Shown piece by piece: positions 1-64,000 of a DNA stretch of 64,000 nucleotides. How positions within the stretch are numbered: position 1 is the first letter of the stretch; each line of letters begins with the position of its first letter. Source of the stretch: Gemmatimonadota bacterium (GTDB lineage: Bacteria > Gemmatimonadota > Gemmatimonadetes > Gemmatimonadales > GWC2-71-9); contig QHUM01000043.1 in NCBI GenBank assembly GCA_003222135.1, forward strand, positions 18,379 to 82,378. Reading direction: 5' to 3'. The translations under genes were made by a program, and so were the position numbers. The notes beneath the pieces were generated by a model that saw only the letters and a list, made by a program, of their open reading frames with translations, was not told the DNA's origin and searched no databases.

Positions 1-1
1 G

Positions 2-907
2 ACGCCCGGGACGCCGGCGGACTCCACGGCGCTGCAGGTGACGCCGGCGCCCCCGCCTCCCACACCCCCACCTCCAGCCGTCACGAAGGTCACGACCATC
101 GCAGGATTCCTCAGCCCGGAATCGGTGCTGCACGACACCACGCAGGACATCTACTTCGTGTCGAACATCAACGGCAACCCGACGGCGAAGGACAACAACG
201 GCTTCATCAGCCGGGTGCGGCCGGACGGGGCCATCGAGAATCTCAAGTTCATCGAGGGCGGCCGCAACGGCGTTACGCTCCATGCTCCGAAGGGGCTGGC
301 GCTGCAGGGGGATACGCTGTGGGTGGCCGACATCGACGTCGTGCGCGCGTTCGACGCGAGAACGGGGGCCCCGCGCGACAGCGTGAGCTTCGCGACGCTG
401 GGCGCCGTGTTTCTGAACGATATCGCGATCGCGCAAACGGGCGCCCTCTACATCACCGACACGGGCATCAAGTTCGATGACGTGGGCAACGTGCTGCACC
501 CGGGGCCCGACCGCGTGTTCCGGATCGGCCCCGACCGGAAGGTGACGGTCGCGGTGCGGGGGGACACGCTCGGCCGGCCGAACGGAATCGCGCTCGACCC
601 CGTGGGTAAGCGTTTCGTGATCGTCGAGTTCGGCGGACGATCGGTGCTCGCGTGGCGGCCGGAGGACAAGGCACCGAGTGTGATCGCCAAGGGGCCGGGC
701 GGGTTCGACGGCGTCGTCATCGCCGGCGGCAAGATCCTCGTCTCGAGCTGGGCGGATTCCACCGTGTCGAGCTACGAGACGGGTCAGGAAGTAAAGCTCA
801 TCATGGGCATTCCCGGACCGGCCGACATCGGGTACGACGCGAAGCGAAGCCGCGTGCTGATTCCGGTGCTCCCCGCCAACCGGGTCGAGATCTGGCAGCT
901 ACCGTAG
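2..907 (+). CDS. SMP-30/gluconolactonase/LRE-type beta-propeller protein, 5'-partial
   Basis: Frame is open from base 2. Pro-rich linker, then PESV..., DNNGFISR, PKGLA, FLNDI, PNGI and GFDG repeats typical of the family. Confidence 0.8.
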   Translation, partial: TPGTPADSTALQVTPAPPPPTPPPPAVTKVTTIAGFLSPESVLHDTTQDIYFVSNINGNPTAKDNNGFISRVRPDGAIENLKFIEGGRNGVTLHAPKGLALQGDTLWVADIDVVRAFDARTGAPRDSVSFATLGAVFLNDIAIAQTGALYITDTGIKFDDVGNVLHPGPDRVFRIGPDRKVTVAVRGDTLGRPNGIALDPVGKRFVIVEFGGRSVLAWRPEDKAPSVIAKGPGGFDGVVIAGGKILVSSWADSTVSSYETGQEVKLIMGIPGPADIGYDAKRSRVLIPVLPANRVEIWQLP

Positions 908-1013
908 GACACGCATTGTAGCGACGATGCGACAGACTGGGGAGCCGGAGCATCTGCGATGTCGCGCCGGTTACGCCCTGCTGCGCCTTGCAGGGCGCAC
1001 GCCTTTTGCAGCG

Positions 1014-1562
1014 ATGCTGAGCACGTTCATGTTCGCCCCTGGTCGCACACGCCGCCCCCGGGCTCCCGTCCGCGTCCTGCTCGTCGACGATCACGTCGTC
1101 TTCCGTGCCGGCCTGCGCGCGCTGCTCGAGAGACAGGCGGGTGTTGCCGTGGTCGACGAAGCCGGGCGAGGGGACGAGGCCGTGGAGCGCGTGCGAACCG
1201 TCCGTCCCGACGTCGTCCTTATGGACCTGGCGATGCCGGGGCAAGGAGGGCTGGAGGCGACGCGCCGCATCGTCGGCCTGGGTACGGGGGCCAGGGTCCT
1301 CATCCTCACGGGGCTGCCGCAGGAGCAGCAATTGCTGGACGTGCTCGAAGCCGGCGCGCGCGGCTTCGTCGACAAGGCCGGTCCCGTAGACGACCTGACG
1401 CGGGCCATTCGAACAGTCATGCAGGGCCGCCGCTTCCTGGGGGCTGACGCGGCCCGAGTCGTGGTGCTGCAACGGTACCTGAGGGAGCGGCAGGTCGCGA
1501 ACGCTCCGAAGAAACGCTGGGGAACAAGCGAAGGGGGGAGGGGCGAGGGCGCGCACCCCTAG
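1014..1562 (+). CDS. NarL-like response regulator, receiver domain only (no HTH)
   Basis: VRVLLVDDH, VVLMDLAMP (phospho-Asp), LILTG, FVDK. The C-terminus lacks a LuxR HTH. Start taken as ATG 1014, within ORF 927..1562. Confidence 0.8.
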   Translation: MLSTFMFAPGRTRRPRAPVRVLLVDDHVVFRAGLRALLERQAGVAVVDEAGRGDEAVERVRTVRPDVVLMDLAMPGQGGLEATRRIVGLGTGARVLILTGLPQEQQLLDVLEAGARGFVDKAGPVDDLTRAIRTVMQGRRFLGADAARVVVLQRYLRERQVANAPKKRWGTSEGGRGEGAHP

Positions 1563-1586
1563 CGCCAGCCGTTCCGGTGCCGACGC

Positions 1587-2666
1587 TCAGCCGACGAGGA
1601 TTGGCTGCTCGGTCAGCGGTTGCTTGTACACGTAGCGCTGTCCCGCATAGTTGCGCAGTACGACTTCCTCATCCGTGACAGACTCGACGTACTCCGGGAG
1701 CAGCGGGATCTTGCCGCCGCCGCCCGGCGCGTCGATGACGAAGTGCGGCACGGCGAGCCCTGACGTCCAGCCCCGCAGCGCCTTGATGATCTCGAGCCCC
1801 TTCTCCACCGTGGTGCGGAAATGCTCCGCGCCCGCGACTTGGTCGCACATATAGATGTAGTACGGGCGCACCCGCGCGGCCAGGAGCTTCTGCATCAGGA
1901 GCTTCATCACCGCCACGTCGTCGTTCACGCCTCTCAAGAGCACCGTCTGGCATCCGAGCGGGACACCCGCATCGGCGAGCATACCGAGCGCGCGGACCGC
2001 GGCCGACGTGAGCTCGTCGGGGTGGTTGAAGTGCGTGTTGATGTAGAGCGGGTGGTACTGCTTGAGGATGGCGCACAGCTCGGGCGTGATCCGTTCCGGC
2101 AGGTGGCACGGGATCCGGCTCCCGATCCGGACGATCTCGAGGTGGGGAATCGATCGCAGGCGCCGGCAGAGCTCGTCGATGCGACGATCCGAGAGGAGCA
2201 ACGGATCGCCGCCGGACATGATGACGTCGCGGATCTCGGTGTGCTCCTCGAGGTAGCGGAACGCGGACTCGAGCTGGGACAGCGGGATCTTCTCGGGATC
2301 GCCCACCTTGCGGCGCCGGGTGCAGAAGCGGCAATACGAGGCGCACACCGGCGAGACCAGGAACAACGCCCGGTCGGGATAGCGATGCGTGATGTTGGGG
2401 ACGGGGGAGTGCGCGTCCTCCGCGAGCGAATCCTCCATGCCGTCGTGTACTTCCAGCTCCTGGAGGTCCGGGACATACTGCCGCCAGATCGCGTCGCCGG
2501 GAGACTTGATGAGATCGACCATCGCGGGCGAGATGCGGAACTCGAAATTCTCCGCTGCCTGGCGCAGGCGTGCGAGGTCCGGGAAGTGCTCGGGCCCGAA
2601 CCTGGCGACGAGGGCTTCCAGGGAGGCAAGGCTCTGGTTACGCAGTCGTTCTTGCCAGGACGCCAT
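1587..2666 (-). CDS. kamA: KamA-family radical SAM enzyme, likely L-lysine 2,3-aminomutase
   Basis: CASYCRFCTRRR (CxxxCxxC plus substrate Arg), YYIYMCD, and VIDAPGGGGKIP (PLP Lys). Both Asp residues that bind the lysine epsilon-amine in clostridial KamA are present. Confidence 0.85.
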   Translation of the reverse strand: MASWQERLRNQSLASLEALVARFGPEHFPDLARLRQAAENFEFRISPAMVDLIKSPGDAIWRQYVPDLQELEVHDGMEDSLAEDAHSPVPNITHRYPDRALFLVSPVCASYCRFCTRRRKVGDPEKIPLSQLESAFRYLEEHTEIRDVIMSGGDPLLLSDRRIDELCRRLRSIPHLEIVRIGSRIPCHLPERITPELCAILKQYHPLYINTHFNHPDELTSAAVRALGMLADAGVPLGCQTVLLRGVNDDVAVMKLLMQKLLAARVRPYYIYMCDQVAGAEHFRTTVEKGLEIIKALRGWTSGLAVPHFVIDAPGGGGKIPLLPEYVESVTDEEVVLRNYAGQRYVYKQPLTEQPILVG

Positions 2667-3138
2667 GCACCAAGTCCTTGAGGTAGATCACCAGGTCGTC
2701 GGCCGGAGCGTAATAGCCCGGGAGCCGCGCCGCCTGAGCGTACCCGCGCCGCTCGTAGAAGGTGCGGGTCGGCGCGTAGTCGGCGCGCGACGACGTCTCG
2801 ACGACGAGGAGCCGACAGCCGTCAGCCGTCAGCGCCTTCTCGACCGCGTCGAGCAGCTGCGTGCCGATGCCCTTCCCTTGCCACGTCGGCTCGACGACGA
2901 TCCAGTACAGGTCGTAGGTGCCCTGCGTTCCCGGGGTGGGCCCCCAGCAGGCGTACCCCACCAGGTCGTCGTCTGCGTACGCGCCGAGGAATCGGTAGTC
3001 GTCGTCCCCCGCGAGGCTCTCGTCGAGCAGCTCAACCGCGAGCGCGACCTCCTCCGGGCGGAAGAGACCCGTCGCTCGGGTGAGCCGTTCAAGCGGTGCG
3101 CGTTGCGCGCGCCCGACGGGGCGGAGCGAGCAGCTCAC
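2638..3138 (-). CDS. GNAT N-acetyltransferase
   Basis: YDLYWIVV, QGKGIG (acetyl-CoA motif A), ETSS, and FYERRGY. Probable GTG start at 3138. Confidence 0.85.
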   Translation of the reverse strand: MSCSLRPVGRAQRAPLERLTRATGLFRPEEVALAVELLDESLAGDDDYRFLGAYADDDLVGYACWGPTPGTQGTYDLYWIVVEPTWQGKGIGTQLLDAVEKALTADGCRLLVVETSSRADYAPTRTFYERRGYAQAARLPGYYAPADDLVIYLKDLVHGVLARTTA

Positions 3139-4108
3139 GGGCCGCGGTGGCGCCCTGCGCATCGCGCAGCGCCACCTCCGCGATGCGCCGCACCAGCTCC
3201 GCGTAGTCCCAACCTGCCGCCTTCGCCATGCGGGACAGTCCGGCGTCGTCGTTCAGGTCGGGGTTCGGATTCACCTCGAGGACCCAAGGACGTCCCTGGT
3301 CGTCCAGTCGGAGGTCCACGCGCCCGTAGCCCTTCCCCTGCATGACCCGCCACGCGGCCTCCGCCACCTTCCCCAGCCGCTCCGCGAGCTTCTGCGGAAC
3401 CGCGGCGGGGCACACGGGCACGCTGCCCAGGTCGTCGGGCGATCCGGCTTCCCACTTGCCGGCGTAGGTGAGGATCGGCCAGGCGCCTTCCGGCATGCGG
3501 GCGAAGTCGATCTCGGCGATGGGGAGGGTGCGGGTGCCGACGAACCCGACGTTGAACTCGCGGCCCGCGACGTACTCCTGCACCAGCACTTCGTCGAACT
3601 GCTCCGTCATCGCGGCGACACGGGCGCGCAGCGTCTTGCGGTCGGCGACGACCGAGCCGCGGTCGAGCCCGGCGCTCGCGTCCTCGGCGGCCGGCTTGAC
3701 GATGGCGGGCAACGGGAAATCGTCGTCGATCTTTCCCTGCGCGATGGTCCAGCGCGGGATCGGCAGACCGGCCTGCGCGAGCAGCGCATTGGCGACCGCC
3801 TTGCGACGGCAGGCGGCGATCGTCCAGAGGCTCGCGCCGGTGACCGGGACCCCGGCGAACTCGAGCGCCCCGACGACGTGCTCTTCCCACTCGCTCTTGC
3901 CGTGCACCCCTTCGCACAGGTTGAAGACGAGGTCGGCCCGCCGCGCCACCGCGAACCATCGCAGATCGTGCCGCACCGGAACCTTACGGACCTCGTGCCC
4001 CAGCGCGGCGAAGATGGCCGCGATCTCGTCCACCGCCTTCATCACGCCACGGATGTCTTGCGGGGTCCAATCGGCGGCTCCCGGGTCGTAGAGGATGACG
4101 ATCCTCAC
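3089..4108 (-). CDS. D-Ala-D-Ala ligase-like ATP-grasp protein (copy B)
   Basis: VFNLCEG, IVKPAAEDASAG, QEYVAGREF, GRVDLR, LEVNPNP. GTG start at 4108 overlaps the upstream TGA (GTGA). The ORF-track start at 4702 is an overshoot. Confidence 0.85.
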   Translation of the reverse strand: MRIVILYDPGAADWTPQDIRGVMKAVDEIAAIFAALGHEVRKVPVRHDLRWFAVARRADLVFNLCEGVHGKSEWEEHVVGALEFAGVPVTGASLWTIAACRRKAVANALLAQAGLPIPRWTIAQGKIDDDFPLPAIVKPAAEDASAGLDRGSVVADRKTLRARVAAMTEQFDEVLVQEYVAGREFNVGFVGTRTLPIAEIDFARMPEGAWPILTYAGKWEAGSPDDLGSVPVCPAAVPQKLAERLGKVAEAAWRVMQGKGYGRVDLRLDDQGRPWVLEVNPNPDLNDDAGLSRMAKAAGWDYAELVRRIAEVALRDAQGATAARELLAPPRRARATRTA

Positions 4109-5193
4109 GCGGTGGTCCCGGCGGCTTGCAGCGACCTGCCTTGCCGCGCCCCCGCGGTCTCCGCCGCGATGTCTTCCCCCGTCAGGCGCCGCCACGCAAT
4201 GCGCACGACCTCCTGGATCAGCTCGTCGTAGCCGAAGCCGGCGGCGCGTGCGGCCTTGGGAAAGCACGAGTTCATCGCGGGATCGGGGATGATCCCGGGG
4301 AGGGGGTTGAGCTCGAGGATGTTCGGCACGCCGAAGCGATCGACGCGGATGTCGACGCGACACCAGTCGCGGCAGTCGAGGGCGTGGTAGGCGTCGAGGG
4401 CGGTGCGCTCGATCTCCGCATACAGGCCCGCCGGCACGAGCGCCGGGCATTGAAAGATCGCGAGCGGCGCTTCGGGCCGGTCCCACACCCACTTGGCCTC
4501 GTAGCCGTACACGGGCGGCGCGCCCGGGGGCAACGCCGAGAAATCGAACCCGATGACCGGCAGACAGTACGCCGCCGCACCGTTGCCGAGGATCGCCACC
4601 GTGAACTCGGGGCCCGGGAGGTAGGTCTCGACCAGCACCGGCTCCGCGTAGCGTTCGAGCAGGAACAGCGCCCGCTCGCGCAGCCGCACGGGCGTGTCGC
4701 ATAAGTTGTTGCTGAATACGCCCTTACCAGACCCCTCAGCGACCGGCTTTACGAACACGGGGAACGGCAGCCGCAGCCGCTCCAAGTCCCGGGGCGTCTC
4801 GACGCACACGAACGGCGCCGTGGGTACGCCGCGGTAGGCGAGAATCTCTTTGGTGCGCGCCTTCTGGAGTGCCAGTCCGAGTGTCAGTGGATCCGAGCCC
4901 GTGTACGGAACGTTCAAGTACTCGCAGATCGCGGGCACCAGCGCCTCGCGACTCTGGCCCCGCAGCCCCTCGGCGATGTTGAACACGAGATCCGGACGGG
5001 CGAGTGCGACCTGCTGCGGGAAGGATTGATCGGCTTCGAGTCGGACGACGCTGCCGAAGAGACCGAGAGCCTGCTCCACCGCAGCGATGGTGGACGGGTC
5101 GTCCCACTCGGCGAACGCGTCGTTGGTACTCGAGGGCTGTGCGGCGGAGTTCGCGGCGTCCGGTTTCTGGTTGTATGCGAGACCGATGCGCAT
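4105..5193 (-). CDS. D-Ala-D-Ala ligase-like ATP-grasp protein (copy A)
   Basis: VFNIAEG, FVKPVAEGSGKG, ETYLPGPEF, RVDIR, LELNPLPG. AGGAGG upstream at 5208-5213. Confidence 0.88.
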   Translation of the reverse strand: MRIGLAYNQKPDAANSAAQPSSTNDAFAEWDDPSTIAAVEQALGLFGSVVRLEADQSFPQQVALARPDLVFNIAEGLRGQSREALVPAICEYLNVPYTGSDPLTLGLALQKARTKEILAYRGVPTAPFVCVETPRDLERLRLPFPVFVKPVAEGSGKGVFSNNLCDTPVRLRERALFLLERYAEPVLVETYLPGPEFTVAILGNGAAAYCLPVIGFDFSALPPGAPPVYGYEAKWVWDRPEAPLAIFQCPALVPAGLYAEIERTALDAYHALDCRDWCRVDIRVDRFGVPNILELNPLPGIIPDPAMNSCFPKAARAAGFGYDELIQEVVRIAWRRLTGEDIAAETAGARQGRSLQAAGTTA

Positions 5194-5215
5194 GTGGTCT
5201 CGGGTGACCTCCTAC

Positions 5216-5238
5216 AAAAAAGGCCGCTGGTGCGGTCC
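5216..5238 (-). terminator. Terminator-like hairpin plus U6, immediately upstream of the ATP-grasp operon RBS
   Basis: Minus strand reads GGACCGC-ACCA-GCGGCC-TTTTTT, followed 2 nt later by AGGAGG. Confidence 0.6.
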
Positions 5239-5265
5239 GGGAATTGAAAACGCGCTGTCGGTTAG

Positions 5266-5294
5266 ACAATACGACGCGTCGGCGCGATGCGCAA
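5266..5294 (-). promoter_or_regulatory. Sigma70-like promoter for the ATP-grasp/GNAT/kamA operon
   Basis: Minus strand TTGCGC-17 nt-TATTGT. Confidence 0.5.
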
Positions 5295-5328
5295 TAGGGA
5301 AGGACGGATTTTTTCCCGACGTCGGACC

Positions 5329-6081
5329 TCAAACTTTGTGATACGCGACGCGCGCCGCTTCTTGTGTGTCGTCCGCGACGTAGATCGCGAAATCGGAGAA
5401 CAGCGCGGGGGCTTCGCGCTGCAACACGCGCAGACACGCGATCGCCATTCGGCGGATCTCGAGCTCCGCGCCCTCGCCGCACCGCAGCTCGAGCATCGTG
5501 CGCCAGGCGCGCGCGTTTCCCGAGACGACGATCTTCACCTCGGTCGCGTTCGGCAGCACGCTGCGCGCCGCCTCACGCGCCATCTTCCGTCGGTGCACCT
5601 TGTCGGTGACCCAGCCGTAGCGCTCCATGAGACCTTCGACCGCGCGCACGTACGCCGCCTGCGCGTCGGCGACCACGCGCTGCCATTCGGCCTCGAGCTG
5701 CTCGTCCCCGATGACCGCGGGCGGCATGACGAACGCCGCGTGCGATTCGTCCACGTAGCGCTGCGACAGCTGTGAGTAGCCGAAGCCCGCCCGGTGGCGC
5801 ACCAGCTCGTGCGAGCAGGAGCGCGAAATCCCCTCGATCAATAGCACGTAGACGGCGTGCTCCAGCACCGAGCCGTGTCCCTGCTTCTTGATGTTCTCGA
5901 GATACTCCGCCGTGCTGCGGTTGGCCGGGTTGTGCTGGCTCATGTAGCAGATCCGACCGGCGAATTCCGCGAGCCGCTCGCCCGGGGAGGAGTCGCCGCG
6001 CCACTGCACGCGCAGGTGGTCGGGCTCGAGGAACTCGGGACGGGCAATCAGCGTGACGTGGGGAGCGCGGAAGATTTCCAT
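5329..6081 (-). CDS. thyX: FAD-dependent thymidylate synthase ThyX
   Basis: GHGSVLEH, ELVRHRAGFGYSQLSQRY (ThyX motif), EAARSVLPNATE, AELEIR. Confidence 0.95.
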   Translation of the reverse strand: MEIFRAPHVTLIARPEFLEPDHLRVQWRGDSSPGERLAEFAGRICYMSQHNPANRSTAEYLENIKKQGHGSVLEHAVYVLLIEGISRSCSHELVRHRAGFGYSQLSQRYVDESHAAFVMPPAVIGDEQLEAEWQRVVADAQAAYVRAVEGLMERYGWVTDKVHRRKMAREAARSVLPNATEVKIVVSGNARAWRTMLELRCGEGAELEIRRMAIACLRVLQREAPALFSDFAIYVADDTQEAARVAYHKV

Positions 6082-6084
6082 GGG

Positions 6085-7707
6085 CTAGGGGCTAGGGCTC
6101 GGGGATCGCGCCACCTGTAGCTTCGGCGTGGCCCAGCCGGCGGTGCGTTCGAGTTCGCGCAAGCGCGCGGCGATGTCGTCGGGAATCGGGGCCGCGTCCG
6201 GACCGACCTTCAAATCGGCAAGCGGCGCCCAGTCGGGCGAGGGGATTATAACACCGGGGTTGAGGATCGCCCGGGGGTCGTACGCCCGCTTCACGTCCCG
6301 AAACAGCGCCATCATGTCGCGGCCGTAGAACCGCTCCAGCAGGCCGGCGCGCAGGCGGCCGTCGCCATGTTCCCCGGACGGCGTGCCCCCCAGCCCGACG
6401 AGCAGCTCCGTCACCGTCGCGAACAGCCCGGCCAGCGCCTCGCGCCATCCCGGCACCGTCGTGTCGGGGAGGGCGTTCACGTGCACATGACCGTCGCCCG
6501 CGTGGCCGAACAGCGCCACCTGCACGCCACAGCGTTCCGCCGCTACGCGGACGCCGGCGATGTACTTCCCCAGGTGCTCGAGCGGCACGCAGCCGTCCTC
6601 CACGACCTGCAGGGAGCGCCGGGACGGAGGGAGCCGGGCGAGCGCGGGACTGGCGAGCTTCCGCACGGACCAAAGCTGCTCGAGCCCTCCCCGATCCACC
6701 GCCGTCGCGACGTGCACCGTCGCGGCCTTGAGACCGCGCACCGCGTCGCCCACTACGCCGCGCGCGGCAGCCGCGGTGTCCCGCTCGAACTCCACCAGCA
6801 GCAGCCCCTCGATGCCGGCAGGGAGCTCGAGTCCGTCGCGGCGTGCCAGGTCGAGGAACGTGCGGTCGAGCAGCTCGACGGCCGACGGGTTGAGCGCGAT
6901 GAGGAACGGCACGGCCTGGCCGAGTGCTTCGAGGCTGCCGAAGCCGAGTGCCGCACCGGCGACGTCAGGGGGGATCGGCTCGAGCCGCCACCGCACGGCG
7001 GTGACGAGAGCGAGCGTCCCCTCGGAGCCGATCAAGAGATCGAGCTCGTCGCCCGACTCGGCATAGCGGTCCAGCGCGTAGCCGCTGGAATTCTTGCGGG
7101 TCTTGGGGAAGCGGGCCTGGACGAGCCTCCGCTGGTCGGGTGACAAGACGAACCGCTCCCCTCTCCCATCTCCCCGGGTTACCCTCCGCGCCGTCCCGTC
7201 CGCCTCGACGATCTCGACCGCGTCCACCCACGCGCGTACGCTGCCGCAGCGCACCGAGCGCGGCCCCGCGGCGTTGGTCGCCGTCAGGCCGCCCGAGGTC
7301 GCGAACGCGCCCGACGACGGATCGGGGGCGAGCCGCAGGCCGATCGGGCGGGCGGCGTCGCCGATCTGCGCCGCCGTGACCGACGCGCCCACCCACGCCG
7401 CGCGGTGCGCCCAGTCGGGGGCGATCCAGTGGAATCCGGGACTCAGGTCCACCAGCACGCCGCGCCCCACCGCTCCGCCCGGCATGCCGCTCCCCGACCC
7501 GCGCGGCACCAGCGGTGTGCCGGTGTCCACCGCCCAGCGCACCAGCCGCTGCAGCTCCTCCACGCCGTGCGGCAGGGCGACCCCGGCGGGGACGATCCGG
7601 TGGATCCCTGCCCCCTCGGAGTACGCGGCGCGGATGCGCTCGTCGGTGGTCAGGCCGGGGAAAGGAGAAAGGGGAAGCGCCACGTGAGGCACGGTGAAAA
7701 TTACCAC
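6085..7707 (-). CDS. FAD-binding oxidoreductase (GlcD/D-lactate dehydrogenase family)
   Basis: PRGSGSGMPGG, PDPSS, GSEGTLA, GHAGDGHVH, GEHGDG, LNPG. Start uncertain (GTG at 7707, 7692 or 7683). Confidence 0.85.
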   Translation of the reverse strand: MVIFTVPHVALPLSPFPGLTTDERIRAAYSEGAGIHRIVPAGVALPHGVEELQRLVRWAVDTGTPLVPRGSGSGMPGGAVGRGVLVDLSPGFHWIAPDWAHRAAWVGASVTAAQIGDAARPIGLRLAPDPSSGAFATSGGLTATNAAGPRSVRCGSVRAWVDAVEIVEADGTARRVTRGDGRGERFVLSPDQRRLVQARFPKTRKNSSGYALDRYAESGDELDLLIGSEGTLALVTAVRWRLEPIPPDVAGAALGFGSLEALGQAVPFLIALNPSAVELLDRTFLDLARRDGLELPAGIEGLLLVEFERDTAAAARGVVGDAVRGLKAATVHVATAVDRGGLEQLWSVRKLASPALARLPPSRRSLQVVEDGCVPLEHLGKYIAGVRVAAERCGVQVALFGHAGDGHVHVNALPDTTVPGWREALAGLFATVTELLVGLGGTPSGEHGDGRLRAGLLERFYGRDMMALFRDVKRAYDPRAILNPGVIIPSPDWAPLADLKVGPDAAPIPDDIAARLRELERTAGWATPKLQVARSPSPSP

Positions 7708-7720
7708 CCGCGCTGTCAGC

Positions 7721-7749
7721 TTGACACCGCCAGACGCCCGGGTGATGCT
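7721..7749 (+). promoter_or_regulatory. Sigma70-like promoter, possibly leaderless, for the DUF116 gene
   Basis: TTGACA-17 nt-GATGCT. ATG at 7758 lies 8 nt after the -10 box and has no SD. Confidence 0.4.
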
Positions 7750-7757
7750 TGATCCTC

Positions 7758-8567
7758 ATGCCCGCCGATGCGCCACGCGCCCAGCTTATCCACATCGAGA
7801 CCGACCGCCGCTTGGGTCACGAGTGGGACGAGTGGGACGGCAAGCCGCTTCCCGGCAACGGCGACTTCTCCGCGCCTCCTGGACTGTTCTTCCGGGTCGC
7901 CGCTCTGACGCTGGTGGTCGGCTGCGGTGCGGCGGGGGCGTTGATCTTCCTGCTCGCCCCGCGGCTCGAGGCCCTGCTTCCGGCGCTGCCCGCGCTGCTG
8001 TGGGGCACGCTGGCGGTCGTCGCCGGCGCGAGCGCGGTGTGGTTCGCGCTGTTGCTCCTTTCCTTCTATGGGGGCGTGCTGCTGTTGCCGGGGCGGCTGC
8101 TGGAGCGGGGGCCGTACCTGCAGCTCATGAGCTTCACCTCCTCCCTCTCCCGCCTCGTCGGCAGGCGGGATTGGGCGGAGCACGCCGCGATCGACGTCTA
8201 TAACGCCCTCGCCGAGCGCCGTCGGCGCAGCGTGGGCAAGGGCGAGCTGCTGGTGTTGATCCCACGCTGTCTCTCGAAGCAGGCGCTGGATGGCGTGCTG
8301 GCGATCGCCGGACGCTACGAGGTGCCGGTGTTCGTGGCGACCCGCGGGCAGCTGGCGCGGCGCGTGATCCGCGAGCGACGCCCCCGGGCCGTCGTGGCCG
8401 TGGCGTGCGAACGCGACATGACGACCGGCCTGCGGGACGTCGCCGGCAAGCTCCCGGTCCTCGGGCTCACGATGCGCCTCCCCAACGGGCCGTGCAAGGA
8501 CGCCATGGTCGACCTCGACGTCATGGAGCGGTGGGTGAGGAGTTGGGTGTCCCAAAGCGCTTCTTGA
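7758..8567 (+). CDS. DUF116-family membrane protein
   Basis: Two N-terminal TM segments, then LVLIPRCL, VATRG, VAVACERD, NGPCKD. Start ATG 7758, within ORF 7749..8567. Confidence 0.75.
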   Translation: MPADAPRAQLIHIETDRRLGHEWDEWDGKPLPGNGDFSAPPGLFFRVAALTLVVGCGAAGALIFLLAPRLEALLPALPALLWGTLAVVAGASAVWFALLLLSFYGGVLLLPGRLLERGPYLQLMSFTSSLSRLVGRRDWAEHAAIDVYNALAERRRRSVGKGELLVLIPRCLSKQALDGVLAIAGRYEVPVFVATRGQLARRVIRERRPRAVVAVACERDMTTGLRDVAGKLPVLGLTMRLPNGPCKDAMVDLDVMERWVRSWVSQSAS

Positions 8568-9102
8568 GCGCCGCGACGAGAGAATCGGCGATCGCGTGCC
8601 CCGCGTGGGTCTTCGGCACGACTAACTCGAGATCGCGCTCGGTGCGGGACGGGTCGTAGCGCGGCCGCGAGACGGTCTCCACGGTAAGCTGCGTCTGTCC
8701 CGGCACGTAAGGATCTGCCCAGCAGCGAATCTTCACCGTGGCGGCGAGGTCGGGGACGTCTCCGGCGCCCCGAAATGACCGGCGGGATCGCGTGTCATAC
8801 CAGGCCGTCTCCACATACCCGTCGCGCACGTTCACCCGCTCGACCTGCAGGCTTTCCGCCGCGACCAGTGTTGCGATCTCGGGCGTCACCCGCCCCGGGG
8901 GGGCATCGAGCACCAGCCGCGCGGCCTGCGGGTCCGGCAGGAAGTCGGGTCGCGTGGTGGCGGGAGTGCAGGCGACTAGAAAAAGACAAATACAATTGCG
9001 GATTGCGGATTTCGGATTGCGGATTGAGATGGGGCGGTCGTGGTGCACCCGGACGCCAGCGTTTCCAATCCGGAATCCGCAATCGACAATCCGCAATCGC
9101 AT
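8521..9102 (-). CDS. Hypothetical lipoprotein whose signal peptide contains repeat-derived sequence
   Basis: Lipobox LVAC. ATG at 9102 overlaps the upstream TGA by 1 nt. The N-terminus is encoded by the heptamer arrays at 8994-9100. Confidence 0.6.
   Translation of the reverse strand: MRLRIVDCGFRIGNAGVRVHHDRPISIRNPKSAIRNCICLFLVACTPATTRPDFLPDPQAARLVLDAPPGRVTPEIATLVAAESLQVERVNVRDGYVETAWYDTRSRRSFRGAGDVPDLAATVKIRCWADPYVPGQTQLTVETVSRPRYDPSRTERDLELVVPKTHAGHAIADSLVAALKKRFGTPNSSPTAP
8994..9100. repeat. Inverted pair of heptamer arrays, (GATTGCG)x5 ... (CAATCCG)x5
   Basis: Left arm 8994-9028 and right arm 9066-9100, both imperfect, separated by a 37-bp spacer. Confidence 0.9.
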
Positions 9103-9686
9103 CAGTGTTTATGCGGCGGCGTGCCGGGGGGATGCGTATGGCCGGCGGGCTTCGCCGTGTCGGTGGGCGCTGCGTGCTCGTCCTCGTCCGCCTCGCCGGG
9201 GTGATGGTGGTGTCCGAGCTCGCGGTCGCGCATCTCGGTCTGCATCGTGGCGGCCGGAATCCCCGCCGCGTGGTCGAACACGAGCTTCCCGCCGATCCGC
9301 GCCGTCCAGACGATGCCGACCAGCCCCGCGAGGCTGAGCAGGCGCAGCGCCGTCTCCTCCACGCCGCCGAGTCGAGCGCGGCGCAGCAGCCGCCACGCCA
9401 GCACGACCGTGAAGATGCCCATCGTGACCAGCGCGAGCGTCTCGTGGGTTTCCATCAGCTCGTGGATCGCCTCGCCGTGCTCGATGACGTCTTCGGCTTC
9501 GAGTCCCGCGACCACGGCCACCCAGCCGCCGATCACGCCGGCCCACAGGGTCCAGAGCGCGGCCGCCTGAAGCGAGGCGCGTTTGGTGAGCCACGCGGCG
9601 ACATCGAACAGCACCGTCACGAGCAGCAAGGCGGCGGGGAGGTCGTTTACCGCCGCGTGGAAGCGGGGCCAGTCGTAGCCGAACAT
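9102..9686 (-). CDS. DUF2231-like membrane protein with His-rich C-terminal tail
   Basis: HAAVNDLP, four TM segments, AGLEAED, METHETLAL, GGKLVFDHAAG, tail HHHHPGE...HTHPPGTPPHKH. Confidence 0.7.
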   Translation of the reverse strand: MFGYDWPRFHAAVNDLPAALLLVTVLFDVAAWLTKRASLQAAALWTLWAGVIGGWVAVVAGLEAEDVIEHGEAIHELMETHETLALVTMGIFTVVLAWRLLRRARLGGVEETALRLLSLAGLVGIVWTARIGGKLVFDHAAGIPAATMQTEMRDRELGHHHHPGEADEDEHAAPTDTAKPAGHTHPPGTPPHKH

Positions 9687-9713
9687 TCCAATCCTCTGGT
9701 CGGTGGTGGAGCG

Positions 9714-10601
9714 TCAGATGCCGAGGTCGACGAGCGTGGGCGGATCGGCGGAGTAGTCGTAGAACCCCTTGCCACTCTTGCGGCCGTTCAGGCCGGCGAT
9801 CACCATGCGCTTGAGCAGGGGCGGCGGCGCGTACCGCTGCTCCCGGTACTCGGCGAACATGATCTCGGCGATTTTGTAGGTCGTGTCGAGCCCCACGAAG
9901 TCGAGTAGGGTGAGCGGGCCCATCGGATAGCCGCAGCCGAGCTGCATGGCCTTGTCGATATCGGGCACGCTCGCGACCCCGTGCTCGACGGCGCGGATGG
10001 CATCGAGCAGATACGGGACGAGCAGCAGGTTCACGATGAAGCCGGAGTTGTCCTTCGCGGCGACGGGCTCCTTGCCGAGGGACCTCGCGAACGCGAAGGC
10101 GCGACGGAACGTCTCGGCCGAGGTCGTCACGGTGCGCACCACCTCGACGAGCGGCATCAGCGGCACCGGGTTGAAGAAGTGCAGGCCGACGAAGCGATCG
10201 CCGCGCTTGGTCGCGGCCGCCATCGCCGCGATCGTGAGGCTGGATGTATTGGACGCGAAGATCGTTGCCGGACCGCTCAGCCCGTCGAGCTCCTGGAAGA
10301 GCGCGTTCTTGAGCGCCAAGTCCTCCGTGACTGCCTCGATGACGATGTCGCAGGCTTTCAGGTCAGTAGTCGCCGTGGTGAAGCTGAGGCGCTTGAGCGC
10401 GGCCTCGCGGTTCGCGGCCGGAAGCTTCCCCTTCTCCACGAGCTTAGCGAGCGACTTCTCGATGCCGGCCCGTGCGCGGTCCCAGATTTCCTTCGAGACG
10501 TCGCGCACGACGGTGTCGTAGCCCGCGGTCGCGGCGACCTGCGCGATCCCGCTGCCCATCAAACCGCAGCCCAGCACGCCTACCCGCTTGATCTCGGTCA
10601 T
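9714..10601 (-). CDS. hbd: 3-hydroxybutyryl-CoA / 3-hydroxyacyl-CoA dehydrogenase
   Basis: GCGLMGSGIAQ, IEAVTED, FASNTSSL, GLHFFNP, GYPMGP, GRKSGKGFY. Confidence 0.9.
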   Translation of the reverse strand: MTEIKRVGVLGCGLMGSGIAQVAATAGYDTVVRDVSKEIWDRARAGIEKSLAKLVEKGKLPAANREAALKRLSFTTATTDLKACDIVIEAVTEDLALKNALFQELDGLSGPATIFASNTSSLTIAAMAAATKRGDRFVGLHFFNPVPLMPLVEVVRTVTTSAETFRRAFAFARSLGKEPVAAKDNSGFIVNLLLVPYLLDAIRAVEHGVASVPDIDKAMQLGCGYPMGPLTLLDFVGLDTTYKIAEIMFAEYREQRYAPPPLLKRMVIAGLNGRKSGKGFYDYSADPPTLVDLGI

Positions 10602-10625
10602 GGCGCCCCGCGTGTGCTCGGTGGT

Positions 10626-11468
10626 CTAGGTGCGGGGCCGTGCCCCGGGGATGTCGAAGGCCTTTCGCAATTCTTCCGCGATGCGCGCGAGGGCGTTGAC
10701 CCGTGGGCCCGGAAGGGCGTGCTCGGGTCGGATTTCGCCGCGCTCGAGGCGATCGAGCACCTGCTCGAGGCCCACCTGAATCCGCTCGTTCTGGGCACGG
10801 TGGCGGCGGGCGACGAGGATCGCGGCGATCCCGAGCACCGCTCCGGTGGCGAACAAGATGGGTGAGATCAGCGCGATCGGCACGACGGCGCCCAGGGCCA
10901 CCGCCGCAGTCGCCATCGCGGCGAGCGCGCCCGCACCGGTGAGGTGCGCCCGGCGCAGGTTCTGCACGTTCGCCACGAGCTGCACGTGACAGAAGCCCGG
11001 CTCCAGCTGGGTCACTCGGCCCGCCACTTCCGCCGGACGGGCCAGGGCGTAGGACTTGCCCTTGGCGCCGAGCGCCCGCTGGATCGACGCGAACGCCCCC
11101 ACCTTGGGCTCCCAGCTGGTGCGGTCGGCGTGGCGGCGCTTCACCTGGAGCAGCTCCTCGTCCTCCATCCAGGCGCCCAGCGCCTTCAGGATCGCGGCGT
11201 GCGCGCCCGGAACCACGCGGGCGGCGGAGAGCCGCGGCGGTCCCGCGAGCCAGGCGAGGGCGCCCCGCCCCTGCTCCACGACGCTGCGGGTCTGCTCTTC
11301 GAGCAGTGCCTGCTGCAGGTAGCGCGTGGGGATGCCGACGTCCTGCCCCAGCGCGAGCAGCTCGTTCTTGGTCAGCCCGTCGCCGATGTCGCGCTCCGCC
11401 GCCTGGAGCTCGGCGGCGCGTTGGATGATCCGCTCGAGCGCCTCGCGGCTGATGAGCTCCGCGGACAT
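10626..11468 (-). CDS. Conserved hypothetical membrane protein
   Basis: ORF in a tightly packed operon. Helical N-terminus (IIQRAAELQ) and two C-terminal TM helices. Confidence 0.6.
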   Translation of the reverse strand: MSAELISREALERIIQRAAELQAAERDIGDGLTKNELLALGQDVGIPTRYLQQALLEEQTRSVVEQGRGALAWLAGPPRLSAARVVPGAHAAILKALGAWMEDEELLQVKRRHADRTSWEPKVGAFASIQRALGAKGKSYALARPAEVAGRVTQLEPGFCHVQLVANVQNLRRAHLTGAGALAAMATAAVALGAVVPIALISPILFATGAVLGIAAILVARRHRAQNERIQVGLEQVLDRLERGEIRPEHALPGPRVNALARIAEELRKAFDIPGARPRT

Positions 11469-11470
11469 CG

Positions 11471-12301
11471 TTACGCCTGGACCTTGCTCTTCTCGGGAGC
11501 GGCCGGGAGCGTCTCGCTCGAAGTCCGCTCCGGCAGCGCCGGGGGCGTCGCCCGCTTGGTTACCGAGTCGAAGAGTCCCTTCAAAAAATCGATCGGGATC
11601 GGGAAGAACGTCGTGGAGTTGTTTTCCGAAGAGATCTCAGTCACGGTCTGCAGGTAGCGCAGCTGGATTGCGGCGGGCTCCGAGCCGATGATGCGCGCCG
11701 CCTGCGCGAGCTTCTCCGAGGCCTGGAGCTCCCCTTCGGCGTTGATGATCTTCGCCCGGCGCTCGCGCTCCGCTTCCGCCTGCCGCGCCATCGCGCGCTT
11801 CATCTCGGGGGGCAGATCCACGTCCTTCACCTCCACCGCCGTGACCTCGATCCCCCAATTCTCGGTGCGCTTGTCGATGATGTTCTTCAGGATGTTGTTG
11901 ATCTTCTCGCGGTTCATCAGCAGCTCGTCGAGCTCCGTCTCGCCCAGCACCGAGCGCAGCGTCGTCTGGGCGAGCTGGCTCGTGGCGTAGATGTAGTTCT
12001 CCACCCCGATCACCGCCTTTACGGGGTCACGGACGAGCATGTACAGGACCGCGTTCACCTTGATGGAGATGTTGTCGCGCGTGATCACGTCCTGCGGCGG
12101 GATGTCCAGCGCGACGACGCGCAGGCTGACGGTCTGCGTCTTCGCGAACAGGGGCGGCACGTAGATCAGGCCCGGCCCCTTCGCGCCCCAGGAGCGGCCC
12201 AGAAAGAAATACACCGCGCGCTCGTACTCCCGTAGTACCTTGAGACCTCCGAACAGGTACAGCGCCAGCACGCCGAGGACGGCCGTCACGATTACGTCCA
12301 T
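11471..12301 (-). CDS. SPFH/band 7 (slipin/stomatin) protein
   Basis: N-terminal [45 protein letters not shown]. Confidence 0.93.
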
Positions 12302-12314
12302 CGAGAGCTCCTCC

Positions 12315-13520
12315 TCAGGCCGGGAAGGCTTCCACGATCACCGCCGCTCCCTGGCCGCCACCGATGCAGGCCGAGCCCAGGCCGAAACGCTGGTTACGCC
12401 GCCGCAGGGCGTGGAGCAGGTGGATGGTGATGCGCGTGCCGGTCGCAGCCAGCGGGTGGCCGATCGCGACGGCGCCGCCGTCCACGTTGGTCTTGGCGCG
12501 GTCGAGCCCCAGCTCCTTCTCGACCGCGAGGTACTGGGGCGCGAACGCCTCGTTCACTTCGATCAGGTCGAGCTGCTCGAGCTTCATCCCGGCCTTCTGG
12601 AGCGCCTTGCGGGCCGCGGGCGCGGGACCGATGCCCATGTACTTCGGCTCGACGCCCGCGACAGCCCACGCCACGAGCCGGCCCAGAGGCTTCAAGCCGT
12701 GCGTCCTGGCGAAATCCTCGCCTGCGATAACGGTGGCCGCCGCGCCGTCCACGATCCCGGACGCGTTGCCGGCGGTCACGAGTCCGTCCTTCTTGAAGTA
12801 CGGCTTCAGGCCGAGCAATACCTGCAGCGTCGTTTCCGGTCGCATGTGCTCGTCCTTGCGGTACTCGACGATCTGTCCCTTCTGCTTGATGGGAACCGGG
12901 ATCACTTCGTCCTGGAAGACGCAGGCATCCCACGCTTGTTTGGCGCGCTGCTGTGACGCGAGCGCGACCTCGTCCACTTCCTTGCGCGTGAGCTTGTACC
13001 GCTCGGCCAGATTCTCCGCCGTCTCGGCCATGGAGAGTCCGCACTGTGGGTCCTTGAGCGCCTCCCATAAGAGGTCCTCGAGCGGGGCGGCGGGGCCGAG
13101 CCGCAACCCCCACCGGGCGCCGCGCACCACGTGGGGCGCCTGGCTCATCGATTCGGTCCCGCCGGCCAACACCGCGTTCGCCTCGCCCAGCAGGATGAGC
13201 TGCGCGCCCTGCGTGATCGCCTCGAAGCCCGAGCCGCACAGCCGGTTGACCGTCACGGCGGGCACCTCGATCGGGAGGCCCGCCTTGAGCCCGATGTGGC
13301 GGGCGCAGTAGATCGCGTCCGCCGAGGTCTGGAGCGCGTTGCCGAAGACCGTGTGGCCCACCTCGGCCGCCGGCACGCCCGAGCGCTGCAACGCGTGTTG
13401 CGCCGCGACCGCGCCGAGCTCGATCGCCGAGAGGTCCTTGAGCGAGCCGCCGAACCCGCCGAACCCGGTCCGGACACCGGAGAGGAAGACTACGTCTCTA
13501 TTGGAACCCTGGGTTTTCAT
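12315..13520 (-). CDS. Acetyl-CoA C-acyltransferase (thiolase)
   Basis: [27 protein letters not shown]. Confidence 0.93.
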
Positions 13521-13592
13521 GGGGGGAAGCTCCGCGTGAGTACTCTCAGACCGCGGAATATGGGCGCCAGGGCTGCTACGCGGTAGGCCGGT

Positions 13593-13633
13593 AACACGAA
13601 GCGGGAGAGACGGATATGCGCCGTCCCTCCCGC
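13593..13633 (-). terminator. Intrinsic terminator after the beta-propeller genes
   Basis: 13-bp stem GCGGGAGGGACGG/CCGTCTCTCCCGC with one G-U pair (only on the minus-strand RNA), followed by UUCGUGUU. Confidence 0.7.
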
Positions 13634-13654
13634 CCTAGCCCTGCGCTCAACGGC

Positions 13655-15676
13655 TCAGTGGATGAAGCTGACCCAGCCCATCTCGTTCGCGACGATCGCG
13701 TGGGTGCCGCTTGCAGTGAACCCGATGTAGCGCGCGTTCCCCCCGGTGCGGACGGAATCACGCAGCGCGCGCGTCGCGCGGTCGAGCACGTACACCTTGC
13801 CGTCCGCCAGCGTGCTCACGTACAGCTGGGCGTTGTCCGGCGTGACGGCGACGTCGAAGGCATTACGGACCCGCCCGCTGCCGATCGCGTACTCGAGGAA
13901 CGTCGCGCTCCCTGATGGCAGGTCGCGCGCCAGGAGCTTGCTGCGCTCGATGTCTGTGGCGAACAGGACGGAGCCGTCGCGCGAAACGGCGACGTTCTGG
14001 ATGCGGGCGCCCGTCACGACATCCGTGTGGACGATCCTGTTGTTGCGCAGATCCACGGTGCGGATCGTTCCCTCGTCTCGCGCCGCGACGTACATACACG
14101 GTGCGAAGGGATGGAAGGCGACGCCCGTGAGGATCATGCCGGCGGTCGGGATCTGCGCCACCACCTGGCCCGTAGCGGTGTCGATCACGTACACGCCATA
14201 GTAATCGGTGAGCGCGTACAGCCGGCTGCCGTCCGGCGACAGGCCGGTCGTGAGGATGCTGCCTTCCGGCACGGTGGCAGTGCCGAACGCCTGATTGGTC
14301 GCCACGTTGATAAACGTGACGGTGCCCGCGTCCTGGTCGCTCACGTACGCCGTCCGGCCGTCGGGGCTCATGCGGACCTGCGACGGCAGGTCCCCTACCG
14401 GGAACGGCGCCGAGAACGTGGTCGAGGGGAGGTCGGCGCGCACCGCGGAGGCGGCATGCGCCTGAGTGACATAGACCACACCCGACGGCGACACGGCGAC
14501 GGCGAACGGCGTACCGTCCAGGGCCACCGAGTCCACCGACGCGAGGCCGGGATGGCCGAGCCCTCTCGGGGCCGTGCCGACGGGGGGTCGCAGGCACACG
14601 GGTGACCCCGCGTACGGATCCTCATACACGAAGTCCACCCACCCCATCTCGTTGGCGATGACGGCGTGCGTCCCCGTCCGGCTGAAGCCGATGTACCGGG
14701 CGCTCCCTCCGGTCATGATGGAGTCGAGCACGGCGCGCGTCGCCCGATCGAGCACGTACACCTTGCCGTCCGCCAACGTGCTCACGTACACCTGGGTGTT
14801 GTCGGGCGTGACGGCCACGTCGAACGCGTTGCGGACTCGCCCGCTCCCGATGGCGTACTCGAGGAAGGCCGAGCCCTGCGCCGTGAGGTCGCGCACCAGC
14901 AGCTTGCTGCGCTGGATGTCCGTCGCGAACAGCTGCCCGCCGTCCAAAGAGACGGCCACGTTCTGGATCCGGGCGCCGGGCACGGTGTCCGTGTGGATGA
15001 CGCTGTCGTTGCGCAGATCCACCGTTCGGATCGTCCCTTCGTCGCGCGCCGCGATGTACATGCAGGGCGCGAACGGATGGAACGCCACGCCCGTGAGCAG
15101 GCGTCCCGTGGCGCTGCCGGGAATCGAATCGATTACCTGGCGCGTGGCGGTGTTGATGACGTACACGCCGAAGTAATCGGTCAGCGCGTAGAGGCGGTCG
15201 CCTTCCGGCGACAGCCCGAGCGTGAGGATACTGCCGGCCGGCACGGGGATGGCCGCGACCGCCTGGTTGGTCGCCACGTCGACGAGCGTCACCGTGTGCG
15301 AGTCTTGGTTGCCCACGTACGCCGTCTTGCCGTTGGGATGGATGCGAACCTGCGACGGGAGGTCCCCGACGGCGAACGATGTCGAGAGCATGGTGGACGG
15401 GAGGTCGGCGCGCACCGCAGATCCCGCGAGGCCTTGCGTGACGTAGACGACGCCCTTCGCTGACACCGCGACCGCGAAGGGCATGCCCGCAAGGGGCATG
15501 GTCGTGTGGCCGGTGAGAGCGGGGTGGCCGCGGCCGGTCGGCGCGGCGCCCACGGGTGGCTGCTCGCAGCGCGCCCAGGACGCGAGCAAGGACGTGAACT
15601 GGTCGTTCGCTGTCGGCGAGTTGCAGGCGGCGAGGACGAGGGAAGGCACACCCACTAAGGCCACACGACGAAGCAT
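13655..15676 (-). CDS. Lipoprotein with two tandem YVTN/YncE-type beta-propeller domains
   Basis: Signal peptide MLRRVALVGVPSLVLAAC (lipobox). Two units of about 324 aa, each starting C..PPVG.AP.G.GHP and ending ANEMGWV.F. Confidence 0.85.
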   Translation of the reverse strand: MLRRVALVGVPSLVLAACNSPTANDQFTSLLASWARCEQPPVGAAPTGRGHPALTGHTTMPLAGMPFAVAVSAKGVVYVTQGLAGSAVRADLPSTMLSTSFAVGDLPSQVRIHPNGKTAYVGNQDSHTVTLVDVATNQAVAAIPVPAGSILTLGLSPEGDRLYALTDYFGVYVINTATRQVIDSIPGSATGRLLTGVAFHPFAPCMYIAARDEGTIRTVDLRNDSVIHTDTVPGARIQNVAVSLDGGQLFATDIQRSKLLVRDLTAQGSAFLEYAIGSGRVRNAFDVAVTPDNTQVYVSTLADGKVYVLDRATRAVLDSIMTGGSARYIGFSRTGTHAVIANEMGWVDFVYEDPYAGSPVCLRPPVGTAPRGLGHPGLASVDSVALDGTPFAVAVSPSGVVYVTQAHAASAVRADLPSTTFSAPFPVGDLPSQVRMSPDGRTAYVSDQDAGTVTFINVATNQAFGTATVPEGSILTTGLSPDGSRLYALTDYYGVYVIDTATGQVVAQIPTAGMILTGVAFHPFAPCMYVAARDEGTIRTVDLRNNRIVHTDVVTGARIQNVAVSRDGSVLFATDIERSKLLARDLPSGSATFLEYAIGSGRVRNAFDVAVTPDNAQLYVSTLADGKVYVLDRATRALRDSVRTGGNARYIGFTASGTHAIVANEMGWVSFIH

Positions 15677-15763
15677 GTTACAATTTGTCCTGCGGTGGGG
15701 CGTCACGAGAAGGACGGCGAGCCAGGAGTCATGTGGCGTGCGCGCAACAGACGAGACGTCGCG

Positions 15764-17179
15764 TTACCGGACTAGATCGACCCAGCCAGCCTCGTTGGCA
15801 ATCAGCGCGGTCCGCCCGCTGGCATCGAAGGCGATGCGACGCGGCTTGCCGCCCGTGCGTAGACTGCCGTAGACACGCAGTGTGGGGCGGTCGATCTGCA
15901 CAACCCGCCCTGCGAACAGCAAGCCCACGTATATCACCGCCTCGTCGGGGCTGACCGCCAGACTCAGCGCTGCGGTGCCGAATTGCACCCTCGCGAGTGG
16001 GCGACCGGTCGGCAGGTGGATGGCGTCGAGCCACCCCGCCTCATTGGCGGCGTACAGCGTCAGGCCGTCGGCCGACACGGCCACATCCTGTGCCACACCA
16101 CCTACTGTGAACCGACGGGTTATCTGCAGGGTCCGTGTGTCTACCTCGAGGATGAGCCCCACCTTCCATGTGGGGACATAGACCCAGCGACCGGATGGGT
16201 GCACGGCGAGCCCCGTGCACACCTGGGCGACCGGCATGGACGCTACCACGCGTCCCGCGTCGATCGAGATCGCGCACAGCCGATCCAGGTTGGTCACGCT
16301 GTACAGCTTGCGACCGTCGGGCGAGAGCGCCGCGCCGAGCGGGTGTCCCGGGACGGGAATGGTCCCGGTCTGCCGGGTATGGGAGAGGTCGATGACCGCG
16401 ACCTCTTCCGCGAACTGATTAGTGACATACGCTACGCGGCTCGACGAGCTCAAGACGATTGCCGTGGGAGCGCTTCCCGTGGCGATGGAGCCGGTGACGC
16501 GGAACGGTGCGAGCGCGAGGCACTCGACTGCCGCTGCGTGCAGGCGCGTGAGATAGGCCGTGCCGTCCGCCGCGATAGCCACGTCGAATGGGCTGCCGCC
16601 GACGGGCAGCCGCTCCGAGAGAACGGCGGCGGGATGCCCGGGCCGAGCGCGCCGCGGTTCTGCCCATCCGGGCTCGCACCGCGCCCAGCCGAGCCGTTCC
16701 CGCGCCGCTGCTGCATCGGCCCCAGCGGAGGCGCGGGCCTGCGCCCCGGCGCGCGGCCGAGGCGTCGAGAAGGGATCCCGACACCGTTCGCGAAATCGCG
16801 CCAGCAGCGCCGCGAGCCCGGCGCGCCGGACCTGGGACCAGCGTAATCCGGTCACCCGCTGCACCAGGCGGTATGCCACCGCCGGATCCAGCTGCTCGCG
16901 CCGCGCCAGCTCGAGTAGGGAGCGGTCGCCCGCTTCCGCTTCGAGCATCCAGTACAGGACCCGAGCCCATCCAGCCAGCTGCTCGAGCGGGGGAAGGCCG
17001 TCGCGCCGCAAGCCGCGGGCGAGTTGATGGCGGTCCCGCAGCCCGACCCAGGCGGCGATCTCGCCAGCCGATGATGCATGCCCGTTGCAGCAGGCGAGGG
17101 CACTCACCACGGCTCGGCTCGTGGCTGACAGCGGCGGCAACGCCGTCTGGAGCACGTTGGTGAGGCGCAGCGGGGGCAT
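15764..17179 (-). CDS. AraC-like HTH fused to a C-terminal YVTN/YncE beta-propeller
   Basis: N-terminal EIAAWVG..RHQLARGL..G...R.....SLLELA...DP...RLVQRVTG fits the AraC two-HTH spacing. Then a low-complexity linker and a propeller, GHP..PFDVA...IANEAGWV. No signal peptide. Confidence 0.7.
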   Translation of the reverse strand: MPPLRLTNVLQTALPPLSATSRAVVSALACCNGHASSAGEIAAWVGLRDRHQLARGLRRDGLPPLEQLAGWARVLYWMLEAEAGDRSLLELARREQLDPAVAYRLVQRVTGLRWSQVRRAGLAALLARFRERCRDPFSTPRPRAGAQARASAGADAAAARERLGWARCEPGWAEPRRARPGHPAAVLSERLPVGGSPFDVAIAADGTAYLTRLHAAAVECLALAPFRVTGSIATGSAPTAIVLSSSSRVAYVTNQFAEEVAVIDLSHTRQTGTIPVPGHPLGAALSPDGRKLYSVTNLDRLCAISIDAGRVVASMPVAQVCTGLAVHPSGRWVYVPTWKVGLILEVDTRTLQITRRFTVGGVAQDVAVSADGLTLYAANEAGWLDAIHLPTGRPLARVQFGTAALSLAVSPDEAVIYVGLLFAGRVVQIDRPTLRVYGSLRTGGKPRRIAFDASGRTALIANEAGWVDLVR

Positions 17180-17188
17180 CGATCAGTC

Positions 17189-17223
17189 CTTGCAGCCTGG
17201 TGTCAGAGCCAACGGGCTGCAAG
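17189..17223. promoter_or_regulatory. Inverted repeat CTTGCAGCC-N17-GGCTGCAAG, candidate operator
   Basis: Perfect 9-bp arms, 9 nt upstream of the HTH-propeller start codon. No U-tract on either side. Confidence 0.45.
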
Positions 17224-17259
17224 AAGTGCACCCGAACTTACGAAATGGCAAGACCCGTC

Positions 17260-18942
17260 TCAGTACCCTGCCGCCATTCCGTCCTTTCTCGGATCCGAGC
17301 CGCCGGCGTAGCCCCGCGGCAGCCGCATGATCGCCTGCGCTCCGCCGAAGGTGACGGCAGCGTCAGGCGTCACATCGTGGCCCAACGCGGCGAGCGCATG
17401 TCGCACCGACTCGGCAATGGGCGCTTCCAGCGCGACCTGCCGCCCCTCCAGATGCCGGAACCGCGCCGCGTCGATCGCGTCCTGAAGATCCATCCCGAAC
17501 ACGATCAGGTTGAGCAGCAGCTGCACGTGGCCTTGCGGCTGCATCGAGCCGCCCATGACCCCGAAGCTGAGCCAGGGCGCCTCGGCACCGGTGCCGTCCG
17601 GACGCGTGACGAACGCAGGGATGATGGTGTGGAACGGCCGCTTCCCCGGGGCGACCGTATTCGGCAGTCCCGGCTCGAGCGTGAATCCCGCCCCGCGGTT
17701 GTGCAGCGCGAACCCGGTGCCGGGGACGACGACACCGGCGCCGAACGCATCGTACAGCGAGTTGATGAACGACACGATGTTGCCGCTCGAGTCGGCCACG
17801 GTGAGGTAGATCGTCTCGCTCGATGTCATCGGCTTCCCCGGCGCGGGACGGTCGGCGGCGCGGGCCGGGTCGACCAGCGCCCGGCGCGACGCGGCGTAGG
17901 CATCCGTGAGGAGGTGCGCTGCGGGTACGGTCATCGCCGCGGGCTCCCCCACGTAGTGCGCGATATCGGCGTACGCCAGTTTCTTCGCCTCGATCAGGAG
18001 ATGCAGATAGCGGGCGCTGTTGTGACCGAGCGCCTTCAGGTCGTACGGCTCGAGGATTTTGAGCATCTCGAGCGTCGCGACGCCCTGACTGTTCGGCGGG
18101 AGCTCCCACACGCGATAGCCCTTGAACGTCGCGGAGATCGGCTCGACCCATTCCGGCCGGTGATTCCGGAAGTCGTCGACCGTCAGGTAGCCCCCGAGGG
18201 CATGGACGCGCTCCGCGATACGGCGACCGAGCGCGCCACCGTACAGGGCGCCGATCCCCTGCTGCGCGATGAGTCGCAGCGTCCCCGCCAAGTCGGGATT
18301 CCGGAACCATTCGCCGGGGCGCGGGGCTCGGCTCCCTTCCACGAGATAGGTCGCCCGCGCGCCCTCGTCCTTCCGCAGCTTGGCGACCTCGGCGCTCCAT
18401 TCGGCGGAGATGATCGGGGTGACCGGAAAGCCGTCCTGAGCGTAGCCGATGGCTGGTGCGAGGGCCTGCGCCAGCGTCACGGTCCCGAAACGGCGGAGCA
18501 GGGCGTCCCATCCCCCGAGCGCACCCGGGACGGTGACGTCCTCGACGCTTTGCTGCGGCATCGTGGCGTGGCCCTTCGCGAGCAGCGCGTCGCGCGTCAT
18601 GAGACTCCCGGCGCGACCGCTGCTGTTGAGTCCGTACAGCTTGCGGTCCGTGGCAGACCACACCATGGCGAACATGTCTCCGCCGATTCCGGTCATCGGC
18701 GGCTCCACCACGTTGAGCACGGCGGCGGCCGTGACCGCGGCGTCGACGGCATTGCCGCCGCGCTCGAGCACCGCGAGGCCCGCGGCGGTCGCGAGCGGCT
18801 GGCTCGTGGCGATCATGCCGCGCGGCGCGTATACCGTCGAGCGGTGCGCCAGCGTGGTGGGACGGGGAGGCTGCTGCGAATCGGCCGCTCGAGTCATAGT
18901 AAGAAGCAGGGTGACCAGCGTCAGGTGGCGCGTACGGGTCAT
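17260..18942 (-). CDS. ggt: Gamma-glutamyltransferase
   Basis: Signal peptide, GGNAVDAA, TGIGGDMF, SSETIYL (Thr nucleophile), PGKRPFHTIIP, GVMGG..QPQG, GGSDPRKDG. Confidence 0.93.
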   Translation of the reverse strand: MTRTRHLTLVTLLLTMTRAADSQQPPRPTTLAHRSTVYAPRGMIATSQPLATAAGLAVLERGGNAVDAAVTAAAVLNVVEPPMTGIGGDMFAMVWSATDRKLYGLNSSGRAGSLMTRDALLAKGHATMPQQSVEDVTVPGALGGWDALLRRFGTVTLAQALAPAIGYAQDGFPVTPIISAEWSAEVAKLRKDEGARATYLVEGSRAPRPGEWFRNPDLAGTLRLIAQQGIGALYGGALGRRIAERVHALGGYLTVDDFRNHRPEWVEPISATFKGYRVWELPPNSQGVATLEMLKILEPYDLKALGHNSARYLHLLIEAKKLAYADIAHYVGEPAAMTVPAAHLLTDAYAASRRALVDPARAADRPAPGKPMTSSETIYLTVADSSGNIVSFINSLYDAFGAGVVVPGTGFALHNRGAGFTLEPGLPNTVAPGKRPFHTIIPAFVTRPDGTGAEAPWLSFGVMGGSMQPQGHVQLLLNLIVFGMDLQDAIDAARFRHLEGRQVALEAPIAESVRHALAALGHDVTPDAAVTFGGAQAIMRLPRGYAGGSDPRKDGMAAGY

Positions 18943-18952
18943 GCTCCTAGTC

Positions 18953-19984
18953 CTAGGAGAGGCGCCGGGCGATCGCGTCCGCCACGTCGCCGGTGCGCGC
19001 GTCGCCGCCGAGATCCGGTGTTCGGACCCCCGCCGCCAGCGTCTCCTTGACGGCGCGCTCCAGGTCCCGCGCGGCGGCGGCGTGGCCCAGCTGCTCGAAC
19101 ATCAACGCGCCCGTGAGCACGGCCGCCATCGGGTTGGCGACGCCTTTCCCCGCGAGGGGCGGAGCAGAGCCGTGCACCGGCTCGAACAGCCCCCCGCGAC
19201 CGGGGTGGAGGTTTGCGCTCGCCGCCAGGCCGAGGCCACCGACGAGCCCCGCGCCCAAGTCGGATAGGATGTCGCCGTACAGGTTGTTCGTGACGATGAC
19301 CTGAAAGCGCTCGGGCTCGCGCACCAGCTCCATCGCGAGGGCGTCCACGTAGCGGTGCTCGGCGCCGATGCTCGGAAACGCCGCCGCAACCCGCTTGAAC
19401 GTCTCCTGCCACACCTTGTGGGCCGGTACGGCGTTCGCCTTGTCGCTCATCGTGACGCGCGTCTTGCCGTGCGCCGTCGCCCACTCGAACGCCGCGCGGA
19501 TGATCCGCTCGACGCCCCTGACGGTGTTGATTTCCTCGGCGACGTACCGCTCCCCGTCGATGCGGCCCTTCCCGAGATAGACGCCTTCGGTGTTCTCGCG
19601 AAAGATGACGAAATCGATCGGGCGGTCCGAGCGCAGCGGGGTCAGGGTGGGGTGCAGCAGCGTGATGGGCCGAAAGTTGATGTACAGGTCCAGCCGGAAG
19701 CGCAGTCCCAGCAGGATGTCGCGCGCGTGCTCGTTCCCCGGGACCCGGGGGTCGCCCAATGCGCCGAGCAAGATCGCTTCCATGTCGTCGCGCAGGTGAC
19801 GGAACGCGCCGTCGGGAAGCGTCTCCTTGGTTCTGAGGTAGTGGTCGGCGGAATACGGCAGACGCTCGAGGTCGAGCCCGAAGCCGTGGCGCGCTGCTGC
19901 GCGCTCGAGCACGGGCAGCGCCGCGCCGATCACCTCCGGGCCGATCCCGTCGCCGGCGATCACTGCGATGCGATGGCGCTTCAC
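18953..19984 (-). CDS. leuB: 3-isopropylmalate dehydrogenase (beta-decarboxylating dehydrogenase family)
   Basis: GDGIGPEV, GALGDP, LRFRLDLYINFRP, RENTEG, NLYGDILSD, FEPVHGSAP. GTG start at 19984 in a GTGA overlap. Substrate specificity is not certain. Confidence 0.7.
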   Translation of the reverse strand: MKRHRIAVIAGDGIGPEVIGAALPVLERAAARHGFGLDLERLPYSADHYLRTKETLPDGAFRHLRDDMEAILLGALGDPRVPGNEHARDILLGLRFRLDLYINFRPITLLHPTLTPLRSDRPIDFVIFRENTEGVYLGKGRIDGERYVAEEINTVRGVERIIRAAFEWATAHGKTRVTMSDKANAVPAHKVWQETFKRVAAAFPSIGAEHRYVDALAMELVREPERFQVIVTNNLYGDILSDLGAGLVGGLGLAASANLHPGRGGLFEPVHGSAPPLAGKGVANPMAAVLTGALMFEQLGHAAAARDLERAVKETLAAGVRTPDLGGDARTGDVADAIARRLS

Positions 19985-20658
19985 TCGAAGCCGGTGGCGC
20001 GTCCGCAGCCGGCGCAGTAGCGCCACCCGACGTCGACTTCGCTGCCGCAGGCCGGACAGCGCAGCTCGCCCGATGGCGGCTGGCCGCATTGCGGGCAGAA
20101 GTTCACCTTGCGGCCCCCCGGGAGCGTCTCCCCGCAATACGGGCACTGGCGTGCCGACTCGCTCTGCTCCGCCAACTCGAACGCCGACCCCGCCGCGTCC
20201 CCCACCGCATCCTCGTCCGGCGCTCCGCCCCCCACCTCGGGCGCGTCGGGAGGTGGCGGGGAGGGATGGGTGTCGTGGGGAACGAGTGATGGCGGCGCGT
20301 AGACACGATCGCCGCGCAGGAAGCGCTCGGCGGCCAGACGGTTCAGGCTGAGCACCGCGTCGGTGAACTGGCGGAACAGGCCCGGATCCGGATTGACCTC
20401 TGCCGCCTCGCGTCGCAGCGCCTCCTGCACCTCGGGGGGATCGAGCGAGACGTAGCCGCGCTCGCCCGACAGCAACCGCAGCACGGCCATCTCGTAGTCC
20501 TGGTGGGTCGCGACCTTGAGCGCCGAGCGGTTGGAGCGGTACGGCACCAGCCGCTCGTACACCTCCGCCGCGGGGAACGGCACGGCGAGCCGCCCGGGCG
20601 CCTCGTCCGCCAGCACCCGCACCAGCCGCTCGAACAAGCGATCCAGATCGTCAGCCAA
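19981..20658 (-). CDS. Double zinc-ribbon domain protein
   Basis: C-terminal CPYCG..FCPQCG..CPACG..YCAGCG. The N-terminal domain is unassigned. TTG start. Confidence 0.75.
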   Translation of the reverse strand: MADDLDRLFERLVRVLADEAPGRLAVPFPAAEVYERLVPYRSNRSALKVATHQDYEMAVLRLLSGERGYVSLDPPEVQEALRREAAEVNPDPGLFRQFTDAVLSLNRLAAERFLRGDRVYAPPSLVPHDTHPSPPPPDAPEVGGGAPDEDAVGDAAGSAFELAEQSESARQCPYCGETLPGGRKVNFCPQCGQPPSGELRCPACGSEVDVGWRYCAGCGRATGFE

Positions 20659-20666
20659 CTGCGTCC

Positions 20667-20694
20667 TCTCCCTTCTCCCGTCTCCCCTCTTCCG
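20667..20694. repeat. Heptamer array (TCTCCCN)x4
   Basis: TCTCCCT TCTCCCG TCTCCCC TCTTCCG, intergenic. Confidence 0.75.
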
Positions 20695-21762
20695 TCATTT
20701 CACCACCACCACCCCTTTCATAAATGGATGGGGGGTGCAGTGGTACGGATACGTCCCGGGACGGTCGAATCGGTGGCTGAACGTGCCACTGGGGGCGATC
20801 GTCGGCGAGCCCGGCTCGGTGCCATCGAAGGTCACCGTGTGCTCGGCGACGTCGTCGTTCGCCCACACCACCGTTGCGCCGGCTGGGATGCGCACGGTGT
20901 CGGTCGCGAACTTGTACTGCGTGATTTTCACGACGGCGGCCCCCTCCGGAACGACCAGCTTTGGCCTGCCGCTCCCGTGGAACCACGGGCTGAAGCGCTT
21001 CAGGTGCAGCGGGATCGTGAACTCGAAGCCGTAGAGGATGCGGTTCGATCCGACCGGCGCGAAGCCGATCGAGGCTCCCTGGATCGTCGCGCTGGTCGCG
21101 TTACTCGCCTGCAGGGAAAACGTGTGCGGCGAGCCGGGGATGAGGAGGTTCAGCGCCACACTCCACGCCGCGCGTCCGTTGACGGGAGCGACGAACGATC
21201 CGAGATCCGCGCTTACGGCGATGTAGGGTGTGAGGCGAGCCACGACGCCCCCCGCAAGCGCCAGCTGGCGCTCTCCGGACGTGCCCAGCTCCCGAGCCAC
21301 GCCGCGGCCGGCGCCCTCGAGGGTCAGCGCGCCGCGCGTCCAGTCCACCGCCACCTCGCCGTCCATGCTCTTCGCCAGGAGGTTGTAAGCAGGAGTCACC
21401 GCCACGGAGAACCCCGGCGCGCCCTCGGCTCCGACGGCGCGCCAACGCGCGAAGAGTTCCGTCTCGTTGCTGGACTGTGCCCCCGCTCCAGTGCCGACGA
21501 GGGACTTGGTGGCGAAGCGACCTCCCACCGCGACCGCGTGTCCGAACCCCGCAGCGAGTGTGAAGCTGGGATAGTTGATGACGCTGTGCGACGGGCCAGG
21601 CGTCACGTAGAAACGGTGCAGGAAGTTGAACTGGACGACCCCGGCGTCGGGGACCCAGGTGCCACCCATGTTCGGTCCGCGGTAGAGCAGCGACTGCGCA
21701 GCGAGCGGCGCCACAGTCAGCGAGACGGCGAGGACGAGCAGAGCCAACGATACACGTTTCAT
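20695..21762 (-). CDS. Secreted DUF5777-like beta-barrel fused to a C-terminal cupredoxin (type 1 Cu)
   Basis: Signal peptide MKRVSLALL..LAAQ. Barrel-like strands (QFNFLHRF, FSLQASNA). C-terminal EHTVTF and YHCTPHPFMKG. Confidence 0.7.
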   Translation of the reverse strand: MKRVSLALLVLAVSLTVAPLAAQSLLYRGPNMGGTWVPDAGVVQFNFLHRFYVTPGPSHSVINYPSFTLAAGFGHAVAVGGRFATKSLVGTGAGAQSSNETELFARWRAVGAEGAPGFSVAVTPAYNLLAKSMDGEVAVDWTRGALTLEGAGRGVARELGTSGERQLALAGGVVARLTPYIAVSADLGSFVAPVNGRAAWSVALNLLIPGSPHTFSLQASNATSATIQGASIGFAPVGSNRILYGFEFTIPLHLKRFSPWFHGSGRPKLVVPEGAAVVKITQYKFATDTVRIPAGATVVWANDDVAEHTVTFDGTEPGSPTIAPSGTFSHRFDRPGTYPYHCTPHPFMKGVVVVK

Positions 21763-21805
21763 GACGACCCTCACGGTATGAGGACGTTAGATCGACGTGG
21801 CCTTA

Positions 21806-21846
21806 CATTCGCAATCCGAAATCCGCAATCCGCAATCCGCAATTTT
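21806..21846. repeat. Heptamer array (CAATCCG)x~5, single arm
   Basis: CATTCG CAATCCG AAATCCG CAATCCG CAATCCG CAATTTT. Same unit as the arrays at 8994-9100. Confidence 0.9.
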
Positions 21847-21848
21847 GA

Positions 21849-22352
21849 TCACCGCCACTCGCCCACCCACCGGTCATACAGCACCGGGACGATGCCGGTC
21901 TGCGCGAGCACTTCGATGCCGGACGGGTCGCGGTAGGCCTTGCGATAGAACACGTGCGTGACGCCCGAGTTGATGATCAGCTTGGCGCACATCACGCACG
22001 GCGAGGCGCTGATGAAGACCACTTTGTCGCGCACGCTCCCCGGCGCCTTGACGAGCGCATTCATCTCTGAATGAATGCAGCCGCAGCTCCCCGGCACGGA
22101 AGAATCACAGCGGTTGGGGAGGCCGCGGGCGTTCCCGTTGTAGCCGATCGCGAGCACGTTCTCGAGCAGCTGGTCGGTCACCACCGTCCCGACGCGCAGC
22201 CGCGCGCAGGTGGAGCGCTTGGCAAGCTCCTCGGCCATCCGCATATAAACCTCGTACAGCGGAATGCGGTCAACCGGTGGGACCGACGCACCGTTGGGGA
22301 GCAGGTTCAGGACGTGGGTGTTGGCGGCGACGCCGTCTTTAGGCACGCTCAT
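21849..22352 (-). CDS. dCMP deaminase family protein
   Basis: RSTCARLRVG, GYNG, CIHSEMNAL (HxE), SPCVMC (PCxxC). Confidence 0.88.
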   Translation of the reverse strand: MSVPKDGVAANTHVLNLLPNGASVPPVDRIPLYEVYMRMAEELAKRSTCARLRVGTVVTDQLLENVLAIGYNGNARGLPNRCDSSVPGSCGCIHSEMNALVKAPGSVRDKVVFISASPCVMCAKLIINSGVTHVFYRKAYRDPSGIEVLAQTGIVPVLYDRWVGEWR

Positions 22353-22929
22353 GCAGCTCTTGATCGGGATCGTAGTCGGTGTAGCGTCCCCGCGCCCGTC
22401 GCTGTGCCAGCCAGGTATCGAAGCCCGATGGTAAGAGACCGTTGGAGCGCTCCTGCCGCTCCGCGGCGCGGATGGCGAGGTCGTTGGCGTACTCGTTCTT
22501 GGGATTGTCGTTGTGGCCGCGGACCCAGCGCCACTCGATCGTGTGCCCGGCGGCCGCCTGCACCAGCTTTTGCCACAGCGCCAGATTCTCGACCGCGCCG
22601 CCCTTGCGGCGCCAGCCGCGCGCCACCCAGCCGGGGACCCATTCGTTCATCCCCTTGATCAGGTATTCGGAATCGGACACGTAGGTGACGTGGGCGGTCC
22701 GCCACTGGCGATGTAGCCACTCGAGCGTGGCGATGGCGCCCGCGAGCGCCATACGATTGTTGGTGGTGTCGGGGGCGCATTCGTAGAAGTCCCAGCGCGC
22801 CACGCTGTCGCCGGCGGGCGCTTCGATCAGCGCGGCGTTGCCGCCGGGGTTGGGCGGCTCCGTGCCGTTGCCGAGGCAGCTCTCGTCGGCGTGCACGAGG
22901 ACGTGGATCGGCGGCGTCTTATCGGGCAT
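22339..22929 (-). CDS. rnhA: Ribonuclease HI
   Basis: ADESCLGN, TTNNRMAL, SDSEY, WVARGW, VENLALW, WVRGHNDNPKNEYAND. Confidence 0.9.
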   Translation of the reverse strand: MPDKTPPIHVLVHADESCLGNGTEPPNPGGNAALIEAPAGDSVARWDFYECAPDTTNNRMALAGAIATLEWLHRQWRTAHVTYVSDSEYLIKGMNEWVPGWVARGWRRKGGAVENLALWQKLVQAAAGHTIEWRWVRGHNDNPKNEYANDLAIRAAERQERSNGLLPSGFDTWLAQRRARGRYTDYDPDQELHERA

Positions 22930-23682
22930 CTAGGGCTGGATCACCACCGGGATGTCGGTGTGGCGTAGGATCTCTTCGGCGTGAGACACGACGACGGCGC
23001 TGGGGCGGCCGTGCTGGTGGCTCAAGTGGGCCCCGGCGAACAGCGCGTCGCACCGGGTGCGCTTGATCACCCGGGCCACCACTTCGCCGGGGGTGCCGGG
23101 CTCGACGTGCGTCACGAACGGCACCCGCTGCATCGAGAGCAGCGCTTCCGCGACGCCGACCACCTGCAGACCGGCGTCGCGGTCCGCGGCGGCGTGGATC
23201 AGATGGATCGTGCTCCCGACCACGGTGGCGAAGCGCGCGGCGAGCTCGAGGGCGCGCTGGCTCGTCTCGCGCCCGTCGAACGCGAGCGCGCAGGAGGTCA
23301 TGGGTGACGGCAGCCCGCCGCACACGATCACGCAACGCTCGGCGATCTTGATGAGCGACACGACCGTGGGACCGAGCGCGGCGCCTTTGGTGGTGACGCC
23401 GCGGCGGCCGACGAGCACCGCATCGGCCGCCTTCGCCAGCTCGGCCAGCTCGACGTCGGGCTCGCCCTCGCGCTCGACGATCTCGGCGCGCAGCCCCGCC
23501 GTGACGAGCCGCTCGCGGGCGCGGTCCAGCATCGCCGCCCCGTTGGCGGAGCGCCCATTCCGCTCCCGCACGTACGCGACGACCACCGTGCTGCCGAACC
23601 GCTGGGCCAGCATCACCGCCTGCTCGAACCCCGCGTCCGCCCGCGGGCTGCCGTCCAGCCCCACCAGCAGTCGAGTGAACAC
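22930..23682 (-). CDS. Universal stress protein (tandem USP domains)
   Basis: LLVGLDGS...LVGRRG, then LAFDG...LFAGA...LRHTDIPVVIQP. Confidence 0.85.
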   Translation of the reverse strand: MFTRLLVGLDGSPRADAGFEQAVMLAQRFGSTVVVAYVRERNGRSANGAAMLDRARERLVTAGLRAEIVEREGEPDVELAELAKAADAVLVGRRGVTTKGAALGPTVVSLIKIAERCVIVCGGLPSPMTSCALAFDGRETSQRALELAARFATVVGSTIHLIHAAADRDAGLQVVGVAEALLSMQRVPFVTHVEPGTPGEVVARVIKRTRCDALFAGAHLSHQHGRPSAVVVSHAEEILRHTDIPVVIQP

Positions 23683-23684
23683 GC

Positions 23685-23921
23685 CTACGGCAGCACGGCG
23701 AAGGATTCGAGCTCGCGCAGCGGGAAGTCCAGGATTTCCCCCGTCATCGGAAGCCTCCCCTGAAGCGCTTCCTCGCGCTCCCCGGTATCGAGCCGCTCGG
23801 CCACGACGACATATTCGGTGCCGCGCCGCCGGAGCGCTACCCGGCGCCGGTCCCGGACTGCCCGTTCCAACGCGTCGAGCGCGTCCGGGGTGAGGCTGGT
23901 GAACTCGCGGATCGTCGCCAC
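23685..23921 (-). CDS. Small hypothetical protein (78 aa)
   Basis: Fills the gap between selD and the USP gene on the operon strand. GTG start at 23921. Confidence 0.55.
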   Translation of the reverse strand: MATIREFTSLTPDALDALERAVRDRRRVALRRRGTEYVVVAERLDTGEREEALQGRLPMTGEILDFPLRELESFAVLP

Positions 23922-23931
23922 GGGCTCGGAG

Positions 23932-24972
23932 CTACCCCACCGCCACTCGACCGGAAGGCCCAGCGACCACCCGCCCGATGACCGCCGCGGCGGGCGCCTG
24001 CTCCCGCTCGAGCGCGGCAACGAGCGCTTCCGCGCTGCCGGGCGCCGCCGCGATCAGCAGTCCGCCCGATGTCTGCGCGTCGCTCAACAGCACGCGGGTC
24101 GTCTCGTCTACGCCCGCGGCGAAGCTCACCGAGTCGGCGAGGCTCGCCAGGTTGCGCTGGGTGCCGCCGGGGACGGCGCCGCGGGCCGCCATGTCGCGGG
24201 CGTGCGGCAAGAGCGGCACCGCCCGTGCCGTGACCTCCGCCGCCGCGCCGCTCGCCTCGAGCAGGCTGTGAAGGTGGCCCAGCAGCCCGAACCCCGTCAC
24301 GTCGGTCGCCGCGTGGACGCCGACGGCCAGCATCGCGCGGGCCGCGGCCGCGTTGAGGGTCGTCATCACCGCCACCGCGGACGCGAGCTCCGCCTCTGAG
24401 AGAAGATCGCGCTTCAACGCGGTCGTCAGGACGCCCGTGCCGATCGGCTTGGTCAGCACCAGCGCGTCGCCCGGTCGTGCGCCCGCGTTGGTGACGATCC
24501 GGTCGGGGTGCACCTCGCCGACCACCGCCATGCCGTATTTCGGCTCCGGGTCGTCGATGGAATGGCCACCCAGCACGAACGCGCCCGCGGCGCGTGCGAC
24601 GTCGGCCCCGCCGCGCAGCACCTCGCCCAGCACGTCGTACGGGATCACGTCGCGCGGCCAGCCCACCAGGTTCAGGGCGACGAGCGGCGTGGCGCCCATG
24701 GCGTAGATGTCGGAGAAGGCGTTCGCGGCGGCGATGCGCCCGAAGTCGTACGGATCGTCCACGATGGGCGTGAAGAAGTCCACCGTCGCCACGATCGCGC
24801 GGTCGGCCGACAGCCGAAACACGGCGGCGTCGTCGCGGGTGGCGGCGTCGACGAGGATCCGAGGATCCGTCGCGGCGGGCACGTGACGCAGGACCTGCGC
24901 CAGCTCGGCGGGGCCGAGCTTGCAGGCTCAGCCCGCGCCGTGCGAGTAGCGCGTCAGCCGGACGGCGGTCAT
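23932..24972 (-). CDS. selD: Selenide, water dikinase SelD, selenocysteine form
   Basis: ATG 24972 gives MTAVRLTRYSHGAG-U(TGA 24928-24930)-ACKL. Also DDAAVF, TVDFFTP, ANAFSDIYAMG, GGHSIDD, TDVTGFGLLGH, DAQTSGGLL. An alternative in-frame ATG lies at 24987. Confidence 0.95.
24893..24927 (-). promoter_or_regulatory. Candidate bacterial SECIS hairpin
   Basis: Directly 3' of the UGA: GCCTGC-A-AGCTCGG-CCCCG-CCGAGCT-GGC-GCAGGT. Confidence 0.55.
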
Positions 24973-25005
24973 GGGTTCGGGGGACATGGAGCTACCGAAG
25001 ATACC

Positions 25006-25383
25006 CTATCCGAGTCTCCAGGCGAGAATACCGCCCGCCGCCACGTAGCGGGCCACGTCGAGCGATGCGTGCGCGAGCAGCGCGCGCCGGCGTGGCGGCT
25101 CCACGTACTGCAGCATGACGAGACGCCGCGGGAACGCGACGAGGAGTCCGACCAGGAAGAACAGCAGCCACCAGCCACCCGCACCCAGGGAGTCGAACCA
25201 CAGCGACGCGAACAGCGTCACTACTACGGCCTCGGCGAGGCGCCACCCGATCTCCCAGCGGTTGAACGACCATGCGACGGCGTGCTGGCCGATCGTCTGG
25301 TCCCAGCGGTATCCGAGCGGCGGCGCGACGGCGAACAGGATGGCTACCGGCAGCCAGGCGGCGACGAGCCGACCGAGGGTCAC
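25006..25383 (-). CDS. Small hypothetical membrane protein
   Basis: GTG start at 25383 overlaps the upstream TGA (GTGA). Three to four hydrophobic segments. Confidence 0.6.
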   Translation of the reverse strand: MTLGRLVAAWLPVAILFAVAPPLGYRWDQTIGQHAVAWSFNRWEIGWRLAEAVVVTLFASLWFDSLGAGGWWLLFFLVGLLVAFPRRLVMLQYVEPPRRRALLAHASLDVARYVAAGGILAWRLG

Positions 25384-27092
25384 CGCCCGCGGCGCGCGGG
25401 CGGCACATAGCCCGGGCCCCGCAACCCGCGCCCCGGCCGCGCCGCCGTGATCGCACCGTGGTCCAGCACCTTCTGCCCGTTCACGAACACGTACACGAAC
25501 CCCACGGACGGCTGGTGCGGCCGCTCGAAGGTCGCCCGGTCGGCCACGGTGTTGGGGTCGAAGACCGTGATGTCGGCGGCCATGCCGGGCGCGAGCAGGC
25601 CGCGGTCCTTGAGCCCCACGCGCTGCGCGGCGAGCGACGTCATCTTCCGCACGGCAAACTCGAGCGGGAACAGCTTGAGCTCGCGCACGTAGTGGCCGAG
25701 GATCCGCGCGAACGTGCCGTAGGCGCGGGGGTGAGCGGACTGCGTGCCGAGCGGCCCGTCGGGCGCCACGCCGCCGAAGTCCGTGTTCACGGCCACCCAC
25801 CACGTTTGCATCGCGGCCTGCACGTCGGGCTCGCTCATCACGAAATACACGGCGTCGGTGCGATGGCCGCCCTCGGCCTGGACGATGTCGAACACCGTTT
25901 CGACGGGATCCCGGCGCCGCGCCGCCGCGATCTCGCTGATCCGCTTGCCCTGGAGATAGCGCAGCGAGTCCTGGAATGTCCCCGTGATCAACACCCCCGC
26001 GCCGCCCCCCGCCTCGTAGAAGAAGCTCTCGGCGCCCCCCTTGGGGTGCGCCATCTCGTCGTGCAGGCGCGCCCGCGTCTTGGGGTCGCGCAGCCGCACC
26101 AGCAGCGAGTCCCACCCGCCGCTCTCCGCCCACGTGGGGATCGACGCGTCGAGTGCGGTCGCCGCCGCCACGTAGGGGTACTGGTCCGCCGTGACGTCGA
26201 GCCCGGTGGCGCGCGCCGAATCGATGCGGGCGAGCACGCGGCGCATTCGCCCCCAGCTGTTGCGTCCCGAGACCTTGAGGTGCGACACCTCGGCCGGGAT
26301 CTCCGCCTCCCGCGCGATGCGGAACAGCTCGTTCAGCGCCTGGTCGATCTGGATCCCCTCGTTCCGCATGTGCGAGGCATAGATCCCGCCGTGGCGCCGT
26401 GCGGCTCTCGCCAGTGCGATGATCTCGTTGGTCGTCGAGTAGCTCGCCGGCGCGTATTCGAGCGCCGTCCACACGCCCAGCGCGCCCTGCTCCATCAGGG
26501 TGTCCACCAGCGCCGCCATGTGGGCGAGCTCGGGCGTGGTCGGCTGCCGGTTCACGTTGCCGATGACGGCGAGGCGCACCTGGGTCGCGCCCACGAACGT
26601 CGCGATGTTCACCGTGGAGCCGTGCCGCTCGAGCTGAGTGATGTAGCCGTCCAGATCACGCCAGTCCTCCCGGTAGTGCCATTTCTTCATCGCATCGGAG
26701 TCGTCGAGCACGAGCTTATCGGTGAGCGGGGCGATGGAGCCGCCCTCGCCAGTCAGCTCTGTCGTGACACCCTGCGTGACCTTCGACAGCACGCGGTTGT
26801 CGATCAGCACGTTGATCTCCGACTGCCCCATCATGTCGATGAATCCCGGCGCCACGATGAGACCGGCGATGTCGAGCGTCTCGCGGGCCTGGGCGCCGGG
26901 CAGGAAGCCCAGCCCCGCGATCCGGTCTCCGGCGATCGCGACATCGCCCCGGTGGCGCGGATTGCCGCTACCGTCCACGATCCAGCCGCCCCGGATGAGC
27001 ACATCGTAGCTGCCCGTCCCCCCTCCCCCTTCCCCGTTCCCGCAGCCAATCAAGAGCAGGAGCAGTCCCAGGACCGACCTTAGTTCGCCCAT
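25380..27092 (-). CDS. N-acyl-D-amino-acid deacylase family lipoprotein
   Basis: Lipobox LIGC, DVLIRGG.IVDG, QGVTT, SHMRNE, SHLK, DQYPY, HPRAYGTF, DITVFDP. Start ATG 27092. Confidence 0.88.
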   Translation of the reverse strand: MGELRSVLGLLLLLIGCGNGEGGGGTGSYDVLIRGGWIVDGSGNPRHRGDVAIAGDRIAGLGFLPGAQARETLDIAGLIVAPGFIDMMGQSEINVLIDNRVLSKVTQGVTTELTGEGGSIAPLTDKLVLDDSDAMKKWHYREDWRDLDGYITQLERHGSTVNIATFVGATQVRLAVIGNVNRQPTTPELAHMAALVDTLMEQGALGVWTALEYAPASYSTTNEIIALARAARRHGGIYASHMRNEGIQIDQALNELFRIAREAEIPAEVSHLKVSGRNSWGRMRRVLARIDSARATGLDVTADQYPYVAAATALDASIPTWAESGGWDSLLVRLRDPKTRARLHDEMAHPKGGAESFFYEAGGGAGVLITGTFQDSLRYLQGKRISEIAAARRRDPVETVFDIVQAEGGHRTDAVYFVMSEPDVQAAMQTWWVAVNTDFGGVAPDGPLGTQSAHPRAYGTFARILGHYVRELKLFPLEFAVRKMTSLAAQRVGLKDRGLLAPGMAADITVFDPNTVADRATFERPHQPSVGFVYVFVNGQKVLDHGAITAARPGRGLRGPGYVPPARRGR

Positions 27093-28468
27093 GTCTTCCT
27101 CAACGAATCTGGTTGGATGATGCGTCCGCGGATCATCACCCACGCAATGCGCCGCGTCGCCGCGATGGCTGTCACGGGATCGCCGTCGAGCACGACCAGA
27201 TCCGCGACCTTGCCCGCCTCGAGCAGGCCGAGCGAGTCGGCGTGCAGCAGCTGGGCGCCTTTGCGCGTGGCGGCGGTGATCGCCTCGACCGGGCTGAGAC
27301 CGGCGGCCACGAGCAGGGCGACCTCTTCGTGGAGCGACAGCCCGGGCACGAGGAGCTGGTTCGCCGCATCCGAACCGGCGGCGATCAGACCGCCGGCGCG
27401 TTTGAACTCCCGCACGAATTGATCCTGGCGCGCGCGCGCGCGACGGAACGCCTGGAGGTCGGCGGCGCGCCAGCGGGTGCGCTTGAGCAGGCCGGCGACG
27501 TCGCGCACGCTGCCGGCCCGCGCCGGCACGTCTTCCATTCCCGGGCGCAGCAGCAGCGTGGGATTGTCGAGCCGTGCCAGCATCTCGTGCAGCACCAGCG
27601 TGGGTACCACGGCGGTGCGAGTCGCCGCGACCGCCCGGGCGACGCGCTGGACGGAGCCCGAATCGAGCGACGCCCAGCCGGCTTCTTCCAGCGTCCATCC
27701 GGGGAGGAACTGGTCGTGCGCCTGGATGTACGGCGCGGGGTCGCGCACCGCTGCCTGGACCACGCCCGCCATGTGTTCGAGCGAGGCGACCCCGGCCCGC
27801 GCCGCCGTAACCGCGTCGGTCTTGCCGAGGTGCGCCGCAACGGGGAGCCGGAGGGTGGACGCCTCGTCCATCAGGGGCTTGAGCAGCGACGGCGTGATCT
27901 TCGTGTAGATCTTGAGCAGGTCGGTTCCCACGACGGCGCGCTGATCGACCGCCTTGCGCGCGGCGCTCGGCTCGGCGACTCCCGTCGCCGTGGGATAGGT
28001 CGGCGGCACGCCGTCGATCATCGCCCCGGATGTGAACAACCGCGGCCCCAGCACCGCCCCGAGGTTGCAGTCGTTCTTGAGCGCGATCGCCGAATCGGTG
28101 GTCGTCGCGCCCAGGTCCCGCACGGTGGTCACACCCCAGGCCACGTAGCGCTCCAGCGCCCAGCGCTCGACGTGCGCGTGCGCGTCGACCAGTCCCGGGA
28201 TCACGGTCTTGCCGATCAGGCTGATCTCTCGCGCGCCGCGCGGCACGGGGATTTCGTTCACCCGCGCGACGGCCTGGATGTGGCCGTCCTTGACCAGGAT
28301 CACGGCGTCCTTCACCGGCTCGCTCCCCGAGCCGTCGATCAGCGTGGCGCCCTCGAGCGCGATCACGCCGTCTCCCGCCGGCTTGCAGGCGGCCGACATC
28401 AGGACCACGGCGGCGGTCAAGAGAATCGGCGGTCGGGCGGTCGGCAGCCGGCCCCTGACGCGCTTCAC
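27080..28468 (-). CDS. Amidohydrolase family lipoprotein
   Basis: Lipobox-like MSAAC, PGLVDAHAH, GVTTVRDLG, SLEH, AGSD, GKVADLVVLDGDP. GTG start at 28468 (GTGA overlap). Confidence 0.88.
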   Translation of the reverse strand: MKRVRGRLPTARPPILLTAAVVLMSAACKPAGDGVIALEGATLIDGSGSEPVKDAVILVKDGHIQAVARVNEIPVPRGAREISLIGKTVIPGLVDAHAHVERWALERYVAWGVTTVRDLGATTTDSAIALKNDCNLGAVLGPRLFTSGAMIDGVPPTYPTATGVAEPSAARKAVDQRAVVGTDLLKIYTKITPSLLKPLMDEASTLRLPVAAHLGKTDAVTAARAGVASLEHMAGVVQAAVRDPAPYIQAHDQFLPGWTLEEAGWASLDSGSVQRVARAVAATRTAVVPTLVLHEMLARLDNPTLLLRPGMEDVPARAGSVRDVAGLLKRTRWRAADLQAFRRARARQDQFVREFKRAGGLIAAGSDAANQLLVPGLSLHEEVALLVAAGLSPVEAITAATRKGAQLLHADSLGLLEAGKVADLVVLDGDPVTAIAATRRIAWVMIRGRIIQPDSLRKTWAN

Positions 28469-28926
28469 CTCGGGTCGCTCGACGTGTGGTCGTGGAGGAT
28501 CTGCCAGCGGTCGCCCCGCTGCTGGAGGAGCAACGTGAACGGCCCGCTCGCGACGACCGCGCCGCCGCGGTGCAGCGCGAACCGCGCGGTGCACAGGGCG
28601 AGGTCGAGCGTCAACGGCCGGACACGCACTTCCTCGAACGTCAGCGAATCCCGCGTCTTCCCCGGGGCGAAATACGTGGCCTGGTAGTGATCGTAGAGCG
28701 GTTGCCACCCGTACTGCACGTGGCCACCAGTGACGTAGCTCGTCAGCGAATCCCGGGCGTAGTCGCTCATGAACCCGGCCAGATCGCCCGCGTTCCAGTC
28801 TGCGGCGCTGCGCGCCAGCATCGCGGCGATCTCGGCCTGCGGGTCGCCGAGCCGTATCGTTGGGGCTGCACAACTGACGAGGATGCACACGGCGCCCACG
28901 CCGTAGGCCCAACGCCCGACGTTCAT
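28465..28926 (-). CDS. NTF2/SnoaL-like (DUF4440) protein
   Basis: WNAGDLAGFMSDY, FTLLL...WQILHDHTS. Confidence 0.8.
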   Translation of the reverse strand: MNVGRWAYGVGAVCILVSCAAPTIRLGDPQAEIAAMLARSAADWNAGDLAGFMSDYARDSLTSYVTGGHVQYGWQPLYDHYQATYFAPGKTRDSLTFEEVRVRPLTLDLALCTARFALHRGGAVVASGPFTLLLQQRGDRWQILHDHTSSDPR

Positions 28927-29036
28927 GGCCGTCTCGCTCCGTGCAAGGTGACTCGAAACACGTGCCGCGGGAGCGCCTCGCGGGGATGGCTTGAGCCATC
29001 CAACAGGCGCTCCCGCGGTGTGGTGGTGCGGTGGGC

Positions 29037-29303
29037 TTAGCGGCGACGCCGCTTCGCCGATTTCTTCCGCTTCGCGCCGCGCTTGGCCTTACCCTTCGGC
29101 CGTTTCTTGGCGGCCTTCTTCGCCTTGGGCCGCTTCGCCGCCTTCTTCTTCTTGCGCGCGGGCGCCTTCCGCCTCGGTGCGTCCTCCGGCTCGTCCATCA
29201 TCGGCGCCGGGCTCGGCAGCGGTGGAGGCGACGGCGGGTACATCGGCTCCATCATGCCGGAGCCAGTCCAGCTGCTCTCCGAGAAGTCGTTTGGCTCGAG
29301 CAT
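29037..29303 (-). CDS. Small Pro-rich then Lys/Ala/Arg-rich protein (histone H1-like tail)
   Basis: AGAGGAG RBS before ATG 29303. 88 aa ending KAPARKKKKAAKRPKAKKAAKKRPKGKAKRGAKRKKSAKRRRR. Confidence 0.65.
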   Translation of the reverse strand: MLEPNDFSESSWTGSGMMEPMYPPSPPPLPSPAPMMDEPEDAPRRKAPARKKKKAAKRPKAKKAAKKRPKGKAKRGAKRKKSAKRRRR

Positions 29304-29621
29304 CGGATCTCCTCTGCTGGTTGTCCGTGGGCGTGGCTTATAGCTTACCCTAGGAATGCGGCCACGCAAGTGAGCACGCGCGACCGACGCGCGCGTCGCT
29401 CGAGCAGTGTGGCGAGGTCGTCGTGCGGCTACTCGCGTCACGGCGGCGTCGGCTCGGGCGAGCGCTCCACGCGCCCTTCCACTCTTGCCCCGACGGGAGC
29501 GCAGCGAGGTTCGGGCGGGAATCGTTCGCTGGAAAGCGGTTATCCCGATGTGGGGGCAACGGCGCGGAGCGATACCCCGGCAAGCGTGCCGCGTGTCCAG
29601 GGCGTGCGGCGACAAGTTAGC

Positions 29622-29651
29622 TTGACAACAACACTTACGTGCGCTTACGTT
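29622..29651 (+). promoter_or_regulatory. Sigma70-like promoter with a 10-bp-phased CTTACGT direct repeat
   Basis: TTGACA-18 nt-TACGTT. CTTACGT at 29634-29640 and 29644-29650. ATG at 29660. Confidence 0.5.
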
Positions 29652-29659
29652 GCCCCGCT

Positions 29660-31939
29660 ATGACCCCTCGCGCGGTTGTGATCTGGATCACGTTCGCTCT
29701 CCCCGGGCGCGGCGTCGCGCAAAACGTATCCGAAGTTCAGGTCGCCCCGCCCACTGTGACGGTCAAGGTGGGCGAGCGCAGCGGCCTGCTCGCCACCGCG
29801 TTCGATCGTGCGGGTAACGTGATTCCCACTGTGCGATTCATCTGGTCTTCGAACAACGTGTCCATTGCTAAGGTCGACAACGACGGCACCGTGAGCGGCG
29901 TGGCTGGCGGCGTCGCGATCGTCGAGGCGCGGGTGGGAGCGCGCAGGGGTCAGGCGGCCGTGCAGGTGATCGGCGCGCCACCAGCTGGCACGCAGACGAG
30001 CGCGCCCCCGCAGACCACGGCCCGACCGGCCGACGCGACCGGCGTCGATCCGTTTGCGGGCCAGCCCTCGGGCACGGGTCCGGCCTCCGTGATGCGAATC
30101 GAGCCGCCGACCGTGTACCTGCTGCCGTCGGAGAACACGCGCGTCGTGCCGCGCGCGCTCAAGGACGACGGCTCGCCCGCCGCGCCGGTCGCCGTGACGT
30201 GGAAGTCGCTCCGTCCCGATATCGCGAGTGTGGACCAGAACGGCGTAATCGTCGCGCTCTCTGCGGGCCAGGGAACGGTGCAGGTGACGGGCTCGACCGG
30301 GCTCACAGCGACGGCGCCGGTCGTCGTGCAACCGAGCGACGTCGCGATCCAGGAGCCGAGTCCGGTCACGCTCGGGCCCAACGACCTCGATACGCTGCAT
30401 GTGATCGTGCCCGGCCAGGGTGGGCGAGTCGTGAGCCCGCTGACGATGCAATGGGCGTCGGCGGACCCGAACGTCGCTCGCGTGTCGCTCACGGGCGTCG
30501 TGACCGCGGTGGCGCCGGGGAAGACCACGCTTTCCGTCTCCGGCCTGCTGCAGACCAAGAGCGTGGACATCGTAGTGCACCGCACGGTTCAGGGACTGCA
30601 GGTACGACCGAAGGTTCAGGGCGAGACCCCCGTCCCGATCCAGGGAACGGCGCGGTTCGAAGCGCACGCGCTCGGTGCGGACGACCAGCCCGTGCCGGAG
30701 GCGCCGCTGCGCTGGAGCGTCGGGGACACCACGCTCGCGATCTTCGACCCCGCTACGGGCGTGTTGACGGGACGAAAGGCCGGCAAGACACAACTCGTCG
30801 TCAAGGGTCCCGGGCTGGGGCTCGCCTACACGTGGTCGATTCGCGTCATCGCGGCCGGTCTCAAGTTGTCCGCCACGCGACTGGGCCTGCCGCTCAACCG
30901 GCGGTCCGGGCTGCGCGCCAGCTTCGCCGACGAGACGGGGACGGTGATCGGCCCGGCGACGGGCGTCACCTTCGCCTCCGACAACCCGCAGACTGTCGCC
31001 GTGGCGGAGGACGGGACGATCACGGCGGCCGGGTACGGTCACGCGCGTGTCACCGCGTCCGCCCCGGGGGGCAAGCACGCCGCCGCCGAGGTCTTCGTGC
31101 AGGGTGAGATCGTGGTGACGAGCACGCGGTCGGGGCGGCTCCAGCTGTACGCCGCCGAGCGGGCGAACCTGGCGCAGCTGCGCAAAGTGCTGGACGACAG
31201 CTCCACGGCCAGCGAGCCCGCCTACTCACCAGACGGCTCGCGCCTCGCGTTCGTGTCGACCCGCGACGGCCAGCCGGAGATCTACGTCATGGATGCCGAC
31301 GGGACGAGTCCGTCGCGCCTCACCAACGCTCCCGGCGCGGACGGCGCCCCGTCGTTCACGGCCGACGGGCGCGCCGTGGTATTCCATTCCCCCCGCGCCG
31401 GTCACCGCCAGATCTTCGTGCAACCGATCACGAGCTCGGACGCGATCCAGCTCACGCAGGAGCCGTCCGACAATTCGCAGCCATCCGCCTCGCCGGATGG
31501 TGAGACCATCGCGTTCGTGTCGAGCCGGGACGGCAGCGACGATATCTGGCTGATGTCGCGTGACGGCTCGAACCAGCGCAACTTCACGAAATCGCCGCAG
31601 GTCAAGGAAAGGAGTCCCCGCTTCCTGCGCGACGGCTCGCTCGCGTTCCTGCTCGAAGGGAAGGACGGCGGCCGCACCGTCACGCAGGTGGTGCGAGCGG
31701 ATGTGGCGAGCGGCCGCATGACCCAGCTCACCGGGACCGATCTCCTCATCGCCGACTTCGCCGTATCGCCCGCGGGCGACCTGCTCGCCCTGGTGGTCAA
31801 CGTGCAGAAGAACGTGCAGAAGATCTTCCTCCAGCCCGTCGGGACGGGGAGCGGAGCCGGGGCGGGCGGTGCGGGTGCGCCCATCGCGATCCCCACGACC
31901 GGCGCCGAGCAGATGGTGTCGGCGACGTTCATGCCGTAG
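29660..31939 (+). CDS. Secreted protein with five Ig-like (Big_2) repeats and a TolB/PD40 beta-propeller
   Basis: Five W/F.S....A.V...G.V.A...G repeats, then PAYSPDGSRLAFVS, PSASPDGETIAFVSSRDG and IYVMDADG. Confidence 0.85.
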   Translation: MTPRAVVIWITFALPGRGVAQNVSEVQVAPPTVTVKVGERSGLLATAFDRAGNVIPTVRFIWSSNNVSIAKVDNDGTVSGVAGGVAIVEARVGARRGQAAVQVIGAPPAGTQTSAPPQTTARPADATGVDPFAGQPSGTGPASVMRIEPPTVYLLPSENTRVVPRALKDDGSPAAPVAVTWKSLRPDIASVDQNGVIVALSAGQGTVQVTGSTGLTATAPVVVQPSDVAIQEPSPVTLGPNDLDTLHVIVPGQGGRVVSPLTMQWASADPNVARVSLTGVVTAVAPGKTTLSVSGLLQTKSVDIVVHRTVQGLQVRPKVQGETPVPIQGTARFEAHALGADDQPVPEAPLRWSVGDTTLAIFDPATGVLTGRKAGKTQLVVKGPGLGLAYTWSIRVIAAGLKLSATRLGLPLNRRSGLRASFADETGTVIGPATGVTFASDNPQTVAVAEDGTITAAGYGHARVTASAPGGKHAAAEVFVQGEIVVTSTRSGRLQLYAAERANLAQLRKVLDDSSTASEPAYSPDGSRLAFVSTRDGQPEIYVMDADGTSPSRLTNAPGADGAPSFTADGRAVVFHSPRAGHRQIFVQPITSSDAIQLTQEPSDNSQPSASPDGETIAFVSSRDGSDDIWLMSRDGSNQRNFTKSPQVKERSPRFLRDGSLAFLLEGKDGGRTVTQVVRADVASGRMTQLTGTDLLIADFAVSPAGDLLALVVNVQKNVQKIFLQPVGTGSGAGAGGAGAPIAIPTTGAEQMVSATFMP

Positions 31940-31946
31940 CCCGCCG

Positions 31947-32996
31947 ATGCGCGCTTGTGTCATTCGCGCGACCGGCAATCTCGATCATATCCAGCTGGCC
32001 GATGTCCCCGCCCCCCCTGCGGCGTCGCTAGGGCCGCGAGACGTACGCGTCGCGATCCGCGCCGCCGCGCTCAACCACCTCGACCTGTTCGTGGTGCGGG
32101 GACTCCCTCACGCTTACGCCTTTCCCCACATCCTCGGGGCCGACGCGGCGGGCGTGGTGGACGCCGTCGGGGCGGAGGTCCGCTCCGTCCAGCCGGGCGA
32201 CCGCGTCATGCTCAATCCCGGCATTTCCGACTACACCTGCGACTACTGTCGCGCGGGGGAGCATTCCCTGTGCGTCAACTACCAGATGCTGGGCGAGCAG
32301 CTCCCGGGCACGTTGTGCGAGTCCGTCGTAGTCCCGGAGCAGAATGTCGCCATCATTCCGACAGTGACGCCGCCCCTCAGTTGGGCCGAAGCGGCGGCGT
32401 TCTCGCTCGTCACGCTCACCGCCTGGCGGATGGTCGTGACGCGGGCCCAGCTCCGGGCGGGGGAGACGGCCCTGATCTGGGGAATCGGGGGCGGCGTGTC
32501 CCTCACGGCGCTGCGGATCGCGAAGCTGCGCGGCGCGCGTGTGGTCGTCACCAGTTCGAGTGACGCGAAGCTCGAGGCGGCGCGTCGACTCGGCGCCGAC
32601 GTGACCCTCAATCACCGGACCCAACAGGTGTCGCGGGAAGTCCGGACGCTGACCAACAAGCGGGGCGCGGACGTCGTGGTCGAGAACGTCGGCGCGGCGA
32701 CATGGGAGCAGTCGCTGCGCTCACTCGGGCGCGGCGGCCGGCTGGTGACGTGCGGCGCGACGACCGGCCCCGAAGTCGCGATCGACCTCCGGCGGCTCTT
32801 CTGGTATCACTGGAGCGTCCTGGGCTCGACGATGGGGAACGACGCCGAGTATCGGGAGATCGTGGGGCTACTGGGCTCGGGCGAGCTGCGGCCGATCGTG
32901 GACCGGGTTTTCCCGCTCAACGAGGCACGAGCCGCGTTCGAGCGCCTGGACCAGGGAGAGCAGCTGGGGAAGATCGTGGTGCAAGTGAGCGAGTGA
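31947..32996 (+). CDS. Zinc-binding MDR dehydrogenase / NAD(P)H:quinone oxidoreductase
   Basis: ALNHLD, ILGADAAG, CDYCRAGEHSLC, IWGIGGGV, GRLVTCGATTG, GKIVV. Confidence 0.9.
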   Translation: MRACVIRATGNLDHIQLADVPAPPAASLGPRDVRVAIRAAALNHLDLFVVRGLPHAYAFPHILGADAAGVVDAVGAEVRSVQPGDRVMLNPGISDYTCDYCRAGEHSLCVNYQMLGEQLPGTLCESVVVPEQNVAIIPTVTPPLSWAEAAAFSLVTLTAWRMVVTRAQLRAGETALIWGIGGGVSLTALRIAKLRGARVVVTSSSDAKLEAARRLGADVTLNHRTQQVSREVRTLTNKRGADVVVENVGAATWEQSLRSLGRGGRLVTCGATTGPEVAIDLRRLFWYHWSVLGSTMGNDAEYREIVGLLGSGELRPIVDRVFPLNEARAAFERLDQGEQLGKIVVQVSE

Positions 32997-33017
32997 GGGG
33001 GTCCGCGATCGTCGTGA

Positions 33018-33046
33018 TTCACACGCTGAAGCGTGTGAACTCCTAC
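33018..33046 (-). repeat. GTAG-tagged REP-like hairpin
   Basis: Minus strand GTAG-GAG-TTCACACGC-TTCA-GCGTGTGAA, with a perfect 9-bp stem. The GTAG includes the tnpA stop codon. Confidence 0.8.
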
Positions 33047-33507
33047 GACGTCCCACTGACTTTCCCCACCTTTCGCTCCGGCTCTTCCACGGCCTCACCT
33101 GGATGATGAGACGCCTGCTCCTCGATGTAGCGGATCGCTCCGGCCAGCTGTTTGGGGCTCACCGTTGTGGCGGAGTACTCCCGCGACCATCGTAGGCCCA
33201 AGATGTTTCCTGGAAGACGACTCGCCGCATAGCTGCTCCCGCCCTTCAAGAACTGCACGAGTCGCGGGATGTCGATTCGAGGAGCCGTGCGCACCAGCAG
33301 ATGCACGTGGGAGCGAAGAATGGCCAGGACGACTATCTCGGCTCGCTCTCGGATTGCGGTGCGACGAAAGTAATCGCCGAGGAAGTCGCGCGTGGTGCGA
33401 TCGATCATGGGCTGCCGATCGCGCGTCGTCCACGCGAGATGGATATAGATCTGGTGGGCGGTCACGGTCGTGCCTGGGGTGTCGAGTCGTCTCAGTCGTG
33501 TTCCCAT
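33043..33507 (-). mobile_element. tnpA: Y1 HUH transposase (IS200-like TnpA / RAYT), no tnpB
   Basis: IYIHLAWTTRDR, SHVHLL (HUH), FLKGGSS, WSREYSATTVS, IRYIEEQASHH (catalytic Tyr). ATG at 33507. Confidence 0.85.
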
Positions 33508-33627
33508 GTCTAAAGCATGGGCTCGGCACTGCACTGCTCTAGGGAGCACCCGCTCGTCGCAAGCCGCTTCGCTCGTTGTGCTTCAGCACAGTGCCGGCCG
33601 AGCCCAGGCTTCAGTCTGGGAACACGA
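33496..33627. repeat. 132-bp imperfect palindrome (REPIN-like) overlapping the tnpA start
   Basis: Arms TCGTGTTCCCA..AAGC.TGGGCTCGGC..ACTG and their reverse complement. Inner hairpins TGCTC-TAGG-GAGCA (33535-33548) and TGTGC-TTCA-GCACA (33577-33590). Confidence 0.8.
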
Positions 33628-33660
33628 TGGGTGGCGCCCCTCAACCGGGCGTCAACAGCG

Positions 33661-33689
33661 TTGCCTTTCCAGGTCTAAGTGTTTAATTT
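33661..33689 (+). promoter_or_regulatory. gyrA promoter candidate
   Basis: TTGCCT-17 nt-TAATTT in a locally AT-rich patch. Confidence 0.6.
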
Positions 33690-33755
33690 TAGGCAACTTA
33701 GCGTGCTCGTCGGCAGTCCCGATCCCTGACACCTGACCACCGGCCTCAGCCGCCC

Positions 33756-36314
<2,559 letters not shown>

Positions 36315-36316
36315 GC

Positions 36317-37246
36317 GTGGTCACCGCCCAGGACGTCCGCGACGCGGCCGAGCGGCTGCGCGGGGTCGCGGTCCGGACGCCGCTCCGCTACGTGGAGCCG
36401 CTCGACGCCTACTTGAAGCTCGAGAATCTGCAGCCGATGGGGGCGTTCAAGATCCGGGGTGCGTACAATGCGATCAGCCGTCTGCCGCCAGCCGCCAGGC
36501 GCCAAGGCGTGATCACCTACTCGAGCGGCAATCACGGCCAGGCCGTCGCGTACGCGGCCCAGCTGCTGGGGATCCGGGCGGTCGTCGTCATGCCTGAAAC
36601 GGCGCCCGCCGTCAAGGTGGCGGGTGTGAAGAAGTGGGGCGGCGAGGTGGTGTTCGCCGGGCGCACATCGCAGGACCGTCAGGTGAAGGCCGAAGCGCTG
36701 GCCGCCGGAGCGGGGCTCGCCGTGGTGCCGCCGTTCGACCACACGGACATTATCGCGGGGCAGGCGACCGTAGGCCTCGAGATCGCCGCCGATCTCCCCG
36801 ACGTCCGCACGGTCGTCGTGCCGGTGGGCGGGGGCGGCCTGATCTCCGGGGTCGTGGTCGGGCTGGCAGCGGCCGGGAGCGCGGGGCGCGTGTGGGGCGT
36901 CGAGCCGGCCGGCGCGCCGAAGCTCGCCCGCTCGCTCGAGGCGGGCCGGCCGGTGCGACTCGAGCGCACGGCGAGTCTCGCCGATGGGCTGATCACCCTC
37001 AGCGTCGGGGATATCGCCTTCGCGCACCTCGCCCACCATCGGGACCGGCTCGCGGGGGTCGCCCTGGTCGAGGATGACGCGCTGCGCGAGGCGGTACATT
37101 TTCTGTGGCACCAATGCCGCGTCGCGGTCGAGCCGTCCGGCGCGGCGACGACCGCGGCGCTGCGGTCGGGCGCCGTCCGGCCGGCGCCGCCCACGGTCCT
37201 CGTGGTGAGCGGCGGCAACGTCGATCCCTCGCTTCTCGAGGACTGA
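36317..37246 (+). CDS. PLP-dependent threonine/serine ammonia-lyase (or racemase) family
   Basis: KLENLQPMGAFKIRG, SSGNHGQ, PVGGGGLISG, EPSGA, SGGN. No ACT domain. Confidence 0.88.
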   Translation: MVTAQDVRDAAERLRGVAVRTPLRYVEPLDAYLKLENLQPMGAFKIRGAYNAISRLPPAARRQGVITYSSGNHGQAVAYAAQLLGIRAVVVMPETAPAVKVAGVKKWGGEVVFAGRTSQDRQVKAEALAAGAGLAVVPPFDHTDIIAGQATVGLEIAADLPDVRTVVVPVGGGGLISGVVVGLAAAGSAGRVWGVEPAGAPKLARSLEAGRPVRLERTASLADGLITLSVGDIAFAHLAHHRDRLAGVALVEDDALREAVHFLWHQCRVAVEPSGAATTAALRSGAVRPAPPTVLVVSGGNVDPSLLED

Positions 37247-37250
37247 GCAG

Positions 37251-38690
37251 ATGCCCGACCTTGCCCCGGCCAAGATCCTCGTCGCCGACGACGACCAGTC
37301 GTTGGTCCGCACCCTGATGTGGATCCTCAAGGAGAACGGCTACGAGGTCGTCGTGGCGCCCGGCGGCGAGGGGCTCATGGGGATGCTCGAGGAAGAGCGG
37401 CCCCACCTGCTGCTGCTCGACATCATGATGCCCAAGGTGGACGGCCTCCAGCTCCTGGCCAAGATGAAGGCCGACGAGCGCTTCCGCGACCTTCCGGTCC
37501 TGATGATCTCGTCGATGCCGCCCGAGGAAGCGACCGTCAAGTCGCTCGGCCTCGGTGCCGCCGACTTCATCGCTAAGCCGTTCCGCGTGCGCGAGCTGCT
37601 CGCCCGGGTCAAGGCCCACATCCGCACCGCCCAGGAGCTGTCGCGCGCGCGCGATGAAGCGCAGAGTCGCGCCGCCATCGTCGACATCCTGCACGAGGTC
37701 ACGGACTCGCTCAAGCCGGACGAGATCTACCACATCCTGGTGCGGCGCGTCGCACGCGTGCTCCAGATCTCCAAGTGCTCCATGGTGCTGGCGAAGGCGG
37801 GGGAGCAGCTGGGGGTCGTGGTGGCCGCGTACGAGAATCCCATGCTGCGCAACCTGCAGATCGAGCTGGCCCGCTACCCCGAGATCCAGCGCGCGCTCGC
37901 GAGCGGCCGCGCGGTGCTGGTGGAGGACGTCGCCACCGACCCGGTGTACGCCGAGGAGCGCGCCCGCTGGGAGCGCGAGCGTATCACCGTCCCGACGCGT
38001 TCCGCCGTCGCGCTGCCCTTCTCCATGAAAGACCAGCAGGTCGGCGTGTTCTTTCTCCGCACCACGGGCGAAGACCCGCCGCTCACGCGTGCCGACGCTC
38101 AGTTCGCCGAGACCGTGATCCGCACGGCGGTGGCGGCGATCGAGAAGGCGTACGATTTCGAGACCGCGGTCTCCGACAAGAAGCGCCTCGAGAAGCTCGC
38201 CGCCACGGACGCGCTCACCGGCTGCTTGAACCGACGCGCGCTCTCCTCGGACCTCGAGCAGGAGCTGGACCGCGCCGGGCGGTACAACCTCGCGCTGACG
38301 ATCCTGCTCGCCGACATCGATCGCTTCAAGCTGGTGAACGACACCCGCGGGCACATCGCCGGAGACTCGGTGCTGCGGCAGATCGGGGAGATCCTGCGGC
38401 GCGAGGCCCGGTCCGTCGATCTGGTCGCGCGGTATGGCGGTGAGGAGTTCGTGGTGGTCATGCCGGAGACGGCGCTGCACGGCTCGGCGATCTTCGCGGA
38501 GCGGCTGCGGCGCCGCATCATGCATCACGACTTCGCCGATCCCGGCGAGGATCCGATCAACCTCACGGTCTCGATCGGGCTCGCTTCGTTCCCCGATGAT
38601 CGCGTCACCGGCGCGGACAGCTTCGTGGCACTGGCGGACCAGGCGCTCTATCGCGCGAAGAACGAGGGGCGCAACTTGGTGCGGCAATGA
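37251..38690 (+). CDS. Diguanylate cyclase, REC-GAF-GGDEF
   Basis: LLLDIMMPK receiver, GAF-like middle, TDALTG.LNRR, DIDRFK.VND..GH, RSVD I-site, RYGGEEF. Confidence 0.93.
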   Translation: MPDLAPAKILVADDDQSLVRTLMWILKENGYEVVVAPGGEGLMGMLEEERPHLLLLDIMMPKVDGLQLLAKMKADERFRDLPVLMISSMPPEEATVKSLGLGAADFIAKPFRVRELLARVKAHIRTAQELSRARDEAQSRAAIVDILHEVTDSLKPDEIYHILVRRVARVLQISKCSMVLAKAGEQLGVVVAAYENPMLRNLQIELARYPEIQRALASGRAVLVEDVATDPVYAEERARWERERITVPTRSAVALPFSMKDQQVGVFFLRTTGEDPPLTRADAQFAETVIRTAVAAIEKAYDFETAVSDKKRLEKLAATDALTGCLNRRALSSDLEQELDRAGRYNLALTILLADIDRFKLVNDTRGHIAGDSVLRQIGEILRREARSVDLVARYGGEEFVVVMPETALHGSAIFAERLRRRIMHHDFADPGEDPINLTVSIGLASFPDDRVTGADSFVALADQALYRAKNEGRNLVRQ

Positions 38691-39757
38691 GCGAGCGCCG
38701 CTGTCCCAAGTGCGGGTCGGTGTACCCCGAGACTGCGCGCTTCTGCCCGCGCGACGGGAACATGCTCGTGGAGGCGCAGACCAAGGCCGCCCCGGCGGCG
38801 TCCTCCTCGGGCGGCGGCACCGGCGTCCGCACGCCTCGCACGCCCCGCGACGCTCTGCGTCTGGACCGCGCCTCCAGCCTCTCGGGACAGATCCTCGACA
38901 CGCGCTATCAGGTCACGAAGAAGCTCGGCGAGGGCGGCATGTCGTACGTGTATCTCGCGCGCGAGGTCGCGAGCGGCGACGAGGTCGCCATCAAGGTGCT
39001 CTCGCCCAAGCTCGCGACCGACCGGAGCTCGGTGGAGCGGCTGCGCCGGGAGGCCGGCCTCGCCATGCGACTCGACCACGCCAACGTGTGCCGTATTCTG
39101 CGGCTCGGCGAGTCCGAGGACGGATTGATCTACCTGGTGATGCCGTTCTTGAACGGCGAGCTGCTGTCCGACCGCGAGGTGCGGGGCGGGCCGATGGAGC
39201 TCGGAACCGGCATCGACGTGCTGCGCCAGGTGTGCGCCGGGCTGCATCACGCCCACGAGCTCCAGATCGTGCACCGCGACCTGAAGCCCGAGAACATCAT
39301 GCTCGTCCCCGAAGACGGGGGCCGCGACCGCGCCGTCGTCATGGACTTCGGCCTCGCCAAGGAGCGCCGGGCCGATCCCGCGATCGCGAAGCTCACCGCG
39401 ACGGGCATCATCCTCGGCACCCCCGAGTTCATGAGCCCGGAGCAGATCCGCGGGCGCCCGCTCGACGCCCGCTCGGACATCTACGCCGTCGGCATCGTAG
39501 CCTTCGAGATGTTCACCGGCAGGCTGCCGTTCCAGGGACGCAACGCCCAGGAGATGATGATCGCGCGCCTGCGCGACCAGCCAATGCAGCTCCGCCAGCT
39601 CCGGCCCGATCTCCCGGCGAGCCTCGAGAAGGCGCTGGGCCGGGCGCTGCACGCCAGTCCCGACGCGCGCTACACGACCGCGCTCGACTTCGCCGACGCC
39701 CTCACCGCGACGCAAGACGGCGGCTTGTTCTCCAAGATCAGGGAGAAGCTGAAGTAG
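38687..39757 (+). CDS. Hanks-type Ser/Thr kinase with N-terminal zinc ribbon
   Basis: CPKCG..FCPRDG, LGEGGMS, VAIK, HRDLKPEN, DFG, GTPEFMSPE. No TM or sensor domain. Confidence 0.93.
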   Translation: MSERRCPKCGSVYPETARFCPRDGNMLVEAQTKAAPAASSSGGGTGVRTPRTPRDALRLDRASSLSGQILDTRYQVTKKLGEGGMSYVYLAREVASGDEVAIKVLSPKLATDRSSVERLRREAGLAMRLDHANVCRILRLGESEDGLIYLVMPFLNGELLSDREVRGGPMELGTGIDVLRQVCAGLHHAHELQIVHRDLKPENIMLVPEDGGRDRAVVMDFGLAKERRADPAIAKLTATGIILGTPEFMSPEQIRGRPLDARSDIYAVGIVAFEMFTGRLPFQGRNAQEMMIARLRDQPMQLRQLRPDLPASLEKALGRALHASPDARYTTALDFADALTATQDGGLFSKIREKLK

Positions 39758-40852
39758 TTGAAGCGCTTCCCGGCGTTCGATCCACCCGAGTACGTCGACT
39801 GGAAGGCCGACCCCGCGCTGGCGCGCCGCTTTCGGGAGACGCTCGAGCACACGCCCGAGCGCGCCGCGCTCGTCGCGCGCCTCTCGCCCGACGACAGGCT
39901 CGCCCTCTACGCCGGCTTGCTGCGCGCCCGGCTGCACGACATCCAGCTGAAGCGCTGGGTACGCACCGGGGTCACCTCCAAGGCCTGGCTGGGGACGGGC
40001 GAAGAGGCGACCACCGTCGGCCCGGTGCACGCGCTCGAGCGGGGCACGGACATCGTCGCCCCGATGATCCGCAACGCCGCCGCCTGCTGCGAGCTTGGCC
40101 TCTCCTTGGCCGACATGCTGCGGGCGTACCTCGGAAGCGACGACTCACCGTCGCGCGGTCGCGACCTGCACGTCGGCTCGTTCTCACATGGCGTGTTGCA
40201 GCCGATCTCCCACGTGGGCGACATGGTGCCGGTGATCAGCGGCATCGCGCTGACGTTCAAGATGAAGGGCGAGCGGCGGGTGGCGCTCACGTGGGTGGGG
40301 GACGGCTCGACCAAGACCGCCGCGGCGCACGAGGGGACGAACTTCGCCGCCGTGCAGCGGGTCCCCGCCATCTTTGTGATCCAGAACAATCAGGTCGCCC
40401 TCGGCACCCGGCTTGACCAGCACCATGTCCCCGAAAGCTTCCGGGACTGGCCGGCGAGCTACGGGATCTGGAGCGCCGAGTTCGACGGCAACAACGTGCT
40501 GGACGCGTGGGCCGCGACGCGGCTCGCCGCCGAGCGCTGCCGCGCGGGGCAGGGGCCCGCGATGCTCTTGGCCGAGACGTTCCGCATGGGCGGCCACGCG
40601 ACCCACGACGAGCGCGAGGCGCGCGAGACTCTCCCCGCCGAGCTGTTCCGCACCTGGGGGAAACGAGATCCGATCGGGCTGTACGAGGAATACCTGAAAG
40701 AGGAAGGCTGCACACCGCAGCAGCTGGCGGCCGTGGAAGCGGAGGTGACGGCCGCCGTCGAGCGAGCCGCGGAACAGGCGCTCGCCAGCCGCGAGCACAT
40801 GCCGCCGGGCGAGACGGCGCTCCTCGGGGTATATGCGAAGGACGGGCGGTAA
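39758..40852 (+). CDS. 2-oxoacid dehydrogenase E1 alpha-like (ThDP) subunit
   Basis: GDGSTK...NFAAV...IQNN ThDP motif, FRMGGHATHD, RDPI. TTG start. Confidence 0.88.
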   Translation: MKRFPAFDPPEYVDWKADPALARRFRETLEHTPERAALVARLSPDDRLALYAGLLRARLHDIQLKRWVRTGVTSKAWLGTGEEATTVGPVHALERGTDIVAPMIRNAAACCELGLSLADMLRAYLGSDDSPSRGRDLHVGSFSHGVLQPISHVGDMVPVISGIALTFKMKGERRVALTWVGDGSTKTAAAHEGTNFAAVQRVPAIFVIQNNQVALGTRLDQHHVPESFRDWPASYGIWSAEFDGNNVLDAWAATRLAAERCRAGQGPAMLLAETFRMGGHATHDEREARETLPAELFRTWGKRDPIGLYEEYLKEEGCTPQQLAAVEAEVTAAVERAAEQALASREHMPPGETALLGVYAKDGR

Positions 40853-40862
40853 GGAGGCCCCT

Positions 40863-41978
40863 ATGTTTCGACTCATCCTGGTCGGGTGTGTGGTGATCGG
40901 ATGCAACTCGCGGACCGCGCTCACGGGCGGCGGGGGGGGCGGGTTCGGGGGTGACTCGATCCCGATCGCCGGTCACATGCTGTACGTCCCCGTCGGATTC
41001 ACCGTCAACATCTTCGCGCAAGGCGTGAGCGGCGTGCGCTTCCTCGCCCTCGGTCCGAGCGGCGCCGTATACGCGACCCAGTCGGGGTCCGGGCGGATCG
41101 TCCGGTTGGTGGACGCCGACGGCGACGGCATCGCCGACTCGGTCGTTCCGGTCCTCACCAGCCTGAGCGATCCCTCGGGGATCGCGTTCCGCGGGGACAC
41201 GCTCTATTTCTCCACGGAGACGGCGGTCGAGCGGCTCGATCCCGGCGCCGTCGCTGCCGTGACTGTCGTCTCCGGTCTGCCCGCCGGCGGCCACAGCACG
41301 CGGACCTTCGCGTTCGGGCCCGACAATCTGCTGTACGTCGCCGTCGGATCTTCCTGCAACATCTGCAACGACACGCCACCCCGGGCGGCGGTGACGCGCT
41401 ACAACCTGGACGGGTCGGGTACCCACACCTTCGCCACGGGACTCCGCAACTCGGTAGGGCTGGCGTTCAACCCCGGCACGGGCGAGCTGTGGGCCAACAA
41501 CAACGATCGCGATTACCTGGGCGACGATTTGCCGCCGGAACACCTGAACATCTTGAAGGACGGCAAGTGGTACGGTTGGCCGCAGTGCTATCTCCCGAGC
41601 CAGCGGAATCCGGAACCGGAATACGCGAGTGCCGACTGCTCCGGCGTCGAGCCCCCGGCGCTGACCGTGCAGGCGCACTCGGCTCCGCTCGGCCTCGCGT
41701 TCTATACGGGGACGACGTTTCCGGCCGAGTTCCAAGGCGACGCGTTCATGACGTATCACGGCTCCTGGAACCGCAGCGTGCCGACGGGCGCGAAAGTCGT
41801 GCGCGTCCGCGTGCAGAGCGGGCGCCCAACCGCCGCCCAAGACTTCGTGACCGGCTGGCAGCTGGCCGACGGCTCGCGTTGGGGGCGCCCGGTCGGGCTC
41901 CTCGTCGCGGCAGACGGCGCCCTGTTGATCGCGGATGACACGGGTGATCGAATTTGGAGGGTGAGCTATGGGAAATAG
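40863..41978 (+). CDS. Glucose/sorbosone dehydrogenase family lipoprotein
   Basis: Lipobox VIGC, GGHSTR, GSSCNIC, GLRNSVG, YGWPQC, HSAPLG, HGSWNRS, GRPVG. Confidence 0.88.
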   Translation: MFRLILVGCVVIGCNSRTALTGGGGGGFGGDSIPIAGHMLYVPVGFTVNIFAQGVSGVRFLALGPSGAVYATQSGSGRIVRLVDADGDGIADSVVPVLTSLSDPSGIAFRGDTLYFSTETAVERLDPGAVAAVTVVSGLPAGGHSTRTFAFGPDNLLYVAVGSSCNICNDTPPRAAVTRYNLDGSGTHTFATGLRNSVGLAFNPGTGELWANNNDRDYLGDDLPPEHLNILKDGKWYGWPQCYLPSQRNPEPEYASADCSGVEPPALTVQAHSAPLGLAFYTGTTFPAEFQGDAFMTYHGSWNRSVPTGAKVVRVRVQSGRPTAAQDFVTGWQLADGSRWGRPVGLLVAADGALLIADDTGDRIWRVSYGK

Positions 41979-42792
41979 AACGGTCAAGGACGGTCGAAGA
42001 CGGTCGACGGCCGTCGGGGTTGGTGGCGCGGTGGGACTGCTGACGGTGGGAGCTGTGTCGGCCGGGCTCGTCCTCGACCGTCCCCGAGCGTCCTCGACCG
42101 CCTTCGACCGCCCCGACATCCACGCTGAGTACGTGAAGTACCTCTCCGGCAAGGACACCATCACCGGGTACCTCGCCTATCCCGAGCGCAAGGACCCCGC
42201 ACCGGGGGTGGTGGTGATTCACGAGATCTTCGGGATGTCGGACTTCATCCGCCAGACGACGGAGCAGCTCGCGAGGGACGGGTTCCTTGCGGTCGCTCCT
42301 GACCTGTTGTCTCGCCGCGGCGGCACGCCCGCCTCGACCGATGACGCGCGGAAGCTGATCGCCGGGCTCAGCCCCGACACGGTGACGCTGGACCTGGACG
42401 CGACGGTCGCGTACCTGCGGACTCTGAAAGCGGCGCGGCGTGACCGGATCGGCGTGATCGGCTTCTGCTGGGGCGGCGGCCAGAGCTTCCGCTACGCGAC
42501 CAACAACCCGGCGCTCGGGGCATTCGTGGTGTGCTACGGACCCGGGCCCGAGGCTGCGGCGATCGCGCGCATCCGCGCGCGGGGTCTCGGCGTCTACGCG
42601 GAGAACGACGCGCGGATCGACGCGGGACTGGCGGACGTGGCGGCCGCGGTGAAGCACTATGCCCAGGACTACCACTACACGGTCTATCCCGGCGTGGGAC
42701 ACGGATTCCTGCGCTCGCGCGAGAAGCCCGAGGTGGCGGACTCCGCGTGGAGAGCGGTGATCCGGTTTTTGAGGGAAAGTCTAGAGCAGTGA
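41968..42792 (+). CDS. Dienelactone hydrolase family protein
   Basis: VIHEIFG, GFCWGG (Cys nucleophile), ENDARI, HGF. Confidence 0.9.
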   Translation: MGNRTVKDGRRRSTAVGVGGAVGLLTVGAVSAGLVLDRPRASSTAFDRPDIHAEYVKYLSGKDTITGYLAYPERKDPAPGVVVIHEIFGMSDFIRQTTEQLARDGFLAVAPDLLSRRGGTPASTDDARKLIAGLSPDTVTLDLDATVAYLRTLKAARRDRIGVIGFCWGGGQSFRYATNNPALGAFVVCYGPGPEAAAIARIRARGLGVYAENDARIDAGLADVAAAVKHYAQDYHYTVYPGVGHGFLRSREKPEVADSAWRAVIRFLRESLEQ

Positions 42793-42812
42793 GCGAGGCT
42801 GATGCCGCCTCG

Positions 42813-44108
42813 CTACCGCTTCTTCCCACTCACGTACTCCCGCGCGCGCTCGAGCACCGCGTCCGTTCCGGCCTGCACGTCGGCGACGGTCGGTGAGACC
42901 GTAAGCTCCGGCTGGATCCCCTTCCCCGCGAACTCCTCCCCGTTGGGGAACGCATGGCGTGTCACCGAGAGCTGCATCGCCCAGTTCTTGGGGAGCGTGA
43001 TCGTGAGCGCGTCGCCCGGACTGCCGGCCGACGGCTCCCCGATGATCACGCCGCGCGTGGCGTTCCGGAACGCCACCAGAAAGTCCTCGGCCGCCCCGGC
43101 CGTCGCGCTCGATGCCAGCACCGCGATCGGTCCCGTGTAGCCGGGGCGGTCGCCCGCGGGCGAAACGGTATCGGGGGGCGGGCCGTACCACGAGAAGGCG
43201 GAGTCGGGCGCTCGCAGCACCCGGAACACGGGGCGGTATTGCGGCGTTCTCCAGCGCGCCACGGGGAACGCGTGCCCCGTGAGGCGCGCCAGAATCCCGT
43301 AGCCGTAGCGGCTTTCGCCACCCGCGGCGTGGCGCAGATCGACGATCAGTCCCGTTACTCCTGCGAAATCCGGGAAGGCGCGGTCGAAGCGACGCACCAC
43401 GTCCTCCTCGGCGAGCGCGTTGACCCGGGCCACGACCACGCCCCCGGAAAGGGAATCGATCTCAATGTCGGGGCGCTCGAGCGGCCAGCGATCGTTGAGC
43501 GAGACGCTGCGCGTCACGCTGATGCCGCGCTGGGCGCCGCCGGGAAGCCGCAGCAGCAGGTTTACGGTCGTCCCCTTCTCCCCCTGGAGCATCCATTGAA
43601 CGGCGCGCTGCCAACGGTCCGCCGGCGTGGCAGCCGAGGTCTCCGGGAGCACCGAGTCCCGGATCCAGGTCTCGGCCGGGACGCCCTGGACGGCGAGGAT
43701 CTCCGCAAGCCGCTCGGGCCGCGCCACCCGCATCTCGTCGTTCTCGGCGTACTCGCGGATGAGCGGTCGCTGCTCTACGCTCTCGAGCAGCAACGGCGCA
43801 CGCGCGATGCGCGACCGCAGGTTGGCGGGGGGGACCACGGCGGCCTGGCCGTCGCCCAGCAAGGCCACCAGGCGTCGCAACCGGCGGTAGAACAGAACGT
43901 CCGACTGGGGCTGCGCCGCGAGCCGCAGGTTCGCGCTGAGGGCGGAATCCCAATCGGCCCGCACGCGATCCCAGAAGGCAAAATTGTAACGCGCCTCGGC
44001 CCAGATCGTTGCGACGACCTCGGCGCGCTCCGTGGCCACGAGCTGTTGACCGGCGAGAGCGGCGGCCGGGACGGCGAGGCCCAGAGCGAGGAGGGCGACT
44101 GAGCGCAT
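42813..44108 (-). CDS. S41 peptidase-like secreted protein with degenerate catalytic motif
   Basis: Signal peptide, YNFAFW, LIVDLRHAAGG, GPIAVLASSATAGAAEDF, IGEPSAGS, GIQP. ATG at 44108. Confidence 0.8.
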   Translation of the reverse strand: MRSVALLALGLAVPAAALAGQQLVATERAEVVATIWAEARYNFAFWDRVRADWDSALSANLRLAAQPQSDVLFYRRLRRLVALLGDGQAAVVPPANLRSRIARAPLLLESVEQRPLIREYAENDEMRVARPERLAEILAVQGVPAETWIRDSVLPETSAATPADRWQRAVQWMLQGEKGTTVNLLLRLPGGAQRGISVTRSVSLNDRWPLERPDIEIDSLSGGVVVARVNALAEEDVVRRFDRAFPDFAGVTGLIVDLRHAAGGESRYGYGILARLTGHAFPVARWRTPQYRPVFRVLRAPDSAFSWYGPPPDTVSPAGDRPGYTGPIAVLASSATAGAAEDFLVAFRNATRGVIIGEPSAGSPGDALTITLPKNWAMQLSVTRHAFPNGEEFAGKGIQPELTVSPTVADVQAGTDAVLERAREYVSGKKR

Positions 44109-45342
44109 GATCACGCGCCTAATCTATCTGCTCCTGTTCGTGTCGCCGCAGGTGCTGCTCTATCTGTACCTGCGCGAGCGGCTGCCGGACCCCTCACGGC
44201 CCGCGCGGGCGCGGCTGCTGCGCGTCGGCCTCGCGACGACGTTCGCCATCTTCAACCTCCCCTGGGTCCTGGTCGCCGACCGGGCGCTGTCCGGGAGCAT
44301 GTGGGGCGTGGGACGGATCCCGTACCTGGGACCCTGGATCGCCTGGCAGCTGCTCGGGTGGATCTTCGGGGTGCTGGTGGCGGTGTACGTGATCGTGAAG
44401 CTGGTCGTTCGGGGGAGCAGGGAGCTGGGAGCGGCACTGCTCCGCGCGCGACGGCCCGCAGAGCACCGGGACGAACCGCTCCCCGCTCCCGGCTCTCTAC
44501 TCTCCCGCCGCCGCTTTCTCGCCCGCGCCACGTACTCCTACGCCGCCGCGGGCGCCGCGCTGTCGACCTACGGCATCTGGAGCGCGTACCGTCTCCCTCA
44601 GCTCACGCGTCGCACCCTGACCTTCCCGAACCTGCCGCTCGGGCTCGACGGCCTCACCCTGCTCCACCTCTCCGATCTGCACGCGGGCATCCACCTGGGC
44701 GCCGACCGGATGCAGGAAATCGTGCGGCAGGTGAACGCGCTCGCGCCGGATCTGATCGTGCAAACGGGCGACATGATCGACATTTCCCGCGCCTACATCC
44801 CGGCGTACGTGCACGCGTTCCGCGAGCTACGCGCGCCACTCGGCGTCGTGACCGTGCTCGGAAACCACGACCGTTACACCGGCGAGCGCGAGGTGATCCG
44901 CGGCTGCCGGGATGCGGGACAGGTGTTTCTCCAGAACGACTGCCACCTGATCGAGCGTGGCGGCGCCACGCTGGCGCTGCTCGGCATCGACGACCCGCAC
45001 AACTGGACGGCGGACGACCCCCAAGCCGACGACGTCGCGGCCACGCTGCGGTCGGCGCCTGCACCGGCGTTCAAGATCCTGCTCGGGCACCGACCAGGCG
45101 CGTGGGATACGGCCGCACCGCTGGGCATCCCGCTGACGCTCGCCGGGCACATTCACGGGGGGCAGTTCTACCTGCCCGGGATCCGCTGGTCTCCCGGGCG
45201 ACTGATCACGAAGTACGTGATGGGGCATTTCCAGCGCGGGGACAGCCAACTGTACGTGAGTCGCGGGATCGGCGTGGTCGGCGTGCCGATTCGCGTCTTC
45301 ACGCCGCCGGAGATCGAGCTGTTCACGCTGCGGCGTGCCTGA
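44107..45342 (+). CDS. Membrane-bound metallophosphoesterase (YkuE/YaeI-like)
   Basis: N-terminal TMs, SDLHAG, TGDMID, LGNHD, LGHRP, AGHIHGGQ, YVSRGIG. Confidence 0.9.
   Translation: MITRLIYLLLFVSPQVLLYLYLRERLPDPSRPARARLLRVGLATTFAIFNLPWVLVADRALSGSMWGVGRIPYLGPWIAWQLLGWIFGVLVAVYVIVKLVVRGSRELGAALLRARRPAEHRDEPLPAPGSLLSRRRFLARATYSYAAAGAALSTYGIWSAYRLPQLTRRTLTFPNLPLGLDGLTLLHLSDLHAGIHLGADRMQEIVRQVNALAPDLIVQTGDMIDISRAYIPAYVHAFRELRAPLGVVTVLGNHDRYTGEREVIRGCRDAGQVFLQNDCHLIERGGATLALLGIDDPHNWTADDPQADDVAATLRSAPAPAFKILLGHRPGAWDTAAPLGIPLTLAGHIHGGQFYLPGIRWSPGRLITKYVMGHFQRGDSQLYVSRGIGVVGVPIRVFTPPEIELFTLRRA
44413..44507. repeat. In-frame inverted heptamer arrays, (GGGAGCN)x3 ... (GCTCCCN)x3-4
   Basis: Arms at 44413-44433 and 44478-44507 with a 44-bp spacer, inside the TM-to-catalytic linker. 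Confidence 0.7.
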
Positions 45343-45378
45343 GGCCGTCGGGGCCCCAGCAGGCGAACCCCTGCGGCC

Positions 45379-45957
45379 TCACTGCCGTGCCGCCGCGATT
45401 GCGTCCCAGGCCGCCTCCAGCGCTAGCGCGACGCCGGCGTGGTTCTCCGGCCACTCCTTGCCCGACACGCGGTCGATCACCAGCGACATCACGCTAAGCC
45501 ACACGGCGGCCCACACTTCGACTGCCCCCGGCTTCACCGAGCCGTCGGCCTTCCCCTGCGCCATGAGGCTCTCGAGGCCGAGGCGGAAGTCGCGCGCGAC
45601 CCTGCGACTCTCGTCGTCCAGCAGGTCCGCGTGGCGCTGCAGGAAGAACAGCTGCGCCACGGCCGGCTCCCGCGCCGCGCCGGCGACCAGCCCCCGGCCC
45701 AGTTCCGCCAGCTTCTCGCGCGGCCCCACCTTGAGCGCGTCCGCTTCCTTCACCTGCCGCCCGGCCCAGCGTCCCGCCGCGCGGTACAGCTCGTTCAGCA
45801 GGTGCTGCTTCGAGTCGAAGTGTCGATAGATCGTGCCTTCGGCGATCCCGGCCTTCTTGGCGATGAGCGGCGTCGTCGTGAGATGGTAGCCCGCGGTGGT
45901 GAACAGCTCGAGCGCGGCGCGGATGAGGCGCTGGCGGGTGAGATCGGCCTGAGTCAT
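45379..45957 (-). CDS. TetR/AcrR family regulator
   Basis: LIRAALELF..GY..TT..IAKKAGIAEGTIYRHF. ATG at 45957. Confidence 0.92.
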   Translation of the reverse strand: MTQADLTRQRLIRAALELFTTAGYHLTTTPLIAKKAGIAEGTIYRHFDSKQHLLNELYRAAGRWAGRQVKEADALKVGPREKLAELGRGLVAGAAREPAVAQLFFLQRHADLLDDESRRVARDFRLGLESLMAQGKADGSVKPGAVEVWAAVWLSVMSLVIDRVSGKEWPENHAGVALALEAAWDAIAAARQ

Positions 45958-46061
45958 CGCGCGCGAATCTAACCTGACAAGCGGGGTTCCGTCGCCCATG
46001 TGCCCCCTTTAGCTTTCCGCCGCTCGTCGACTCCTCACCGAAGTCCGGAGGCAATCGCGCC

Positions 46062-47198
46062 ATGCGCATGCTGGTGTTGGGCGCGGGGCTCCAGGGTTCC
46101 GCCTGCGCCTACGATTTGTTGCAGCACCCCGGTGTGGACCGGGTCACGGTCGCCGACCTGAAGCCCGATCGGATCCCCGCCTTCCTGCGACCGCTGGCCG
46201 GCCGGCGGCTGGCGCTCCTCAAGCTCGACGTGCAGGACCGGGCTGCGCTGCGCGCGGCGATGGGCGGGCACGACGCCGTGCTGAACGCGGCGCCGTACTA
46301 CTTCAATCTGGAGGTCTCCAAGGCGGCGGTGGACAGCGGCGTGCATTGCGCCGACCTGGGCGGCAATACGGAGATCGTGTTCCAACAGCGCAAGCTCGAC
46401 GCCGCGGCGCGCGAGCGCGGCGTCTCCGTCATCCCGGACTGCGGGCTGGCGCCGGGGATGGTGAACATCCTCGCCGCGGAAGGGATCCGGCGAGTCGGCG
46501 AAGCGGAGGAGGTGAAGATTTACGTGGGTGGCCTGCCGCAGCATCCCGAGCCGCCGCTGAACTACCAGATCGTCTATTCGCTCGAGGGCGCCCTCGACTA
46601 CTACACGACTCCCTCCTGGGTGCTGCGGGACGGCCGGCCGACCCGTGTGGACGCGCTCTCCGAGCTCGAGCAGGTGACCTTCCCACCGCCGGTCGGCGCC
46701 CTCGAGGCGTTCCACACCGGGGGCGGCATCTCGATCCTGCCGTGGGCGTACGAGGGCAAGGTCCGCACCATGGAGTACAAGACGCTCCGCTATCCCGGAC
46801 ATGCCGCGATCATGCGACCGATCCGGGAGCTCGGCCTGCTCGACCTCACGCCCGTAAAGGTGAAGGGGAAGGATGTCGTGCCACGGGACGTGTTCATTGC
46901 GGCCGTGTCCCCCAAGCTCACGAAGCCCGAGGGGCGAGATCTCGTGGCGCTCCGCGTGGACGTGCGCGGGCGCCACGACCGGCGGGCCGCGTGGCAGCTG
47001 CTCGACTATTACGACGAAGCGCGCGGCGTCAGCGCGATGATGCGCACCACCGGATACTCGCTCGCCGTCACGGGTCTGATGCAGGTGGAGGGCCGGATCG
47101 CGGTGCAGGGGGTGCGGACGCCGGACGAGGCGGTGCCGTTCGCCCACTACCTCGCCGAGCTCGGGAAGCGGGGAGTCGAGATTCGGGAGCTCGTTTGA
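46062..47198 (+). CDS. Saccharopine dehydrogenase / lysine 6-dehydrogenase family
   Basis: LGAGLQG, ADLGG, DCGLAPG, YVGGLPQ, YKTLRYPGH, MMRTTG. Confidence 0.88.
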   Translation: MRMLVLGAGLQGSACAYDLLQHPGVDRVTVADLKPDRIPAFLRPLAGRRLALLKLDVQDRAALRAAMGGHDAVLNAAPYYFNLEVSKAAVDSGVHCADLGGNTEIVFQQRKLDAAARERGVSVIPDCGLAPGMVNILAAEGIRRVGEAEEVKIYVGGLPQHPEPPLNYQIVYSLEGALDYYTTPSWVLRDGRPTRVDALSELEQVTFPPPVGALEAFHTGGGISILPWAYEGKVRTMEYKTLRYPGHAAIMRPIRELGLLDLTPVKVKGKDVVPRDVFIAAVSPKLTKPEGRDLVALRVDVRGRHDRRAAWQLLDYYDEARGVSAMMRTTGYSLAVTGLMQVEGRIAVQGVRTPDEAVPFAHYLAELGKRGVEIRELV

Positions 47199-47257
47199 CC
47201 GGCGCCCGTCGCGAGCCAGGAACTTCGCTTCATTCCGCCACGTTGTCGCGATAGATC

Positions 47258-47815
47258 ATGCCTGTCCTCGACCTGCGCGCGCTGTGGGATCGCGCGTTGA
47301 CGTACGAAGCATTCGTGCGCCAGTCCACCGAGCACTGCGCGCTGTGGACCGGCGTCTACCGGCTGGCGCGCATCCCCGACTGGGCGGTGGCGCGCGCCTG
47401 CGAGCGCGGGATGCCGTTCCGATTGTTGGTCCTCGCTGAGGATTGGTGCGGCGATGCGTCCAATACGATCCCCTACGTGGCGAAGCTGGGCGACCTGGCG
47501 AACTGCCTCGAGATGAGAATCTTGCGGCGCGACGAGCATCCGGAGGTGATGGACCGCTACCTCACCGGCACGTCGCGCTCCATCCCCATCGTGATCGTCC
47601 TGGATCAGCAGTTCCGCGAAGTGGGGCACTGGGGATCACGGCCGGCCGAGCTTCAGGCGTGGGTGATGGCGGCCCGCCGGACCACGCCGCAACAGGAGCT
47701 CTATCCGCAGATCCGGCGTTGGTATGCAAAGGACAAGGGTGTGAGCACATTGCGGGAGATCCTCGCCCTGCTGCCGGAGCGCGCTTCAGTAGCTCCAGGT
47801 CGTGCCGAAGAGTAG
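47258..47815 (+). CDS. Thioredoxin-like protein (single-Cys WCGD motif)
   Basis: LAEDWCGDA, RSIP, WGSRP. Confidence 0.8.
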   Translation: MPVLDLRALWDRALTYEAFVRQSTEHCALWTGVYRLARIPDWAVARACERGMPFRLLVLAEDWCGDASNTIPYVAKLGDLANCLEMRILRRDEHPEVMDRYLTGTSRSIPIVIVLDQQFREVGHWGSRPAELQAWVMAARRTTPQQELYPQIRRWYAKDKGVSTLREILALLPERASVAPGRAEE

Positions 47816-48937
47816 CTGGCCGCCCTCGCCGCCGCGGCCGTAGCCGACCACGAGCAGCGAGTTGCGCAGAAAGCGGAGCGCGACCTCCCCGCCGCCGCTG
47901 TGGTGCAGCCCTCGCGTCGTGAGTTGCACGGCCTCGCCCGGCCCAAAGACGCGCCCCGCGTCGTAGAACGCCACCAGCTTGAGCTCCACGATCTTGAGTT
48001 GCGCCGCGCTGGGCAGCGCGAAGACGACGTAGCGCGCCTCGGCCCCGCCGATCAGCTTGCCCCGTCCCACGAACCGCCCGTCGTAGTATCCGCGGAGCGA
48101 GCGGTAGCCGCCCACGGCGACGAACGGTCGCTCGCTCGATTCCATGAGCTGCTGCGCGGCGAGCGGCGGGGACCCGCCCATTCCTTCCACTCCGAAGCGC
48201 CCGGCCAGGACCAGACGGTTCAGCGGATGTACCTGGACCCGGGCCTGCGCGGTGGTGCGGGTATAGCCCGTGCCGCTGGCGAACAGCGCTTCCGCGTACA
48301 CACCGGCGGTGGGGTCGAGCTCGTTGTCGCGGCTGTCGAACACGGCACCGGCCCGCACGACCTTGTCGGTGAACGGCACCGTAGCGGGATCGACGGTGCC
48401 CGCGGCGAGGTCGCGTCGGAACACGCTCGGCCCCGGGAGCGGGCGGAAGTTGCTGCGCTCGAGCGATCCACCGGCGAGCACCCGCAGCGGGCCGGCCAGC
48501 CGCCGTTGCACGGTGACCCGGGCGGCGAGATACGTCCGACTCAGCCGATAGTAGTACGGCCCCGCCGTCGTGAGGCTATCGCTCGAGTACTGGGTATCGT
48601 TCCCGAGCCCGTAATACCCCAGGCGGTTCGCGCGCGCCGCGGTGAGCGTGACAGCGGCGCGCCACCCTTCCCACCACGCCGGCGCGCGCGCGTCTGCCTG
48701 CATCAAGTAGCTCCCCTGCGTGCTCGCTCCGCCTTCCAGGCTCAGCGAGGCGAGGTTGGCTTCCGGACGCTCGACCGAGCCGAGGGGACTGTAGCGGACG
48801 TAGCGAAGCCCCCCCCACCACCGGTCGATCGAGCTGTAGAAAACATATGGATAGAGGTTGCCCCGCCAGTACCGCTGCGCGGCGAGGGGCGGAGCCGCGC
48901 ACGCCAGCAGCGCGGCGGCGAGGCTAGTGGCTCGCAG
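47786..48937 (-). CDS. BamA/TamA (Omp85) family outer-membrane barrel, probable CTG start
   Basis: DSRDNELDP, GGYRSLRGYYDGRF (lid motif), FYDAGRVF, C-terminal FGTTWSY. The frame is open upstream of the track's TTG at 48706 and encodes a signal peptide starting at CTG 48937. Confidence 0.75.
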   Translation of the reverse strand: MRATSLAAALLACAAPPLAAQRYWRGNLYPYVFYSSIDRWWGGLRYVRYSPLGSVERPEANLASLSLEGGASTQGSYLMQADARAPAWWEGWRAAVTLTAARANRLGYYGLGNDTQYSSDSLTTAGPYYYRLSRTYLAARVTVQRRLAGPLRVLAGGSLERSNFRPLPGPSVFRRDLAAGTVDPATVPFTDKVVRAGAVFDSRDNELDPTAGVYAEALFASGTGYTRTTAQARVQVHPLNRLVLAGRFGVEGMGGSPPLAAQQLMESSERPFVAVGGYRSLRGYYDGRFVGRGKLIGGAEARYVVFALPSAAQLKIVELKLVAFYDAGRVFGPGEAVQLTTRGLHHSGGGEVALRFLRNSLLVVGYGRGGEGGQLLFGTTWSY

Positions 48938-49985
48938 TCGGCCGCTCGTACAGGAACGCGGTGTCGCGCAGCTTCGCCTCCGCGCCGTCGTGCGCGGCGT
49001 AGCGGCTCGGGTAGAGCGAGGCAGCCCCGAACTCGCCGCGTTTGTTGACTGCGTAGAAGTTGAGGCTGAACTTCGGCTTGCCGTCCGCGCCGAGCAGGCG
49101 CTTCTCAGTGAGCTGGACGACGCGCTTCACCGTCTCGAGGCAGGCGTCGGTGGGCTTCATGCCGCGGCGCATGAACTCCACCGTCAAGAAGCCCCCGCAC
49201 ACCTTGATGTTCGACTCCCCGCGCCCGGTCGAGCCCGCCGCGCCGACGTCATTGTCGGTGTATTGTCCCGCGCCGATGATCGGACTATCGCCCACGCGTC
49301 CGGGGATCTTGAAGGCGAGCCCGCTCGTCGTCGTGACCGAAGAGATGTCCCCCTGGGGTGTGACGGCGTCGCAATTGATCGTCCCCGTCGGGCGCACCAT
49401 CAGATGCTCGGCTTCGGGTACATCGAGATAGTCGTCGTCCGGGTTCAGGTTGGCGCGCCAATGCAGCCACACCTCGCGGGAGTGCTCGGTGAGCAGGTCC
49501 GCTTCCTTGAAGCCGTACTGCAGCGCGAAACGCTTGGCGCCCTCGCCCACGAGGAAGATGTGATTCGTGTACTTGAGCACGAGCTTCGCCACTTCGGAGG
49601 GCGTCTTGATCCCTTCCAGCGCGCCCACCGCGCCAGCGCGCTTGCTGGGTCCGTGCATGCACGAGGCATCGAGCTGGACCACGCCGTCGGCGTTCGGGAG
49701 CCCACCGTAGCCGACGGAATCGTCGTTGGGATCGAGCTCCTGGATCTTCACGCCTTCGATCACCGCATCGAGCGTGTCGGCGCCCTGCATGAGCATCTCG
49801 AACGCCTTCTGCACCGCGCGTAGCCCGTTGGCGCTCGAGACGACGACGGGCTTCGCGGCCCAGCGCCCCGTGGGCGGCAGCGGTCGCGGCGGTCGCAGGG
49901 GGTAGGCGATGTCCGCCGCCGCGGCCGCGGTGACGCCGACGGCGGCAGATGCCACGAACTCGCGGCGGGACGGCACGGTGGACAC
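48924..49985 (-). CDS. N(4)-(beta-N-acetylglucosaminyl)-L-asparaginase family (Ntn hydrolase), Tat substrate
   Basis: SRREFV Tat motif, SVGYGGLP, LDASCM, GTINC, TTSGL..KIPGRVGDSPIIGAG, GSTGRGE. Confidence 0.88.
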   Translation of the reverse strand: MSTVPSRREFVASAAVGVTAAAAADIAYPLRPPRPLPPTGRWAAKPVVVSSANGLRAVQKAFEMLMQGADTLDAVIEGVKIQELDPNDDSVGYGGLPNADGVVQLDASCMHGPSKRAGAVGALEGIKTPSEVAKLVLKYTNHIFLVGEGAKRFALQYGFKEADLLTEHSREVWLHWRANLNPDDDYLDVPEAEHLMVRPTGTINCDAVTPQGDISSVTTTSGLAFKIPGRVGDSPIIGAGQYTDNDVGAAGSTGRGESNIKVCGGFLTVEFMRRGMKPTDACLETVKRVVQLTEKRLLGADGKPKFSLNFYAVNKRGEFGAASLYPSRYAAHDGAEAKLRDTAFLYERPTASH

Positions 49986-50148
49986 GCGGCGCTCCTTAGG
50001 GGCGGGTGCTAGGTTCTACGCGCTGGCGCGGCGGCTGTCAACTTGCTCCGATCGGGGTGCGGCGATACCGTTCCGACCGTGAACCCTCACGACGCGCCGA
50101 CGCGGCCCTACCTCGTCGCCGGCTATCACGCTGCTTCCGAATTGAGGT

Positions 50149-50883
50149 ATGTCCGATCGAGTGCTGGTTGAGGTCGCGCTCGTCATCCCGGTGTATAACG
50201 AGCGCGACAATCTCCCGCTCTTGATCGACGAGATCGCCCGCGCCGTCGGGGGGGAGGGCCGGAGTTACGAGATCGTGGCCGTGGACGACGGGTCGACCGA
50301 CGGGTCGCTCGAGGTGCTCGAGGGGCTGCGGCGGGACCACCCGGAGCTGCGCATCGTCGCGTTCGCGGAGCGCGCCGGTCAGACGGCCGCGCTCGCCGCC
50401 GGGTTCCGGGCCGCGCGCGGGCGGGCCATCGTGACGCTCGACGCCGACCTGCAGAACGACCCGGCCGACGTGCCCGCCCTCCTCGCCGAGCTCGAGCGCA
50501 GTCGCGCGGCCGCGGTCGTCGGCTACCGCGTGAACCGCCACGACAGCGCGTGGAAGCGGCTGCAGAGCCGCATCGCGAACGGCGTGCGCAACCGCTTGAA
50601 TCACGAGACGATTCGAGACACCGGGTGCTCGCTCAAGGCGTTCCGGGCCGATGCGGTGCGCGCCCTGCCGCTGTTCGACGGCATGCACCGCTTCCTGCCC
50701 ACGCTCATCAGGATGGAGGGCGGCACGGTGGTGGAGCTCCCGGTGCGGCACCGACCCCGGCGGTTCGGCCGGACCAAGTACGGCATGTGGAACCGGGTGT
50801 TTCGCTCGTTCGCCGACGCGCTGGCGGTGCGCTGGATGCAGCGTCGGGCGCTGCGCTACCGGATCCGGGAGGAGGTGCCGTAA
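50149..50883 (+). CDS. GT2 glycosyltransferase (polyprenol-phosphate glycosyltransferase-like)
   Basis: IPVYNE, VDDGSTDGS, GQTAAL, LDADLQNDP, DTGCSLK, HRPRRFGRTKY. Confidence 0.92.
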   Translation: MSDRVLVEVALVIPVYNERDNLPLLIDEIARAVGGEGRSYEIVAVDDGSTDGSLEVLEGLRRDHPELRIVAFAERAGQTAALAAGFRAARGRAIVTLDADLQNDPADVPALLAELERSRAAAVVGYRVNRHDSAWKRLQSRIANGVRNRLNHETIRDTGCSLKAFRADAVRALPLFDGMHRFLPTLIRMEGGTVVELPVRHRPRRFGRTKYGMWNRVFRSFADALAVRWMQRRALRYRIREEVP

Positions 50884-51218
50884 TGCACGACGACTGGCTG
50901 CGACAGATCGAGCAGGAGTTGGACGGCGAGCTGAGCCTGCCCGAGCGGGCAGCGCTGGCGCGTCACCTCGCCGGGTGCCGTCATTGTGCCGAGACGCGCG
51001 TGAGCCATCTCGAAATGCGAGTGGCCTTCGCCCGGTCCGCGGGACAGCCGCACGCTCACACCGTCCCCCGGCCGGCGATCCGCGGGCGGACCCTGGGGTT
51101 GTGGATGGCCATCAGCCTCATCGCCGGCGCGGCCGCGGGCTGGTTCGCGCACGTCCAGTGGGGCGGGCCCGGCCCGACCTCGCTCGAGGCAACGCGTGCG
51201 CTGTTCGTGGCGCAATAG
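50883..51218 (+). CDS. zf-HC2 (ZAS) anti-sigma-factor-like membrane protein
   Basis: LDGELS..E..L..HLAGCRHC (HxxxCxxC) and one TM helix. ATG at 50883 overlaps the upstream TAA. Confidence 0.75.
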   Translation: MHDDWLRQIEQELDGELSLPERAALARHLAGCRHCAETRVSHLEMRVAFARSAGQPHAHTVPRPAIRGRTLGLWMAISLIAGAAAGWFAHVQWGGPGPTSLEATRALFVAQ

Positions 51219-52074
51219 CGCCTGGACGGCGGCGCTCCTCGCCGTGCTCCCCGCTCCGCCCGCGCATTCCCAGGCGCCGACCTACCGGCTGACGTACCGC
51301 CTGCGGGTGGTCGAGCGCGCCGGCGCCGACACCGAGACGCTCGCGACGGCCGTGGTGAGCGGGCCGCCCGAGACGACGCTCCGGCTGTCGCTGCGGGTCG
51401 AGACGGCCGAGCTGCAGGGGCTGCTCGGGACCCTCCCCGAGCCGGATACCGTGAATCTGGCCGGCATGTTCTTCAGCCGGCGGCCGGCGGGTCGATCGCG
51501 CCGCGGCCTTCCGCTGTTCGAAGAGGACAGCTACCGCCGCTGGGCGCGGGTCGTGTGGGGCGGCACGACGCGACTCTATCCCTTCGGCGCGGAGTGGGCG
51601 GGCCAGCGGCGCGCCCTGTGGGTGGAGATCACCGTCGACCGTGAGTTCGCCGCCGGTGAAACCCGGCCGAACGAAGAAGTGACGCTCGTGGACCCTGCCG
51701 TCGCGTTCAACGCGCGAGCGGTGGTGCCGCCGCGCCGCGTGACCGTTCGACTGAGCCTCGTGCGGGGGGATACCGCCAGCAGCCCGCGCGCGCTCGACCT
51801 GATCCCGGAAGCGCCCGGGCGCCGGGTGAGTTTCACGCTGGGTGGCCAGACGTCGGCATTCGACGTCACCCTGCAGCGGCCCGAGCCGCCGCGCACGGGA
51901 CGCGACAGCGCGCTCGCCACCGACGCGGACGTCGTCTGCCTGCGGCTGCTCGTCCCCGGCTCGGATGACCCGGCCCGCGTCCGCTGCGGGCGGCTCGACA
52001 ACGTGGCTCGCCGGCTCGCCCTGCAGGCGGGCGACACGGTCGTCGCCACCTTCTCCTGGCCGGGCGCCCGCTGA
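51196..52074 (+). CDS. Hypothetical secreted protein
   Basis: Signal-like N-terminus (AALLAVLPAPPAHSQ). Beta-rich. Sits in the operon with no gap. Confidence 0.55.
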   Translation: MRCSWRNSAWTAALLAVLPAPPAHSQAPTYRLTYRLRVVERAGADTETLATAVVSGPPETTLRLSLRVETAELQGLLGTLPEPDTVNLAGMFFSRRPAGRSRRGLPLFEEDSYRRWARVVWGGTTRLYPFGAEWAGQRRALWVEITVDREFAAGETRPNEEVTLVDPAVAFNARAVVPPRRVTVRLSLVRGDTASSPRALDLIPEAPGRRVSFTLGGQTSAFDVTLQRPEPPRTGRDSALATDADVVCLRLLVPGSDDPARVRCGRLDNVARRLALQAGDTVVATFSWPGAR

Positions 52075-52093
52075 CCGTCATATTTCGGACGCC

Positions 52094-53164
52094 ATGGCCC
52101 CCCCCCGCCCCCGGAAGCAGCGGCTCGACCCCTCCATCTTCCACCTGCCCGTCGAGCGGATGCGGGAGGGCTACTACTCCGACAAGTACTTCGTGCGCGC
52201 GCGCGATTTGCTTCTCAAGGACAACCACCGGCCGTGCGTGACGATGCAGGTATTCGGCAAGGCGCACGCATTCCTCGGCGGAATCGACGAGGCGATCGCC
52301 ATCCTCAAGCTGTGCAGCACGGATTGGGGCGAGCTCGAGGTTTCCGCGCTGTACGACGGAGACGAGATCGAGCCGTGGGAGACCGTGTTGCTCATCGAAG
52401 GGCCGTACGACGCGTTCGCCCACCTGGAAACCCTGTATCTCGGCGTGCTGGCGCGCCGTACCAGGGTCGGCACGAACACGCGGCGCGTCGTCGAAGCGGC
52501 CCGGCCGAAGGAAGTGATGTTCTTCCCGGCGCGGCACGACCATTGGCTGGTGCAGACGGGCGACGGCTACGCCGCCCACATCGCGGGAGCGATCGGCGTG
52601 TCCACGGACGCGCAAGCGTCGTGGTGGGGCTCGGAGGGGGTCGGCACGGTACCGCACGCGCTGATCGCGGCGTACCACGGCGACACGGTGCAGGCGTCGC
52701 AGAAGTTCGCCGAGCTGATGGACCCGAGCGTGCGGCTCATCACGCTCGTGGACTTCGACAACGATTGCGTCGCCACCTCGCTCAAGGTAGCGCGGGCGCT
52801 GGGGCCGCGGCTCTATGGCGTGCGGATCGACACGTCCGAGACGCTGGTGGACAAGTCGGTAATCCCCGAAATGGGCACCTTCAAGCCGACGGGGGTGAAC
52901 CCGCGGCTCGTCTGGAACGTGCGGCGCGCCCTCGATCGCGACGGCTTCCAACACGTGAAGATCGTGGTTTCGGGCGGCTTCACGGTCGAGAAGATCCGCC
53001 AGTTCGAAGAGCAGGACGTGCCCGTCGACATGTACGGCGTCGGCTCGAGCCTGTTCCAGGGTCGCTTCGATTTCACCGCGGACGTCGTGCGGGTGGAGGG
53101 CAAGCCGTGCGCCAAGGTGGGCCGCAGCTACCGGCCGAACCCGCGGCTGGACCCGGTGGAGTGA
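52094..53164 (+). CDS. pncB: Nicotinate phosphoribosyltransferase (NAPRTase/QAPRTase-fold)
   Basis: GYYSDKYF, GTVPHAL, LVDFDND, VRIDTS, VSGGF, GVGSSL, FTADVV, KVGR. ATG at 52094. Confidence 0.75.
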   Translation: MAPPRPRKQRLDPSIFHLPVERMREGYYSDKYFVRARDLLLKDNHRPCVTMQVFGKAHAFLGGIDEAIAILKLCSTDWGELEVSALYDGDEIEPWETVLLIEGPYDAFAHLETLYLGVLARRTRVGTNTRRVVEAARPKEVMFFPARHDHWLVQTGDGYAAHIAGAIGVSTDAQASWWGSEGVGTVPHALIAAYHGDTVQASQKFAELMDPSVRLITLVDFDNDCVATSLKVARALGPRLYGVRIDTSETLVDKSVIPEMGTFKPTGVNPRLVWNVRRALDRDGFQHVKIVVSGGFTVEKIRQFEEQDVPVDMYGVGSSLFQGRFDFTADVVRVEGKPCAKVGRSYRPNPRLDPVE

Positions 53165-53191
53165 CCGCGCCGGCCTTGCGTTCCCGGTGGG

Positions 53192-53229
53192 TCTGCATAT
53201 TTTTCCGACGAAGTGAATAATCATGCAAG
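53192..53229 (+). promoter_or_regulatory. Tandem ARG boxes (ArgR operator)
   Basis: tcTGCATATTTTTCCGac and agTGAATAATCATGCAag, separated by 2 nt. The second box overlaps the argC GTG. Confidence 0.75.
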
Positions 53230-54172
53230 CGTCCCGATCGGTGTCCTCGGGGCCTCGGGGTACGTAGGGCAGGAGCTGCTGCGGCTGCTCGCTGGCCACC
53301 CCGGGGCCTCGGTGGTCTTTGCCACCGCGGAGTCCGCTGCCGGCGAGGTCGCCCTGGGCCACCGGCTGGTGCGTGCGGACGACGCGCCGCTCCAGCGTGC
53401 GGAGATCGTACTCTCCGCGCTGCCGCACGGCGTATCGGGGCGGTACGTGCACGCGGCGCGGGCGGCCGGGAAACGCACGGTGGACCTGTCGGCCGATTTC
53501 CGCCTGTCGCCTGAAGCCGTCTACGGGCTGACGGAGGTGACCCGGCCCCGCGTGGCCGCCGCCGAGCTGGTGGCGAATCCCGGATGCTATCCGACGGCGG
53601 CCCTGCTCGCGCTGCTGCCGCTCGCGCGGCAGGGGCTGATCGACGCGTCGCGCGAGGTGGTGATCGACGCTGCTTCCGGGGTGACGGGTGCCGGCCGGGC
53701 GCCGCAACGTGAGCTCATGTTCGGCGAGGTGGCGGAGGACTTCCGGGCCTACGCGGTCGGGAACGAGCACCGGCACCTGCCCGAGCTCCTGGGCACGCTG
53801 GCGCGCGAGAGCGGCTTCACCGGCGATCTCGTGTTCACCCCCCATCTGCTGCCCGTGAAGCGGGGCATCCTCGAGACGATCCACGTGCCGCTCACGCGCC
53901 CCCTCGATCAGACGACGGCCGAAGCGCTGTACCGGGCCGCCTACGACGGCGAGCCCTGCGTGGCGATCACCCCGGGTGCGCTGCCGTCCCTCAAGGACGT
54001 CGTGTACCGCAATCGCGTCGCGATCGGCGTCGCGCCCGTCGCGCACGTACGCCGGCCGCGGCTCACGCTGATCGCCGCGATCGACAATCTCGTCAAGGGC
54101 GCGGCGGGGCAGGCCATCCAGAACATGAACGTGATGCTCGGGCTGCCCGAGACGGCGGGGCTGACGTGCTGA
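53213..54172 (+). CDS. argC: N-acetyl-gamma-glutamyl-phosphate reductase
   Basis: GASGYVG, DLSADFR, ANPGCYPT, SGVTGAGR, HRHLPE, IDNLVKGAAGQAIQNMN. Confidence 0.95.
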   Translation: MNNHASVPIGVLGASGYVGQELLRLLAGHPGASVVFATAESAAGEVALGHRLVRADDAPLQRAEIVLSALPHGVSGRYVHAARAAGKRTVDLSADFRLSPEAVYGLTEVTRPRVAAAELVANPGCYPTAALLALLPLARQGLIDASREVVIDAASGVTGAGRAPQRELMFGEVAEDFRAYAVGNEHRHLPELLGTLARESGFTGDLVFTPHLLPVKRGILETIHVPLTRPLDQTTAEALYRAAYDGEPCVAITPGALPSLKDVVYRNRVAIGVAPVAHVRRPRLTLIAAIDNLVKGAAGQAIQNMNVMLGLPETAGLTC

Positions 54173-54927
54173 GCGTGCGCGTGGTGAAATTGGGCGGCAA
54201 CGAGCTCGATCGCCCCGAGTGGCTCGCCGCCTGTGCCGATGCGCTGCGCACGGTCGGCCCCGTCGTGCTGGTGCACGGCGGTGGGGAAGCCGTGAGCGCG
54301 CTGTCGCGGCGGCTCGCGCTCCCGGTCGAGAAGCGCGACGGCCGCCGCGTCACCACCCCCGAGGTGGCGGAGGTCGTCGAGATGGTGCTCGCGGGGCCGG
54401 TGAACCGGATGCTGGTGGCCGCGTTGCGCCGGGCCGGGCTCGACGCGATCGGGCTCTCGGGCGTGGACGGCGGCCTGCTGACCGCGCGGCGCGCGGCCGG
54501 CGGCCTGGACCACGTCGGCGAGATCGTCGCCGTACGGGCCTCGCTGCTCCACAGTTTGCTGCTGGCCGGGCTCACCCCCGTCATCGCCCCGATGGCGCCC
54601 CCTGCGGAAGGGGGCCTTCCCTTCAACGTCAACGCGGACGACGCCGCCGCGGCCGTCGCGGGCGCGCTCCACGCCGCCGAGCTGCTGTTCGTGTCGGACG
54701 TGCCCGGGGTCACCGTGGACGGCACGGTGCAGCCGTCGGTGGCGGCAGGCGACATCGAGACCCTGATCGAGTTGGGCGCGGCGACCGACGGCATGGCGGC
54801 CAAGCTCCGCGCCGCCGCGACCGCCATCCGCGCCGGCGCCCACGCCGTCCGGATCGGGGACTGGCACCTGCTGGTGCATCCCGCCGCGGGAACGCGAATC
54901 CTCCCGCCCGCCGTCAAGGCCGCGTGA
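54166..54927 (+). CDS. argB: Acetylglutamate kinase
   Basis: VKLGG, VHGGG, GRRVT, NVNAD, SDVPGV, GMAAK. Confidence 0.92.
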   Translation: MLSVRVVKLGGNELDRPEWLAACADALRTVGPVVLVHGGGEAVSALSRRLALPVEKRDGRRVTTPEVAEVVEMVLAGPVNRMLVAALRRAGLDAIGLSGVDGGLLTARRAAGGLDHVGEIVAVRASLLHSLLLAGLTPVIAPMAPPAEGGLPFNVNADDAAAAVAGALHAAELLFVSDVPGVTVDGTVQPSVAAGDIETLIELGAATDGMAAKLRAAATAIRAGAHAVRIGDWHLLVHPAAGTRILPPAVKAA

Positions 54928-56099
54928 CCACCGCCTCCACGGCCGCGTCGGCCGCGCCCGGCGCGCTGCTCGGCGTTTACGCCCCGGTCGGTCCCCGCTT
55001 CGTCGCCGGGGACGGTGTCGAGCTCATCGCGGAGGACGGCACCCGCTACCTCGATTTCGTCGCCGGCATCGGGGTGAATGCGCTCGGTTACAACCATCCG
55101 GTGGTGCGCCAGGCGGTGGAGCACGCGCTCGGTACGGGGCTCATCCACATCTCGAACCTGTACCGCACCGAGCCAGCCGAACGGCTGGCCGAGGAGCTGG
55201 TGGCGCGGTCGTTCGCCGATCGGGTGTTCTTTTGCAATTCGGGCGCCGAAGCGAACGAGGCCGCGTTCAAATTCGCCCGCAAGTGGTCGGGAAAAAGCGA
55301 AATCGTCGCCTTCAGCGGCAGCTTCCACGGACGCCTCTTCGCCACGCTCGCCGCAACGGACCGCCCCGAGTACAAGAAACCGTTCGAGCCGCTGGTGCCG
55401 GGCATTCGTATCGTCCCGCGGGAGGACTGGGCGGCCGTGGACCACGCGGTGTCCGCGTCTCGCACGGCCGCGGTGATCGTCGAGCCGGTGCAGGGCGAAG
55501 GTGGCGTACGCCCGATCGACCCGGAGTGGCTGGGCTTCCTGCGTGAGTTGTGCGATTCCCGGGGTGTCGCCGTCATCTTCGACGAAGTGCAGTGCGGGCT
55601 AGGGCGGACGGGCACGCTGTTCGCGTACGAGCAGACCGGCGTCGTCCCCGACGTGCTGACGCTCGCCAAGCCGCTCGCCGGCGGCCTCCCGATGGGCGCC
55701 GTGCTGCTGCGGGACGCGATCGCTAGCGCGCTCAAGCCCGGCGACCACGCGACGACGTTCGGCGGCGGTCCCCTCGTGGCGAGCGTCGCGCTGGAGGTGG
55801 TCCGCACCATCGCCCAGCCCGATTTTCTCGCCGCGGTGCGGCAAAAAGGCGAGTGGCTGGGCGCGCGGCTGGCCGGCCTCGCTAGCCGCTCCGCGAAGGT
55901 GCGCGACGCCCGGGGGCGTGGGCTGATGTGGGGGCTCGAGCTCGCCGAGCCGGCGGCCCCGTGCGTCACGGCCGCCCGCGAGCGGGGGCTGCTCGTCCTG
56001 ACCGCGGGAGCGAACGTGCTGCGGCTCGTGCCGCCGCTCGTCATCACGCCGCAGGAGCTGGAGCGCGGGGTGGCGATACTCGAGGAGATCCTGGCGTGA
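54924..56099 (+). CDS. argD: Acetylornithine aminotransferase
   Basis: YLDFVAGIGVNALG, FCNSGAEANE, FHGR, EPVQGEGG, FDEVQCGLGRTG, LAKPLAGG. GTG start at 54924 (GTGA overlap). Confidence 0.95.
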   Translation: MTTASTAASAAPGALLGVYAPVGPRFVAGDGVELIAEDGTRYLDFVAGIGVNALGYNHPVVRQAVEHALGTGLIHISNLYRTEPAERLAEELVARSFADRVFFCNSGAEANEAAFKFARKWSGKSEIVAFSGSFHGRLFATLAATDRPEYKKPFEPLVPGIRIVPREDWAAVDHAVSASRTAAVIVEPVQGEGGVRPIDPEWLGFLRELCDSRGVAVIFDEVQCGLGRTGTLFAYEQTGVVPDVLTLAKPLAGGLPMGAVLLRDAIASALKPGDHATTFGGGPLVASVALEVVRTIAQPDFLAAVRQKGEWLGARLAGLASRSAKVRDARGRGLMWGLELAEPAAPCVTAARERGLLVLTAGANVLRLVPPLVITPQELERGVAILEEILA

Positions 56100-56668
56100 G
56101 CGCGCTGCCGCTCAACATCGGGGAGACGGGAGACGGGAGAAGTACGCTCCGCTCGCCGCACGGCGTCGGCGCCCCGGGCGTGACCTCTCCCGTCTCCCCT
56201 CTCCCGGGGGAAGCGGTCGTGCGGGGGGCGACGCTCCTCGACGTCCCGACCCTCGAGTCGCTCATGGCCCCTTACGTCGCCACCGGCGACCTGCTGCCGC
56301 GCAGCAACTACGATCTGTGCCGGCACGTGAAGGAGTATCTGGTCGCCGAAGCACCCGACGGTGACCTCGTGGGATGCGGCTCCCTCAAGATCTACTCGCG
56401 CGACCTGGCCGAGGTGGCGGGGCTGGCGGTGCGTGCGGACCAGCAGGGCACCGGCGTGGGCCGGGTCCTGATGGAGGCCTTGGTGGCGGAGGCGCGGAGC
56501 AGCGGCATCGCCGAAGTGCTGGCGCTGACGCGCAAGCCCGCCTTCTTCCACAAGCTCGGCTTCGTGCTCGCCGAAAAAGGCCATTTTCCCCTCAAGGTGT
56601 GGGCGGACTGCGCCAGGTGCCCCAGGCAGAACTGCTGTGACGAAATCACCGTCGTTCTGAAGTTGTAG
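56096..56668 (+). CDS. argA: Short GNAT-type amino-acid N-acetyltransferase
   Basis: LLPRS, GCGSLK, AEVAGLAV, GTGVGR, FFHKLGF, KVWADCARCP...CDE. The N-terminal extension is repeat-derived. Confidence 0.8.
   Translation: MSALPLNIGETGDGRSTLRSPHGVGAPGVTSPVSPLPGEAVVRGATLLDVPTLESLMAPYVATGDLLPRSNYDLCRHVKEYLVAEAPDGDLVGCGSLKIYSRDLAEVAGLAVRADQQGTGVGRVLMEALVAEARSSGIAEVLALTRKPAFFHKLGFVLAEKGHFPLKVWADCARCPRQNCCDEITVVLKL
56121..56206. repeat. In-frame inverted heptamer arrays, (GGGAGAC)x3 ... (TCTCCCS)x3
   Basis: Arms at 56121-56141 and 56186-56206 with a 44-bp spacer. Translates as GETGDGR...SPVSPLP. Confidence 0.85.
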
Positions 56669-56680
56669 GGCGTCTGCCGG

Positions 56681-56710
56681 TTGACACCCTCCTGCCGCCC
56701 GCGAGAAATT
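56681..56710 (+). promoter_or_regulatory. Promoter candidate for pncA-aminotransferase-serA
   Basis: TTGACA-18 nt-GAAATT, followed by a purine-rich RBS (AAAGGAAGG). Confidence 0.4.
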
Positions 56711-56732
56711 CCACGATTCAAAGGAAGGGCGC

Positions 56733-57398
56733 ATGGCCAGGGTCATCTTCTGGGACGTCGACACCCAGTACGATTTCATGAAAGCCGACGGCAAGCTGTA
56801 CGTGCCCGACGCCGAGCACATCATTCCGAACGTGAAGCGGCTCACCGACTACGCCCACGGTCACGGAATTCGCATCGTCGCCAGCGCCGACGATCACGTC
56901 GTGGGCCATGCCGAGATTTCAGAGCAGCCCGACTGGAAGACCACCTTCCCGGCACACTGTTTGCGCGGCACGCCGGGCCAGAAGAAGATCCCCGAGACCG
57001 CACTGCGCGACCCGCTCGTGATCGAGCCCGCGCGGAGCGACTCGAAGACGCTCGGCGACCGCCTGCGCGGTCACTCGGGCGACATTCTCTTCCACAAGCA
57101 TCGGTTCGACGTGTTCACGAACGAGAACGTGACGACTGTGCTGGACCTGCTCGACCCCGATGACATCGTGCTCTACGGCGTGGCGACCGACGTGTGTGAC
57201 AAGGCGGCGGTCGAAGGCATGCTCGAGCGGCGGCCCCACACCCGGCTGTTCGTGGTCACGGACGCGATCCGCGGAATCGACCGCGATGCGTCGGAGCAAC
57301 TCCTGCGGGAATGGGGCGACGAAGGGGTACGCCTGGTCAGGACGAAGGAAATCGTGGAGGAGGGGCTGGTCGAGGCGCTCGCCCGCGCCACGGCATGA
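56733..57398 (+). CDS. pncA: Nicotinamidase / isochorismatase family
   Basis: DVDTQYDF, DDH, FPAHC, FHKHRFDVF, GVATDVC. Confidence 0.8.
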   Translation: MARVIFWDVDTQYDFMKADGKLYVPDAEHIIPNVKRLTDYAHGHGIRIVASADDHVVGHAEISEQPDWKTTFPAHCLRGTPGQKKIPETALRDPLVIEPARSDSKTLGDRLRGHSGDILFHKHRFDVFTNENVTTVLDLLDPDDIVLYGVATDVCDKAAVEGMLERRPHTRLFVVTDAIRGIDRDASEQLLREWGDEGVRLVRTKEIVEEGLVEALARATA

Positions 57399-58474
57399 CG
57401 GCGCCCGCGTTCGGGCGCTTTTTTCTGCCCGGTCCCACGGACGTACATCCGGACGTCCTGGCCGCCATGCAGCGCGCGATGATCGGGCATCGCTCGAGCG
57501 CGATGGAGCGGCTGCTCGAGGGGCTCGAGCAGCCGCTCGCCCGCCTGTTCCGCACATCGCGCACCGTCCTCGTCGGCACGACGTCCGCGACCGGGTTCAT
57601 GGAGATGGCGGTGCGCAACGGCGTCCGGCAACGTGCGCTCTCGCTCGTCAACGGGTCGTTCAGCGAACGGTTCGCGAAACTGGTCGGCGCCTGCGGCAAG
57701 GAGTGCATCCGGCTCGACGTGCCGCTCGGCTGCGCCGTCGAGCCCGACATGCTGCGCGACGCGCTGCGGCGCACCCCTGTGGACGCGGTGACCCTGGTCC
57801 ATTCCGAGACGTCGACGGGCGTATTGCAGGACGTCGCAGCCCTGGCCGCCGTGGTGCGCGAGTTCGACGACGTGCTGCTGCTGGTCGACGCCGTGACCTC
57901 GCTGGCAGGCTCGCCGGTGGAGACCGATCAGTGGGGACTCGACTTCGTGCTCACCGGATCACAGAAGGCGCTCGCCCTGCCGCCGGGGCTCGCGCTCGGT
58001 GTCGCCTCCGAGCGGATGCTCGAGCGGGCGAAGACCCTGCCGAACCGCGGGCTGTACTTCGATCTCGTGAGCTTCGTGCAGGCGACCACCAAGCACCAAC
58101 CGACCAACACACCGGCGATCTCGCTCTTGTACGCGCTCGAGACGCAGCTGGCGCGCATCGAGCGCGCGGGCGGCGTCGAGGCTCGCTGGCGGCGCCACGA
58201 CGCGATGCGCTCGCGCGTGGAAGCGTGGAGCGAGCAGCGGGGCGTGCCGTACGTACCGCGCGAAGGACGACGCAGCTGGACCGTGTCCTGCCTGAAGCTG
58301 CCCGATGGCACGGGCTCGAAGACGGTCGTGGGCGCGCTCAAGGAGGCGGGCTGGACGATCGGTGCGGGGTACGGGTCGCTCAAGGATACCACGATCCGCA
58401 TCGGTCACATGGGCGACCACACGGTGGGGGCGCTCGAGGAGCTGCTCGCCCTGCTCGACGGGCTGGTCGCGTGA
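57395..58474 (+). CDS. Class V PLP aminotransferase (alanine-glyoxylate / SerC-substitute type)
   Basis: PGPT, IGHRS, VHSETSTG, VDAVTS, TGSQKAL.LPPG, IRIGHMG. ATG at 57395 (ATGA overlap). Confidence 0.9.
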   Translation: MTAPAFGRFFLPGPTDVHPDVLAAMQRAMIGHRSSAMERLLEGLEQPLARLFRTSRTVLVGTTSATGFMEMAVRNGVRQRALSLVNGSFSERFAKLVGACGKECIRLDVPLGCAVEPDMLRDALRRTPVDAVTLVHSETSTGVLQDVAALAAVVREFDDVLLLVDAVTSLAGSPVETDQWGLDFVLTGSQKALALPPGLALGVASERMLERAKTLPNRGLYFDLVSFVQATTKHQPTNTPAISLLYALETQLARIERAGGVEARWRRHDAMRSRVEAWSEQRGVPYVPREGRRSWTVSCLKLPDGTGSKTVVGALKEAGWTIGAGYGSLKDTTIRIGHMGDHTVGALEELLALLDGLVA

Positions 58475-60066
58475 CGCTCCGGGTCGTGGTCGCCGATCGC
58501 GTGGCGGAAGGCGGGCTGCAGCTGCTGGCCGCCACGCCGGACATCGAGGTGACGAGCTTCGCCGGGAAGCCGCGGGAGGAGCTGGAGCGGGCGCTGGGCG
58601 GCGCGGACGCGCTGATCGTCCGCAGCGAGACGCGCGTCACCGCCGACCTGCTCACGCGTGCTCCCCGCCTGCGGGTGATCGCGCGCGCGGGCACGGGGGT
58701 CGACAACATCGATGTGCCCGCGGCGACGCGCCGCGGGATCGCCGTGATGAACGCGCCCGGGGCGAACACGGTCAGCGCGGCCGAGCACGCCATGGGGCTG
58801 CTGCTCGCGCTGGTGCGCCACATTCCGTGGGCGGCCGAGGCGATGCGGCGGGGGGAGTGGGACCGGAAGCGGTTCGAGGGGACGGAGCTGCGCGGCAAGA
58901 CGATCGGGGTGGTGGGGCTGGGGCGCATCGGCGGTCACGTGGGCCAGCTCGCCCGGGCGTTCGGCATGCAGGTCGTGGGCCACGATCCGTACCTCGCTCC
59001 CGAGCGCGCGGCCGAGCTCCAGGTGAAGCTGCTGCCGCTCGATCAGCTGCTGCGCCAGGCCGACGTCGTCACGCTGCACGTCGCGCACACGGAGCAAACG
59101 CACCACCTGATCAACGCGGAGCGGCTCCGGCTGATGAAGCCGGGGGCCGTGCTGATCAACACCGCGCGGGGCGAGCTGGTGGACGAGGGCGCGCTCGCCG
59201 ACGCGGTGCGCGAGAAGCGGATCCGCGGCGCGGCGATCGACGTGTTCGCCGTGGAGCCGCTGCCGGCGGACTCGCCGTTGCGACAGCTCGACCGTGTGAT
59301 CCTCACGCCCCACCTCGCGGCATCGACCGCCGAAGCGCAGGAGCGCGTGAGCTTGGAGGTGTGCACCGCCGTGCGCGAGGCACTGCTCACCGGGGACTTG
59401 TCGTTCGCGCTCAATGTCCCCGGCCTCTCGGGCGACCTGCTGCGACGCCTCGGGCCGCTGCTTGATCTGGCGCGGCGGCTGGGGCGTCTCGCCCTGGCCC
59501 TGGTCGACGGGCCGGTACAGGCCGTCGAGGTCGCGTATGGCGGGAAGGACGAGGCGGCGCCTCGGCCCGTGCTGGTCGCCGCGGTCGAAGGGCTGCTCAG
59601 CGCGATGAACGTGACGCCGGTGAGCCTCGTGAACGCCCTGCTCATCGCCGAGGAGCGGGGGATCCAGCACGCCCGCAAGACCGGCATGCCCGAGCCGGGG
59701 TTCGAGACCACCGTCGGTGTGAAGCTCGCGACGGCCAAGAGCCGCGTGCGCGTCGCCGGCGCGCTGGTCGGCAACAGCCACGGCCGCGTGGTCCGCATCG
59801 ACGACTACCACGTGGACATCGCGCCGGAGGGCTGGATGCTCGTGATCCGGAACCGCGACGTGCCCGGCGTGATCGGGCGCGTGGGCACCCTGCTCGGCCA
59901 GTCGGGGATCAACATCGGCAGCTACCACCAGGCCCGGCGCGCAACGCCGGGGACCGACGCCCTGGCCGCCATCACCGTCGATCAAGCGCTCACGAACGGC
60001 GTGCTCGACCATCTCGGGCACGCGCCCGACGTGCTGGACGTGCGGCTGGTGCATTTCGGGGACTAA
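58471..60066 (+). CDS. serA: D-3-phosphoglycerate dehydrogenase (type I, ASB plus ACT)
   Basis: IVRSET, RAGTGVDNID, AAEH, GLGRIG, INTARG, DVFAVEP, PHLAAST, NRDVPGVIG. GTG start at 58471. Confidence 0.96.
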   Translation: MTLRVVVADRVAEGGLQLLAATPDIEVTSFAGKPREELERALGGADALIVRSETRVTADLLTRAPRLRVIARAGTGVDNIDVPAATRRGIAVMNAPGANTVSAAEHAMGLLLALVRHIPWAAEAMRRGEWDRKRFEGTELRGKTIGVVGLGRIGGHVGQLARAFGMQVVGHDPYLAPERAAELQVKLLPLDQLLRQADVVTLHVAHTEQTHHLINAERLRLMKPGAVLINTARGELVDEGALADAVREKRIRGAAIDVFAVEPLPADSPLRQLDRVILTPHLAASTAEAQERVSLEVCTAVREALLTGDLSFALNVPGLSGDLLRRLGPLLDLARRLGRLALALVDGPVQAVEVAYGGKDEAAPRPVLVAAVEGLLSAMNVTPVSLVNALLIAEERGIQHARKTGMPEPGFETTVGVKLATAKSRVRVAGALVGNSHGRVVRIDDYHVDIAPEGWMLVIRNRDVPGVIGRVGTLLGQSGINIGSYHQARRATPGTDALAAITVDQALTNGVLDHLGHAPDVLDVRLVHFGD

Positions 60067-60256
60067 CCCGCCTCGAGCCCCGGTTCCCCTGACATTGTGA
60101 CGTCTGGCGCGCCGCCGCACTCAACGATTGACAACCCGCATCTCCTTTCGCTTCTTCCCCACTCACTCGTCCGCAACGACTCCACGGGATCAACCGCCGC
60201 CGCGTCTCGACAAGCGTCGCTATGAACAGGAGGGGCGCCACGCGGCCGGAGGGCAC

Positions 60257-60836
60257 ATGAACCGCAGAGAGTCCCTCAGGCTCCTCGCCAGCCTGCCTGC
60301 AGCGGTTGGAGCAGCCCGCATCGAGTCTTTCCGGGTGCCTCGGCGCCCGACGCCGGCCGTCCCCCCCATGATTCCGGTCGGTCTCGATGCGTATCTCATG
60401 TGGGAGCGGTGGCCATATCAGCGCATTGGCGCTCGGGCCTACATGCGCAGCACGTACGATCGCGCCGGTGGAAACGAGGGAGCCGATGCCAGCCATTTTC
60501 TCTATCAGCTGGCCGATGCTTTCAACGTCACGTTAGACGTGGAAGGCCAAGGGGTGCTCTATTTCGCCCGCTACAACCACTGGCACGGCAGCCCCTGGCA
60601 CTACGTGGTCGACGGCACGGATCACCTCGTTCAGGAAAGCTCCAGCGCCGATCCCACCAAGCCGGTACCGGGCTCCGTATTCATGCCGGAAGAGGCGATC
60701 GAGCATCCGTGTCCGGGTGCGATGTACGCCGGTGCATACGCCCCTGTTTCCCGGTCGGCCACTGCCGGAGCTGGCCTGGAGCGAGATCAACTAGAGTGTG
60801 TACTGCTTTGTGATGCCGGCGGGGTTCGCACGGTGA
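60257..60836 (+). pseudogene. Internally deleted DUF2961/GH172-like gene remnant
   Basis: Tat-like N-terminus (NRRESL) and STYDRAGGNEGAD for about 145 codons. After about 60690 a protein-like segment continues in the +1 frame (IRVRVRCTP..LFPGRPLPELAWSEIN*SVYCFVMP), with an in-frame TAG at 60792 and TGA at 60834-60836. Confidence 0.65.
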
Positions 60837-60838
60837 CC

Positions 60839-62089
60839 TCACTCGTACCGTAGCGACTCCACCGGATCCACCGCCGCGGCGCGGCGCGCGGGCAGCACGC
60901 CGGCGATGAGCCCCACGCCGATCAGGATGGCGACGCAGATCAGGGCGATGGGCCACGACAGTGTCGGGCTGAGGATGTACTGCATCGCCGGGTTGTCTTC
61001 CTTGGGGATCGCGTTCACCCCGAGCACGATGAGCGACGCCGCCGCGAGTCCCACCAGCCCGCCGGACAGGGCGATCGTCATGGCCTCGAACAGGAATTGC
61101 GCCATGATGTGCCGGCGGCGGGCACCGAGCGCCAGCTTGATCCCGATCTCCTGCGTCCGCTCCTTCACCACGACGTACATGATGTTCGCGACACCGACGC
61201 CGGCGATCAGCAGCGTGAAGACCCCGACGAGCCCCATGAAGATCTGGATGCCGAGCCCGACGGCGAGGGTTTGCTTCTCGTCTTCGATGAAGTCCCACAT
61301 GCCCAGCGCGCGCTCATCCTTGCGGTCGAACCGGTACTTCTGCCCCAGCACCCGGTAGAGCTCCCCCTTCACCAGAGGTCCCCGGGACACGTCGCGCGGC
61401 TGCACGATGAGGTGGTTCACGAACCGGTTGCCATAGATGGTGCGAAACGTCGAGTACGGGATCACCCCGCGGTCGGCGTCCGGCCCGTTGTTGCTCGAGT
61501 CCTGGAACTTCTTCTTCAGCACTCCGACGACGGTGAAGGGGAGGCCATCGACGACGATGCTCTTGCCGATGGCATCGACGCCTTTGCCGAACACCCGCTC
61601 TGCCAGCTCGTTGCCGAGGAACAACACGCGCCGCTTCTGGGCGATGTCGAGGGCGTTGATGAAGCGCCCGCCCTGCGCCGGCTCCATGTGGCGCATGGGC
61701 TCGTGATCGGGACCGACGCCCTCGAGGAACGCGTTGGTGCGGGTCTTGCCCAGCTGAAAGGAGGTACCCCAGCGCCCGTACGAAAGGCTCCCCCGATCGA
61801 TATCCGGGATGGCACCCTTCAGGAGCTCGAGGTCCTCTTCCACGAGGCGGATGCGTCGCCCTTGGCCCAACCCGGCGAATGCCTTGCTGGTCTCGCCGCC
61901 ATAGACCATGAAGATCCGCTCGCCGGCACCCAGCAAGCCGTCCCGGACCGTGCGCTTCAGTCCCTCACCGAACGCCAGCAGCAGCACTACCGCAAGCGTG
62001 CCCCAGGTGACCGCAAAGAACGTGAGAAACGCCCGCGTGCGTTGCGCCTTCAGGTCGCCGATGAACTCCTGGAGCAGGATGTAGAACAT
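60839..62089 (-). CDS. ABC transporter permease (MacB/FtsX family)
   Basis: RAFLTFFAVTWG, GRFIN..D, GVANIMYV.VKERTQEIG..ALGA, PARRAA.VDPVESLRYE. Confidence 0.95.
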   Translation of the reverse strand: MFYILLQEFIGDLKAQRTRAFLTFFAVTWGTLAVVLLLAFGEGLKRTVRDGLLGAGERIFMVYGGETSKAFAGLGQGRRIRLVEEDLELLKGAIPDIDRGSLSYGRWGTSFQLGKTRTNAFLEGVGPDHEPMRHMEPAQGGRFINALDIAQKRRVLFLGNELAERVFGKGVDAIGKSIVVDGLPFTVVGVLKKKFQDSSNNGPDADRGVIPYSTFRTIYGNRFVNHLIVQPRDVSRGPLVKGELYRVLGQKYRFDRKDERALGMWDFIEDEKQTLAVGLGIQIFMGLVGVFTLLIAGVGVANIMYVVVKERTQEIGIKLALGARRRHIMAQFLFEAMTIALSGGLVGLAAASLIVLGVNAIPKEDNPAMQYILSPTLSWPIALICVAILIGVGLIAGVLPARRAAAVDPVESLRYE

Positions 62090-62091
62090 GC

Positions 62092-63309
62092 CTAGGTTCG
62101 CAGGGCTTCCACGGGATCGAGCGTCGCCGCGCGCCGGGCCGGCATGAGGCCCGCGGCAAACGCCACGGCTGCGAGCAACCCGAGCGTCGCCACGAGTACC
62201 ATCGGAGAAATCGTCGGCACGCCGACGAACTCTTTGATGGGCAGCCCGCCGAGCGCGGCCACGAGCCCGAACGAGAGCAGCAGGCCGAACACCGCCCCCA
62301 TGGTCACGATGATCAGGGCCTCGGCGAAGAACTGGCGCATGATGGCGGCGCGGGTGGCGCCCACGGCGCGCCGGACGCCGATCTCACGCGTCCGCTCCCG
62401 CACCACGATGTACATGATGTTCGCCACCCCGATGCCGCCAACCAGCAGGGTGAAGCTCCCGACGATGGCGAAGAAAACGTTGAAGGCGACGAACATCTTG
62501 CCGAAGCGGGTCTCCCACTCGCTCGTGTCCCAGAAGGCGAGGGCGTCCTTGTCCTGCGGATCGAACTTGTACGTGCGTGCCATGGTCTCATACACTCGCC
62601 GCTCGGCCTGCTTGGTGACTTCCGAGCTCCGCGCGCGGTACACGATGTTGTTCAGGAAGCGGTTGCCGAACAGGGCGTAGTGCGTCGTCGCCGGAATGAA
62701 GATCCGGTCCTTGTCCCGCTGCTGATAGGAGGAGTTCTGCAGCTTGGGGCGCATTACCCCCACGACGGTGAACGGGGTGTCGCCCAAGAACACCTGCTGG
62801 CCGACCGGCGCTGCGTCACCGAACAGCAGCTTGGCCAGCTCGTCGCCCAGCACGGCCACCCGCCGCCGCTCGGCAACGTCGCGATCGTTGATGAAACGGC
62901 CGCCCGCCTCCGCGATGATGTTGCGCATGAAGCCGTACACTGGGAGAATGCCCGTGACGGCGGGGGAGGCCGCCTTGACGCCGCGCCGCACGCGCGCGCT
63001 CTGCGTGATGAACTCCGGACTGATGAACTCGATTTCGGCGACCTCGCGGGCGAGCAGCTGCACGTCATCGGGCCGCAGGCGGATCGGGCGGCCATCGCCG
63101 AACCCGGCGAACGGCTTGGTGGTGCGTCCGCCGAACAGAATCACGATGCGGTCGCCCAACCCGTGAAACCGCTTCTTGGTTTGCCGCTCCAGGCCGACAC
63201 CGAACGCCAGCAGCACCACCACCGCCACGGTGCCCCAGGCGATCCCGAGGACGGTGAGAGAGGTGCGGAGCTTCTGCGCCCGCAGGTCGGCGAAGAACTC
63301 GCGCCACAC
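62092..63309 (-). CDS. ABC transporter permease (MacB/FtsX family), paralog
   Basis: RTSLTVLGIAWG, GRFINDRD, GVANIMY.VVRERTREIG, PARRAATLDPVEALR. Confidence 0.95.
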   Translation of the reverse strand: MWREFFADLRAQKLRTSLTVLGIAWGTVAVVVLLAFGVGLERQTKKRFHGLGDRIVILFGGRTTKPFAGFGDGRPIRLRPDDVQLLAREVAEIEFISPEFITQSARVRRGVKAASPAVTGILPVYGFMRNIIAEAGGRFINDRDVAERRRVAVLGDELAKLLFGDAAPVGQQVFLGDTPFTVVGVMRPKLQNSSYQQRDKDRIFIPATTHYALFGNRFLNNIVYRARSSEVTKQAERRVYETMARTYKFDPQDKDALAFWDTSEWETRFGKMFVAFNVFFAIVGSFTLLVGGIGVANIMYIVVRERTREIGVRRAVGATRAAIMRQFFAEALIIVTMGAVFGLLLSFGLVAALGGLPIKEFVGVPTISPMVLVATLGLLAAVAFAAGLMPARRAATLDPVEALRT

Positions 63310-63310
63310 G

Positions 63311-64000
63311 TCAGGAGATCTCGCGCGGGGCCGCCTCGACCAGCGAGTCGGTCGCCTGCAGGCCCTCCAGCACCTCGATGTTGATGGCGTCGGACAGGCC
63401 GGTCTTGATCCGGCGCTCCTGCGTCTTCCCAGAGCCGGTGCGCACGGTCACGAAGCTCGAGTCGTTGCGATGCGTGATGAGCCGCTCCGGGATGTAGAGC
63501 ACGCTGTCGCGGCGCGAGATGATCACCTCCGCATTAGCCGAGTAGCCCGCGCGCAACTTGGCGCCCGCCACCTCGGTGAGGACGATCTCGATCGGAAACA
63601 CCGTCGCCTGCTCCTGCTTGTGCGCCTTGAGCCAGATCTTCTCGAGCCGGCCCTTCACGCTCGCGTTGGGCAGGGCGCCGATCTTGATGGTTGCCGGCAT
63701 GCCCTCCTTGAGCCGACCCACGTCGATCTCGTCCACGGTTCCCCGAAAGATCAGGTCCCGCATCGCCGCCATCCGCATCAGCACCGTCCCGGCCTGGTAC
63801 GGCGTGAGCGGTACCACGGGATCGCCGATCTCGATCGAGTCCTCGAGGATGTAGCCGTCAATCGGGGCGCGGACCACGGTCTCGACCGGCTTGCCGTTGG
63901 CGAGCACCGTGCCGCCCTCCTGTAACGCCAGCCGCTCTTGCGCCAGCGACAGTTGCGAGCGCGACTCGTCGACCTGCCGCTGTGCGGTCTCGAGATCGGC
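63311..64000 (-). CDS. Efflux periplasmic adaptor (membrane fusion protein), 5'-partial
   Basis: VRAPIDG, VDEIDVG, LRAGYSANAEV, LYIPE, IKTGLSD. The frame runs off the window end. Confidence 0.9.
   Translation of the reverse strand, partial: ADLETAQRQVDESRSQLSLAQERLALQEGGTVLANGKPVETVVRAPIDGYILEDSIEIGDPVVPLTPYQAGTVLMRMAAMRDLIFRGTVDEIDVGRLKEGMPATIKIGALPNASVKGRLEKIWLKAHKQEQATVFPIEIVLTEVAGAKLRAGYSANAEVIISRRDSVLYIPERLITHRNDSSFVTVRTGSGKTQERRIKTGLSDAINIEVLEGLQATDSLVEAAPREIS

Follow-up and report, generated by a model that had tools for sequence, protein, structure and literature searches.

The window analysed here, a 64,000-nt stretch of a soil Gemmatimonadales genome, carries four overlapping genes for two ATP-grasp ligases (AG1 and AG2), a GNAT acetyltransferase and a lysine 2,3-aminomutase-like protein (KamA) (Table 1). 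The overlaps measure 4 nt (AG1/AG2, where the GTG start of AG2 and the stop of AG1 form GTGA), 74 nt (AG2/GNAT) and 29 nt (GNAT/KamA), and the overlap of GNAT with the end of AG2 is also kept in relatives. A longer AG2 reading frame from position 4702 in the ORF listing was rejected as an artefact of high G+C. These overlaps and the single conserved promoter-like leader indicate that the four genes form one operon, as the first-pass annotation had proposed.

Table 1. Features of the operon in the window.
Feature	Coordinates	Strand	Remarks
AG1	5193..4105	minus	362 aa; ATG start behind AGGAGG
AG2	4108..3089	minus	339 aa; GTG start
GNAT	3162..2638	minus	174 aa
KamA	2666..1587	minus	359 aa; short form
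Operon leader	5194..5294	minus	TTGCGC-17-TATTGT promoter-like, short GC hairpin, U6, AGGAGG, AG1 ATG

Across the aligned Gemmatimonadales loci, of which 30 rows were inspected, the leader hardly varies, and its hairpin keeps the stem in two loci (L004 and L019) that differ in loop length. The leader matched no Rfam family, its fold was no better than that of shuffled sequences (z -1.4), and a promoter and terminator scan of it returned nothing at the scan thresholds. The operon is flanked by ThyX and an FAD-linked oxidase upstream and by a response regulator downstream. The flanking genes also confirm that neither EpmA nor a lysine-fermentation gene is adjacent; mur, fts and pbp genes are likewise not linked to the cassette. 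In the host genome the cassette comes without a linked exporter, regulator or hydrolase, and the four genes are a self-contained unit.

KamA matches the Pfam families Radical_SAM and LAM_C. Alignment with the structure 2A5H (E 2e-111) showed that CxxxCxxC, Arg134, Asp293 (YMCD), Asp330 (VIDAP) and the PLP lysine Lys337 are kept; every lysine-binding residue is present, which bears out the earlier reading of the substrate Arg and the two Asp residues of clostridial KamA. Relative to 2A5H, the C-terminal zinc domain is missing and Cys268 is Asp. KamA exceeds the cut-off of the KamA subfamily model TIGR00238 (285 bits, cut-off 199), and falls below those of AblA (TIGR03820; 438 bits, cut-off 525), which is its best NCBIfam match, glutamate 2,3-aminomutase (TIGR04368; 387 bits, cut-off 650) and EpmB (228 bits, cut-off 369). 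A glutamate 2,3-aminomutase was rejected on this score and on the retention of both Asp293 and Asp330. We infer that KamA is a lysine-type radical SAM/PLP aminomutase that would make beta-lysine.

Both ligases match Pfam Dala_Dala_lig_C (PF07478; AG1 4e-29, AG2 5e-25) and are 33% identical to each other. The top 50 PDB matches found by Foldseek for an AF2 model of AG1 (pLDDT 84) were all Ddl, with TM 0.7-0.8. The ligases were aligned with E. coli DdlB and with the genome's own Ddl. Residues K97, K144, E187, K215, R255, D257, E270 and N272 are kept in both AG1 and AG2, and the E180 column holds Glu in AG1 and Gln in the window's copy of AG2 alone. The claim that both retain the ATP-grasp core therefore holds for AG1, and for AG2 save at E180. 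The ligases share the fold and these catalytic residues with the Ddl/VanA family, and probably also a mechanism via an acyl phosphate and the dimeric organisation, but they differ in lacking the residues that bind D-Ala: in the AG1 alignment, H63 is replaced by Glu, Y216 by Trp, and S281/L282 are lost. The loss of GGxSxE (E15), where AG1 has AE(W/F)D, had been noticed from the start, as had the K-W of YEAKW (AG1) and YAGKW (AG2), which we found to align with Ddl K215-Y216. In Van ligases, Y216 is F or H.

Scores against the NCBIfam Ddl models NF002378 (cut-off 243) and TIGR01205 (cut-off 246) were 158 and 124 bits for AG1 and 136 and 118 bits for AG2; neither ligase reaches the cut-off of any Ddl family. 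The ligase genes also lie outside any cell-wall cluster, and a canonical Ddl with GGxxxER, K-Y and all D-Ala-binding residues is encoded elsewhere in the genome. A true Ddl role for AG1 or AG2 was therefore rejected, which favours the first-pass annotation. In the tree, AG1 falls into one clade with KamA-fused domains (support 97/95), which identifies it by phylogeny as the ortholog of the ligase domain fused to KamA in archaea. AG2 groups with the second ligase genes from Kryptonia and archaeal cassettes in an AG2-type clade (99/99). The N-terminal domain of AG1 has four family-invariant acidic residues; AG2 has a conserved N-terminal motif distinct from that of AG1, and gives faint TTL and RimK matches.

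The GNAT matches Pfam Acetyltransf_1 (2e-16), and its best NCBIfam model is RimI (49 bits, cut-off 86). Against AblB (TIGR03827, about 270 aa) it reached 17 bits, with a cut-off of 205, and it lacks the extra N-terminal domain of AblB. The nearest solved structure is 2R7H, a "putative D-alanine N-acetyltransferase" (E 4e-37). The protein is RimI-like rather than AblB-like, and we propose that it adds an optional N-acetyl cap. Several variant cassettes lack the GNAT, as expected for the tailoring role assigned to it at first reading.

All 80 Gemmatimonadales loci show the order AG1-AG2-GNAT-KamA to the extent that their contigs cover it, with all four genes present in 70, and locus L122 shows it too. 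Among 80 loci sampled from Kryptonia, Ignavibacteria and Bacteroidota, all 61 with room for four genes keep the order, as do 13 more that are complete but shorter. The flanks differ by lineage, being ThyX and the FAD oxidase in Gemmatimonadales and, in the other group, three unrelated clusters whose N-termini we read as RecG, GpsA and PlsY. Co-conservation of the four genes, for which a neighbourhood search had been suggested, is thus established across unrelated flanks in at least two phylum-level groups. The cassette is accessory, since AG1 was present in just 75 of the 151 Gemmatimonadota genomes sampled; 14 high-quality members of the host's own family lack the cassette. It is common in wall-less or murein-less archaea and is present in small DPANN genomes.

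Fusions of KamA to AG1 occur in Thermoplasmatota, Methanocellales, Woesearchaeota, Nanoarchaeota, Methanosarcinales, Spirochaetales and Deltaproteobacteria, and one bacterial lineage carries AG1 and KamA only, between housekeeping genes. These observations indicate that KamA and AG1 are the core of the cassette. The fusions tie AG1 to beta-lysine, which AG1 probably uses directly, and a natural fusion of an AG1-like and an AG2-type domain (P0134) links the ligase types with one another; AG2 is a usual member of the cassette. Every computational test that the first-pass annotation had proposed gave a favourable outcome, and its interpretation of the cassette is supported, with the refinement that the core is this pair and not the whole quartet.

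On balance, the genes probably constitute one biosynthetic operon, the product of which would be a small amide or peptide that contains beta-lysine. KamA would turn L-lysine into beta-lysine. AG1 would then convert a carboxylate into an acyl phosphate at the expense of ATP and couple it to an amine; beta-lysine would be one of its substrates, and most likely the acyl donor. In Ddl, the first substrate lies in the N-terminal domain; the donor role is assigned by analogy with this site, in a region where the alignment is ambiguous, and the N-terminal acidic residues of AG1 could hold two ammonium groups. AG2 would make a second amide bond, to one residue more or to the other amine of beta-lysine, and the GNAT would acetylate a leftover free amine, removing charge or blocking aminopeptidases. 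The predicted product is an N-acetylated di- or tri-component beta-lysyl peptide. The initial proposal that beta-lysine is made, ligated and then acetylated is supported by the lysine-type KamA, the KamA-AG1 fusions and the conserved order, whereas its option of a cell-wall stem as ligation target is unlikely. No published description of the cassette was found in the literature.

Genes at variant loci also point to a small peptide or amide product, as hinted by MurL-like, S58/S51 peptidase and decarboxylase genes. Some archaeal variants carry a MurL-like ATP-dependent enzyme after the ligases, and some loci carry a decarboxylase. The MurL-like enzyme recalls the NAGGN pathway, in which Ngg and AsnO produce N-acetylglutaminylglutamine amide, an N-acetyl-capped small peptide osmolyte that likewise depends on an ATP-grasp peptide ligase and a GNAT. 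In the archaeal variants the MurL-like enzyme, with its PP-loop-like motif, would take the place of AsnO, probably acting on the C-terminal carboxylate. In contrast to NAGGN, the cassette would use beta-lysine rather than glutamine, and has two separate Ddl-type ligases rather than one RimK/cyanophycin-type domain fused to a GNAT; sequence orthology between the two was not seen. The phevamine pathway HsvABC and the L-amino-acid ligases BacD, TabS and RizA likewise rely on stand-alone ATP-grasp ligases that form small amides or peptides stepwise, with no ribosome or NRPS. However, they belong to other ATP-grasp subfamilies, are not known to have a radical SAM partner that forms a beta-amino acid, and sit in narrow natural-product clusters, whereas the cassette spans bacteria and archaea. 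MurL adenylates and epimerises the C-terminal Glu of a peptide and follows MurD2 (PMC5808125) as its distant homologue follows the ligases in archaea. By analogy, the C-terminal residue of the ligation product may undergo ATP-dependent activation and perhaps epimerisation. The match is nevertheless distant, at about 33 bits with a cut-off of 700 bits, the archaeal hosts are murein-less, and the window's genome has no such homologue.

A cyanophycin-like, nitrogen-rich beta-lysine polyamide, for which two ligase activities would build the chain, the GNAT cap it and dedicated peptidases degrade it, is an unlikely alternative. Some variants do have two or three tandem ATP-grasp genes per cassette, and one distant AG-KamA fusion adjoins Peptidase_S51 (the cyanophycinase family). 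AG-AG fusions adjoin Peptidase_S58 in three of four loci, one of which also has a weak Mur_ligase_M match and a CapC match that we read as poly-gamma-glutamate synthesis genes. These fusions form a sister subfamily outside the AG1/AG2 pair in the tree, so that the S58 partner is indirect evidence. Neither the window's genome nor 160 close loci has a linked peptidase, enzymes of the Ddl fold are known to catalyse single condensations, and the lineage with AG1 and KamA only has a single ligase. A comparison with cyanophycin-type synthetases found neither a Mur-like domain nor a CphA-type primer-binding domain in the ligases, and no S51 gene linked here.

Modification of a protein or the ribosome, in the manner of RimK, TTL or EpmA, in which beta-lysine attached to a carboxylate or lysine of a protein would then be acetylated, is quite improbable. 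RimI as the nearest model of the GNAT, the TTL and RimK matches of AG2 and the presence of the cassette in small DPANN genomes would fit such a role. However, the nearest relatives of the ligases in fold and sequence are only small-molecule Ddl enzymes, related loci hold no co-conserved candidate target gene, and the cassette is missing from the 14 genomes of the same family. The EF-P loop of the genome (HRTPGNLRA) lacks a Lys where E. coli EF-P has K34, and no EpmA scores above the cut-off; the best match to the EpmA model (254 bits against 287) is a 556-aa frame that is probably LysRS. Together with the EpmB score, these results led us to reject EF-P beta-lysylation.

An AblA/AblB-type pathway, with the ligases either serving some unrelated function or doing no more than recycling or condensing the osmolyte, is very unlikely. 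The two systems share a lysine 2,3-aminomutase with an adjacent GNAT, beta-lysine as building block, amine acetylation as last step and stress protection as likely setting; AblA is the best model for KamA, and beta-lysine derivatives are established osmolytes (PMC3543383, PMC9337991). The cassette differs in having two ligases, whose association with KamA is tighter than that of the GNAT: fusions join KamA to AG1 rather than to the GNAT, and it is the GNAT that is dispensable. Plain membership was rejected, since the small RimI-like GNAT, missing the extra AblB domain, and the short KamA, missing the C-terminal domain, both fall below the respective cut-offs.

We give very little weight to an antibiotic-like beta-lysyl secondary metabolite with the GNAT for self-resistance. 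Beta-lysine occurs in streptothricin-type and tuberactinomycin antibiotics, GNATs often confer self-resistance, and accessory genes here differ by lineage. Conversely, exporter, NRPS/PKS and regulator genes are absent nearby, many variants lack the GNAT, and the strong, vertical-looking conservation of order and sequence across orders is unlike that of typical specialised-metabolite clusters. Least probable of all is cell-wall remodelling by an alternative dipeptide or by beta-lysine on the peptidoglycan stem, with the GNAT as modifier: the Ddl fold of the ligases, the decoration of stem peptides known for ATP-grasp D-aspartate ligases and the MurL-like gene of variant loci would fit, but the genome has its canonical Ddl, cell-wall genes are not linked, half of the phylum is without the cassette, and dispensability within the family together with frequent occurrence in wall-less or murein-less archaea makes the stem an unlikely target.

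Within the favoured reading, a beta-lysyl amide or peptide operon, the proposed role of the product is the weakest link and is doubtful. The idea of an osmolyte comes from analogy and from one archaeal neighbourhood, in which the Woesearchaeota cassette adjoins genes for MscL, Na+/H+ and Na+/Ca2+ exchangers and CorA. Unless capped or paired with acidic partners, a beta-lysyl peptide with two positive charges makes a poor compatible solute. A bolder and less probable reading is that KamA and Ddl-derived ligases form a widespread non-ribosomal, non-NRPS route to beta-peptides, from soil Gemmatimonadota to DPANN. Its products may be beta-lysyl di-, tri- or oligopeptides, with N-acetylation or MurL-like C-terminal activation/epimerisation as lineage-specific tailoring, and the S58 beta-aminopeptidase family and S51 may serve in their turnover.

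To our knowledge, beta-lysine has only a few roles: in lysine fermentation, as an archaeal osmolyte, in EF-P modification and in a few antibiotics. The cassette described here couples its predicted formation to ATP-grasp ligation in whole soil and sediment orders, and in fused form in several archaeal phyla. Once its product is identified, abundant uncultured lineages would gain a metabolite class and, probably, a strategy of stress protection; well over 1,000 protein clusters that bear the wrong label "D-alanine-D-alanine ligase" would receive a function, and the structural-genomics entry 2R7H would be explained. The enzymes are possible simple biocatalysts for beta-amino-acid amides. If the beta-peptide route is real, it would provide a natural substrate class for the orphan beta-aminopeptidases of the DmpA/BapA family.

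The four cassette genes are arranged in tandem on the minus strand in a soil Gemmatimonadales metagenome-assembled genome of ~69% G+C, and ORF analysis and Pfam searches showed that the coordinates and gene content claimed in the first-pass annotation were correct. They encode two paralogous ATP-grasp ligases (AG1 and AG2), a small acetyltransferase (GNAT), and a short lysine 2,3-aminomutase-type enzyme (KamA). A 537-aa ORF for AG2 was rejected as an artefact of the high GC content.

Coordinates of the cassette, its flanks, and related loci (C, contigs of the same genome; L, loci in other genomes)
Feature	Location	Strand	Remarks
AG1	5193..4105	-	362 aa; ATG start behind AGGAGG; Pfam Dala_Dala_lig_C
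AG2	4108..3089	-	339 aa; GTG start, GTGA overlap with AG1 stop; Pfam Dala_Dala_lig_C
GNAT	3162..2638	-	174 aa; 74-nt overlap with AG2; Pfam GNAT families
KamA	2666..1587	-	359 aa; 29-nt overlap with GNAT; Pfam Radical_SAM + LAM_C
Leader (thyX-AG1 spacer)	5194-5294	-	almost invariant across Gemmatimonadales
ThyX + GlcD-like FAD-linked oxidase	5329-7707 of the window	-	syntenic with cassette in nearly all Gemmatimonadales loci
Canonical Ddl	C4:23099-24118		GGATAER and K-Y loop
AG3	C4:139695-140702		third Ddl-like paralogue, ~335 aa
EF-P	C16:20147-20695		loop HRTPGNLRA
MurL-like gene	L105:9369-10691, L112:2116-3477, L115:10031-12824, L119:9044-10399, L117:14963-16384, L114:11119-12087		after KamA-AG1 genes
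AG-AG fusion + Peptidase_S58	L085:8001-11182, L088:8001-11168, L089:8001-11086		L085 overlapping; L088 and L089 with 10-15 nt gaps
AG-KamA fusion	L110:2341-5196		reverse domain order
Expanded archaeal cluster	L117:7971-17643		two KamA genes

The lysine 2,3-aminomutase of Clostridium subterminale (2A5H) aligns along the full length of KamA (E 2e-111). The CxxxCxxC motif, Arg134, Asp293 (YMCD), Asp330 (VIDAP), and the PLP lysine Lys337 are all retained (2A5H numbering), which bears out the earlier reading of an aminomutase with the substrate Arg and both Asp residues. In the clostridial enzyme, the epsilon-ammonium group is bound by Asp293 and Asp330. KamA is a short form without the C-terminal zinc-binding extension, and Cys268 is replaced by Asp. 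It passed the KamA-subfamily cut-off and scored below the equivalog cut-offs of AblA, glutamate 2,3-aminomutase, arginine 2,3-aminomutase, and EpmB. The conserved lysine-binding residues, the short form, and a score above none but the KamA-subfamily cut-off indicate that KamA is a predicted lysine-type enzyme in a subfamily of its own.

The solved structures matched by AG1 and AG2 were Ddl and Van ligases only (24–28% identity), and the top 50 structure matches of the AG1 AlphaFold model (pLDDT 84) were all Ddl; both ligases fell far short of all the curated Ddl cut-offs. When aligned with E. coli DdlB and with the Ddl of the same genome, both proved to share the nucleotide, magnesium, and transition-state residues K97, K144, E187, K215, R255, D257, E270, and N272 (DdlB numbering), while E180 is present in AG1 and is Gln in AG2. 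The Ddl substrate residues are changed: an invariant Glu stands at H63 and Trp at Y216 (YEAKW in AG1, YAGKW in AG2), and S281/L282 are replaced. Throughout the AG1 family, an AE(F/W/Y)D..TI.AI motif with invariant acidic residues takes the place of GGxSxE. Thus, the kept ATP-grasp core, the K-W in place of K-Y, and, for AG1, the lost GGxSxE motif were seen as first described. The possibility that the ligases make D-Ala-D-Ala was examined at the residue level, and a housekeeping Ddl function was rejected, since the true Ddl is encoded elsewhere in the genome. The retained catalytic residues, the replaced substrate residues, and this canonical Ddl lead us to predict that AG1 and AG2 are active Ddl-fold ligases with substrates other than those of Ddl. 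The invariant acids fall in the first-substrate (acyl-donor) domain of Ddl, where the N-terminal alignment is ambiguous, and we infer that they would suit the doubly cationic beta-lysine. The genome also carries a third paralogue of the AG2-type clade, AG3, directly 3' of an apparent MFS transporter gene (judged from its sequence) and 5' of a zinc-ribbon protein gene, with no linked KamA.

The co-conservation of the four genes was examined in their neighborhoods. The AG1 family comprised 1022 clusters at 50% identity (E below 1e-30); a locus search with a single family protein, P0197, yielded 4 loci. In 80 Gemmatimonadales loci, the order FAD oxidase-ThyX-AG1-AG2-GNAT-KamA was held as far as the contigs reach. 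Among 80 loci of Kryptonia, Ignavibacteria, and Bacteroidota, the order AG1-AG2-GNAT-KamA was likewise kept in each of the 61 long enough to contain four genes, and also in 13 that are shorter but complete. The flanks in this FCB group differ, with apparent RecG, GpsA, and PlsY clusters (read from N-termini only). Since the flanking genes are unlike between the lineages, the conserved unit is exactly AG1-AG2-GNAT-KamA. No further conserved neighbor was found in the Gemmatimonadales and Ignavibacteria loci, where recurrent flanks represent lineage synteny. The adjacency of ThyX and the FAD oxidase is probably of this kind only; a promoter-like leader stands between them and the cassette, and in other phyla neither gene is beside it.

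An AG1 orthologue occurs in 75/151 Gemmatimonadota genomes (39/83 genera) and is missing in 14 high-quality genomes from the source genome's own family; therefore, the cassette is dispensable. It is also common in archaea. The first-pass annotation had listed a cell-wall stem among the ligation targets, and both properties make a cell-wall role unlikely.

Fusion proteins and variant loci provided further information on the roles of the genes. KamA-AG1-type fusions occur in archaea (Thermoplasmatota, Methanocellales, uncultured Methanosarcinales, Woesearchaeota, and Nanoarchaeota) and in bacteria (some Spirochaetales and Deltaproteobacteria). In the phylogenetic tree, AG1 clusters with Kryptonia AG1 and the KamA-fused domains (support 97/95), and AG2 with the second ligases of these loci (99/99); one family protein, P0134, joins an AG1-like to an AG2-type domain. 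A minimal form, AG1 plus KamA, lies between histidine, leucine, and pyrophosphatase genes in one unclassified-bacteria lineage. GNAT is present in the Methanocellales cassette, fused to AG2 in one Thermoplasmatota locus, and missing in other variants. Direct use of beta-lysine by AG1 finds its best available support in these fusions. We conclude that KamA and AG1 form the core, with AG2 as the usual second step and GNAT as optional tailoring. Thus, of the four-gene pathway first proposed, the conserved quartet stands, but its core is only the KamA-AG1 pair.

The closest NCBIfam model to GNAT was RimI, and the AblB model gave 17 bits, where its cut-off is 205. As KamA also fell below the AblA cut-off, a plain AblA/AblB pathway (N-epsilon-acetyl-beta-lysine synthesis) was rejected. 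The nearest solved relative was the structural-genomics entry 2R7H (E 4e-37), named 'putative D-alanine N-acetyltransferase' by its depositors; we suspect that the name was derived from Ddl-like neighbors. No functional account of 2R7H was found, and the papers citing it are silent on function.

The leader contains, in order, TATTGCGCATCGC, 17 nt, TATTCT/TATTGT, a GACCGC..GCGGCC hairpin, T6, AGGAGG, and GAGACCAC-ATG, and in many Gemmatimonadales relatives the palindrome TCGACAACGCGTTTCGA lies 3' of the -10 element. A consensus promoter and terminator scan of the leader found nothing at its thresholds. A riboswitch was rejected, as Rfam gave no match down to E=1 and the fold was no better than those of shuffled sequences. 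The leader element may act in attenuation, as an operator, or as a 5' hairpin that stabilizes the mRNA. The runs containing the cassette sequence were soil DNA metagenomes only, with no RNA run among them.

Variant loci carry accessory genes. A gene of 440–470 aa with no Pfam family occurs in seven archaeal loci (L105 and L111 belong to one genome), in 5/7 directly after the ligase genes. The encoded proteins share an SFGKDS motif and a W-C-x2-C (CxxC) cluster, and gave only a sub-threshold QueC match in Pfam. The NCBIfam model NF041275 of MurL, an ATP-dependent peptide epimerase, matched 6/7 members far below its cut-off (best E 2e-11). A profile search against PDB sequences returned nothing meaningful, and the gene was not found in our source genome. 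By analogy, this distant MurL relative suggests a ligated product with a terminal alpha-amino acid, the carboxylate of which would be activated.

Proteins that fuse two AG1-like domains, a sister subfamily in the tree, occur in Myxococcota-type genomes; in 3/4 loci the next gene encodes a Peptidase_S58 member of the DmpA/BapA beta-aminopeptidase family. One such pair (L088) adjoins genes with a weak Mur_ligase_M match and a CapC match, read as putative poly-gamma-glutamate synthesis genes. In the one such genome searched, a short KamA is encoded elsewhere, with no recognizable partner genes adjoining. The expanded archaeal cluster comprises KamA, two Ddl-like ligases, a FemAB-like protein, another ATP-grasp enzyme, an Orn/DAP/Arg-type PLP decarboxylase, the MurL-like protein, and a second KamA. 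Taken together, the accessory genes suggest that the products are small peptides or amides, with end-capping and turnover differing by lineage. The Woesearchaeota cassette adjoins MscL, Na+/H+ and Na+/Ca2+ exchanger, and CorA genes, and such neighbors weakly hint at an ion or osmotic context.

A Peptidase_S51 gene (cyanophycinase/PepE family) lies 3 nt beyond the AG-KamA fusion in L110, and a faintly matching AMP-binding protein precedes the fusion; a cyanophycin-like polymer as the product nevertheless appears improbable. Protein modification is still less probable. Modification of EF-P was rejected: the only EF-P found in the genome has no lysine at the E. coli K34 position, and no EpmA passed the cut-off there. 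A secondary metabolite as the product likewise appears improbable.

From the arrangement and conservation of the genes, their fusions, the observed residue patterns, and the fold, we favor, with moderate confidence, a general beta-lysine ligation scheme. KamA would turn L-lysine into beta-lysine, which AG1 would join, probably as an acyl phosphate, to an amine partner; AG2 would form a second amide bond, and GNAT would N-acetylate a remaining amine. The first-pass annotation knew of no characterized product, and we likewise found no description of the cassette in the literature searched. All four enzymes fall into known families, whereas no known pathway or product matches those of the cassette. 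The product of the cassette may, tentatively, serve the organism as a stress solute.

Follow-up and report, generated by a model that had tools for sequence, protein, structure and literature searches.

Directly past the stop codon of a membrane-protein gene in a soil Gemmatimonadales genome, we found a 107-base DNA hairpin made of 7-base repeats, and the reading that this hairpin is translated as part of a lipoprotein signal peptide is well supported by comparison with related genomes. The hairpin is a short member, devoid of any gene, of a dispersed family that occupies about 53 loci of the 3.4-Mb genome, each arm being a tandem of GATTGCG units or of their complement. Translation of the element is supported because the reading frame is kept over 14 lengths, the start codon stays near the upstream stop and four genomes offer no alternative start. 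Coordinates refer to the window, that is, the whole stretch of 64,000 nucleotides that was analysed; the features at the junction are the following.

9102..9686, minus strand: upstream DUF2231 membrane protein (Pfam PF09990, E = 2.8e-17) with a His-rich C-terminal tail, HTHPPGTPPHKH
9100..9102, minus strand: ATG start codon of the lipoprotein ORF, sharing its A with the DUF2231 stop codon TGA (9102-9104) to form TGATG
9066..9100, minus strand: 5' arm (mRNA strand), about five GATTGCG-type units, translation RLRIVDCGFRIG (sequence, TRF, repeat search)
9029..9065, minus strand: spacer or loop, partly self-complementary, with an in-frame GTG at 9046-9048 (codon 19) (repeat search, fold)
8994..9028, minus strand: 3' arm (mRNA strand), about five CGCAATC-type units, translation ISIRNPKSAIRN (sequence, TRF, repeat search)
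8968..8994, minus strand: signal-peptide h-region CICLFLVA and lipobox L-V-A-C, with the Cys45 codon at 8968-8970 (translation, orthologue lipobox alignment)
8521..8967, minus strand: predicted mature lipoprotein of 148 aa, TPxTTRPDF... family, which adjoins DUF2231 across Gemmatimonadales

The GATTGCG and CGCAATC arrays face each other in the window at 8994-9028 (as written, AATTGCG, GATTGCG, GATTTCG, GATTGCG and GATTGAG) and at 9066-9100 (CAATCCG, GAATCCG, CAATCGA, CAATCCG and CAATCGC). Tandem Repeats Finder (TRF) returned a 7-nt unit in 4.6 copies (92% matches) and 4.7 copies (76%), and an inverted-repeat search extended the arms to 45 nt (8982-9026 and 9066-9110) at 80% complementarity. 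Sequence, TRF and repeat search together confirm the five GATTGCG-type and five complementary units around a 37-bp spacer given in the preliminary description, the spacer measuring 37-39 nt depending on the cut point in the degenerate end units. Allowing up to two mismatches, the window contains GATTGCGGATTGCG 11 times where 0.77 would be expected, a count that none of 100 shuffles reached. The minus-strand RNA of the hairpin folds with a minimum free energy of -60.5 kcal/mol (z = -5.96; about 40 paired positions), and in this fold the ATG at 9100-9102 is base-paired at the foot of the stem. An Rfam search of the element gave only sub-threshold chance matches to microRNA models.

The hairpin lies between the ATG of the TGATG overlap and the lipobox LVAC of the minus-strand ORF 8521..9102 (193 aa), which reads MRLRIVDCGFRIGNAGVRVHHDRPISIRNPKSAIRNCICLFLVAC followed by TPATT. 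Judged from the translation and the orthologues, the signal peptide has the expected pattern of a charged n-region (7 Arg, 1 Lys, 2 Asp), a hydrophobic h-region and a lipobox of the form [LVI][ASTVI][GAS]C. Bacterial lipoprotein signal peptides typically span some 15-30 residues, and the 44 residues ahead of Cys45 are unusually long, compared with 13-17 in element-free orthologues. The canonical in-frame starts ahead of Cys45 are the ATG (codon 1), a TTG (codon 3) and the spacer GTG (codon 19), with none from the second arm to the lipobox. Both the claim that the only ATG is the one at 9102, coupled by TGATG to the upstream stop, and the claim that no ATG, GTG or TTG intervenes between second arm and LVAC therefore hold; the further claim that at least one arm must be translated was worded in a way that is consistent with a start at the spacer GTG. 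The exact 193-aa protein is present on 17 metagenome contigs, on which gene callers chose the ATG at 9100-9102. Searches of Pfam and NCBIfam with the mature lipoprotein gave no match. The h-region and lipobox segment (8968..8994) is written in unusually T-rich codons ending in A or T.

A hairpin element stands at the same DUF2231-lipoprotein junction in 23 related genomes of several genera, and gene order and stop/start overlap are common to the orthologues. In the 23 element-bearing orthologues, the distance from ATG to Cys takes 21, 22, 25, 34, 37, 39, 41, 42, 43, 44, 48, 55, 63 or 64 codons; these 14 length classes, built from at least five unit types, are all in frame, although as classes drawn from related orthologues they are not fully independent events. 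No element locus has a stop in frame 0, compared with 13 of 23 in frame +1 and 6 of 23 in frame +2. The in-frame ATG overlaps the upstream stop (TGATG or TAATG) in 15 of the 23 and lies 3-13 nt past it in six more, which places the start codon within 13 nt of the stop in 21 of 23. Where the overlap is present, the stop-to-Cys distances (134, 131, 128, 125, 119, 104, 77, 68, 50, 47 and 41 nt) all equal 2 modulo 3, and four orthologues (L004, L008, L035 and L036) have no second ATG, GTG or TTG ahead of the Cys. The lipobox follows at the aligned position as LAAC, LFAC or LWAC, and the mature lipoprotein is conserved in more than 33 genomes. This frame conservation supports the translation of at least one arm, and the orthologues likewise support the presence of a palindromic element in coding sequence, which has probably "colonised" it, as the preliminary description put it.

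Element-free or remnant orthologues (L011, L032 and L038) have ordinary lipoprotein signal peptides of 13-17 aa that start from the same TGATG or TAATG overlap. These short forms (MRRRGGLALLALSLWAC, MQVRFRILVFIAAC and MRTRNAHSLVLLLVAC) would represent the ancestral form. No exact empty site for our copy was found within its genus. The units of the two arms co-vary between genomes, and related spacers occur in either orientation, having flipped twice: the spacer of L003 aligns to those of L026, L027 and our copy with a score of 48 when flipped and 12 in the same orientation, and a second flip, between L040 and L029, was seen by eye. The element has stood at the junction since before the genera split and has undergone turnover there, which prevents the tracing of any one clean insertion event.

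A genome-wide count of heptamer arrays, which the preliminary description had proposed, gave the roughly 53 loci mentioned above, mostly past stop codons and some in frame. GATTGCG arrays number 72; GGGAGAC, GGGGAGC, CAGGGGT and others are the units of sister families. All 22 strict GATTGCG pairs share one polarity (convergent, G-rich arm first); across pairs of all units, 53 are inverted and none direct, with the G-rich arm first in 52 of 53. The usual site is 0-15 nt past a stop codon: with genes called by a crude codon-bias method, 27 of 41 non-internal copies have their start no more than 15 nt from a stop, and co-directional genes flank 25 of the 29 intergenic copies. Our own copy begins 1 nt past the TGA. 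The termini read C(G/A)ATTGCGG...CCGCAAT(C/T)G, and the class with 14-nt loops has the consensus GAAGrGCGnnCGTC. No target-site duplication was seen in 36 aligned flanks. At the obg junction, relatives show clean empty TGATG sites as well as filled ones. Ribosomes do read such hairpins: in-frame copies occur inside UvrA and 11 other coding frames, and in another three secreted proteins the start falls at or within an element directly ahead of the h-region. A link to REP/RAYT systems was rejected, as the REP palindromes beside the genome's three Y1 (RAYT-like) transposase genes are of another, classical type and heptamers are absent there.

We consider it likely that the element at 8994-9100 is a passenger of this dispersed family, translated from the ATG of the TGATG overlap as a removable extension of the signal peptide. 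The family normally occupies the site just past a stop codon, and as the overlapping TGATG leaves no non-coding room there, the element lies just after the ATG, inside the downstream ORF. Translation would begin at ATG 9100-9102, most likely by termination-reinitiation of ribosomes finishing DUF2231, because this ATG is buried in the stem and lacks a Shine-Dalgarno sequence. The ribosome would unwind the hairpin, and arms and spacer would become 30-35 extra residues of net positive charge that lengthen the n-region. Cleavage by signal peptidase II at Cys45 would remove the extension and leave the mature protein unaltered. The element would then be a tolerated, presumably neutral passenger that the protein does not need.

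A rather less probable reading, though the strongest competitor, holds that the hairpin is a selected cis-regulatory RNA device (a gate for translational coupling, a site of RNase III processing or an attenuator whose tail is U-rich) and that translation through it is part of the control. At least 23 genomes from several genera have a strong hairpin of some kind at this junction despite changing sequence, the start codon is always sequestered in the stem, and RNase III acts on intervening-sequence (IVS) hairpins of like build (PMC4990558). Element-bearing orthologues also have a T-rich stretch past the hairpin, with A/T-ending codons (AT3 0.32 vs 0.12, p = 2e-4); however, U-tracts do not follow elements genome-wide. 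Selection on the RNA would favour the sense strand, so the lack of strand asymmetry over 48 elements (sense vs antisense: fold energy, 23 vs 24, p = 0.71; G-U pairs, 93 vs 88) counts against it. Moreover, UvrA and other genes contain the same elements in frame, a setting in which regulation is improbable, and the bare TGATG overlap works in element-free orthologues.

Two observations stand beside this comparison. The T-rich stretch past the element is found, within the genome, at the 8994-9100 locus only; its T-rich, AT3-rich codons hint at an additional constraint at the nucleotide level, for which the neutral-passenger reading has no explanation. An intrinsic terminator was considered as a separate candidate and rejected, since a consensus scan of 8700-9400 gave no match and elements genome-wide have no U-rich tails on either strand.

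Whether the ATG is the start bears on how much of the hairpin is read. The in-frame GTG at 9046-9048 could serve instead, in which case only the second half of the spacer and the 3' arm, MHHDRPISIRNPKSAIRNCICLFLVAC, would be translated, while the 5' arm, together with the ATG, would remain as intercistronic RNA outside the translated region. Such a start would give a more ordinary signal peptide of 27 aa, and L002 and L006 also have a GTG 24 codons ahead of the Cys. We nevertheless regard it as unlikely: the GTG is not conserved, given the four orthologues without any internal start, it lies inside the folded spacer with no Shine-Dalgarno-like sequence before it, and it would leave unexplained why stop-to-Cys equals 2 modulo 3 over 11 lengths.

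The same conservation of frame makes it very unlikely that the arrays act as a phase-variation (contingency) switch, one that would silence the lipoprotein through a frameshift whenever a 7-nt unit is added or lost. A length of seven is not divisible by three, heptamer simple-sequence repeats are prone to slippage, and unit numbers do vary between species. Yet all 23 species alleles are in frame, the arrays have only 4-5 imperfect units, and the 17 contigs all hold the identical ON protein, although a look-up by protein finds ON alleles only. Least probable of all is a non-coding element followed by a non-canonical start past the second arm, such as the ATT at 8989-8991, 8 codons ahead of Cys45, or a gene that is not expressed, because that ATT would give a 7-residue uncharged leader (MCLFLVAC) unfit as a signal peptide and leave frame conservation over 14 lengths unexplained, and because more than 33 genomes conserve the mature protein, which is identical on 17 contigs.

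We also asked how the family might relate to genes of the PF05635 (S23p/Avd-like) type. Arms of this kind bracket all seven PF05635 genes in the genome, and in one case (C67:13805-14244, with the PF05635 gene at 13873-14166 between the arms) they are GATTGCG arrays. The 8994-9100 copy has no PF05635 ORF, its spacer being only 37 nt. Short loops resemble the inner ends of PF05635-bearing copies weakly (z = 2-4 in 8 of 14). Comparing the arm unit of the obg-linked PF05635 gene with the number of GATTGCG arrays gave agreement in G000, G093, G077 and G015 and disagreement in G176 and G043: with GATTGCG arms, G000, G093 and G077 hold 92, 25 and 11 matches, and with GAAGTGC arms, G015 holds none. 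G001, which lies outside the array survey, also has GATTGCG arms at its obg-linked PF05635 gene.

Tentatively, then, the short heptamer hairpins may be gene-less derivatives of IVS-like units that carry a PF05635 gene between the same arms and insert at the first bases past a stop codon, with the PF05635 pentamer as a possible partner that recognises, renews or spreads the arrays. The derivation of the short loops from PF05635-bearing copies is a hypothesis drawn from sequence. Insertion at the first bases past a stop would account for filled operon junctions, for stop codons that are sometimes donated and for TGATG landings inside the next ORF; a partner role of PF05635 would explain why families are unit-specific, why the G-rich arm strictly comes first and why both arms change in concert. 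If this is correct, 23S rRNA intervening sequences, heptamer pairs and in-frame "hairpin cassettes" would all belong to a single class of elements that has its own dedicated protein. The preliminary description had missed three of the features treated here, namely the genome-wide family at stop codons, the pairing of the ATG at the base of the stem and the presence of PF05635 genes in the same type of arm.

Precedents exist for the repeat class (Xanthomonas heptamer pairs, STRR, IVS) and also for signal peptides derived from repeats. STRRs (short tandemly repeated repetitive sequences) are heptamer families with their own units (such as CCCCAGT) in heterocystous cyanobacteria, and the present family shares with them the 7-nt tandem unit, the many dispersed loci and the positions at gene ends. 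MIRUs (mycobacterial interspersed repetitive units), direct tandem repeats of 46-101 bp that contain a small ORF, likewise sit between cistrons of operons, overlap flanking stop and start codons with their ends and preserve translational coupling; they form no hairpin and are not translated into the downstream protein.

The closest heptamer pairs are those of Rehm et al. 2015 (PMC4692102), who described convergent heptameric SSR pairs, (GGGAATC)n in Xanthomonas campestris/axonopodis and GGGGA(C/T)T in Nostoc. There, too, facing 7-nt tandem arrays with stem-loop potential occupy tens to hundreds of loci per genome, mostly 0-50 bp from ORF ends, where they may overlap stops, with a minority inside ORFs. 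Our family shows the same three or more tandem 7-nt copies, the convergent G-rich-first order and the position near ORF ends and stops. GATTGCG lacks a run of at least two usable G-tracts, so the G-quadruplex rationale does not apply to it, whereas the sister families GGGAGAC and GGGGAGC have such tracts. In contrast to the Xanthomonas and Nostoc pairs, the elements here belong to another phylum, the 8994-9100 pair is translated (on our reading) in a signal peptide, the arms co-vary between species and the spacer flips; neither of the last two was reported there (PMC4692102).

Intervening sequences of 23S rRNA, with or without an S23p ORF (PF05635), are known from Coxiella burnetii (Warrier et al. 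2016, PMC4990558), Leptospira and Salmonella. They too form a long stem from terminal inverted repeats, as does the 8994-9100 copy; the loop of long forms holds a PF05635 ORF for a four-helix bundle, short forms consist of the hairpin alone and measure about 100 nt, and the Coxiella IVS contains tandem heptamers (GACAGAT, two to three copies; PMC4990558). Classical IVSs differ in lying in helices 25 and 45 of 23S rRNA and being excised by RNase III, whereas the copies here lie at mRNA gene junctions or inside ORFs, and excision at 8994-9100 would destroy the lipoprotein start codon.

Bacterial MITEs with open frames include ERIC, YPAL/RU-2 and the 107-bp form of Correia, and a YPAL copy was reported in the predicted signal peptide of YPO1552 (Delihas 2008, PMC2229807). 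Like RPEs (Rickettsia palindromic elements), our element is tolerated in frame within genes, and its dispersed copies are alike beyond chance, 53 loci sharing arms. RPEs and MITEs, however, have unique-sequence arms, a family consensus and often TA target duplications (PMC2229807), whereas the present arms are tandem heptamers whose unit changes between genomes; neither target-site duplication (36 flanks) nor cognate transposase (three Y1 genes) was found, and the element is presumably unrelated in sequence to RPEs. The earlier comparison with RPEs and STRRs is thus useful as a working likeness, for in-frame residence and for heptamer arms respectively, and does not extend to membership of either class.

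These findings provide comparative evidence that a very stable hairpin of 7-nt repeats is kept in a translated region in several genera, within an export signal predicted to be cleaved off, and that a spreading repeat can survive inside coding sequence. They suggest a rule by which elements land past stops, the N-terminus of the next gene absorbs them at a stop/start overlap, and signal peptides are the most tolerant. For annotation, odd long N-termini such as "...IRNPQSAIRN..." or "...DCGLRIA..." in Gemmatimonadota proteins should be taken as repeat-derived. The family also offers a natural test bed for coupling via a stem-sequestered start, for concerted arm change in a tandem-repeat palindrome and for the ties of PF05635/S23p to repeats.

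The lipoprotein ORF runs from 9102 to 8521 on the minus strand, and the hairpin lies within it at 8994-9102. On the plus strand, the sequence reads as follows:

8994-9028, left array, AATTGCG GATTGCG GATTTCG GATTGCG GATTGAG
between 8994-9028 and 9066-9100, G+C-rich spacer of 37 nt
9066-9100, right array, CAATCCG GAATCCG CAATCGA CAATCCG CAATCGC

The five-plus-five arrangement of heptamer units around a 37-bp spacer reported in the preliminary description is thus present, and Tandem Repeats Finder returned a period of 7 with 4.6 and 4.7 copies in the two arrays. A repeat search of the window extended the inverted repeat to 45-nt arms that are 80% complementary, and the 14-mer GATTGCGGATTGCG (≤2 mismatches) has 11 matches across the window where 0.77 are expected. 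Minus-strand RNA spanning 8975-9115 is predicted to fold at -60.5 kcal/mol (z = -5.96). The ORF (8521..9102) translates as MRLRIVDCGFRIGNAGVRVHHDRPISIRNPKSAIRNCICLFLVAC-TPATT. Its ATG overlaps by one base the TGA that ends the upstream DUF2231 gene (9102..9686, PF09990), matching the TGATG coupling described earlier. The canonical in-frame starts ahead of the lipobox cysteine (Cys45) are this ATG (codon 1), a TTG (codon 3) and a GTG in the spacer (codon 19); as previously noted, no ATG, GTG or TTG lies in frame between the second arm and Cys45. A conserved tail rich in His and Pro, HxHAPGTPPHKH, closes the DUF2231 protein (window 9102-9140 and orthologues). The DUF2231 gene always directly precedes the lipoprotein gene, stop and start overlapping, and this arrangement points to a functional pair, perhaps with a link to metals.

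The source genome (3.38 Mb, 69% G+C, 79 contigs) contains 72 period-7 arrays of GATTGCG units, and a looser GATTGCG probe detected 53 loci, 38 of them with two arms, so the element is not peculiar to the lipoprotein gene. Strict (GATTGCG)n-spacer-(CGCAATC)n pairs number 22, with none in the opposite order genome-wide. When all units are counted (including GGGAGAC/GGGAGGC, GGGGAGC, GAATGCG, GAACGCG and CAGGGGT), we find 53 inverted pairs, 52 with the G-rich arm first, and no direct pairs of any unit anywhere in the genome. Because the GATTGCG copies have common termini, C(G/A)ATTGCGG...CCGCAAT(C/T)G, and recurrent loops (either the 14-nt GAAGrGCGnnCGTC or a longer loop with the end CGACCTTCCAT), they constitute a true dispersed family; no target duplication is visible at their flanks. 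In a phylum survey, (GATTGCG)3 was patchily distributed over 22 of 301 Gemmatimonadota genomes, with the highest copy number in the source genome. Three further arrays lie in the window:

21810-21843, one unpaired (CGCAATC)x4.9 array, between two minus-strand genes and a few bases past a stop; a half element or decayed pair
44413-44495 (contig position C37:62790-62875), a GGGAGCx / CCGCTCC heptamer pair with same-frame coding signal on either side, probably translated within a gene
56121-56206, a (GGGAGAC)3 ... (TCTCCCx)3 pair about 20 nt past a TGA, belonging to the genome's second large family

To follow the lipoprotein element across relatives, the orthologous junction was gathered from about 38 distinct Gemmatimonadales genomes (soil MAGs). 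A hairpin element lies between start and lipobox in 23 of them. Orthologues that lack the element or keep a remnant of it begin at the identical stop/start overlap with lipoprotein leaders of the ordinary kind (MRRRGGLALLALSLWAC, MQVRFRILVFIAAC, MRTRNAHSLVLLLVAC), a comparison that bears out the placement of a palindromic repeat element inside coding sequence. Across the element-bearing loci, the ATG-to-Cys distance takes 14 values between 21 and 64 codons, the ATG lies ≤13 nt from the upstream stop in 21/23, and stops are absent from frame 0 but occur in frame +1 in 13/23 and in frame +2 in 6/23. Stop-to-Cys distances at the TGATG/TAATG overlaps (134, 131, 128, 125, 119, 104, 77, 68, 50, 47 and 41 nt) leave a remainder of 2 on division by 3 without exception. 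The length of a non-coding element would be free modulo 3; since these lengths are not, the frame through the element is under selection, and at the sequence level this is the strongest evidence for translation available short of experiment. It also supports the earlier claim that at least one arm is translated. Furthermore, an identical 193-aa product is found on 17 independent metagenome contigs, where gene callers annotated the 9100-9102 ATG as the start. Translation from this ATG through both arms is, in our assessment, quite probable. In predicted folds the ATG is paired at the stem foot in every element-bearing orthologue, and sequence inspection revealed no Shine-Dalgarno motif ahead of it, which together would make initiation by ribosomes finishing DUF2231 most plausible.

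The units at this junction have turned over. Orthologues carry GATTGCG, GAATGCG/GAGTGCG, GAACGCG or GAATGGG units, or an unrelated GGCGGTCGGG-type palindrome (fold -121 kcal/mol), and in each genome the arms match, with TT/AA, AT/AT, GT/AC or AC/GT as the left/right variable dinucleotide. One hybrid locus (L030) combines a GATTGCG left arm with a CGCATTC right arm and has its spacer and right arm in common with a neighbouring species (L029). Genome G001, of the same genus, carries the spacer type of loci L026/L027 in reverse-complement orientation (alignment score 48 flipped vs 12 same), the window's own spacer being in the L026/L027 orientation (28 same vs 14 flipped); by eye, the L040 spacer is likewise flipped against that of L029. 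The element centre was thus inverted at least twice with the frame still open, as expected from recombination between inverted arms. In other genera, L007 (genome G008) and L031/L037 have unrelated junction palindromes of 10-12-nt units (GGCGGTCGGG..., GGCGACGGATGA...), one of which (-121 kcal/mol) is still in frame with an ATG at its outer edge.

Genomic context was assigned using a crude codon-bias gene caller of our own making (3053 calls). More than half of the copies outside genes (27/41) start ≤15 nt past the stop of a gene reading into the copy, 25/29 intergenic copies lie between co-directional genes, and 16 copies end 0-7 codons ahead of the next start. Twelve copies are in frame within coding regions. 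The one in uvrA (C77:60031-60102) encodes IADCGLPIADLNDHASQSAIRNPQSAI, a stretch that falls largely opposite alignment gaps in the sequence of the Thermotoga UvrA structure, relative to which the element adds roughly 12-24 residues; ribosomes must therefore read through such hairpins in this essential repair gene. Comparable in-frame copies occur in two further genes, one asparaginase-II-like (C67:12732) and one ImuB-like (C4:213380). Seven copies leave the downstream gene without its own start codon ('read-through' cases), and in four of these the product is secreted, with the element immediately before the signal-peptide hydrophobic core:

lipoprotein of ORF 8521..9102
CRTAC1-like lipoprotein, GTG-[element]-LLLLLAAC
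TonB-receptor-like protein, MRS-[element]-LAGALILALL
fourth protein, …IVAIALSLALQA

Elements would land directly behind stop codons, and at an overlapping stop/start they would come to lie inside the next ORF, just past its ATG. A signal-peptide n-region would be where 25-35 extra mildly basic residues are least harmful, since they are cleaved off. In translation, the 3' arm yields the repeat RNPQSAI.

A regulatory role for the hairpin, which could coexist with translation, is rather unlikely. For 48 elements of known transcription direction, the sense fold is stabler in 23 and the antisense fold in 24 (Wilcoxon p = 0.71), with 93 vs 88 G-U pairs; no U-rich tails follow elements genome-wide, and a consensus scan found no intrinsic terminator at the lipoprotein junction. 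The absence of strand asymmetry, U-rich tails and a terminator favours a symmetric DNA-level process, rather than RNA selection, as what keeps the arms complementary. A purely neutral passenger, however, fits poorly with the nine codons from hairpin to Cys (8968-8994 here), which are T-rich in element-bearing orthologues (loci L002-L040): their third positions are A/T in 32% (78% in the source gene) vs 12% elsewhere (p = 2e-4, phylogeny uncorrected), and A/T-ending h-region codons are far commoner than in the rest of the gene or in element-free orthologues. Possible explanations are a dual-coded U-tract or local mutation bias. Initiation at the in-frame spacer GTG, with one arm still translated, is unlikely, given four orthologues with no further ATG, GTG or TTG anywhere ahead of Cys. 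Phase variation by unit slippage, also compatible with translation, is very unlikely, and a start downstream of the element, where no canonical in-frame start follows the second arm, or a gene that is not expressed, is highly improbable. Translation from the overlapping ATG through the whole hairpin is the reading we prefer.

Gene-bearing units of related build occur in the same genome. All seven of its PF05635 genes (TIGR02436; four-helix-bundle, S23p/Avd-like) lie between arms of inverted tandem repeats, and each gene has a unit of its own:

C67:13805-14244, arms GATTGCG/CGCAATC
C46:52027-52519, arms GGGAGAC/GTCTCCC
C62:2250-2740, arms CAGGGGT/ACCCCTG
C4:118050-118570, inverted tandem-repeat arms
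C29, arms of GGCGGTCGGG type
C47 and C6, inverted tandem-repeat arms

A 16-nt inverted match (≤2 mismatches) brackets 7/7 of these genes vs 6/278 control small genes. Dispersed short families match four of the seven arm types and two arm types are unique; hits to the GGCGGTCGGG type of C29 may have arisen by chance in this G+C-rich genome. With a stop codon on one side and obg on the other, the C67 copy has orthologues at this junction in 11 other genomes, including G001, with GATTGCG, GAATGCG, GAGTGCG, GAAGTGC, GGCGTGC or mixed GAACGCG/GAATGCG arms that match on both sides wherever both could be read. The gene is missing from the obg junction in 11 relatives. The junction is empty or nearly so in eight genomes, the stop abutting or overlapping the obg start (TGATG/TAATG, or the same one-base overlap with non-ATG starts); G017 and G289 have a 19-25-nt spacer without an element, and one further genome has a gene-less hairpin. 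Judged from filled and empty junctions, the gene-plus-arms unit behaves like an insertion where stop and start overlap, a site of the same kind as the DUF2231-lipoprotein junction. The short loops resemble the inner ends of gene-bearing copies, a likeness that is only suggestive. Conceivably, PF05635-bearing, IVS-like units that target the base after stop codons gave rise to the short hairpins as forms without the gene; we offer this tentatively. RAYT-like Y1 transposases (three in the genome) were rejected as partners, their flanks carrying other REPs: palindromes of the classical REP type, and no heptamer arrays, surround the gene at 33115-33459 on the minus strand (PF01797, 66 bits) as well as both of its paralogues, with at least five tandem REPs per side around the C67 paralogue.

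Inverted heptamer-array pairs near stop codons have been described in Xanthomonas, where each genome has 70-75 convergent GGGAATC pairs, and in Nostoc GGGGA(C/T)T arrays that stand singly, with no function found for either (Rehm et al. 2015, PMC4692102). In Coxiella, the stem-bounded 23S rRNA IVS, which RNase III excises, contains variable heptamer repeats as well as an S23p ORF (PMC4990558). PF05635 is similar to Avd, a protein of diversity-generating retroelements (PMC10053308). Small palindromic repeats in frame within ORFs, including a predicted signal peptide that is partly a YPAL element, were reviewed by Delihas (PMC2229807). Compared with the Rehm et al. arrays, the IVS and these palindromic repeats, the unit and the phylum are new here. 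New as well are the probable translation of a hairpin from end to end, its stem containing the start codon, and the recurrent use of signal-peptide n-regions. A further new point is that elements have stayed at one junction across genera while their units turned over, their arms co-varied and their spacers were inverted.

Follow-up and report, generated by a model that had tools for sequence, protein, structure and literature searches.

A conserved Gemmatimonadota protein that joins a putative double helix-turn-helix domain to a YVTN β-propeller beside lipoprotein genes with related propellers

Introduction

What is the role of a protein in which a helical domain that resembles a DNA-binding module is followed by a β-propeller of the YVTN/YncE type, a kind of propeller that is usually extracytoplasmic? 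The question is raised by a reverse-strand gene in a 64,000-nucleotide stretch of contig QHUM01000043.1 from a Gemmatimonadota bacterium, which we refer to in full as the window. Gemmatimonadota are abundant in soil and have very few cultured members, and to our knowledge almost none of their regulators have been studied. The proteins encoded by this gene family are named only 'YncE family protein' or 'hypothetical' in public records, and a literature search returned no description of the N-terminal domain or of the fusion family. We find the gene almost always beside lipoprotein genes that have a conserved DNA box and encode a related propeller, and the most likely role of its product is therefore that of an ordinary one-protein gene switch in an undescribed form.

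A genuine three-part fusion

The open reading frame and its architecture (Table 1) are genuine. Over 100 homologues align along the entire length of the protein (100% coverage) at 52–90% identity, the MPPL start is invariant in an alignment of 32 full-length homologues, and the identical protein is present on 12 public contigs. The first-pass annotation had proposed this joining of an N-terminal domain to a propeller, and had allowed for a read-through artefact absent from relatives; when relatives were searched, the same architecture was found to be kept in 31 species genomes. These 31 fusion loci, all but two of them labelled Gemmatimonadales or Gemmatimonadota, come from a scan of one genome per species with a fusion-based alignment (A2), which favours fusion-type orthologues.

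Table 1. Features of the fusion gene and its surroundings, in positions of the window
Feature	Positions	Strand	Basis
Whole fusion gene, 471 aa (P0001)	15764..17179	-	ATG 17179, stop TAA 15766-15764
N-terminal domain, residues 1-135, all-helical, unannotated	16775..17179	-	Structure model, charge, stand-alone relatives
Putative HTH 1, residues 38-59, helices 38-45 and 50-59	17003..17068	-	Model, conservation, weak HTH_AraC matches
Putative HTH 2, residues 88-110, helices 88-94 and 99-110	16850..16918	-	Model, conservation, HTH matches in relatives
Disordered Ala/Arg/Pro-rich linker, residues 136-184	16628..16774	-	Low pLDDT, variable, without hydrophobic segment
Seven-bladed YVTN-type β-propeller, residues 185-471, presumed sensor	15767..16627	-	Profiles, model, Foldseek
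Conserved box ACATGACTCCTGGCTCGCCGTCCTTCTCGTG, candidate operator and -35	15704..15734	-	Matrix rank, conservation in relatives
Downstream lipoprotein gene, two tandem YVTN propellers, presumed target	13655..15676	-	Profiles, lipobox LAAC, gene order
GGTGCACTTCTTGCA, sigma-54-like GG-N10-GC motif, possible fusion promoter	17218..17232	-	Conservation
9-bp inverted repeat CTTGCAGCC-N17-GGCTGCAAG	17189..17223	-	Present, not conserved

An AlphaFold model of the whole protein, built with a 32-sequence alignment, has a mean pLDDT of 87.8 and a pTM of 0.81, whereas a single-sequence model is of low confidence (pLDDT 37). The model resolves the protein into the three parts listed in Table 1. Neither of the two domains is a kinase or a receiver by profile matches and the model; with the N-terminal domain as a putative DNA-binding output, the protein would be a one-component system. 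A comparison with PHROGs gave no match.

The full YVTN propeller that had been read C-terminal of the linker is borne out by profile and model alike. The TIGR02276 YVTN repeat model scores 51.3 bits (cutoff 27.85) and PF02239 29 bits (cutoff 25.5), and the AlphaFold model has about 28 strands, or seven blades, over residues 187–470 with pLDDT above 90. The best Foldseek match in the PDB is the archaeal YVTN propeller 1l0q (E 4.7e-21, 29% identity), and E. coli YncE (3vgz) is matched at E 1e-16. Profiles and model thus place the C-terminal part among the YVTN/YncE-type β-propellers (TIGR02276 repeat, PF21783, COG3391), although not as a YncE orthologue, the equivalog model NF052280 scoring 47.5 bits against a cutoff of 400.

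Paralogous lipoprotein genes and a conserved DNA box

The gene downstream of the fusion in the window most likely starts at ATG 15676 (MLRRVALVGVPSLVLAAC...), because the alternative start GTG 15706 would overlap the conserved box. Each of its propellers is 34–35% identical to that of the fusion, and L009, an 89% relative, keeps this gene order. In 28 of 30 informative genomes the fusion gene has one or two genes that encode paralogous propellers as its direct neighbours, and almost all of the flanking propeller proteins have lipoprotein signal peptides, whereas the fusion has none; in L018 and L030 no propeller gene flanks the fusion. The propeller had been described as captured, but at 35% identity to the propellers of the lipoprotein next to it, it is a paralogue of long standing and not a recent acquisition.

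Upstream of the flanking lipoprotein-propeller genes lies a box with the consensus TATGAC-N3-TGGnGCG-N7-TTGC (for example, TTATGACGTTTGGGGCGAATGCCCTTGCCAG), which in the window sits between the fusion stop and the lipoprotein start. A matrix trained on 22 sites from genomes other than this one ranks the window box second among 127,940 window positions; the box of the window's clade is degenerate, with a matrix score of 10.5 versus 27–41 elsewhere. Of the 28 genomes in which a lipoprotein-propeller gene adjoins the fusion, 24 carry the box; in L016, L019, L029 and L035 the neighbour gene is there but the box was not detected. Among 483,200 positions there are 31 matrix matches of at least 10, which include second copies and an upstream-lying copy, and 29 of them lie in sense orientation just upstream of flanking lipoprotein genes; the matrix recovers its own training sites, so that only its specificity and the held-out matches (the window, L014, L015 and L027b) serve as tests. 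Beyond the TTGC hexamer of the box, at 16–18 nt, lies a weak -10-like hexamer. Two other identities of the element were rejected. An RNA hairpin or terminator is contradicted by the lack of consensus pairs, and a small-ORF start (ATG ACT TTT GGn GCG) by third-codon positions 18 and 24, which are conserved while first and second positions vary, and by several copies that reach a stop after 3–9 codons.

The box and the lipoprotein neighbourhood are consistent with a local one-component regulator, and we think it probable that the fusion is a cytoplasmic transcription regulator of this kind with a layout like that of Rob, likely an activator of the adjacent lipoprotein gene. The box may be its binding site, a link drawn from neighbourhood only. 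In such a switch, the double-HTH-like module of the N-terminal domain would read the bipartite sequence TATGAC-N3-TGGnGCG, whose two conserved blocks, spaced about one helical turn, would suit a pair of HTHs placed in neighbouring major grooves. This site would abut a -35-like TTGC hexamer ahead of the neighbouring lipoprotein-propeller gene or genes, which the bound protein would activate or, less likely, repress, and the seven-bladed propeller on its disordered linker would serve as the input domain. No result here points to a ligand for the fusion propeller; since it is an old paralogue of the lipoprotein propellers, the cytoplasmic sensor and the external lipoprotein could recognise related ligands. 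A more far-reaching version, which we regard as doubtful, takes the N-terminal domain as an unrecognised double-HTH transcription factor family of hundreds of clusters, so far seen almost only in Gemmatimonadota, and the fusion as an 'inside-outside mirror' switch whose cytoplasmic propeller would recognise the surface lipoprotein's ligand or the unexported lipoprotein precursor. If true, production of the outside binder would be coupled to whatever enters the cytoplasm, and one-component systems would gain a new class of sensor, a cytoplasmic YVTN propeller that serves a transcription factor as its ligand sensor.

Less probable again is that the N-terminal domain binds DNA but has its site elsewhere, the box serving an alternative sigma factor as promoter or being bound by a different regulator, with the fusion controlling other genes or acting indirectly. 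The -35-like TTGC within the box and the weak -10-like element after it would fit a promoter, the sequence itself is like that of a sigma-54 promoter (TGGnGCG ... TTGC), rpoN lies two genes upstream in 24 of 31 genomes, and none of the matrix matches lies ahead of the fusion gene itself. The GG-to-GC distance in the box is, however, 15 nt instead of the 12 nt of sigma-54 promoters, for which reason the sigma-54 identity was rejected. Over the ±4 kb covered, copies of the box are confined to sites ahead of the fusion-flanking lipoprotein-propeller genes, and among the handful of neighbours identified by name no other regulator gene was called beside the pairs.

A basic helical domain with the pattern of a double HTH

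The proposed switch supposes that the N-terminal domain binds DNA. Eight helices are predicted in residues 1–135 (5–13, 19–30, 38–45, 50–59, 65–84, 88–94, 99–110 and 114–133), with pLDDT of about 85–96 in the AlphaFold model based on 32 sequences. The AraC-type DNA-binding layout of MarA and Rob consists of a helix, an HTH, a long linking helix, a second HTH and a final helix, and we take the helix order of the modelled domain to be the same; the helices from 19–30 to 114–133 fit this seven-helix layout as a pattern of predicted helices. The domain is basic (pI 11.1, net charge +8; family median pI 10.7) and, in the family alignment, at least as conserved as the propeller. R50 is invariant in putative HTH 1, with A42 and G46 nearly so, and R104 is invariant in putative HTH 2, in which the position of R108 is basic in 81% of sequences; the two invariant arginines sit on the two putative recognition helices.

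Searches with the window's own sequence were negative: at a threshold as loose as E ≤ 10, neither Pfam nor NCBIfam nor PDB sequences gave a match (residues 1–191 in the case of the Pfam and NCBIfam profiles). Profile searches of PDB sequences with two alignments of the domain gave nothing relevant, the best matches being SpaS, internalin and RecX at E 0.5–2, and a search for an internal repeat between the two halves of the domain was negative. Among relatives, HTH models recur. HTH_IclR matches 8 of 18 relatives, in two cases above its gathering score; HTH_AraC matches relatives at both HTH positions, weakly at residues 39–60 for the first; HTH_IclR, HTH_AraC and HTH_26 all match around residues 78–120, the region of the second; and in one relative columns 4–79 of the 80 in HTH_18 align to residues 44–119. 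The AraC profiles do not reach their cutoffs, the best scores in relatives being 19.6 versus 26.6 bits for HTH_AraC (PF00165) and 16.3 versus 33.6 bits for HTH_18 (PF12833).

Profile–profile comparison with hhalign gave a probability of 23–27% for the whole domain against eight E. coli AraC-type domains, and of 62% (P 7.7e-5) for residues 62–135 against AraC-type HTH sub-domain 1, the best local alignment placing the second unit of the domain on the first unit of AraC. The score of 25 compares with a mean of 9–11 and a maximum of 15–20 in 150 column-shuffled controls, AraC-type domains being the sole HTH family compared. A MarA-seeded homologue search intended to deepen the AraC profile returned close MarA orthologues only. 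Foldseek with the single-sequence model of pLDDT 37 matched the AraC-type domain of AraT (6swi) over 110 columns (probability 0.96, E 0.24), the sole helical PDB match of that low-confidence model; with the whole-protein AlphaFold model, the Foldseek matches in the PDB and BFVD were all taken up by propellers.

At E ≤ 1e-3 the family of the domain spans 573 representative clusters at the 50% identity level, made up of domain-only proteins and propeller fusions. Many clusters consist of the domain alone, and the stand-alone proteins, of about 150 aa, number in the hundreds. The genes downstream of them vary (for example, a TonB-dependent receptor or a phosphoesterase), and the stand-alone members are placed as local regulators are.

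What the first-pass annotation had called AraC double-HTH spacing thus holds as a helix pattern, accompanied by the charge and conserved arginines of a double HTH, and not as an AraC family match: because Pfam, NCBIfam and the PDB gave no match, it is a resemblance of pattern and secondary structure, and membership of the AraC/XylS family is unproven. Profile searches and structure prediction, which had been suggested for both domains, matched the propeller and gave a helical N-terminal domain in the model, without a profile match for the latter. The helix pattern, the pI of 11, the conserved arginines and the weak recurrent HTH matches together suggest that the domain binds DNA. That it is instead a helical protein–protein or regulatory module, with the propeller as a cytoplasmic scaffold or an enzyme of the lactonase or lyase type, strikes us as improbable, a shade more so than a regulator with its site elsewhere. 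The window's domain does lack a significant HTH family match, and the propeller has sub-threshold matches to Lactonase (20.7 versus 21.7 bits) and Vgb_lyase (17 versus 50); against this stand the basic charge, the arginines on both putative recognition helices, the HTH matches in relatives, the hhalign score far above shuffled controls, the one helical structural match to an AraC-type domain and the placing of domain-only relatives in the manner of local regulators.

Linker and cellular location

An Ala/Arg/Pro linker had been noted between the domains, and it is present and disordered in the AlphaFold model (residues 137–177, pLDDT below 50). It is the sole badly conserved stretch in the family alignment, with length and sequence that vary among homologues.

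In agreement with the first-pass annotation, hydropathy and a signal-peptide check found no signal peptide, hydrophobic N-terminus or transmembrane segment in the fusion protein; the maximum of the 19-residue Kyte–Doolittle mean is 1.5 over the whole protein. Nor is there a transmembrane helix that would divide an outside propeller from a cytoplasmic HTH, as in hybrid two-component regulators, BguR and ToxR/CadC-like proteins, the linker being polar. As no export signal is present, the propeller of the fusion is expected to be cytoplasmic. Export of the fusion to work outside with its lipoprotein paralogue, the N-terminal region being an unusual export or lipidation signal, is very improbable. 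In its favour, none of 32 fusion proteins departs from L28 or C30, the invariant L-[AG]-C at 28–30 is lipobox-like, and both the paralogy of the propellers and the usual location of YVTN/YncE propellers would suit it. L28-A29-C30 was nevertheless rejected as a lipobox on the grounds that R22 is at least 90% conserved in fusions, its position being basic in 76% of the wider family, residues 1–30 belong to a folded helical domain (pLDDT 69–90), stand-alone members retain the region without the Cys, hydropathy in the first 78 residues peaks at 1.2, and cleavage at C30 would destroy a conserved domain.

Relation to known systems

An N-terminal position of the HTH domain had been thought unusual, an expectation already contradicted by E. 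coli Rob, a member of the AraC/XylS family in which an N-terminal DNA-binding module precedes a C-terminal effector-binding domain. The fusion shares this order, with a double-HTH-like module of about 110–135 residues followed by a putative effector-binding domain, and the helix order in its model matches. As with MarA and SoxS, there are small relatives that consist of the N-terminal module alone, and, like marbox promoters, which have an asymmetric bipartite site beside the -35, the candidate box is asymmetric, bipartite and beside a -35-like element. The differences from Rob are several: the N-terminal domain has no significant match to PF12833, PF00165 or the sequences of AraC-family structures (hhalign 23–62%), the sensor is a seven-bladed propeller instead of a GyrI-like domain, the two domains are parted by a disordered linker of roughly 45 residues, and the fusion family occurs, in the data searched, almost only in Gemmatimonadales.

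The propellers of YncE (3vgz) and of the archaeal S-layer protein (1l0q) have the same seven-bladed YVTN fold, but those proteins are exported and carry no DNA-binding module. In the LacI/GalR family, the cytoplasmic sensor domain shares fold and ancestry with periplasmic sugar-binding proteins. The principle of a cytoplasmic regulator whose sensor is akin to an extracytoplasmic binding protein would be the same here, although the folds and the DNA-binding domains are others, and the paralogous pair is encoded side by side in the fusion case. A propeller sensor and an HTH output are also combined in hybrid two-component regulators of Bacteroidota and in the one-component BguR, which control nearby surface-protein genes (bioRxiv 10.64898/2026.01.10.698779). 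These proteins, like the fusion with its HTH-like domain, couple the two in one polypeptide; their propellers, however, are periplasmic, behind a signal peptide and a transmembrane helix that the fusion lacks, their HTH (AraC-type or GerE) is C-terminal instead of N-terminal, and the hybrid regulators use a phosphorelay.

If the proposed reading is true, a whole unannotated family of about 570 representative clusters would gain a function, and the β-propeller would join the cytoplasmic sensor domains of one-component regulators. The locus, with its single protein, defined box of 31 bp and presumed target gene alongside, would be a ready test case and would offer a first handle on the function of the phylum's widespread propeller lipoproteins. 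Should the reading be wrong, there is still a gene pair that is conserved, specific to the lineage and accompanied by a conserved cis element of its own.

Region upstream of the fusion gene

The inverted repeat upstream of the fusion gene had been put forward for binding assays. In L014 and L015 (93–96% relatives) the right arm carries mutations, and in the 89% relative L009 and in L010 it is deleted; the repeat was rejected as an operator for want of conservation. The GG-N10-GC motif, 39 nt upstream of the fusion start codon, is perfectly conserved in L009, L010, L014 and L015 while its flanks diverge, and is possibly the promoter of the fusion gene; the sequence GGYRCRNNNNTTGCW is unique to this site on both strands of the window.

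A conserved fusion of a helical domain and a β-propeller

The minus-strand ORF 17179..15764 encodes 471 residues and joins an N-terminal helical domain (N-domain) through a linker to a YVTN-type β-propeller. A search of 5.8 billion proteins returned 442 relatives, more than 100 of which span 100% of the query at 52-90% identity, and every aligned homologue begins with MPPL. Scanning one genome per species, we recovered the same architecture at 31 loci, 29 of them in MAGs labelled Gemmatimonadales, Gemmatimonadota or Gemmatimonadetes; the two exceptions are binned as Acidobacteria and labelled 'uncultured bacterium'. The first-pass annotation had reported an AraC-like HTH and a propeller joined in one ORF; the more than 100 full-length homologues confirm the fusion, and the read-through artefact that the annotation had considered is not borne out by the 31 loci. 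The fusion is real and old. Its relatives, where named at all, are called 'YncE family protein', 'YVTN family beta-propeller protein' or 'hypothetical', and our literature searches found no description of the family.

Residues 185-471 match TIGR02276 (51.3 bits against a cutoff of 27.85) and PF02239 (29 against 25.5), and score far under the cutoff of the YncE equivalog model (47.5 against 400). In an AlphaFold model based on a 32-sequence alignment (mean pLDDT 87.8, pTM 0.81), seven blades with about 28 strands occupy residues 187-470, and the best PDB match found by Foldseek is the archaeal YVTN propeller 1l0q (E 4.7e-21, 29% identity), with E. coli YncE (3vgz) at 1e-16. The linker, residues 137-177, is modelled with pLDDT below 50 and varies in length and sequence among homologues.

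Hydropathy analysis of the whole protein found no signal peptide or TM helix, as the first reading had held: the highest Kyte-Doolittle mean of any 19-residue window is 1.5, and within the first 78 residues it is 1.2. Both domains should therefore be cytoplasmic. The fusion family invariably has a lipobox-like L-[AG]-C at residues 28-30. We rejected it as a lipidation site, because it lies within a confidently folded helix, after the conserved charged residue R22, and is missing from domain-only relatives that retain the rest of the region. L28, C30, N32 and G33 (window 17081-17098) are invariant in the fusions, and C30 is missing in domain-only proteins; a second cysteine, residue 133 (R-C, window 16781-16783), sits at the terminus of the final helix and is widespread in the N-domain family as a whole. 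The two cysteines could represent a redox or metal feature.

The N-domain and its family

Searches with residues 1-135 against Pfam, NCBIfam and PDB sequences came back empty even at E ≤ 10, and two homologue-built profiles likewise retrieved no PDB sequence. The domain is modelled as eight helices with pLDDT of about 85-96. Their succession of helix, putative HTH, long helix, putative HTH and helix is the one known from MarA/Rob-type domains. The domain is strongly basic (pI 11.1, net charge +8; family median pI 10.7), and in a 54-sequence alignment R50, P63, W114 and G121 are invariant, and a basic residue occupies each of positions 22, 50, 55, 73, 104, 107, 108 and 118 in 70% of sequences or more, which puts conserved arginines on both putative recognition helices.

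When relatives were scanned singly, weak HTH matches recurred at both putative HTH positions: HTH_IclR in 8 of 18 (2 above the gathering score), HTH_AraC at 39-60 and 85-111, and HTH_18 nearly full-length in one (E 0.012). Aligned by hhalign to eight E. coli AraC-type domains (AraC, MarA, SoxS, Rob, RhaS, RhaR, GadW and GadX), the whole N-domain reached 23-27% probability, and residues 62-135 reached 62% (P 7.7e-5) against the first AraC sub-domain. The score of 25 exceeded all 150 column-shuffled controls (mean 9-11, maximum 15-20), a lenient null consisting of shuffles only. With a poor single-sequence model, the one helical match in the top 50 hits was 6swi, the AraC-type domain of AraT (110 columns, probability 0.96, E 0.24). 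Judged from sequence and model, we read the N-domain as, very probably, a DNA-binding module of the HTH type whose tandem layout resembles that of AraC proteins. The AraC-like spacing originally proposed is a likeness of pattern and secondary structure, and does not establish that the domain belongs to the AraC family.

The domain also exists on its own. Its profile retrieved 573 clusters at E ≤ 1e-3, of which 376 also pass E ≤ 1e-10, from 1.84 billion representatives, in two architectures only: domain alone, or domain plus propeller. Many relatives have 140-180 residues, comprising the domain and a short tail, and the domain-only proteins looked up are unnamed or 'hypothetical protein', without a Pfam family. 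Of three domain-only genes, one precedes a phosphoesterase gene, one a TonB-dependent receptor gene, and the third sits among housekeeping genes. The window holds one copy, in the fusion gene.

Coordinates of the main features (L011 and L013, loci from other genomes)
Feature	Position	Strand	Remarks
N-domain helices	residues 5-13, 19-30, 38-45, 50-59, 65-84, 88-94, 99-110, 114-133		AlphaFold model
Sigma-54-like GG-N10-GC motif, GGTGCACTTCTTGCA	17232-17218	-	39 nt upstream of fusion start
Box, clade-specific version, ACATGACTCCTGGCTCGCCGTCCTTCTCGTG	15734-15704	-	rank 2 of 127,940 window positions
Best box-matrix match in window, TTGTGACGTCTGGCGCGCCGCCGCACTCAAC	60095-60125	+	score 12.8, rank 1 of 127,940
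Domain-only member	L011 6001-6441		directly upstream of phosphoesterase gene
Domain-only member	L013 4279-4716		directly upstream of TonB-dependent receptor gene

Lipoprotein neighbours and a conserved box

In the window, as in an 89% relative, the order is a gamma-glutamyltranspeptidase (GGT) gene, the fusion gene, then a lipoprotein gene with two tandem YVTN propellers, each 34-35% identical to the fusion propeller over about 320-340 residues. At 28 of 30 informative loci, one or two same-strand genes with paralogous propellers directly flank the fusion. A lipoprotein signal peptide opens almost all of these neighbours, in many cases ahead of Ig-like repeats, and is absent from every fusion. 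A fusion-propeller profile scores fusions at 260-484 bits and neighbours at about 30-270, a separation that argues for an old duplication and two distinct groups. The wider setting takes the form lptB-rpoN-glycosyltransferase-[fusion]-[lipoproteins] at 24 of 31 loci, at least 11 of these with a methyltransferase gene following, and isocitrate-dehydrogenase-like-(GGT)-[pair]-thiolase in the window, L014, L015, L016 and L039. Tandem fusion genes occur at two loci (L017 3974-6958 and L031 2605-5386), followed by a box-bearing lipoprotein-propeller gene.

This box, TATGAC-N3-TGGnGCG-N7-TTGC, lies in the intergenic DNA 3' of the fusion stop at related loci. A 31-nt matrix built from 22 sites gave 31 matches scoring ≥10 over 483,200 positions, 29 of them sense-oriented and just upstream of a lipoprotein-propeller gene; none of the 31 precedes a fusion gene. 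The box is found in 24 of 28 genomes with a lipoprotein-propeller neighbour, also before second lipoprotein genes (L021, L023, L027, L037 and L038) and, in L042, before a lipoprotein gene located upstream of the fusion. One further match is an inverted partner in L032, where two back-to-back half-sites form a palindromic box (5400-5440; CGCCCCAAAAGTCATATGATTTTTGGAGCG), which suggests that two protomers would bind at that promoter. In the window the box runs over the GTG at 15706, which makes ATG 15676 the most likely start of the lipoprotein gene. In L029 the lipoprotein gene starts 15 nt past the fusion stop, and in L023 the first neighbour starts after 9 nt; these pairs look like operons.

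The two upstream blocks of the box lie about one helical turn apart and abut the -35-like TTGC hexamer, with a weak -10-like hexamer 16-18 nt beyond it, a geometry characteristic of activators of the AraC/MarA kind. Other readings of the box were rejected. As a sigma-54 promoter it has a GG-to-GC distance of 15 nt instead of 12; as a small ORF it would leave unexplained why third codon positions are among the conserved columns, and several copies run into a stop after only 3-9 codons. No consensus RNA structure of the box was found.

Sequences upstream of the fusion gene

First suggested as the operator was a 9-bp inverted repeat (17189-17223). It is present in the window, but relatives do not keep its right arm: those at 93-96% carry mutations there and the one at 89% has lost it by deletion, so that we discard this role. 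In this region, GGTGCACTTCTTGCA is perfectly conserved in four close relatives while its flanks diverge, and the pattern GGYRCRNNNNTTGCW is unique in the window at this site. Similar motifs lie upstream of the fusion orthologues in L035 (GGTGCGAGACTTGCA) and L016 (GGCACGTAACATGCG), and GGTGCACTTCTTGCA is a possible sigma-54-type promoter for the fusion gene.

Other clades (L017-L033) have different conserved boxes 130 nt upstream of the fusion gene. About eight of these loci have CGTAGTGTAACAGA...ACTTTGCAACGG before it, and about nine have GGAGCAAAnTGnAAC...GGTATTAAT, whose end lies 6-10 nt ahead of the ATG, a spacing suggestive of a leaderless fusion mRNA in the latter.

A putative one-component regulator

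Taken together, sequence, model and gene neighbourhood are best read as a one-component regulator, in which an unannotated HTH-like domain would be combined with a cytoplasmic propeller and paired with the adjacent lipoprotein gene as its probable target, together with the conserved box. That the protein binds DNA, in which direction it would regulate and that it has a ligand are our inferences. The regulator first proposed is thus supported in part, by the HTH-like N-domain and cytoplasmic propeller, and not in its AraC membership or repeat operator. One-component regulators are known as a kind; what is new is the joining of an unannotated HTH-like family to a cytoplasmic propeller. E. coli Rob comes closest in layout, its domain-only counterparts being MarA and SoxS. 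Where a propeller serves as the sensor, the nearest systems are Bacteroidota hybrid two-component regulators and BguR, whose propellers are periplasmic, behind a TM helix, and whose HTH is C-terminal (bioRxiv 10.64898/2026.01.10.698779).

The best box match in the window is intergenic, about 130 nt upstream of an ORF starting at ATG 60257, which matches no Pfam family and whose N-terminus is Tat-like (RRESLRLLASLPAAVGAA). The regulator may have this ORF as a second target.
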